From Candidatus Gottesmanbacteria bacterium (lineage in GTDB: Bacteria; Patescibacteriota; Microgenomatia; UBA10105; UBA927): DNA of 32,025 bases. The position numbers and the translations under genes are program-made. The stretch is from the NCBI GenBank assembly GCA_963790805.1, contig CAWBPL010000001.1, forward strand, positions 1 through 32,025, read 5' to 3'. Below are positions 1 through 32,025 of this stretch, one piece after another (within the stretch, counting starts at the first letter, position 1; every line of letters starts with the position of its first letter). The notes under the pieces are model-generated. The model was not told the origin of the DNA. It saw nothing but the letters and a program-made list of their open reading frames with translations, and searched no databases.

Positions 1-1
1 C

Positions 2-225
2 ATTTCCGCGGTGGCGCAAACTCTCGCCCGAGCCCACCCGAACAAGATCGTGCTGACCTTCGGCCTGGTGTTCCTGGTGTCGGGGATGGCATTCAAGCTG
101 GGCGTGGTGCCGTTCCATATGTGGATTCCCGACGTATACGACGGCGCGCCCACCGCGGTGACCCTGATCATCGGCTCGGCGCCCAAGCTGGCGGCGTTCG
201 CGATGGCGATGCGCCTCCTGGTCAT
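2..225 (+). CDS. nuoN: NADH-quinone oxidoreductase subunit N, internal fragment (probably chimeric/foreign sequence)
   Basis: Translation contains [22 protein letters not shown]...PKLAAF, the NuoN/ND2 signature. It is much richer in GC than the rest of the window and the similarity ends abruptly at about 225. Confidence 0.9.
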
Positions 226-292
226 GGCGCGAGCGGCATGCCATTCAGTCCATATCAGTTCGCCAACACGGATAGTCAGACAGGAGTTCACG

Positions 293-1630
293 ATGATCAC
301 AATGAGAAGATCTAAACTTGCGTATAGTCATGATCCGCATCTCTGCCAAGTTGAAACTACATACGCATGCAATCAACATTGCCTTGCTTGTTACAATCCG
401 ACAAGGACAAAGCTTGGAAATCTCACGAAAACTGACGCGATTGTTGAGTCGGTTGCAATTAGTAAGATACCGCATGTGTATCTTATCGGAGGTGAGCCAA
501 GCCTATTAGGAGTAAAACGACTGAATCGGTATATTGAGCGACTCAGTGACCATTCGTCTGTCACCGATTGTAACAAATGGCAAAATTCGCCTTGAAGGCA
601 TATCACCTAAGCTGGCATGTTTTGGTATACCGATACATGGAAGTAAAGCGGAAACACATGAACGCTTTACTCAATCAAAAGGCAGTTTTAATAATGCACT
701 CTCGACGATTGAATACTATGTGAGTCAAGGATTTGATGTTCGATGCATTCCAGTGCTTACGGGTTTCAATTTCGACGAGATGTTCGATATCATCCGGCTC
801 GCCTCAGATCTCGGCATGGAAAGTGTCTTTGTCGACAGATTTGAAGATGGCGGACTAGGTGCTAAGAATGTCGCTAATTTTCGCGAATTGAAGCCAACAA
901 TTGAGCAGTTCAGGATTGCGGTTGGCCAAATAATCGAAGCCAGACACTTGTTTTCCAGTTTCCACGGGAAGGTGGGCTTCGGGACGGCTATTCCGTATTG
1001 CCTAGATGAACGCATTGTTGAAGATGGCATTCAGTCAAGACTGTGGAGTTGGTACCACATTTTGCGCTATTTCGCCGAAGGGTGAATTTCGCATCTGTAA
1101 CCAGTCTACGGTTGTCTACGGAATGGTACCGGAAGAACCTGTTGAACGTATTTGGAGGAAAAGGACTTTAGGTGGATTTCGGTGTCTTTCATGGGTGACT
1201 GAGCCATGTAAATCGTGCCCGCTATTGACGCAATGTGTCTGTGGTTGCAAAGTTGATGTTAATGAATCGGATCAGTATTGCATCGATTACGCAGTTCGGG
1301 GGACAGCTGGGCCAAGTCAAAAGATATTGGAATCGCTTTCCTATCCCGATCCTACCGAAAGTTATCCCCAAAAGATGCGTCGTTTTCGGGTGAATCGATT
1401 TACGAAGGTTACTACTCTGTACACTCAGCCGCTACTTGTGACCAGATACCAAACGGTCGAGATCGACGGTATAGCTTTAGAAATGACAAAAGAGCTTTTG
1501 ACCGGAACGATTGGTACTGAGCTTGATTTGATAAAGCGATATTCTGATCGTGTTAATAAAGCTGACGTCCGTCGTTTTGTCAAGTCAACTGCTTCAGGTT
1601 GATGCGCTCGATCCATTAGGTGAGGTGTGA
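293..1630 (+). CDS. Radical SAM/SPASM-domain protein with probable C-terminal PqqD-like RRE domain (3 apparent frameshifts near 566, 1038, 1582)
   Basis: SD AGGAG at 282-286 and ATG at 293. CxxxCxxC = [12 protein letters not shown], and VTNG after the first shift. SPASM motifs [19 protein letters not shown] and [14 protein letters not shown]. The tail [15 protein letters not shown] ends at TGA 1628-1630 after a one-base correction. Confidence 0.85.
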
Positions 1631-1631
1631 C

Positions 1632-3110
1632 ATGAAAGTACCAGGAGAAGTTCATTGGGAAGTGACGAACAAGTGTGATCGTCGTTGTAGAACGTGCATT
1701 GTTTCTTCAGGGAAGCCCAGAAAAAACGAGTTGACGACTGAACAGGCAATTATTGTTCTGGGTTTTCTCAAACGATCTGGAGTGGAGAGCATTTTCTATA
1801 CCGGCGGTGAGCCCTTCATGCGCACGGATTTCCCTGAAATGTTAGGAGAAACTGTACGTTTGGGTATCCAAGCAGAAGTGATCTCGAATGGCATCTTGCT
1901 GACGCAGAAGACGTTACAACTTCTTGCATCTCTAGGCGTACCTCTTGGTATTAGTCTGGATGGGGATACTCCTGAGTCAAATGATGCTGTGCGGGGCAAG
2001 GGTGCGTTTGTGAAAGCGCTCTATACAATCAAAGAGGCAAGAAAACTTGAGATTCAAGTTACGCTCTATATAACGCTACGAGCAGGTAATATACAAGCGA
2101 TTGAACATTTCGGAAAAATGGCGCAAGAGCTTGACTGTGAAGGGATCCATTTTAACGAAGTTACGCTCGCTGGTCGCGCGCTCGCTGATAAGGCTGTCCA
2201 ACCGCTTACGCTTGCCGATCACGAACAATTGCCTAAAAGGATTGGTAAGCTAAGCCTTGAACGTTTTCACGAACGCCTCAAGCATCTGCCAGATAGTTGT
2301 TGGATAGACAGTTCATCAGCTTGGTACATTCGGAGTGACGGTAATATTTATGCATGCAGCGAAGTTGCATTGCGCAGACCATCGTTTTTTCGGGGAAATA
2401 TTTTTGATCTGGCTACTGGACGGGTTCAAGAACTGAAACCGGTCGCTCATGTACGAAAAAGTGAAAGTTGCTGTTACCAGGTTTGGGCAAGTAAACGAAT
2501 TTCGCTTACCACAAATACTTGTTCAGTCTGTCCGATGACCGTATCACAAAGTCCTATCCGAACTCTGGATGAACTTTATGATGAGCTTGATCAGTTCTAT
2601 CCAGACATACGTCAGTTTTGTAAAGAGTGCGAATATCCCGATTGCATGGGCTATATCTGGGCACTTCCGGAAGAGGCAGAGCGAATGGTGGAGAAGGACA
2701 TTTTGATCATGGAAATCAATGACAACATTGATTTCATCCATTCATTCGATGAGCTGCCGGGGGGAGGTTTTAACGTAGGAAAGCGATATCCTGTCTGCCG
2801 GTATGTTAAAGGTCCGTGTCGCCGATGTAGTATTCATGATCTGCGTCCGATGGTATGCAGGTTATGGCCAATGGGATTGGAAACTCATAAGGGTAAGGTA
2901 GTTCTTGCGCTCCATCAGGACTGCCTGTTTACAAAATATCTGGAAGACCATCAATTGCTTATTCGATTCAGGCGCCGTGCGCTGGATCTTATGAGTCGAT
3001 TATCGCCAAGACTGAAGGGTGAGATTTTAAAAACCTATCATAGGGTTGATGAAATCGCAACATTTCCATATGGCGAAAATCGATATATCATCCTTCAGGA
3101 ATTCTCATAG
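1632..3110 (+). CDS. Radical SAM protein with twitch/SPASM-like region, fused to a C-terminal YkgJ/UPF0153-like Cys-cluster (Zn/Fe-chelating) domain
   Basis: SD GAGGTG at 1622-1627 before ATG 1632. Motifs CDRRCRTC, TGGEPF, ISNG, ISLDG and YIRSDGNIYAC. C-terminal CKECEYPDC...CRY...CRRCSIHDLRPMVCRLWP. Confidence 0.88.
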   Translation: MKVPGEVHWEVTNKCDRRCRTCIVSSGKPRKNELTTEQAIIVLGFLKRSGVESIFYTGGEPFMRTDFPEMLGETVRLGIQAEVISNGILLTQKTLQLLASLGVPLGISLDGDTPESNDAVRGKGAFVKALYTIKEARKLEIQVTLYITLRAGNIQAIEHFGKMAQELDCEGIHFNEVTLAGRALADKAVQPLTLADHEQLPKRIGKLSLERFHERLKHLPDSCWIDSSSAWYIRSDGNIYACSEVALRRPSFFRGNIFDLATGRVQELKPVAHVRKSESCCYQVWASKRISLTTNTCSVCPMTVSQSPIRTLDELYDELDQFYPDIRQFCKECEYPDCMGYIWALPEEAERMVEKDILIMEINDNIDFIHSFDELPGGGFNVGKRYPVCRYVKGPCRRCSIHDLRPMVCRLWPMGLETHKGKVVLALHQDCLFTKYLEDHQLLIRFRRRALDLMSRLSPRLKGEILKTYHRVDEIATFPYGENRYIILQEFS

Positions 3111-3126
3111 AAAGGAGAATGCCGAC

Positions 3127-3222
3127 ATGTCTAAATGCAAAGCAGTACTTGACAGCAAGAAGATCCGCAAGATCAGCGTCAAGGCCAAGGCCAATAAGTC
3201 GAGCCACAGTAAGTCACATTAA
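3127..3222 (+). CDS. 31-aa peptide MSKCKAVLDSKKIRKISVKAKANKSSHSKSH, candidate RiPP precursor
   Basis: Read by hand, below the ORF-track cutoff. Strong SD AAAGGAG at 3111-3117, 9 nt before the ATG. It lies directly after two radical SAM genes and before a terminator. Confidence 0.75.
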   Translation: MSKCKAVLDSKKIRKISVKAKANKSSHSKSH

Positions 3223-3264
3223 CGCGTGATGATTCCGTGACCCGGCCGATTTGACCCATCACCG

Positions 3265-3306
3265 GAAGGTGATATCATTCTCTAAATGGTATCACCTTCT
3301 TTTTTT
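3265..3306 (+). terminator. Rho-independent terminator of the radical SAM/peptide operon
   Basis: 15-bp stem GAAGGTGATATCATT / AATGGTATCACCTTC with one G-U pair, a 5-nt loop, then a 7-T tract. Confidence 0.9.
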
Positions 3307-3327
3307 GGGAAAATGAACGATAGAAGT

Positions 3328-3531
3328 CTATAACACCGGAGGTCTTCGACTTTTATTTGCGTCTTCAGTAGGATGACTTGTCCAACTACTAATCCATCCA
3401 CCAATCCCGATAATAATTTTTTCTACAAGCGGCTTCTCTTTTGTTTGGTCGGTGTGAACGGGTGACGTCTCAGTTAATCGGGGAATACTAGTTCGTCCGT
3501 GATCACCTCTATTACGAAAATCTTCATTCAT
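3328..3531 (-). CDS. Small hypothetical protein (67 aa), probably leaderless
   Basis: ORF with an extended -10 element TG-T-TATAAT 6 nt before its ATG on the minus strand. Confidence 0.5.
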   Translation of the reverse strand: MNEDFRNRGDHGRTSIPRLTETSPVHTDQTKEKPLVEKIIIGIGGWISSWTSHPTEDANKSRRPPVL

Positions 3532-3688
3532 GCCCGTATTATAACATAATCCGTGGCTATTGACAGTTGATAATAATTTCTTTCTTTGTTATATTCTCAT
3601 TGAAGACTTTGACATGCATGATGCCATTTTGGTGTAGTGAGGGTGATCGAAGCGAAATAAGCGAGCTGTCTTAAAAATTCCCGCATTC

Positions 3689-3717
3689 TTGAGACAGAGG
3701 AGTTAATTTGGTATACT
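3689..3717 (+). promoter_or_regulatory. Sigma70-type promoter for the T-box/ileS transcript
   Basis: TTGAGA (3689-3694), 17-nt spacer, TATACT (3712-3717), with TG two bases upstream of the -10. Confidence 0.7.
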
Positions 3718-3723
3718 CTAGTT

Positions 3724-3840
3724 AGAAAGCGCTGAAGGGACTCATCACCCCGGAGCTACTGATAAAACGAGAAGCAACAAAGGTGGTACCACGAACATCC
3801 GTTCGTCCTTTCTGTATAATAGAAGGAGAGCGGATTTTTT
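3724..3840 (+). ncRNA. T-box riboswitch (Ile, AUC specifier), ultra-short form
   Basis: T-box sequence AAAGGTGGTACCACG at 3779-3793. Mini stem I GCGCTGAAGGG-ACTCATCA-CCCCGGAGC with ATC at 3744-3746. Terminator hairpin 3797-3835 plus T tract immediately before the ileS ATG. Confidence 0.85.
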
Positions 3841-6693
3841 ATGGATACAAAACCAACATTTGCGCCGGTAACAGCGGCAGTCAATTTTCCCGAACTAGAG
3901 GAAAAGATGATTGCGTACTGGAAAGAAAATAAAATTTTCGAGAAATCTATTGAGAGCCGGCCGGCGGATAAAACATGGACATTCCTGGACGGCCCGCCGT
4001 TTATTACCGGGCTGCCGCACTACGGCACGCTTCTATCGAGTATTCCCAAAGATTTATTTCCCCGCTACTGGACGATGAAAGGCTACCGCGTGCGCCGCGT
4101 GTGGGGCTGGGATTGCCACGGCTTGCCGGCAGAAAATAAAGTTGAAGTAAAGTTAAAACTGAAAAGTAAGCGGGATATTGAGGAAAAAATCGGGGTAAAG
4201 AAATTTATTGATGAATGCAAAAGCTATGTGCAGGATGTATCCGGCGAGTGGGAATGGTACGTGGACCATATCGGCCGCTGGGTGGATTTTACAAATGCCT
4301 ACAAAACTATGGATACGCCGTACATGGAATCGGTGATGTGGGTATTTAAGCAAATGTACGACAAAAATCTTATTTACAAAGGCATGCGCGTGTCCCTTTA
4401 CTGTCCGCACGACGTCACCCCGATTTCCAATTTCGAAGTGGCAATGGATGCCGATAATTATAAAGAAGTTACGGAGCCAACTGCCGTATTTATGTATGAA
4501 TTAGAAGATCCTCGACTTCGCTCGGGAAAAGCACATATCTTCTGGCATGGTCAACAACACCGTGGAATAAGCTCGCTACGCCGGCGCTTGCCGTAAATCC
4601 AACACTCACATATGTAAAAGTGAAGCAGGGTGACGAATTTTATATTCTTGCCAAAACCACGATGAAAATGCTTACGGATAAACCGTATGAAGTGGTTCGA
4701 TGAATTTTTGGGAAACACGCTGGTTGGTAAAAAATTTGTGCCCCATTATACGTTTTTATAAAATAGAAGAAGGAAAAAAATATTTGAAGTGATTGGCGGG
4801 GATTTTGTTACGTCGGACGAAGGAACCGGCATCGTGACGATCGCCGCATACGGCGAAGAGGATCTTAGCGGTCATGAAAAAAGAGAATGTGCAGATCGTA
4901 CTGCATGTTGACGAAGAAGGGATGATGAAACCCGAAGTGCCCAAATGGGCGGGTATGTATTATCTGGATGTTGATAAACTGGTCATCGAAGATTTAACAG
5001 CACGAGGACTTATTTATCGTGTTGACGACATATACCCATGCAGTGCCGACGTGCTGGCGATGCCACACGCGGCTTTATTATGCGCCGCAGGATGCGTGGT
5101 ATGTGAATGTGCAGAGTTTGAAAGAAAAGATGAAAGCGACGAATGAAAAGGTGAACTGGTACCCGGATCATTTTAAATATGGTAGGTATTTGAAAAGTTT
5201 GGAAAATGCGCCGGACTGGTGTATTTCACGCAGTCGCTACTGGGGAAGTCCGGTGCCGGTATGGGAATGCCCGCGGGCCACCGGTTTGTGCCAGGATCGA
5301 TTGCCGAACTTGAAGAAGCATCGGGCAAAAAAATTACGGATTTGCATAAACCGGAAATTGATGATGTGGTAGTGAAATGTAAAGAGTGCGGCAAAGAGGC
5401 AAAACGCGTGACGGAAGTGTTGGATAGCTGGATAGAAGCAGGTAGCGCATCGTTTGCCGAGCGGCATTTTCCGTTTAATAAAGAGGTAAAGCTTGAAGAA
5501 TTCTTCCCGCCTGATTTTATCGTTGAATACACCGGACAGATCCGCGCATGGTTTTATGTGCTCCACGTTATTGCAACGGCTCTCTACGATTCCAATGCGT
5601 TTAAAAATGTGGTCGTGACGGGCGTGATTTTGGGTACCGACGGTCGGAAAATGAGTAAAAATTACGGCAATTATCCGGACCCGAAGGAACTTATTCAAAA
5701 ATACGGTGGCGATGCACTGCGACTTTATTTACTTCGGCGCGCCGGTGATGCACGGCGAGGATATTCGGATTTCGGAACTTGACTACAAACAGCAAGTTCG
5801 CGGAACGCTTCTTCTTTTATGGAACGTCTATAATTTTTTTGTAACGTATGCCATTGTGGACGGGCTGGAAACTGGGAAGCGAAGTTAGCAAGAATGTTAT
5901 GGACCGGTGGATCATGTCGCGGATGAATGGAAATATAACAAAAATGGCGGACGATGGGTATGAAAAATACGATGCGCCGGTCATAGTGAATGAAGCATGG
6001 AATTTCATGCAGGATTTGTCCACGTGGTATGTACGGCGTAGTCCGCGACCGAGTGGGTCCAAGCGTAGATACAGGGGACGATAAAAATGCAGCCTACCAA
6101 ACACTTTGGACCGTACTGACAACCTATTTCGAAAGCTCTGCGCCGCTTATTCCGTTTGTTACAGAGGAAATGTACCGGAATTTAACGGGCGAAGAATCGG
6201 TGCATCTTAGCCAATTGGCCAGAAACGGTTGGCTCAGTTGATGAGGAGCTGGAAAAAAAGATGGATTTAGCGACGAAAAATTGTGGAGACGGGGCATGCC
6301 ATACGGAAAGAAAATTCATGTAAAAGTTCGCGTGCCGCTTGCATCACTTGTGATACGACAACTCAGACACGACTTTCGGATGGAATTGAAAACGTGATTG
6401 CAAAAGAAACGAATGTCAAGAAAGTTGTATTTCGGCAGGAAACAATAAGAGGATATCAAAGTCGTGCTTGACTTTAAAATGACCGATGCACTGACAAATG
6501 GAGGGGCGGCGCGGGATTTGGTGCGTGAAATTCAAGGATGCGGAAAGAAAAGGATGTAAGATTGATGATAAAATTAGTTTAGTGTTACCGGAGAAAGAAT
6601 AACATTATCCGAGGATTTGATTCGTATATTAAAAAAGAAACACTTGCAACATCAATTACATGGGGAGAAAATCTTTCACTATCGATTGGATAA
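3841..6693 (+). CDS. ileS: Isoleucine--tRNA ligase, type II-like (multiple frameshifts)
   Basis: DGPPFITGLPHYG, GWDCHGLP, DWCISRSRYWG, DFIVEYTGQIRAWFY, KMSK and YGGDALRLY appear in successive frames. Preceded by an Ile T-box. Confidence 0.95.
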
Positions 6694-7719
6694 CTGCCCT
6701 GACACTTTTGTGCCTCGGAAGCTTCGGGCTCTTTATTCTTCCTTTCTATCGGGCAGTCATTTTTTATGGCGCAACTTCTCTATCTTATCTTGCGTTTACT
6801 CTGATGATCACCATTGCGCAGCTTGATGCGCTTATTCTGTGGTGGGCGGCGCCCATGGTGGTATATTCTGGCAAATCTATTTTTGCTTCTTTCCTATTTG
6901 GGACCGAGTATCCGCGGCGCTAACCCGCTGGATACTCATTTTCGGTGTGCAGTTGCAGCCGTCGGAACTCGTAAAGCCGCTCCTTCTCCTCGCATTTGCA
7001 CACTTTATTGCAGGATATCCTCCTAGAAAATTACGAATTTTCCCCGGCTTTTTATTCTGTTTGCGATTCCGTTTTTTCTTGTTTTCCACCAGCCGGATTT
7101 GGGAAGCAGTTTGGTCTATGCGGGGTTTTGGACGGCGATGATGCTCGCCGGCGGACTTTCCGTTGGCTTTTTGTGGCGGATTAGGTCTTGCAGCAAGGTG
7201 TTTTTGTTCCGCTCATGTGGACGCATCTGGCAATCTATCAGAAGTCGCGGATTACCACATTTTTGGATCCGGGATGGATCCAAAAGGAGCGGGATACAAT
7301 GCACTTCAGGCAATGATTGCGGTTGGTTCGGGGCAGTGTTCGGGCGGGGTTTCGGGCGGGGCACACAGTCCCATCTGCGGTTTTTACCAGAATTCCATAC
7401 GGATTTTATATTCGCCACCCTTGTTGAAGAACTGGGATTTGTGGGCGGGAGCTTGCTTATTGCGGGGTACGGGATACTCTATATCGGAATAATCGCTCCG
7501 ATTTTACGCGGTGCGGTAACGGATACGCGGGTGTTTATTTTTTCCCTCGGGTTGTTTGCCATGCTTTTGTCTCAAATTTTTATCAATGCAGGGATGAATA
7601 TGGGGCTTATCCCTATAACCGGCATCACCTTGCCGTTTGTGTCGTACGGAGGGAGTCGCATTTCTGTCACGGCAGTCTCCTTCGGTCTCCTTTGGGCGAT
7701 TGCAAAGAGTCATTCGTAA
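6660..7719 (+). CDS. rodA: SEDS family peptidoglycan polymerase RodA/FtsW (frameshifted)
   Basis: Motifs RWI..FGVQLQPSELVK, DPKGAGYNALQAMIAVGSG, FLPEFHTDFIFA and GITLPFVSYGGS. Confidence 0.88.
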
Positions 7720-8480
7720 GTTTTTCTCAAAACGAAGCGCTCCGGTGGTGATATTATTGCTGATCTGACAACTGCCAAATCCTGTATCACCTGACAGATG
7801 TTTTATACATCCATCCCGAAGCGCATTCGCTCCAAACTTTTATTCCTTTACTGCTTGCTGCAACTCGTGCTAGGCCGGCATAGCATTCCACTGCGATGCC
7901 AATAAGGCATGCATAGATTTGGGTCTAATTCACCGGAGAAATACGGCCACTGTATCCCGTAAGTGATATGTACATATCCATCACCGTACCAGATAGTTAC
8001 GAGTGAACTGTTTGGTTGAATGGTCCTTACCCAGGGCAATACCTGTAAGACCGTACGGGTCGGCTTCTACATCAAGTAGTACCGTGTGGCGCGGTTGGTT
8101 TTCCTCCTGATTCGTCCACCAATCAAATGTTGCTTTTGCCGTCAAGCCATTTTTGTAAACGGTTTTTGCTCCTGCCGGAAATCAATTCCTATAATAACTC
8201 CGTCTCCTTTATGGAAGAATGAGTATGTGCAGCCAACATTTAAGGTGGGCGTATATTTAGATAAAAAATCGTCCGGCGGGAAAATTGGCGTTGGCGTCAA
8301 CGTAGGTTCCGCTGTTGGTGTCTGCGTTGGGGCTGGGGTGAAAATTGGCGGTAATGGCGTAACCGCGGCTGGTGGCACTGAAACGTTCGTATTTGACACC
8401 AGCGGCCCGATTCCACAGGCGGCGAGTCCAAACGCGGCGAGCAAAGCGATGGACAAGATGGTCAAACATTTTCCAGACAT
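7708..8480 (-). CDS. Putative lipoprotein with Pro/Thr-rich linker (frameshifted; 3' end uncertain)
   Basis: Signal peptide ends in the lipobox LAAC, followed by a PT-rich segment. SD-like GAGG lies upstream. Downstream fragments such as 7848-8039 probably continue the same gene. Confidence 0.5.
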
Positions 8481-8721
8481 GACTTAATTCCTCTTTTCTT
8501 TTTTGAATTTAATTTTTCATCTTCGCAAGACGCGCCTACACAGAGGGGTTTCCCAGGATGATTACTTCGCGCGAGAGACGAATGTTCATCTCCAAGGTGA
8601 AGTAATCATAGGGTTTCCCATTTTTTGCAGTAAAGGTATGGTAAGGAGCGAAAAAGAAAGCTAGGTACGAGCGGATAGACGCGGCTTTTTTACGGTATTT
8701 ACTCTCCCTAGTTGAGGCTAA

Positions 8722-8751
8722 AGTATACCCCAACTATAGGCTTGATGTCAA
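8722..8751 (-). promoter_or_regulatory. Sigma70-type promoter driving a ~235-nt leader and the lipoprotein gene
   Basis: Minus strand reads TTGACA, 18-nt spacer, TATACT. Confidence 0.6.
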
Positions 8752-8797
8752 GCTATTGATTGTGTTTGCGTTCCATTTTTGATAAAATGCATTCATT

Positions 8798-9106
8798 ATG
8801 TTCGCAATCGTTGAAATACAGGGAAAACAATTTAAAGTAACGGTCGGCCAAACACTCTCTGTTGAGCGTATGGAAGGCGTTGCCGGAGCTGCCGTGAAAT
8901 TTGATCGGGTGCTCATGCTTTCGGACGGAAAAACCACAAAAATTGGCACGCCCACGGTAAAAGGCGCCGTCGTGAAGGCGAAAATTGTCGGACAGGAAAA
9001 AGGCGAAAAACTGGACGTCCGCCGGTATAAGCAAAAAGTCCGTGAGCGCAAACACGTAGGATTCCGCCCGAAAATCACCAAACTCGAAATACTGTCCATT
9101 TCATGA
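8798..9106 (+). CDS. rplU: 50S ribosomal protein L21
   Basis: MFAIVEIQGKQFKVTVGQ...KIGTPTV...GFRPKITKLEI is the typical bL21 sequence. Confidence 0.97.
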   Translation: MFAIVEIQGKQFKVTVGQTLSVERMEGVAGAAVKFDRVLMLSDGKTTKIGTPTVKGAVVKAKIVGQEKGEKLDVRRYKQKVRERKHVGFRPKITKLEILSIS

Positions 9107-10157
9107 AGTCGTATCTTTATATTTTAGGCCGTACCCCTGATCTTGCGTTTCTGGAATTGAAAACGTTTCTTCCCGATATAGCCCGTATTTCTCCAGACAT
9201 TGCACAGTCCCATACCCTAATGCCAATTGAAAAACTGGGAGGGACGGTAAAAATTGCAGAAGTGGTAGACGCGCCGCGCATCAAAGAAAAATCCACATTT
9301 GGTATCAGCGTATACGGGGGGCCGCAAATATCAATTCGGGAGCTGGACGAGATGAAAAAACAGTTCCATGCTGCCCGTTTTGTGGCAACCCGCGGCGAAC
9401 CCCTTACAAGCGTGGTAATTGCAAAAAATAAATTGCAGGAAATTATTATGGTAAAACACGACGGTGTATCTCTTTTTGCCGATACTATTGCAGTTCAAGA
9501 TTTTGAATCGTGGAACAGCAGAGATTTTGGCAGGCCGTATGCGGATCCCAAAGCCGGTATGCTCCCGCCAAAAGTTTCACGGATGGCGGTGAACATTGCA
9601 GATATCCGCCGCGATTTTGCCGTGCCGCTTGCGCAAAAAACACTTCTGGATCCGTTTTGCGGCATGGGGACGATACTTGCCGAAGGGCTTCTTATGGGCT
9701 GGAATGTGGTGGGAAGTGACCAAAGTGAAGAGGTTGTTGAAAAAGCCCGCGGCAATCTGCTCTGGTTTACGCAAAAACATGAACTGGGTGTGACGTCCCG
9801 AATACTCGTGTCCGATGCTGTCCATCTTTCAGAAAAAATAGATTCCGGCTCCGTCGACGCTATTGTAACGGAGCCGTTTATGGGCCCCACAACTGTGAAA
9901 GATCCGAAAAATACCATGAGGGGGCTGGAAAAATTATATATCGGGTGTCTTCGGGATTGGCACACGCGTACTCAAGCCTCGCGGTGTTATCATGATGGCT
10001 ATACCCGAATACACAGTGTCGCGGAAAAAAATATTTCGTGAAAAAAGTTATTGACAACTGTGAAAACCTTGGGTATACTATCCAAGTTGGACCCATAGAA
10101 TATGGCAGGCCGGCAGCAGTAGTAAAACGATTGTTTTATTTATTTCAAAAAATATAA
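9103..10157 (+). CDS. TRM11/RlmL-like class I SAM-dependent (RNA) methyltransferase (frameshift near 3' end)
   Basis: RDFGRP...GMLPPKVSRMAVN, LLDPFCGMGTI, GSD and IVTEPFMG. Start overlaps the rplU stop (ATGA). Confidence 0.8.
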
Positions 10158-10158
10158 T

Positions 10159-10415
10159 ATGGCACACGTAAAAGCAGGGGGCACAGCCGCAGGAAACAAA
10201 GATTCCGTCAGTAAACGGTTGGCGTAAAAGTCTACGGCGGTCAGATGGCAAAATCAGGAAGTATCATTATCCGGCAAAAAGGTACAAAAGTGCATCCGGG
10301 TCTGAATGTACGTCTTGGAAAAGACTTTACTATTTATTCAACAATATCCGGTATGGTGAAATTTTCACAGAAACTCGGAAAGAAAATAGTTTCGGTGCTG
10401 CCCGCAAACTCGTAA
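10159..10415 (+). CDS. rpmA: 50S ribosomal protein L27 (one frameshift; missing from the ORF track)
   Basis: MAHVKAGGTAAGNKDSVSKRL, then GVKVYGGQ...IIIRQKGTKVHPGLNVRLGKDFTIYS after the shift. Confidence 0.95.
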
Positions 10416-10420
10416 ACACA

Positions 10421-11242
10421 ATGGCCGACACACAACAGGTTTTGCATTTAGACATAGACATTATTCAGTCGAACCCTCTCCAGCCACGCGGTCTTATTGC
10501 CCCTGACAGTCTTGGCGATCTCGTTAATTCTATTAAAGAACATGGTGTTATTGAGCCTTTAGTAGTTGCCAAAACTCCCGCGGGGTATCAGCTGATTGCC
10601 GGTGAACGAAGGTGGCGTGCATCAAAACTTGCCGGACTTTCTACCGTTCCCGTGATTGTCCGTGAAACGACGGCCAAAGGGATGCTCGAAATGGCCATTG
10701 TGGAAAACGTGCAGCGCGAAGATCTTAATCCTATCGAGCGGGCGCAGGCATTCCAGCGGCTTATTGAGGAATTTGGACTTCCCACATCGGAAATAGCGAA
10801 GCGTGTGGGAAAAAGCGAATCCTATGTAAGTAATACAATGCGTCTTATGGCCCTTCCCGATGCAATTAAAGACGGCATCATCTCAGGGGCCATCACAGAA
10901 GGTCATGCACGGGCCATTGCGGGCCTTGGTGAAGTGAAGCTGATGGTAGAGGCCTACAAAACAATTCTTGCCGAATCTGCTTCCGTCCGGCGGGCAGAAG
11001 ATCTGGCGCGAAGATTGAAAGCGCAATCAAATATTAAAGTAGCTCATCGGGTGGAGCGCATTCACAGCGATGAACTGGACGCTATGGCAAAAGATCTGGC
11101 AACATCCGTAAACGGCCTTGTGAAAATTACCCAGTCGAAAGTGGAAGCGCGCCTCGTATTCGTTATCCGCGGAAATTTGGAAACTACCAGTAAAATTCTT
11201 AAAGTCATCCACGAGAAGATGGCGGATAAAAAATCCGCGTAA
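10421..11242 (+). CDS. parB: ParB/Spo0J chromosome partitioning protein
   Basis: NPLQPR, LIAGERRWRAS, ENVQREDLNPIE, an HTH region and GHARA. Confidence 0.95.
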   Translation: MADTQQVLHLDIDIIQSNPLQPRGLIAPDSLGDLVNSIKEHGVIEPLVVAKTPAGYQLIAGERRWRASKLAGLSTVPVIVRETTAKGMLEMAIVENVQREDLNPIERAQAFQRLIEEFGLPTSEIAKRVGKSESYVSNTMRLMALPDAIKDGIISGAITEGHARAIAGLGEVKLMVEAYKTILAESASVRRAEDLARRLKAQSNIKVAHRVERIHSDELDAMAKDLATSVNGLVKITQSKVEARLVFVIRGNLETTSKILKVIHEKMADKKSA

Positions 11243-11247
11243 GATTT

Positions 11248-11643
11248 TTATTTAGCTTCTTTCGATGGGTGGCTTTCAGATTCAACTTTAGAGAATCCCT
11301 CAATTGCGCTTTTAAGATTATTAGGATACGTTTCGGCAGAAATGTTTTTGAATGGGATATCTATTTCTAGTTCATGAATTATATTGAGAAATTCAGGAGT
11401 AAGTGAAAATTTTGTAGTCCCGTTTTCTAACATTTCAATTAATAATTGTCGGGCCCATTGTCGCTCTCTTAAATTGAAGTCGACGCTAATAGCTAAAGCT
11501 TTTTGAAATACGTTTATTTCTGTGTGAGTTCGTCGACTTGCATCCAATGGACCGTGATGTAATCCTTCGCTACATAGACTTTTGACTTGTGGTTCTTGTA
11601 ACCAGAATAGATCAAATTTTTGAGGAGTCGGTGTATCAGTCAT
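11248..11643 (-). CDS. Hypothetical protein (AT-rich, 131 aa)
   Basis: Uninterrupted ORF filling the gap between parB and lepB. TATTAT lies 6 nt before the ATG. Confidence 0.6.
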   Translation of the reverse strand: MTDTPTPQKFDLFWLQEPQVKSLCSEGLHHGPLDASRRTHTEINVFQKALAISVDFNLRERQWARQLLIEMLENGTTKFSLTPEFLNIIHELEIDIPFKNISAETYPNNLKSAIEGFSKVESESHPSKEAK

Positions 11644-11679
11644 GGCATAATAATACCCTATAACAAGAATAAAATCAAA

Positions 11680-12246
11680 CTATTTAATCGTGTACGTCGG
11701 GTGGGGGATGGGGCCGAGTTCATTGATTGGCCAGTAGCGGAATACAGCCGTACCGATAAAGGCAGCTTCCTGAACCGGTCCGAATTCGCGTGAATCAGAA
11801 CTGTGAGCGCGGTTATCTCCCATCATAAAGTATGAATCCTGCGGAACAACGATTGATTGCCCTTCGGCAAGATATGTCCCGCCAAAAATCGGGGTATTGG
11901 GTGCAAGGTACGGCTCGTTCACTTTCTGGCCATTTACGTACATGGCGTTATCCTGCACACTCACGGTGTCTCCCGGCAGTCCGATAATGCGTTTAATATA
12001 ATCGATGTTCGGATCAGGTGGAGATTTGAAAATAACCACATCACCCCGTGCGGGCACGCGGAATTTATACATAATTTTATTGGTAAGAATAAATTCGCCG
12101 TTGTGAAAGTTTGGTTCCATGGATTCGCCGTTTATCTCCTGCGGGGACATGATGAACAGGTAGACCATGACAAGGAGCGCAAGCACAACAACAATACCCT
12201 GTAAAAAATCAAAAAACGCGGCTACCGCCCGCTTAATTCCACCCAT
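11680..12246 (-). CDS. lepB: Signal peptidase I
   Basis: N-terminal TM helix, GESMEPN (Ser), YIKRIIGLPGD (Lys) and GDNRAHSSDSREFG. Confidence 0.96.
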   Translation of the reverse strand: MGGIKRAVAAFFDFLQGIVVVLALLVMVYLFIMSPQEINGESMEPNFHNGEFILTNKIMYKFRVPARGDVVIFKSPPDPNIDYIKRIIGLPGDTVSVQDNAMYVNGQKVNEPYLAPNTPIFGGTYLAEGQSIVVPQDSYFMMGDNRAHSSDSREFGPVQEAAFIGTAVFRYWPINELGPIPHPTYTIK

Positions 12247-12286
12247 ATATCCAGTCTACGTGATATAATAAAGATCGTCAATACGG

Positions 12287-12359
12287 GGGCGGTTCTCGCC
12301 GTGTAGCTTCGCACACAGGCGAGCCCGACAGTCGTGCAGAGCTCGACGTCGGGAGCTCA
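12287..12359 (+). repeat. Duplicated tRNA-Val 5' end (GGGCGGTT|AGCTCA) split by two tandem GC-rich hairpins
   Basis: GGGCGGTT at 12287-12294, hairpin CTCGCC..GGCGAG at 12295-12323, hairpin CCCGAC..GTCGGG at 12324-12353, then AGCTCA at 12354-12359. The rejoined 14-mer equals 12609-12622. Confidence 0.8.
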
Positions 12360-12369
12360 TGGCGTCAAA

Positions 12370-12618
12370 ATGTTTTATTATACGTACGTGTTAAAAAGTA
12401 TTAAGGACGGACGTTTGTATATTGGCTCGTCGTCAAATTTAAAACAAAGATTTAAACAACATAATTCTGGTGATGTGGAAGCAACTAAAAATCGAAGGCC
12501 ATTGGAATTAATATATTATGAAGCATGTTTAACAAAGGAATTGGCTTTCAAAAGAGAGTTGTATTTTAAAACTGGTTTTGGAAGAGCATTTTTAAAAACA
12601 AGAATTTCGGGCGGTTAG
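12370..12618 (+). CDS. Stand-alone GIY-YIG nuclease (SLX1/UPF0213-like, 82 aa)
   Basis: YTYVLKS...LYIGSSSNLKQRFKQHNSG...TKNRRPLELIYYEA...AFKRELYFK. The stop codon lies inside the tRNA-Val 5' end. Confidence 0.92.
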   Translation: MFYYTYVLKSIKDGRLYIGSSSNLKQRFKQHNSGDVEATKNRRPLELIYYEACLTKELAFKRELYFKTGFGRAFLKTRISGG

Positions 12619-12681
12619 CTCAGCTGGTAGAGCGTTTCATTGACATTGAAAAGGTCATAGGTCCAAATCCTATACCGCCCA
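12609..12681 (+). tRNA. tRNA-Val(GAC)
   Basis: Acceptor GGGCGGT/ACCGCCC, anticodon arm TTTCA-TTGACAT-TGAAA, T arm ATAGG-TCCAAAT-CCTAT. CCA is not encoded. Confidence 0.93.
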
Positions 12682-12684
12682 CAA

Positions 12685-15112
12685 TTATTCGAGGATATCT
12701 TCTTTCGGGTGCTTTGTATCAAAGCGGATGAATTTGATTTTCGGAAATTTATCCTTCAGCGTATATTCTTTATAGAAAAATTTTCCGTCAGCAAATTCCT
12801 GAGAAATGATAATGGTTGTCTCCTTCGCTTTAGGAAAAATTACAAGTGTATATCGTTCCGATTCCGGATTGGTAAGCGAGATAAGCCCGTCAGTGGGTTT
12901 AATAATTTTTCCATGTTCGCCGATCAAGCCAAAAATCCGCGGGGTCCGCGATGACATAAAGCGAGGAGGAAACAGCCGGCGCAGGTTGATTTACAGGTTT
13001 ATTTTGTGCGGTAAGCATGGCTGCACCGGCAAGTTGTGGTCCTCCGGAGAGAAAATTGATAATCTGATTTATACCGGGTGTTGTTGAAACAATATCCGTA
13101 TGTGTACCGGTAATGGTCCGGTTGTCGGCGCCGGAAATTTGTGCGCTCGACAGGAGTACAGTGCCGTCGCCCGCGGTTGTGGTGAGTGTTGTTGCCGGTT
13201 TACCGTCCAGCCAGTTGCCTGCCGCGGTGTCAGCTGCAGATGGATTGGTAGTTTTGTAGCCAAGCGTGGTCGTTTGCCCGGTTCCGCCAAGTGTTCCGAG
13301 GACCGTGCCGAAGAATGGTGAAGCGAAGGTGGTAGGAAACCAATTATTTTGTGCGTGCATGGCAGTGACCGGTTTTACGTTGTTCGTTGCGGTATCAGTA
13401 AGATAATTAAATGTCGGAAGTAAATTTTGAATTCCGGGAAAATATTGTTGTATTGCCAGACGGTCATTTTTTGTTTTCAACGCGCAGCGTTTTTCCAGTA
13501 ACGTGAGCAAAAATTTTGAAATAACATTTTCATCCTGAATTTGTCCATCCGACCAGACAGGATAGGTTTCAGCTGCCCCCTGATGAGGCGAGCCGACGGA
13601 CATAAATTTTTCGACGCTGCTATTTGATTTTTGTTGTTCCAAATAGGCGCGGGCCACAAGTCCGCCCATGCTGTGGCCTACAATATCGACTTTGCCCGAC
13701 GGTGAAATATTGTTTATTAAATTTTTGAGTTCGTTTGCATGGCTTGGCACGGTCATTCTCCAATCGTACGGGAATACGCTTACCTGCCATCCGCTTGCTG
13801 TAAGCGTTTGAATAAGCGGGTTGTAGATAGCCTGTGCCGGGCCGATAAGAGACCACGTGCCTGTATAATTTGTCGCTTTACAATTCATCATTGCATCCAG
13901 ATTCCAGCTTGCCGTCATGCCGGGGATAATGATAACTTTGCGACTTGGCGCGGGCAGCGGGGTTGGTGTAGGCGTGGGTGTCGGAGTTGCAGTAGGAGTT
14001 GGAGTTGGAGTGGGAGTAGGCGTTGGAGTAGATGTCGGTGTAGGGGTCGGCGCCTGCGTGGGCGTGGGAGTAAGCGCTGATGTAGGAATCTGGTCAGGAT
14101 CTGGCGTGGGCAGAAGGGATGCTGAGGTGGTAGCATACGCAATTTGCCAGATCCCCGTATTTCCACTTACCGAATATGCGGAGTACCACATTTTCAGTTG
14201 GTCTCCGTCTACAAGCACGTATGGTGAAGCGATATTCCTATTTTCCCACGATTGGTCCCGTACGAGCACGGGGTTCATGTCGGCAGGTTTTACCCAGACG
14301 ATGCCGTCTTTGGAGTATGCGTACAAAATTGTATCCGACATGTCGGTAGCGCCGGTACCATAAAACATGTGGTATACGCCGTCTTTATAAAATACATCGG
14401 GATATTCGAGATTTTGCTCTTCCCACGACGCCGTTTTTGTAATGACCGGTTGCCCCAAATTTTCTTTATTCCAATGGATACCGTCTGTAGATGTTGCATA
14501 CCCGATTTGCCACGAGTTCCATTGGTTTGCTGCATTTTGCGCCGTATACCACATTCGGTATAGTCCATCCTGATACACAAGGGATCTACCTCGCGCTGTG
14601 CCTCCGCTATCCCATGCCCCGGTTGGGCCGCCCATAAGTACAGGATCAGGATATTTGGTCGAAGAAATCCCATCTGATGAAGTTGCATAACGAGTGGTGA
14701 ATTGGTTTGGTCCTGAGTCTATTGACGTATACCAAGCCTGGTATAAATTTAAATAATGAGTAATGGAAGGATCGGAAGTCTCGTTTTCAAGTCCATCATT
14801 AGTTCCAGAAGGAATTACAGGCTGATAATTTCGATTCCAATTTGATATTCCATCTAATGAATTAGTGTATCCTATGGTCCAATGACCATTGTTGCCGTCA
14901 TACCACATTTTATAGAAATTGTTTTCTTTAATAACATTTGGGTCCTTAACTTGGAGTGAGTCCCAACCATTGGGATTAGGAGAAAAAATAGGTTGAGTGT
15001 TTTTTATAAAATTATAGCTTGCGAAAACTAAAGTCGGATTCAAAAGAATTGAATAAGTTGCAACTAATACTAAGCAAATATTAAGCACTCTTATAGTATA
15101 TTTATTATTCAT
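12685..15112 (-). CDS. Secreted multidomain protein: GH32/43/130-like five-bladed beta-propeller, (PT)n linker, alpha/beta hydrolase, and a C-terminal domain (frameshift near 12925)
   Basis: Signal peptide from Met at 15112. Repeated blades (YKMWY..IGY.SLDG, YATSSDG, YATSTDGIHW, YAYSKDGIVW). Lipase motifs IPG, PYDWR, GHSMGG, GSPHQG and GDGTV. The 12685-12957 ORF continues the sequence after ADFWL. Confidence 0.8.
13950..14112 (-). repeat. Pro-Thr tandem repeat linker
   Basis: Degenerate 6-nt repeats encoding PTPDPDQIPTSALTPTPTQAPTPTPTSTPTPTPTPTPTPTATPTPTPTPTPLPAP. Confidence 0.9.
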
Positions 15113-15223
15113 AGTACAATTAAATCTTAGCAATAACTCAGAATATGATATTTTTTTGGAAAAATATATAATGTAGATTACAAATCGAGAGATTGCTACT
15201 ATTTGATACTGAAATATAAACTT

Positions 15224-15889
15224 ATGAGTAACCCAAATGTGAGTTATCTTAGTCCTAACAAAATAATTAAAGATTTTCAATGGGATAGTTTGGTTTCAGC
15301 GTCAAAGTATGCGCATGGCAAGCTTCTGGATGTTGGATGCGGTAAAGAGCCATACAAATCAATTTTCTTGCCAAGAGTAAGCCAATATTTGGGAATTGAT
15401 AAATATGGTAACGTTGCAGATTATAAAATGGATTTTTTGGATGCCCCGATTCAGAAGAACTCATATGACACTATTCTATGTACTCAAGTTTTAGAACACA
15501 CGCCAAACCCACAGCGTTTTTTAAACAAAATATTTCGAATACTTAAGTCGAATGGGATTTTGATATTGACTGTGCCATTTACCGGCTCTCTTCATGAAGA
15601 GCCAAACGATTATTTTAGATATACTAGGTACGGACTTGAATATCTTCTTAAATTGGCAGGTTTTAAGATTCTCTCAATTAGACAGGAAGGAAATTGGATT
15701 TCCGCGATCGCGCAGGATCAGATATTCTATTTAGAATCCACGTCTAATAGATATTTTTTTAAATATCCAAAACGACTTTTGCAACTCGGCATTCAAATGT
15801 TTGCTCGTTTAGCTTCTTTAATGCCAAATAGGATTACAAAGCCAGAAAAAAGCTTAATTAACTATGTCATAATTGCAAAAAAAAGGTAA
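15224..15889 (+). CDS. Class I SAM-dependent methyltransferase (Methyltransf_11-like), glycan cluster
   Basis: LLDVGCGKEPY, YDTILCTQVLEH and HEEPNDYFRYT. Confidence 0.9.
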   Translation: MSNPNVSYLSPNKIIKDFQWDSLVSASKYAHGKLLDVGCGKEPYKSIFLPRVSQYLGIDKYGNVADYKMDFLDAPIQKNSYDTILCTQVLEHTPNPQRFLNKIFRILKSNGILILTVPFTGSLHEEPNDYFRYTRYGLEYLLKLAGFKILSIRQEGNWISAIAQDQIFYLESTSNRYFFKYPKRLLQLGIQMFARLASLMPNRITKPEKSLINYVIIAKKR

Positions 15890-15891
15890 AT

Positions 15892-16930
15892 ATGCGCCTA
15901 TTAATGATCAGATCAACGAAGGGATTTTCCGGTGCGGAGAGGTATAATGTCAATTTGTTCAGGGAATTGAAAAAGGACAGGAATTTTGAGGTTTCGTTTG
16001 TTACCAATTTGCCGGAATTGGCGAAGAGACTCAATGCAACGTGCTACCCTTGGCTGCCGGTGGAAGTCGGGACGAAGAAACAATTGCTTTACGTTTTGTT
16101 TAGTGCCCCGGTTTTTATTTCTCGGTATATTTCCACAATAAAACGATTAGAAAGCGGGAAACGGTTCGATGCGGTAGTTCTGGAATCGCGAACCGAAATG
16201 ATTTTCTTTACGCCGATACTCAAATTACTAAGATACAAAGTCGTCTGGATTCAACACGGGCCGCTCTTCCGGTCGCAGGCATCGCGATTTGTGTTGCAAT
16301 TTTATTTGCTTGCAAGCAAATTTGTCTGAAAAATTATAGCGGTATCTGCCGATACGAAAAAAGATTTAGTCGCAGGCGGAGTAGAGGAAGAAAAAGTTGA
16401 GGTACTGTATATAGGCGTACCGTTGCCGAAGAATCGGCAAAAAGCGCACCCGTTTACCGTAGGATTTTTTGGGAACTATAACCCGCGAAAAAGGAATTGA
16501 AGATTTTATGATGGCCACAAAAGGATTTCAAACGCTTGTTATCGGCGACGGGCCGGATAGAAAGCTTGTCCGTGGGGGCGTTACCGGATTTGTGCAAAAC
16601 GTAGGTGTATACCTGCAAAAAATTGATATTTTACTTTTTCCAACGCATCACCATGAGGGGATTTCTATGGCAATACTGGAAGCAATGAGTTGTGGAATAC
16701 CGGTGCTGGCGACGGATATTGGCGGGAATCGGGAAATTATTACGAGCGGGTATAATGGGTATTTGTATAAGCAGGGAGACGCAATTGTGATGGCGCGCGA
16801 TATCCGGGAACTCAAGGAAAATCAAATAAAGCTGCGCTTCATGGGGAAGCACGCCAGAGAGGTGATTTCAAAAAAATTTGATATAAAAAAGCAGGCAATG
16901 GCATTTGCGGATTTTTTCATGAATATATGA
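15892..16930 (+). CDS. GT4 family glycosyltransferase (in-frame TGA at 16327-16329 and a frameshift near 16470)
   Basis: SGAERY, KIIAVS, EKG and EGISMAILEAMSCGIPVLATDIGGNREII. Confidence 0.85.
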
Positions 16931-17689
16931 AGCCAAGTGTTTCCATAGTAATCCCTACATACCACCGGAAAGAAAGTCTACTCCGGCTCCTGAAATCGTT
17001 GAAAGGAACTCCGGCGGAAATAATCGTCGTTGAACAGGGAGATGATAACGGAAAAATATTTAAAAAATTAGTTGATAGGTATATCTATCTAAATAAACCA
17101 AGTACCCCGCACGCGATGAATGTGGGCGTCACCAAAGCAAAAGGAGACCTTATTTTATTTCTAGACGACGACGTGACAGTAACCAAAGATTTTTTGAATA
17201 CCATGTTGCGGCTTTTGCCGATACAAGCGTTGCGGCGACGGTGGGGGAAATATTACGGTGGGGCAGGCGGTAGAACCCAAAAGAACGGATATCGGCCAAA
17301 TAAACTGGCTCGGGCAGTTTTCCGATGGATTTTCATCGACAATCCCTCAGGAAGTGGATACAGTAATCGGCGCCAATACCTGCTGGCGGAAAAGTATATT
17401 TTTAAAGCTTGGCGGGTTTGATGAACGCTTCCGCGGAAATGCGCTGCGGTTTGAATCGGATATGTCGCTTCGGGCAAAAAAAGCAGGATTCAAAATCATC
17501 TTTGAGCCAAAAGCATTGGTATATCACCACCGAGAGCCTACCGGAGGTACGCGGAAAACGGAGGGCAGAATTGCATGGTACCGCGATTATTTTTATAATG
17601 AGACACTGTTTTTTTCTAAACACAGGAATAAACTCCTTCTACCGCTTTTTTGGCTCACTAAAATGTGGTGGGTAGTTACAAACCTATGA
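16927..17689 (+). CDS. GT2 family glycosyltransferase (frameshifted)
   Basis: SIVIPTYHR, ILFLDDD and GGFDERF...ESDMSLR. Confidence 0.88.
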
Positions 17690-18706
17690 TTATTGGAGTA
17701 GATGCCGGCGCATTATCAGTAACAGACGAGCGTTTGCGCGTCGGCGTATGGCGCGTGACATACAATCTTCTTCTAGAACTTGCCAAAATTGACAAAATAC
17801 ATGAATACCGGCTCTACAGTTTTTTACCACTGAAAGAACGCTTTGGTGCGAATTTCCGCAATGTTGTTGTCCGGCCGAGTTTCGGCTGGTCGCGGATTTC
17901 ACTCTCCAATTGAGCTCCGGTTGCATCCCGTTAACGTATTTTTAGGGTTGTCCCAGATGCTTCCTTTCTGTAACGCAATAAAAATAGGATTTGTCTATGA
18001 CTTGGGATTTTTACATTTTCCGGATGCATATCCTAGGTCAGTCGCAATAATAAATCGCCGTACCCGCGAGCTCGTTCACTCCGCGGACCGTATTGTAGTA
18101 ATTTCAGAGTCAACAAAAAACGATATCATGCAGGTCTACCACGCGAAAGAACAAAAGATAGATGTTGTGTATCCCAGTATTGACGCGCGGTTTACCCCGA
18201 ACGGTCCGGTTCATAAAGAACAACATCCGTATATTTTATCGGTGGGTTCTTTGAAGCGCGGAAAAGATATTCCGTTTGCGCTTCGTGTGTTTAAACAATT
18301 TCTGGAATCGTCACAAAAACAATATACGTATCTTCTTGTCGGCGGAAATTATTGGGAGGACCCGACAATCGCCAAAACAATTGCAAAAGAGGATTTAGCG
18401 GATAGCGTAAAAATTACCGGATTCGTTTCGGATGATGAACTTCCTAAATATTATCGTGGTGCCTACGCACTTCTCATAACATCTCTTTGGGAAGGATTTT
18501 GTCTGCCGGCGGTAGAAGCGATTTCGTGCGGCTGTCCCGTCGTTTATAGAAACGCGGGATCACTGCCGGAAATTATCGGAAAACATGGGAGAGCATTTGA
18601 TACGGAAACTCAGGCAGTATCTGCATTATTGTACCCAAAAAAATCAATTTTGCAAAGTCCATATCACTGGTCCGATTTTGCTAAAAAAATATATGCGTTA
18701 TTTTAA
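17686..18706 (+). CDS. GT4 family glycosyltransferase, mannosyltransferase-like (frameshifted)
   Basis: MIIGVDA, ISESTKNDI and SLWEGFCLPAVEAISCGCPV. Confidence 0.88.
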
Positions 18707-20222
18707 ATATCTTCTTATCATCACGGGAATTTCTCTATGGTTTTGGGGGATCAATTATCCGTTTGCCGGCATGGATAACGCAAACAATAATTACCTTATG
18801 CTCGCGGCGCGGAACTTTGTCCGTTTCGGATTTTTGCGCCTGAGGTTTAACCCGACGTATTTTGCCGGCCATATCTTACCGGCACCTATCCCGTTTTATC
18901 TCCACCATCCTGTGCTTATTTTTTCGTTATCAGCTCTGCCGCTTATCATGTTCGAGTTCCATAATTGGGGGGTGCATGGGGCGAATTTGCTTTTTCTATT
19001 TGGCGATATCGTTATGATTTATGCCATTGGTTCGCTCGTATGGAACAATAAAGTCGGGCTGTGGGCGGCCGGTCTTGCGGCCATATTTCCCATGACCACA
19101 TTTTTCTGGAAATACATATTTTTTGAACAGGGGAGCATGTTTTTCAATTTGCTAATTTTTTATTTTGTATATAAATATTCGAAACGTTCAAAAAACATTG
19201 TATCTCCGGTATATTTTTCTCTTTAGTCTTCTGTCCGGTTTCATCGATTGGGGAGTGTTATATCTCTTTGTGCCCCTTGTGGTGTTTACCCTGTGGACGA
19301 AAAAAACGGATGGTGCGGCCCCTTGCCGCATATATTTTTGGCGCGGGATTGAGTCTCGTCTATTTCGCGATAAGCGTCTATCTGTTTAAAGGGGGATTCT
19401 CGGAACTGACACAGGCGATCAGTGTGCACGGGTTTACTCTACAACTCTGTATGGTCTTTCGTTGTGGCCCTTCAGGTTATCGGTTATCACCGTGTTGCGG
19501 ATTATCGTGTATTTTTCTCCTCTATCGCTTTTGTGGTTTCGGGGTGTCCGGCATTCCCGGACGCTGTTGTTCTTTTTTATCTTCGGCGGCTTGAATATTC
19601 TGGTGCTACCTACCGTCACATGGGAGGATAGTTAAGTTTTATTTTATTTTATTCCGTTTTTAGCATTCGGGGGTGCATTGTGGTTTACCCGCATGCAGCG
19701 GAAGAAATTTATTGTGCTAGCCGCGGTTCTGTTTATTATATTCTGGAGTATCATAGTGAATTATTTCAAAATGCAGCAGGTGCAAAAGCAGCTATGGAAA
19801 TATAATGCGGCGGCGGCTATTGCGAAACAATCTCCGCGTATGAGACTCTCGGGGTAGTCAATTTCCCTGGTGACGTGTTTGAAAATTACTTTTTCCACCC
19901 CACACAGCCGATGCAGCCTGCGGATATTTCAATATGGCTGCAGGGAAAAGAATATACAACGATAAAACAAGCTGTGTTTGCCTGTAATTATATCTGTTCG
20001 CCCGCTGAATATGCGTTTGTAGAGCATATCCGGACGGAAACTGATGTGCGGGCCTTTTCAGCCGGAACTAATACCGCGTGGCTTATTACCAAAGCGGATA
20101 ATGCAGTTACGTTGGGCGTAAGCACGCAAAGCAGGGCAACACCCGCCAAACCGCTGAAAGAAAGTGTTATTGTAAGAATATACCGGTTCATGCGGGACGT
20201 GTTGAACGCCGGAAGAATATGA
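18693..20222 (+). CDS. Polytopic GT-C (ArnT/PMT-like) glycosyltransferase (several frameshifts)
   Basis: N-terminal TM, YLHHP motif and many hydrophobic segments across frames. Start and stop overlap the neighbouring genes. Confidence 0.65.
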
Positions 20223-21301
20223 AAGTCGCTATCGTTCGCGGAAAATTTCTCAATAAATATGAAATGCAGCTCTATGAGCCGCTCTTTCCTCGTTTTGACA
20301 TAACGGCATTCGGGTCACTCACGCCGTTTCAGGATACGTTTGCCTTCCCGACGGTGAAGCTTTTGTCCCCAATGGACTTGTCCTGCGAGCAGGATCTCGC
20401 TTCGCGAGACCGGTGTTGAACCGCCTGTTTACCGACGCGCATTACTTATTCGGACTGGAAAACCTGTTAAAAGGGTTTGACCTCGTGCACAGCGCGGAAA
20501 CGTATTTTCACTATACCCAGCAGTGTCTGAATGCCAAAAAAAGAGGCTATGTGAAAAAGGTGATCGCAACGGTGTATGAAAATATCCCGTTTAATAATGA
20601 AGGCATCTGGGGCCGGCGCGCCTTTAAAGCGCGGGCGCGGCGCGAACTCGATCACATAGTTGCCATTTCCCAAAAGGCAAAAGAGGCGCTGATTTTGGAA
20701 GGCGCGGACCCGAAAAAAATTTTGGTCATCGGACACTATATTGATACGAAGCGGTTCTTCCCAAAACCGCGGGTGCGGGCAAAAAAGCCTGGTCATTCTT
20801 TTTGTCGGCCGGCTTGAACGGGAGAAAGGTGTTCTTGATTTTATCAAGGCGGCGGAATTACTGAGGTCAGGATCATCATCTTGTCTTTCGCGTGGTTGGT
20901 GACGGCAGTTTGCGGTCAAAAATTCCGGTGTGGATGGAACGCGCCGAGGTGTCGTATGACGAGATGCCGACGGTGTATCAGGAAGCGGATATTTTTGTTG
21001 CACCGAGTAAGCCGATCCTGACATTTGCGGAGCAATTTCCATCGCGCTTCTTGAGGCGCAGGCTTCCGGACTGCCTATCGTTACTACACGGTGTGGCTCA
21101 ATTCCGGAAAATATAGGAGACGCCGGTATACTTGTAGAACCCGGAAATGTGCAGGAGATTGCTACAGCAATAAAAAAGTATATACTTAGCCCTACAAAAC
21201 GGTGCTACTTTGGTGCGCGTGCCCGAGAGCGTGCGGTACACGTTCATGACACGGCGATAGGTGCGAAAAAACTTGCCGCTCTGTACACCTCGTTATTTTA
21301 A
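20219..21301 (+). CDS. GT4 family glycosyltransferase (frameshifted; contains a palindromic segment at 20381-20409)
   Basis: MKVAIVRG, HIVAIS, IDTKRFFP, GRLEREKG, YQEADIFVAPS and LEAQASGLPIVTT. Confidence 0.85.
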
Positions 21302-22805
21302 TGGGAAAAAGAAGGTATATTACGCCGGTTCGGTTGCACTTTGTGCGTTTGCCAGCTCGTGGCAGGCGCTTACGTTCGGGTTTTGAAAAACGACTGGCAT
21401 TTGTTGTGGGAGGCGCTCTTCAGCCCCCGTTCATTTTACGATTTTTTACACCCTTCGCTCTTTGTCGAATTTATGGCACTGGCGCCGGTATTCGGCATGC
21501 ATCCGTTCTGGTGGCAGTTGACGGGCATCCTGCTCCGGATTCTGGTAGCGCTTGCGCTCGGTGCGTTTACACTGGAGCTTACCGGTTCAACCATAGCCGC
21601 GGGTATTGCGGGGTTGGGGTACGCCGCGACATTCGGAAGTCTGGACGCAACCACGTGGATTTCCGCCCACCACGTGCTCTGGTCCGCGCTTTTTCTTTGT
21701 ATCGCACTGACCCAGCTCCTCCGGTATTGTAAAAAAAATTCCGGCATGTCTTTGGGAATTTCCTTACTGTTTTTCTGCTTATTTTTATGTTCTGATCCGT
21801 ATCAGAATTTTACGGTTATTTTTTTGTTACCATTTATTCCGGTTCTTGCCGGTCAGACAAAAAAAGCCTGTGTCCGGTTTCTAAAAGTTGAAGGAGTGGC
21901 ATTGTTGGGAGCGGGGGCCGTGGGCGTACTGGTCATGCGCAGATTTATTTTCGGTTCGCAACTATATTTTCATCTGTTACAGCATCATTCACTTGGATAC
22001 ATCGTTTCAAAACTGTATCTTACCGGTAACTATTTTAATTCTCTTGCTAACCTTATGGTCGGATGGGCGATGCCGGTTTACGAAGAGGCCAGTACGGGCG
22101 ATAAACCGGCTTATGGCACGCGTCGGGTTTTTACTGCTGCTGTACGTCGTTGGCACGGCGCTTATGTACTGGAAAACAAAAGTCCGATGGGCTGCGATCA
22201 CATCGTTTGCAATTCTCTGGATATATGTTTTTTACGTGCCGGACTGGTTGTTTGAACCGAGGCTCACCATGGGTGGGACGCACCGGTATTTCGGTTTATC
22301 GGAAATCGGATTCATCTTGCTGGTCGCGTATATCCTCTCGCGGGTTAGAAACAGGACGGTCGTCGCCGCCCTTACCGGTATCTTTATACTGGGTAATATC
22401 ATAACGGCAAACAGACTCCTCTGGGCTGAGTCGCAATACCGTGATGCAGGGAGGGTGAACAGATTTTGGACCACCATAGATGCTTCTGTCGGATCCGTGC
22501 CAAAACCGGTTTTTGTATTTAGCGGAGAGGAACCGCTTCGCACATACAGTCTCGCACTTTCCGGAAGTTACCCGTTTGCGATAGCGCGGGGAATCACCGG
22601 TAAAGCGGACATCCCCGTTGTTACGGATGATCCAGGCGGTCTTGAGCGGCGGGTTTGCGACTATACCATGCCGCTGAACTATATTTTTTCGTTCCGTGTG
22701 ACGAATACAGGCACACTTGTAGATGACTCTCTGCCACTTCGGAAAGCAATCCTCATTCATGCAATGGACAACGGTTGCGTACCGACGATTATTTTGGCAA
22801 AGTGA
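21301..22805 (+). CDS. Polytopic membrane protein, probable GT-C fold (frameshifted)
   Basis: Overlapping hydrophobic ORFs 21341-22255 and 21888-22805, with N-terminal NDW and late HRYF motifs, inside a glycosylation cluster. Confidence 0.55.
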
Positions 22806-23828
22806 GCAGGAAGTAGATGATGGAAATGCCGTTGATGATCGTTAAAGGTCCGACGAGGGTGAGGAGGAAATGTGCCTGGGTAAATCGGTATTTGGCAATT
22901 GCCGTAAAAACATCGGCGACGCCTACTGAAAGAATCGGAAGTGTGTGACAAACATCCGGCCGGAATAGGACGCGCCCTGCCACCATGTGCTCCAACTTGC
23001 CACAATCCAAAGTTCCAGAAGAAACACGGCGAGAAACCAATATTTTTTACGGGTAACAAGACCGTATACGCCGATGGCGGTAACAGGCGTCCATAAAAAC
23101 AGTCCGCTCCGGACATCAAAGAGAACCCCGAATATTTGCGGGCGGAGAAAATTAAATCCTTCATTATGCGTCAGATACGGCGACAGGTAAAAGGCGCCGG
23201 TTGCGTGTTGCCACGCAAAAAGCTGCGGAGCAAAGAAAAGAAGAAATCCGATGATTCCTTTTATTGCGTCTGCCGGTTTTTTTAGGAAGGGTAAGATTAG
23301 TATTCCAAATACTAAGTCCTGCGGCCGCATGAGACCGATAAGGGCAAGCGCCGCGCCCAAGACAAACCAGTGAATCTTTTTGGAAAATGTGAGCGACAGG
23401 AATACGCATACGGCGAAAAATGAAAGCGCATGTGAGTTGACGGTATCCAGAGATCCGTAGAATAGGAGATTAGAAGCGCCCGCGATGGCGAGTGTTGCCA
23501 TGATGCTCACCGTGGCAGAGTGCTTTTGTATGAGGAGCCGGTAAATAAGAACGAGCCCGAACAGAGCCGCTGTCACGTCGGTAAGCCCTGCGGACAGCTC
23601 TTTCATGAATTCATTTGGAATCCGCAAAAGGTAGAAGGACGGCGCCCAAAAGAGCGCGGGGCCGACTGCGTATTTACTGGCTCTGCCGGAAAGCCACGCC
23701 CAGTAGTAGATGCCATCGCCGTAGACGGTTTTATGAAGGTAGAATGCATGCGCAAAAAATCCGAGGATATAGGCGGCGGCGATAATAAGAAAGATTGTGT
23801 TGATGGAAAGTTTATTAAGAATTTTCAT
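22789..23828 (-). CDS. Polytopic membrane protein, probable GT-C glycosyltransferase (frameshift near 22945)
   Basis: GDGIYYW, MRPQD, GLFLWTP and WWQGASYSGRMF, with multiple TM segments. Confidence 0.65.
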
Positions 23829-23845
23829 GTGATACAATGCAAGTA

Positions 23846-24628
23846 ATGCTAACGGCAATTATACTATCACACAACAGTGAAGTAACGGTTGAAAAAACAC
23901 TCGCAAGCCTTTCTTTTTGCGACGAACGAATCCTCATTGATGATAATTCCACCGACAGGACGCTTGATTTGGCTAAAAAATACGGGGTGGCCGTATATTC
24001 CCGGGAACTAAAAGGGGATTTCGCGGCACAGAGGAATTTCGGATTGGAAAAAGCGGGCGGGCCCGCCTCGACTCGCGGCGATTCGACGCGAGGCGGGGAG
24101 TGGGTACTTTTCGTAGACAGCGATGAGGTGGTTTCAAAAGAGCTGGCGAAAGAAATTCAGGATTCACTTTCTATAGACTGCGCGGGGTTTTATCTGAAAC
24201 GGCAGGACTGGATGTTCGGGAGTAAAATTCTACACGGGGAAACCAACAGAGTGCGGCTCTTGCGCTTTGCGAAAAAGAATGCGGGCTTGTGGCGGCGGCC
24301 TGTGCATGAGGTGTGGGATGTAAAAGGAACGGTCGGTACACTTGAGACACCACTCGATCACTTCCCCCATCCTGACGTCGCACAATTTGTTGAAGATATT
24401 AATGTCTATTCAACACTCAATGCTAAATTTATGTATAGAGAAAATGTTCGCGCGCCTCTTTTGCATATCATCCTGTATCCGGCGGCGAAGTTTTTTGTTG
24501 ATTATATCTGGTACGGCGGATTTCTGGACGGGACTGCGGGGGCAGTCATCGCGCTTATGATGAGTATGCATTCGTTCCTGACGCGCGCAAAACTGTGGCT
24601 TCTCATACATCAACATGAAACTGCTTAG
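23846..24628 (+). CDS. GT2 family glycosyltransferase (WaaE/LgtF-like beta-1,4-glucosyltransferase) with a 12-aa palindrome-derived insert
   Basis: DDNSTDRT, DFAAQRNFGL, WVLFVDSDE, VHE and GFLDG. Extended -10 lies 7 nt before ATG 23846. Confidence 0.9.
   Translation: MLTAIILSHNSEVTVEKTLASLSFCDERILIDDNSTDRTLDLAKKYGVAVYSRELKGDFAAQRNFGLEKAGGPASTRGDSTRGGEWVLFVDSDEVVSKELAKEIQDSLSIDCAGFYLKRQDWMFGSKILHGETNRVRLLRFAKKNAGLWRRPVHEVWDVKGTVGTLETPLDHFPHPDVAQFVEDINVYSTLNAKFMYRENVRAPLLHIILYPAAKFFVDYIWYGGFLDGTAGAVIALMMSMHSFLTRAKLWLLIHQHETA
24062..24097. repeat. 36-nt palindromic element inserted in frame (PASTRGDSTRGG)
   Basis: Perfect 9-bp terminal inverted repeat CCCGCCTCG/CGAGGCGGG. Removing it restores KAGG-EWVLFVD. 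Confidence 0.85.
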
Positions 24629-25763
24629 TGCGCTCTTTTTAGCAAGTTTGCTCCTCGGACAAATCGGCGGCATTCCGGTGTACCCCGGTGTCGTTATTTA
24701 TATTCACGACATACTTCTCGTCATTCTTCTGGTGGAAGGATTTGTGCAATATGCCATGCGGGGTACATTAGTGAAGCCGAAACTTTTCGGAGCAATTGCC
24801 CTTTTTACAGGAGTAGCCGTGATTTCCCTGCTTGCCAATTCCGGTATCTTCCCGTTATTTTCTCTTGAAATAAGCGGCCTGTATCTGGTGCGGTGGGTGT
24901 TTTATGCATTATCGTATGTGCTCGTCGTTCAGGAATTTGTGGCGCCTTGGTTATGGCTTTTGGGATTATATCTCACGGGTGTGGGACTTGCACTCCTCGG
25001 ATTTGTGCAGTTTTTCCTGTATCCGGATTTACGGAATTTGTCGTATCTTGGCTGGGACCCGCATTTTTACCGGTTGTTCAGCACGTTTTTAGATCCGAAT
25101 TTTGCGGGTATCTATCTCGTGCTGACATTTTGTTTAGGTATCTATTTTTGGCATGCTAAAAAGTTCCGCCTTTATATCGCGCTCGGAGAAGTGGTAACGC
25201 TTCTTGGATTATTCCTCACTTATTCCCGAAGTAGCTTTCTTGCGTTTTTAGCAGTGATTGTCGTTTTTGCGTTGTATAAAAAAAGTTGGATGTTGTGGGC
25301 TGCGATGGGAGCGTTTATTATCGCTGTTATTTTCTTTCCAAAAATGCCAGCGAGTGCACTTTCACTCTTGCGGAGTGACTCTGCATTTGCCCGCATCGGG
25401 AACTGGCAGGACGGAATAAAACTAATGGGCGAGGCACCGGTCTTCGGTCACGGATTTGACACCCTCCGGTATTTGACGACGGTCGCCCCGAATACCATTT
25501 CAAAAGCTGCAGCCGGTTTGGACAGCAGCATCCTTTTCGTCGGTGCAACGACCGGTTTTATCGGTCTTGCCGCTTACGGATACCTTATTTTTTCCATGCT
25601 AAAAATCGGTAGAAAAAATATTGTATATATTGCCAGTTTTGTTGCGCTCGGTGTAGACAGTTTTTTTGTAAACAGCGCGTTTTACCCGTGGATATTGATT
25701 TGGTTTTGGATACTTACAGGAGTATTAGAGAGATCCTTCGACTCGAAGACTCGCTCAGGGTGA
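24615..25763 (+). CDS. O-antigen ligase (WaaL/Wzy_C) family membrane protein
   Basis: RLFSTFLDPN, TYSRSS, RIGNW and PVFGHG, with about 12 hydrophobic segments. Confidence 0.88.
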   Translation: MKLLSALFLASLLLGQIGGIPVYPGVVIYIHDILLVILLVEGFVQYAMRGTLVKPKLFGAIALFTGVAVISLLANSGIFPLFSLEISGLYLVRWVFYALSYVLVVQEFVAPWLWLLGLYLTGVGLALLGFVQFFLYPDLRNLSYLGWDPHFYRLFSTFLDPNFAGIYLVLTFCLGIYFWHAKKFRLYIALGEVVTLLGLFLTYSRSSFLAFLAVIVVFALYKKSWMLWAAMGAFIIAVIFFPKMPASALSLLRSDSAFARIGNWQDGIKLMGEAPVFGHGFDTLRYLTTVAPNTISKAAAGLDSSILFVGATTGFIGLAAYGYLIFSMLKIGRKNIVYIASFVALGVDSFFVNSAFYPWILIWFWILTGVLERSFDSKTRSG

Positions 25764-25764
25764 C
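25732..25764. repeat. Palindromic REP-like element supplying the C-terminus and stop codon of the ligase gene
   Basis: GATCCTTCGACTCGAAGACTCGCTCAGGGTGAC, related to GATCCTCGACTTCGCTCGGGA at 4507-4527. Confidence 0.65.
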
Positions 25765-25767
25765 ATA

Positions 25768-26481
25768 TCAATGATGATATGTCACCTTCTTGGTGACGGT
25801 AATCTGGTTGCCGGCGGCGTCGGTCGCTACAATCGTCAGTGTGTTATCCCCGTCGTTGAGTGGATACGTGTAACTAAAGCTGTCGTCACTCGCGACAACT
25901 ACCATGTGTCCGTTTATCGTGACTGCGACATTATCATCCGTCATGCCGGACACGGTAACGCTCGATGGGTCTCCGTTTATGGTCGCATTGTCATCCGGCG
26001 CGCTGATAATGAGCTTCGGCGGCTTATTAATGTACGTGACGGAAACGATATTTGATGCATCACTGGTGTTCCCTTTGGTATCGGAAAGTTTTGCGCTTAT
26101 GGTATTGTTGCCGCTCGTTAGCGCGACGTCGGGGATGGAAAAATTGCCGTTGGTTGGCACCGAGACAGTGTTGGACTCGGCGTTATTTATGTACAAGGTG
26201 AGCGATAAATTGGGTTGTCCTTTGCCGGTTACCGCAATGGCGGCTGTGTTTGTGGCTGTCGCGGGCGGGTCCAGCACAGGAGGAAGAATAACAGAGGGAT
26301 TTTGTGTGGGTGTGGTTTGCGTGACGGTTTTCGATTTTTCCACAAACAGGCTGAAACCGATAAGGAGTTTCAGGCCAAACGTGCCGACAAGGATCAGAAT
26401 GACGACGATGCCGAAAATTGCCAGCACCAGCCGCCGTTTTTCCTTCTTTTCCTCAAGTCGTGATAATCGTGAAATCGGCAT
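25768..26481 (-). CDS. Membrane-anchored protein with two bacterial Ig-like domains
   Basis: Basic N-terminus and TM helix, then repeats L..G.N.I...(A/S)D..GN (LTSGNNTISAKLSDTKGN; LNDGDNTLTIVATDAAGN). Confidence 0.8.
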   Translation of the reverse strand: MPISRLSRLEEKKEKRRLVLAIFGIVVILILVGTFGLKLLIGFSLFVEKSKTVTQTTPTQNPSVILPPVLDPPATATNTAAIAVTGKGQPNLSLTLYINNAESNTVSVPTNGNFSIPDVALTSGNNTISAKLSDTKGNTSDASNIVSVTYINKPPKLIISAPDDNATINGDPSSVTVSGMTDDNVAVTINGHMVVVASDDSFSYTYPLNDGDNTLTIVATDAAGNQITVTKKVTYHH

Positions 26482-26489
26482 ACGAGCCT

Positions 26490-26816
26490 TTACAAACTTA
26501 TTGGCAGATGGAGATGCTTTTCAATTTTTTCAAACCTGTCGTCGTGTTTGGCGAGTTTATCAGAATTGAGCGTCTGTTCCTGCTGATAGGATTGTATGCC
26601 TCCTGCTATTTTATCAACCGTTACCATAATTTTATCAAGTGTATCTAAACGGTGTTTTAGTTCTCCTAAATCTATGAGATTCTGTTCATTTTCCCGAAGG
26701 ATTCGCCCGACGTCATCAATTTGATCTAAAGCCTTTTGATTTTTATTGATAAGTATTTTTAATTCTTGAACGTCTTTTTTGGTTGCATTCACGGAAGAAG
26801 CAGTAGTTTTTTTCAT
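26490..26816 (-). CDS. Hypothetical coiled-coil protein
   Basis: ORF from MKKTTAS with a heptad-like pattern, ending HDDRFEKIEKHLHL. Confidence 0.65.
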   Translation of the reverse strand: MKKTTASSVNATKKDVQELKILINKNQKALDQIDDVGRILRENEQNLIDLGELKHRLDTLDKIMVTVDKIAGGIQSYQQEQTLNSDKLAKHDDRFEKIEKHLHLPISL

Positions 26817-26885
26817 AATACGTTTTATAATACCACTATACCACAAATTTGGTACAATATGCGTAGCGCCTATCTGCGCAGGCAG

Positions 26886-26956
26886 GCCTCCTTAGCTCAA
26901 CGGCAGAGCAGCGGTATCGTAAACCGTAGATGTCAGTCCAATTCTGACAGGAGGCT
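26886..26956 (+). tRNA. tRNA-Thr(CGT)
   Basis: Acceptor GCCTCCT/AGGAGGC, anticodon arm GCGGT-ATCGTAA-ACCGT, T arm GTCAG-TCCAATT-CTGAC. Confidence 0.85.
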
Positions 26957-27303
26957 CAGATTTTTGCAAATCCATTAAAGTGAATTTTTCCGTCTGTTTT
27001 ATTATAAACCTCGATCACAAGATATTTACCCTTTGTCCATGGTTGACCGTGAACCAAAATATGAGTTGCTTCAAGAATCCGGATACTCGCTACCGGTTTA
27101 CTTAATTTCTGGTTCCCTTTGGTAATGAGTAAAGGGATTTCTCCCTCGAGCCAGTAATTCCGTTGGCCTTTTTTAGCGAAGGCGTACGAGCCGCCGGCTA
27201 CAAGCTTTTGCGGTATGCATTCTTCGATAGCCCTATTTCCTTTTTTGAATTCAGAAAATGCTCGAAGTGCTAAATCCGGATTGTATTCTGTAACTATACC
27301 CAT
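26956..27303 (-). CDS. Conserved-looking hypothetical protein (115 aa)
   Basis: Intact ORF just downstream of tRNA-Gly, with globular composition. No family could be assigned with confidence. Confidence 0.7.
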   Translation of the reverse strand: MGIVTEYNPDLALRAFSEFKKGNRAIEECIPQKLVAGGSYAFAKKGQRNYWLEGEIPLLITKGNQKLSKPVASIRILEATHILVHGQPWTKGKYLVIEVYNKTDGKIHFNGFAKI

Positions 27304-27314
27304 AATTTTACCTG

Positions 27315-27385
27315 AGCGGGTAAAGGGAATCGAACCCTCTTCCTCTCCTTGGGAAGGAGATATACTACCAGTGTACTATACCCGC
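27315..27385 (-). tRNA. tRNA-Gly(CCC)
   Basis: Reverse complement GCGGGTA...TCTCC-TTCCCAA-GGAGA...GAGGG-TTCGATT-CCCTT-TACCCGC-T. Confidence 0.93.
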
Positions 27386-27436
27386 GATACGTGCAAGCCG
27401 TATGGCTTACTCATAATTGTATACAATTATTCTTCG

Positions 27437-27972
27437 TTACGGCATTGTCAGGACGTTTCCTGCAAAAATGACGTCCGGATTTGTAAGATTATTTGCTTTT
27501 GCAATATCTACCCAGCGATATCCGTCGTCTGTATTCGTTTACCGCGATGGTCCACAGATTATCGCCATGCACAACTGTATAGGATTTTTTCGTATCTTTC
27601 GGTTTCGTCGTGCCGGCGTGAGCTGAGCGATGGAATAGTAAGTGTTTGCCCGACATCAATGCTGTCGGGATTCGCAAGTGCGTTTGCTTTAGCAATATCT
27701 ACCCAGTTATATCCGCTTTTGTACTGATTCTCGGCAATGGACCAGAGTGTATCACCGGACTTTAACCACGTATTTGGCCGGAAGTGCGGTGCCTGCGGTT
27801 ATCGATGCGGCGGTCCCTGTCTGTTCCTGTTTGGCGTACTCGTCGCTACCTGCGTTTTCGATTTAACGTAATTGACGACCGTCATGCCGATGACAAGAAC
27901 CACGGCAAGACCGAGCGCGAGCGATACTAAAGAATCTGTCGAATCAAACTTTGCTTGTAATGTTTTCCACAT
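27437..27972 (-). CDS. Membrane-anchored protein with two LysM domains (frameshifted)
   Basis: N-terminal TM (LALGLAVVLVIGM), then GDTLWSIAENQYKSGYNWVDIAKAN...VGQTLTIP and YTVVHGDNLWTIA...WVDIAKANNLTNPDVIFAGNVLTMP. Confidence 0.85.
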
Positions 27973-28005
27973 AGTTCCTCCATTCCAGGCAGAAGTTGTT
28001 GGCAG

Positions 28006-28083
28006 TGGCGGGACCGACCGGGTTCGGACCGGCGACCTTCTCCTTGACAGGGAGACGCTCTAACCAGGCTGAGCTACGATCCC
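28006..28083 (-). tRNA. tRNA-Asp(GTC)
   Basis: Reverse complement GGGATCG...TCTCC-CTGTCAA-GGAGA...GCCGG-TCCGAAC-CCGGT-CGGTCCC-G-CCA. Confidence 0.93.
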
Positions 28084-28124
28084 AGAGCTCGTCAATTATA
28101 CAACAATATGATACTCTAATGAAA

Positions 28125-29889
28125 ATGACGAATTTGGAAATAGCAGAACTCCTTCAGGCGCGTGGCCGCGGCGTACCAGATTTTGGGTGAAAACCGTTTC
28201 CGTATTATCGCCTATGAACGGGCCGCCGATAGCGTCGAACACCTGACAAGTGAACTCAAGGATTACTGGGACGATAAGAAGCTAACTGAAATTCCGGGGG
28301 TCGGAGAAACGCTTGCCGGACATCTGGATGAGCTTTTCCGTACCGGTCACTCGAAACATTTTGACAGTGTGATGGCAAAACTTCCTCAGGCAATTTTCCC
28401 GCTTCTTCTTGTCCCCGGCATCGGGCCAAAAAAAGCATACCGGCTGGTGACTGAGTTTAAATTTAAAAGTGAAAAAACAGTGGTTGAAGATCTCGAAAAA
28501 GTCGCCAAGGCACATAAAATAGCGCCGCTTGAAGGGTTTGGTGAAAAATCCGAAGCGGATATTCTTGCAAATATCGAAATTTACCGCCGGGGACAAATTA
28601 AAGAAAACCGCATGGCGCTCCCGCTTGCCGATTCTGTCGCACAGGATATTATTTCGTTTCTCCAGAAGTTGCCGTCGGTTAAAAAAATGAACGTTTTAGG
28701 GAGTTTACGCCGTCAGGTTCAGTACAATAGGAGATATTGATATTGCGGTCGCGACCACCAGCCCAAAGAAATTATTGCCCATTTCCTCACGTATCCGCAT
28801 CAGGAAATTATTGAAGAAGGGCCGACAGGTGCCTCCGTCCGGCTCCACAACGGCCGGCAGGTGGATTTACGGGTGCAAAAGCCGGAGCTTTACGGCGCGA
28901 TGCTCCAGTATTTTACCGGAAGCAAAAATCATAATATAGCCCTCCGGTCTTTGGCACTTACAAAAGGTCTGTCGTTAAACGAATACGGTATTAAACACGT
29001 TTCTACCGGCAAAGTGGATGCATATGCAACAGAGGAAGCGTTTTATAAGGCGATCGGACTTGATTGGATTCCTCCGGAGCTTCGGGAAGATCAGGGGGAA
29101 ATTGAAGCGGCGCGAAAAGGAAAACTTCCAAAACTTGTGGAAGCGAAAGATATCAAAGGAGATTTACATATTCATCGGATTACGATTTGAGCCGTCGCAT
29201 GATCTGGGGGCAAGTTCGTTTGAAGAATTATTAGAAAACGCGGCGCGATTTGGGGTACGAATATATCGGGATAAGCGACCATAATCCGAGTCTGGGAAAC
29301 CATACTGAAAAGCAAATTATTGAAATTATGAAGAAAGCGAAAAGAATATTTATGCGAAAAAAACATGACGCTCTCGGGTGTCACTATCTTTCTTTCCTGC
29401 GAAGTAGATATTTTTCCGGACGGGACGTTGGCGTTACCGGAGGCGCATTTGAATACGTTGACGGCGTGATTGTTTCCATTCATTCGGCCTTTACTCAAGA
29501 CCGGAAAACCGTAACCAAGCGGATTATTTCGGCGCTCTTGCCAATCCCAAAGTCCGCATTTTCGGTCATCCGACCGGAAGACTTTTGGGGAAACGTGAAG
29601 GAGTGGATGCTGACTGGCATGAGGTATTTGCGGTGTGTAAAGAGCGGGATATAGCGCTCGAGATAAATGCGGGACCGGAGACGTCTGGATTTGCCGGATA
29701 TTCTTGTGTACGACGCTGTACATAAGGGGTTGAAATTTGTTATCAATACTGATGCGCATGATGTCGGTGGCATGGACTTTATGCGCTACGGGGTTTCGGT
29801 TGCGCGGCCGCGGGTGGTGCACCTCTCATGACATTCTCAACACGTTGGGGTATAATGATTTTAGAAATTGGTTTGTCAAAGGAGGCTAG
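28125..29889 (+). CDS. polX: DNA polymerase X with C-terminal PHP domain (frameshifted)
   Basis: [17 protein letters not shown], HhH motifs IPGVGE and [26 protein letters not shown] and PPELRED. PHP motifs DLHIH, SDH, LEIN and NTDAH. Confidence 0.92.
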
Positions 29890-29890
29890 C

Positions 29891-30444
29891 ATGAATGCAA
29901 TGTATATTCTTATAGGTGTTATCGTTTTAGTTGTTCTCTATGTGTGGTCGCTCTATAACGGACTTGTTACGCTCAAAATGCACATTGATGAGGCGTGGAG
30001 CCAGATTGACGTGCAGTTAAAGCGCCGCGCAGACCTGATTCCCAATCTGGTCGAAACCGTGAAAGGCTACGCCAAACACGAAAAATCCATTATGACTGCG
30101 GTAACGGATGCGCACAAAGCCATGCTGGCGCCCAGACGATGTCGGCGAAGGCCAAAGCGAGTGATGTACTTTCGGGCGCGCTCGGAAAACTTCTGGCGAT
30201 TGCCGAAAATTATCCGCATCTTAAAGCCAACGATGGTTTTATCGAGCTCCAAAAAGAGCTTTCCGATACTGAGGATAAAGTGGCTTATTCACGCCAGTAT
30301 TACAATAACTCAGTGATGGAGTTTAATACAAAAATTAAACTGTTCCCGAATTCACTCGTTGCGAATAATCTCGGGTTCACCGATAAGGAATTCTTCGGCG
30401 CATCGGATGCTGATCGTCAGCCCGTTAAGGTGAATTTCGAGTAA
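29891..30444 (+). CDS. lemA: LemA family protein (one frameshift)
   Basis: SD GGAGG. YNGLV...[39 protein letters not shown] and RQYYN...FP. Confidence 0.95.
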
Positions 30445-30450
30445 TCTTGT

Positions 30451-31352
30451 ATGGCTTCAACGATTACGTCTCAAATCAGTAGCAATGTCACGAAAACTTA
30501 CGTCTTTATGGCGGGGTTCGTGGCATTTGTGGTACTTGCCGGCTACGTGATGGGCAATGCCCTCGGCTACGGCGATTCGTGGATGTTTCTCGCCGTTATT
30601 TTCGCCGTTATTTCGAGTTTTGTGAGTTATTACTGGGGCGCTAATATGGTACTTGCGATGAGCAAGGCCCGGCCCGCGGACCGGAAGCGCGATTTTGATT
30701 TTTTTACGGTGACAGAGAATCTTGCAATTGCTGCCGGACTTCCCAAACCAAAACTCTATGTGATTGATGATCCGGCGATGAACGCATTTGCCACCGGCCG
30801 CGACCCCCAGCATGCAGTTGTGTGCGCGACCAGTGGACTTCTTGATAATTTGACCGGCGCGAAATTGAGGGCGTGATTGCTCATGAACTTTCCCACGTAA
30901 AAAATTTTGATACGCGGCTTATGGCAGTTGTAGCGGTTCTGGTGGGTACCATTGCATTTATGGCGGATTTGTTTATGCGCAGTCTCTGGTTTGGCGGAGG
31001 CCGGAGGAATCGTGACGAAGGTGAGCTTGGAGGTATTTTTTTGATTATCGGCATTGTCCTTGCGATTCTTTCCCCAATTGCGGCAACGCTTATTCAGCTT
31101 GCTGTATCACGAAAGCGGGAACTCTTGGCTGACGCATCCGGCGCGTACCTTACCCGATATCCCGAGGGACTTGCAAGTGCACTTGAGAAATTATCAAAAG
31201 ATAAAGACGTGTTGCCGTCTGCTTCCAACGCAACGAGCCATCTTTTTATCGTGAATCCGTTTAAAGGTAAAAATTTCGGCGCGTGGTTCTCCGGCCTCTT
31301 TGATACCCATCCCCCGATCGAAGAGCGGATAAAAATTTTGCGGGCGATGTAA
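30451..31352 (+). CDS. htpX: Zinc metalloprotease HtpX, M48 family (one frameshift)
   Basis: NAFATGR, AHELSH, SRKRELLAD and FDTHPP. Classic lemA-htpX pair. Confidence 0.95.
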
Positions 31353-31358
31353 TGACTT

Positions 31359-31424
31359 GTCATCCTCGACCTGATAGGGGATCCAATTTATTATTTTCTG
31401 GATTCCCGCCTGCGCGGGAATGAC
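31359..31424. repeat. Inverted pair of REP-like palindromes (one dRS3-like ATTCCC-N8-GGGAAT)
   Basis: GTCATCCTCGACCTGATAGGGGATCCA, an AT-rich spacer, then TGGATTCCCGCCTGCGCGGGAATGAC. Confidence 0.8.
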
Positions 31425-31445
31425 ACAAAAGGGTATAATTAAATA

Positions 31446-32025
31446 ATGAATCTCCGAACGCGACTTGCAATACTACTTGGTAAATCAGTTTCGTGGGTGA
31501 GTAAAACATTCCGTCTTGGGGCGGGGGCGACGTGGCCGGGGGAAATCGCACTGCGGATAAACCCGCAGAATTTTGCGGGTGCTAAGCGAAAAGGCGCCGC
31601 ATATTATTTTCGTTGCCGGCACAAACGGGAAAACAACGACCGTCAAAATGATTGAGACGATTCTTGCGGCAAGCGGCAAAAATGCCATCCGTAATGCAAG
31701 CGGCGCAAATCTGGATAATGGGCTTACGTCCGCATTTCTTGCGGACATGCGGTGGAATCACATTTCCATTCAAATTATTTTATTTTTGAAGTTGATGAAT
31801 TAACACTTCCGAACATATTGAAAGACATCACGCCGGAAATTATCGTTCTCACGAATTTATTCCGTGATCAGCTGGACCGATATGGCGAGGTTGATGCAAT
31901 TGCGGAAAAATGGATGGTAGCCCTTGGTGCGCTGGATACAACAACAACGGTCATTGTGAATGCCGATGATCCGCAACTTGCGTTTATCGGAAGTAAACTG
32001 ACGACAAAAGTGAAATATTTTGCAG
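31446..32025 (+). CDS. murT: MurT (lipid II isoglutaminyl synthase subunit, Mur ligase family), partial and frameshifted
   Basis: GATWPGEIAL, GTNGKTTT, NASGANL, EVDE, NLFRDQLDRYGE and NADDP. Confidence 0.88.

Follow-up and report, generated by a model that had tools for sequence, protein, structure and literature searches.

The window, i.e., the whole stretch of DNA analyzed here, comprises positions 1-32,025 of the forward strand of contig CAWBPL010000001.1 from Candidatus Gottesmanbacteria bacterium (GCA_963790805.1), and the genome to which it belongs (1.25 Mb in 2 contigs) is labeled G000. Between the divergent gene lepB and an intact tRNA-Val(GAC), the sole Val(GAC) gene found in G000, lies a cassette of only 322 bp in which a copy of the tRNA 5' end, two hairpins and a small GIY-YIG nuclease gene follow one another:

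11680..12246, minus strand: lepB (signal peptidase I), divergent neighbor, Pfam Peptidase_S26 (E 5.6e-53), serving as synteny anchor
12261..12269, plus strand: extended -10 TGATATAAT, read in the sequence, putative promoter of tRNA-Val
12270..12286, plus strand: tRNA leader, kept 5' of the remnant, with a CGTCAA motif common to short-spacer alleles
12287..12294, plus strand: remnant R1, GGGCGGTT, copy of tRNA-Val bases 1-8 and exact repeat of 12609-12616
12295..12323, no strand: hairpin 1 (29 nt) of the two-hairpin palindromic module, from sequence and folding
12324..12353, no strand: hairpin 2 (30 nt) of the same module, from sequence and folding
12354..12359, plus strand: AGCTCA, tRNA bases 9-14 by sequence, continuation (X) of the remnant
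12370..12618, plus strand: 82-aa GIY-YIG gene, ATG at 12370, TAG at 12616-12618, Pfam PF01541
12609..12682, plus strand: intact tRNA-Val(GAC), ARAGORN, Rfam tRNA 70.6 bits

A sequence-only reading of this DNA had named the promoter, the 8-nt copy, both hairpins, AGCTCA, the ORF and the tRNA, and all of them were found again where it had placed them. Its description of a very small cassette, devoid of integrase and transposase and lodged between a tRNA promoter and an intact tRNA, also holds: neither an integrase gene nor a tRNA 3'-end repeat is present at the locus, no transposase domain was detected in the cassette, no inverted repeats bound it, and its sole ORF is the GIY-YIG gene, an HUH (Y1) transposase being absent. 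The nuclease ORF runs 10 bases into tRNA-Val, and its stop codon consists of tRNA bases 8-10, just as had been read. No further promoter-like site occurs on the plus strand between TGATATAAT and the ATG, and the nuclease gene is probably also driven by the tRNA-Val promoter. The 83 nt from 12287 to 12369 fold as DNA at -23.9 kcal/mol (z -3.4), a value equaled by 0 of 200 shuffles. A terminator-like match at 12345-12366 was rejected as a terminator for want of a real T run and because of its overlap with the start codon. On its own, the 8-nt repeat is weak evidence because three exact 8-mer direct repeats occur in the same 501 bases, about as many as expected by chance; its significance comes from its position and its recurrence.

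The lepB/tRNA-Val junction in related genomes

Across the family, lepB adjoins tRNA-Val in 30 of 30 loci. The junction harbors a GIY-YIG gene in six (G000, G001, G021, G019, G024, and G008), a short spacer of 42-84 nt (promoter, leader, tRNA) in 19, and a spacer of 115-280 nt without ORF in five. In one short-spacer locus, L034, half a palindrome lies within the leader and a 3' remnant of the resident tRNA follows downstream, which leaves 18 that look clean. According to our own reading, three of the long spacers lacking an ORF hold a tRNA remnant (L043, L057, and L061), and the other two (L037 and L055) are repeat-rich with no clear remnant. The short-spacer alleles are without hairpins, and in most of them, as we read them, the TGATATAAT motif also precedes tRNA-Val. 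R1 of the window occupies the position at which the tRNA starts in these alleles, right after the conserved promoter and leader. G002, a congener of G000 and G001, possesses a short spacer of 68 nt. In promoter and leader it hardly differs from G001, in which tRNA bases 1-13, two hairpins, the ORF, and the tRNA come after this leader. The cassette is a presence/absence polymorphism at one conserved site, and the empty allele in relatives, on which the sequence-only reading had let its case depend, exists as a spacer of at most 84 nt in 19 of 30 junctions, the congener included.

That reading had also noted the 8 + 6 split of the upstream copy at T^AG. In G001 and G021, the split at this locus lies after tRNA base 13 and the module is inverted. 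The two-hairpin module of G000 is identical to that of G001 in 52 of 60 columns when compared as reverse complement, vs. 37 of 56 in the same sense; therefore, the 8 + 6 split of the window is probably a secondary inversion that carried AGCTC along, and AGCTCA may alternatively be the inverted AGCTC of a 13-nt remnant. In hairpin 2 of G021 we read a compensatory stem change from A-T to C-G. The module of the lepB cassettes has kept 87% identity, in contrast to the ORF, whose synonymous sites are saturated (pS 0.84). Cassette divergence at this locus (68-74% at the amino acid level) is similar to that of lepB itself (67-70%), and long vertical residence with losses therefore fits as well as homing does. 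An exact 20-mer spanning leader and remnant matched no metagenome contig.

A cassette family at tRNA genes

Three small GIY-YIG genes are encoded in G000. One of them forms a cassette at tRNA-Ser(GGA), in which a promoter-like TATAAT is followed by tRNA bases 1-13, GC hairpins, tRNA bases 14-20, an ATG and the ORF; the remnant thus consists of 13 + 7 nt, and the TAG stop coincides with tRNA bases 13-15. Its protein is only 38% identical to the 82-aa protein of the window, and the cassette is an independent instance of the layout. The third gene is situated 25 nt downstream of tRNA-Lys(CTT). Six further tRNAs of G000 are immediately preceded by a partial duplicate of their 5' end, without any ORF; the copies at tRNA-Cys, Leu(TAA), and Lys(TTT) are split by hairpins, and the one at Ser(TGA) represents a different Ser allele and extends to the anticodon loop.

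Of 61 related genomes, 56 contain homologues of the nuclease (1-14 matches each) and five are without match (150 matches listed, 167 more beyond these). The close set consists of 114 ORFs at 111 loci, i.e., 32 loci and 80 listed places, one of them without hit at the threshold. Of the nearby tRNAs, 109 of 110 lie on the strand of the ORF and one on the opposite strand. The ORF ends at most 30 nt from a tRNA start in 32 of 114 cases and within 200 nt in six more, a tRNA is found only upstream (within 250 nt) in 36, and ARAGORN reports none nearby in 40, at least three of which are misses of the program, namely L009 (contig end), L028 (odd T arm), and L010, whose tRNA carries a group I intron in the anticodon loop (Rfam, 87.8 bits). 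When the first nucleotides of each tRNA were sought upstream of the ORF or between ORF and tRNA, at least 7 nt of the 5' end were repeated in 19 of 38 cassettes vs. 2.8% of 1396 mismatched tRNA/locus pairs serving as controls, and at least 10 nt in 14 of 38 vs. 0.14%.

A scan with one genome per species identified at least 593 relatives of the clade of the window. The best 80 of these constitute the wider set and are, judging from record titles, nearly all from Patescibacteria of many classes, with six from other phyla; no tRNA is found beside any of these six. Among the 80 loci, a co-oriented tRNA starts at most 30 nt from the stop codon in 43 and within 200 nt in 15 more, no opposite-strand tRNA was found, and at least 7 nt of the tRNA 5' end are repeated in 36 of 58. 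The 5'-end duplication with hairpins that the sequence-only reading expected at further GIY-YIG/tRNA loci thus recurs at many of them, and the situation it had envisaged for a chance match, i.e., no empty site in relatives and no such match elsewhere, is not what was found. One clade of ORFs (62-74% identity) resides at different tRNAs, i.e., Val, His, Lys, Gln, and Asn; the Ser and Met clades (70-96% identity) are each tied to one tRNA type.

The 54 cassettes with a remnant of the same allele allow rules of anatomy to be formulated. The first part of the remnant measures 7-21 nt (median 13) and is separated by a foreign insert (median 40 nt, IQR 36-47) from resumed tRNA sequence, which is present in 44 of 54 (median 7 nt, IQR 5-9) and is followed by a spacer to the start codon (median 7.5 nt). 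Bases before tRNA +1 are often duplicated too. The duplicated target is variable in length, with 12-36 nt (termed b) and 0-35 additional nt from the leader, unlike the fixed-length target-site duplications of DNA transposons and insertion sequences. The upstream copy is split at positions between 6 and 21 of the tRNA; the tie between the T^AG split and the stop codon that the sequence-only reading had drawn stands for the window and not as a general rule. Of the close-set cassettes, 15 of 32 have their stop inside the tRNA, as have 3 of 43 of the wide set; these stops employ the conserved T8-A9-G10 or a later TAG, and other stops lie 0-21 nt before the tRNA. The palindrome lies upstream of the ORF, 5-24 nt from its start. 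In L149, L164, L168, and L173, remnant and palindrome are present twice, flanking the ORF, and mirror forms with 3' remnants exist as well (L135, L099, L121, and L123).

Each ORF clade has its own stem-loop type, and the palindromic module that splits the remnant measures about 36-60 nt. The clade of the window mostly employs one palindrome family with arms CCCGCCCGC...GCGGGCGGG, which has been conserved between distant lineages of CPR; in L008 and L014, whose proteins are 65% identical, one and the same 36-nt copy occurs. Alignment scoring assigned the two orientations in a ratio of 21:14, with one ambiguous case. A pairing of orientation with a 2-nt shift at TA was considered and rejected as a rule, being true at D-loop sites and not at site 7|8. 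Strong structure is seen in all clades in the 80 nt that precede the start codon (median z -2.2), with 53% of these upstream stretches below z -2 vs. 2% inside ORFs. The hairpin modules of G000 are single-copy in their own genome, which rules out a dispersed repeat there, and for the common palindrome family 0-1 strict copies were counted per related genome and 0-3 in five further genomes of CPR. Near-identical 47-nt copies are found in distant CPR genomes, and an exact 20-mer of the arm occurs in at least 120 metagenome stretches. Of 80 fetched metagenome loci with the arm, 55 have neither a GIY-YIG gene nor a tRNA within 450 nt, so that the palindrome is not linked to the nuclease exclusively. 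The palindrome is a conserved, orientation-free DNA element that also exists outside the cassettes. Palindromes away from tRNAs had not been foreseen by the sequence-only reading. Rfam searches of 10 cassette loci (E up to 0.1) found no ribozyme or known RNA family matching the hairpins, returning only tRNAs, the group I intron of L010, and one sub-threshold plastid hit.

In L053, L054, L057, L043, and L061, the acceptor stem of the remnant differs from that of the functional downstream tRNA. Halves of the resident tRNA-Val from its 3' side, interrupted by palindromes, are encountered beyond the new tRNA, and resident tRNA pseudogenes carry palindromes in their D, anticodon, and T loops. In L069, L057, and L034, the new tRNA with a short leader lies between two palindrome arms. 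Where G021 differs from G000/G001 in the acceptor stem of the tRNA, the remnant shows the corresponding change. As remnant and downstream tRNA are different alleles, the sequences indicate tRNA replacement at several loci. This discordance of alleles, too, is an observation that the sequence-only reading had not anticipated.

The 82-aa nuclease

The protein matches Pfam GIY-YIG PF01541 with 65.2 bits (E 6.6e-18; cut-off 22.6). Residues Y6, Y17, G19, R27, H31, and E63 are invariant in 26 diverse homologues and are presumed to be the catalytic residues, an assignment made by I-TevI numbering. Nonsynonymous change is far below synonymous change in 14 of 14 homologue pairs, with dN/dS of 0.06-0.22 in nine pairs and saturated synonymous sites in the other five; by this sequence comparison, the nuclease is under purifying selection. 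An AlphaFold2 model was obtained with pLDDT 94. The best sequence matches in the PDB by phmmer are 1zg2 (E 1e-4) and 1ywl (E 8e-4), Foldseek ranks 1-13 are all UPF0213, Slx1 or HIGLE, and the best fold matches, 1zg2 and the Slx1 entries 7cq2 and 6seh, reach TM 0.6-0.7; I-TevI itself is a weak Foldseek match (E 0.14). The whole protein consists of a single catalytic domain without accessory or DNA-binding domain, and sequence and predicted fold identify it as a minimal Slx1/UPF0213-type GIY-YIG nuclease. NCBIfam yields sub-threshold hits only, and PHROGs a generic 'homing endonuclease' family (E 3e-6).

Nature of the cassette and kindred systems

We favor, with a probability of about 0.65, the reading that this locus exemplifies a large Patescibacteria (CPR) family of selfish nuclease cassettes, which reside in tRNA transcription units, target tRNA genes and use the tRNA promoter. 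The nuclease would break tRNA genes, or branched or hairpin DNA formed there, and host repair would then copy the cassette in. Survivors would be expected only where a whole tRNA is left or brought in, and within this proposal the need for a whole tRNA accounts for the rule that a 5' remnant is accompanied by an intact tRNA. Transcription would start at the tRNA promoter and carry the cassette on the tRNA precursor. RNase P, on cutting this precursor, would part the ORF from the tRNA and, in the window, also from its stop codon, and may thereby limit expression of the nuclease. That a cut at +1 would part ORF and stop had been noticed by the sequence-only reading; it follows from the geometry and applies equally to the 15 of 32 close-set cassettes that stop inside the tRNA. 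The palindrome may be a cis element of the nuclease, either as DNA substrate or recognition structure or as a stabilizing stem at the 5' end of the mRNA. Several points speak against a selfish cassette. Palindrome and ORF are each bounded by local tRNA sequence, and no single known insertion mechanism yields that arrangement; the nuclease has no DNA-binding domain for target recognition; the cassette at the lepB junction has diverged about as much as lepB; most of the fetched metagenome copies of the palindrome (55 of 80) are remote from tRNAs and GIY-YIG genes; ARAGORN reports no tRNA near 40 of 114 ORFs; and purifying selection over saturated synonymous distances also fits a gene that is useful to the host.

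The last point leads to a domesticated host gene that would maintain, amplify or replace tRNA genes, or act on tRNA precursors, the remnants being by-products. Such a role agrees with the strong purifying selection, with the occurrence of the gene in almost the whole class (56 of 61 genomes), with its strict co-orientation with tRNAs and apparent transcription together with them, and with stable clades per tRNA type (Ser and Met, 70-96% identity). SegB-driven amplification of tRNA genes defeats a tRNA-cleaving defense according to the available part of one paper (PMC13096335), and a fusion of an Slx1-like GIY-YIG domain to a TrmH-type tRNA methyltransferase, as described in the available part of another (PMC1564403), hints at RNA metabolism. 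Nevertheless, we regard a host gene as unlikely, as presence of the gene at the orthologous junction is patchy (6 of 30; the congener has a spacer of at most 84 nt), copy number varies from 0 to 14 per genome with five genomes lacking any match, the disrupted and replaced resident tRNAs resemble damage rather than service, and the non-CPR members of the clade are away from tRNAs in 6 of 6 cases. Quite unlikely, in our estimate, is a scenario in which a REP/MITE-like palindrome is the mobile agent, survivors regenerate the tRNA by partial duplication or allele import, and the GIY-YIG gene is a mobilizing or cleaving enzyme or a frequent passenger. Remnant, palindrome and intact tRNA without ORF at tRNA-Cys, Leu(TAA), Lys(TTT), and Ser(TGA) of G000 and in L057, L043, L061, and L347 would be readily explained in this manner, and so would the palindromes in the loops of resident tRNA pseudogenes, the new tRNAs between two palindrome arms (L069, L057, and L034), solo palindromes in non-tRNA contexts, and the near-identical 47-nt copies in distant CPR genomes. 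However, strict copies number only 0-3 per genome, the modules of G000 are single-copy, the position of the palindrome 5-24 nt upstream of the ORF start is constrained, and the stem-loop type is specific to each ORF clade, which therefore argues for a cis partnership and not for chance co-occurrence.

The two remaining explanations deserve far less credit. As tRNA genes are classic integration sites and one neighboring tRNA (L010) contains a group I intron, the structure might be what an integrase-type island, or a group I intron within the tRNA, has left behind. We consider this very improbable: there is no integrase, the cassette spans only 322 bp, the 5' end and not the 3' end of the tRNA is duplicated, and Rfam finds no intron or ribozyme in 10 loci except the anticodon-loop intron of L010. 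At the window locus itself (L001), the same search (E up to 0.1) returned only tRNAs and no group I intron core around the ORF, and the score for TIGR01453 is 21.8 bits vs. a cut-off of 56. A chance repeat with ordinary tRNA-leader hairpins next to an unrelated small gene merits next to no credence. A lone 8-nt repeat is indeed within expectation, with three exact 8-mers in about 500 bases, but recurrence is tRNA-specific (19 of 38 and 36 of 58 vs. 2.8% of controls) and alleles with a spacer of at most 84 nt at the locus have no hairpins; short-spacer alleles and the duplication statistics of both sets together refute it.

Returning to the selfish cassette, a more tentative extension, which we hold possible rather than probable, is a new class of mobile DNA in which a stand-alone, structure-specific Slx1-like GIY-YIG nuclease and a conserved flip-flopping palindrome would invade tRNA genes by breaking folded or branched DNA and would survive because a whole tRNA is regenerated or imported in each event, so that tRNA alleles would turn over horizontally. 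The local tRNA arms beside the palindrome might aim the nuclease, the target then being defined by nucleic acid and not read by the protein. If the selfish reading is true, the cassettes would represent a widespread new kind of selfish element in CPR, with at least 593 relatives and 1-14 matches per genome of about 1 Mb in 56 genomes, and the enigmatic bacterial UPF0213/Slx1-like proteins would gain a concrete, testable role. Odd tRNA loci of CPR, i.e., partial copies, leader palindromes, and tRNA genes missed by gene finders, would be explained, and the data suggest that horizontal replacement of tRNA alleles is possible. An 82-aa nuclease finding tRNA genes without a DNA-binding domain, possibly via DNA structure, would be of interest for work on homing endonucleases and genome engineering. 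In the openly accessible full-text literature, no paper was found that reports small CPR GIY-YIG genes together with duplicated tRNA 5' ends or palindromes, and the cassette family looks undescribed in print as far as that literature extends.

The cassette would work like a homing element, and we do not file it as a typical free-standing homing endonuclease gene because the protein comprises the catalytic domain only, with no separate DNA-binding module. The phage protein SegB is larger and has a DNA-binding region, in contrast to the window protein with its 82 aa and catalytic domain only. In both cases a GIY-YIG nuclease gene is located among tRNA genes, but the window protein belongs to the Slx1/UPF0213 branch, with only a weak Foldseek match to I-TevI (E 0.14). 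SegB of phages T4/T6 is a free-standing GIY-YIG homing endonuclease encoded in a tRNA gene cluster; it cuts tRNA genes internally and favors the inheritance or the amplification of the neighboring tRNA region, as stated in the available parts of two papers (PMC2330249, PMC13096335). The window gene, in contrast, is situated inside a cellular tRNA transcription unit and accompanied by a 5' remnant and a palindrome, neither of which is described for SegB in those parts. Prokaryotic Slx1-like proteins are stand-alone minimal domains according to the 2006 survey of the GIY-YIG superfamily (PMC1564403), and UPF0213 (YhbQ-like) and Slx1-like proteins resemble the window protein in this respect. Titles of PDB entries 6seh and 7cq4 indicate that Slx1 cuts branched DNA. 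In contrast to the cassette nuclease, those proteins are not linked to tRNA genes, partial gene duplications or mobility in the available part of the survey (PMC1564403), and the bacterial UPF0213 entries among the matches carry no function assignment.

Insertions with GIY-YIG genes in rRNA genes of CPR, which are reported to be unlike group I or II introns, are considered sparse and probably not spread by homing in the available part of the corresponding paper (PMC11270868). They share with the cassettes the bacterial radiation and a location within structural RNA genes, whereas tRNA is mentioned 0 times in that paper (PMC11270868). REP/RAYT and IS200/IS605 elements combine short imperfect palindromes with a small nuclease gene, occur also as solo copies, and have neither classical terminal inverted repeats nor an integrase. 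The cassettes are similar in that conserved imperfect palindromes accompany a small nuclease gene and solo palindromes exist as well. However, those elements rely on HUH/Y1 transposases whereas GIY-YIG is the sole domain encoded in the cassette, and the cassette palindrome is low-copy (0-3 strict copies per genome) and has the tRNA gene as its target, with partial duplication.

Junctions and cassette-like layouts at tRNA genes

At D-loop sites, the position at which the palindrome (the conserved hairpin module that interrupts the partial tRNA copy, or remnant) enters depends on its orientation. In one orientation (loci L157, L158, L162, L165, and L166) the junction is GG^TAGAGC, with the variant GG^TTAGAGC at L162. 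At the loci carrying the opposite orientation (L155, L167, L177, L190, L201, L202, L207, and L213) it is GGTA^GAGC, or GGTA^GAAC in the case of L155. The two sets of junctions are displaced by 2 nt relative to each other, on either side of a TA that is its own complement. At site 7|8, in contrast to this, the palindrome has the same junction in both orientations. GIY-YIG homing enzymes such as the phage enzyme SegB leave 2-nt 3' ends (PMC2330249).

One cassette, at L010 (G047:C31), with its nuclease gene, remnant, and palindrome, lies upstream of a tRNA gene that was missed by ARAGORN because its anticodon loop holds a group I intron (Rfam RF00028, 87.8 bits). The genome to which the window belongs (G000) possesses, outside the window, four tRNA genes at which the same kind of arrangement occurs without a nuclease ORF:

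G000:C2:377222-377309, tRNA-Ser(TGA)
G000:C2:886958-887030, tRNA-Cys
G000:C2:1107515-1107601, tRNA-Leu(TAA)
G000:C2:1173834-1173906, tRNA-Lys(TTT)

The order at all four is promoter, hairpin-split partial copy of the tRNA 5' end, short spacer, and intact tRNA. At the tRNA-Leu(TAA) locus the promoter is also present twice, and at tRNA-Ser(TGA) the remnant is a different allele that extends to the anticodon loop.

Palindromes in metagenome contigs

In two contigs (L224 and L244), the palindrome appears to lie inside a protein-coding region, the flanks resembling, as judged by eye, one uninterrupted enzyme gene. A copy of 48 nt would, in one of the reading frames, insert without shifting the frame. 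Some solo palindromes (L225, L241, L258, L261, L263, and L265) are bordered at both sides by an identical short tandem-like motif, which at L265 is an 11-nt string. The repeated motif may be a target duplication, or the palindrome may have been inserted into a simple repeat.

GIY-YIG clades in other settings

One clade of GIY-YIG genes (L022, L023, L024, L067, L071, L074, L078, L082, L084, L091, and L104) is situated away from tRNA genes. In the three members inspected for repeats (L022, L023, and L024), the ORF is bracketed by an inverted repeat roughly 18 nt long. Its first arm precedes the ATG by about 10 nt, its second overlaps the stop codon, and ordinary genes are found on either side of the whole. 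Another clade, consisting of L088, L095, L097, L098, L109, L110, L113, L115, L137, and others, is well conserved (70-89% identity). Its members are always positioned 65-150 nt 3' of a tRNA-Ser gene, and the spacer, a complex multi-stem structure, begins directly at the 3' end of the tRNA.

Minor features of the window

Genes for tRNA-Thr, tRNA-Gly, and tRNA-Asp are encoded at 26886-28083 of the window, with no GIY-YIG gene close by. The sole upstream match to the 5' end of tRNA-Thr(CGT) comprises 7 nt at a distance of 288 nt, which is within chance level. The 3' acceptor strand of tRNA-Val, TACCGCCC (12673-12680), recurs at 12223-12230 inside the start of the divergent neighbor gene lepB. The sequence also complements the remnant region at 12282-12293. 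Over a stretch of this size, chance alone is expected to produce a matching 8-mer. One further feature was read from the sequence:

12359-12394, short upstream ORF, ATG at 12359, about 11 codons, out of frame

This ORF is preceded by GGGAG and overlaps the start of the nuclease gene, an arrangement that might reflect translational coupling or have no meaning at all.
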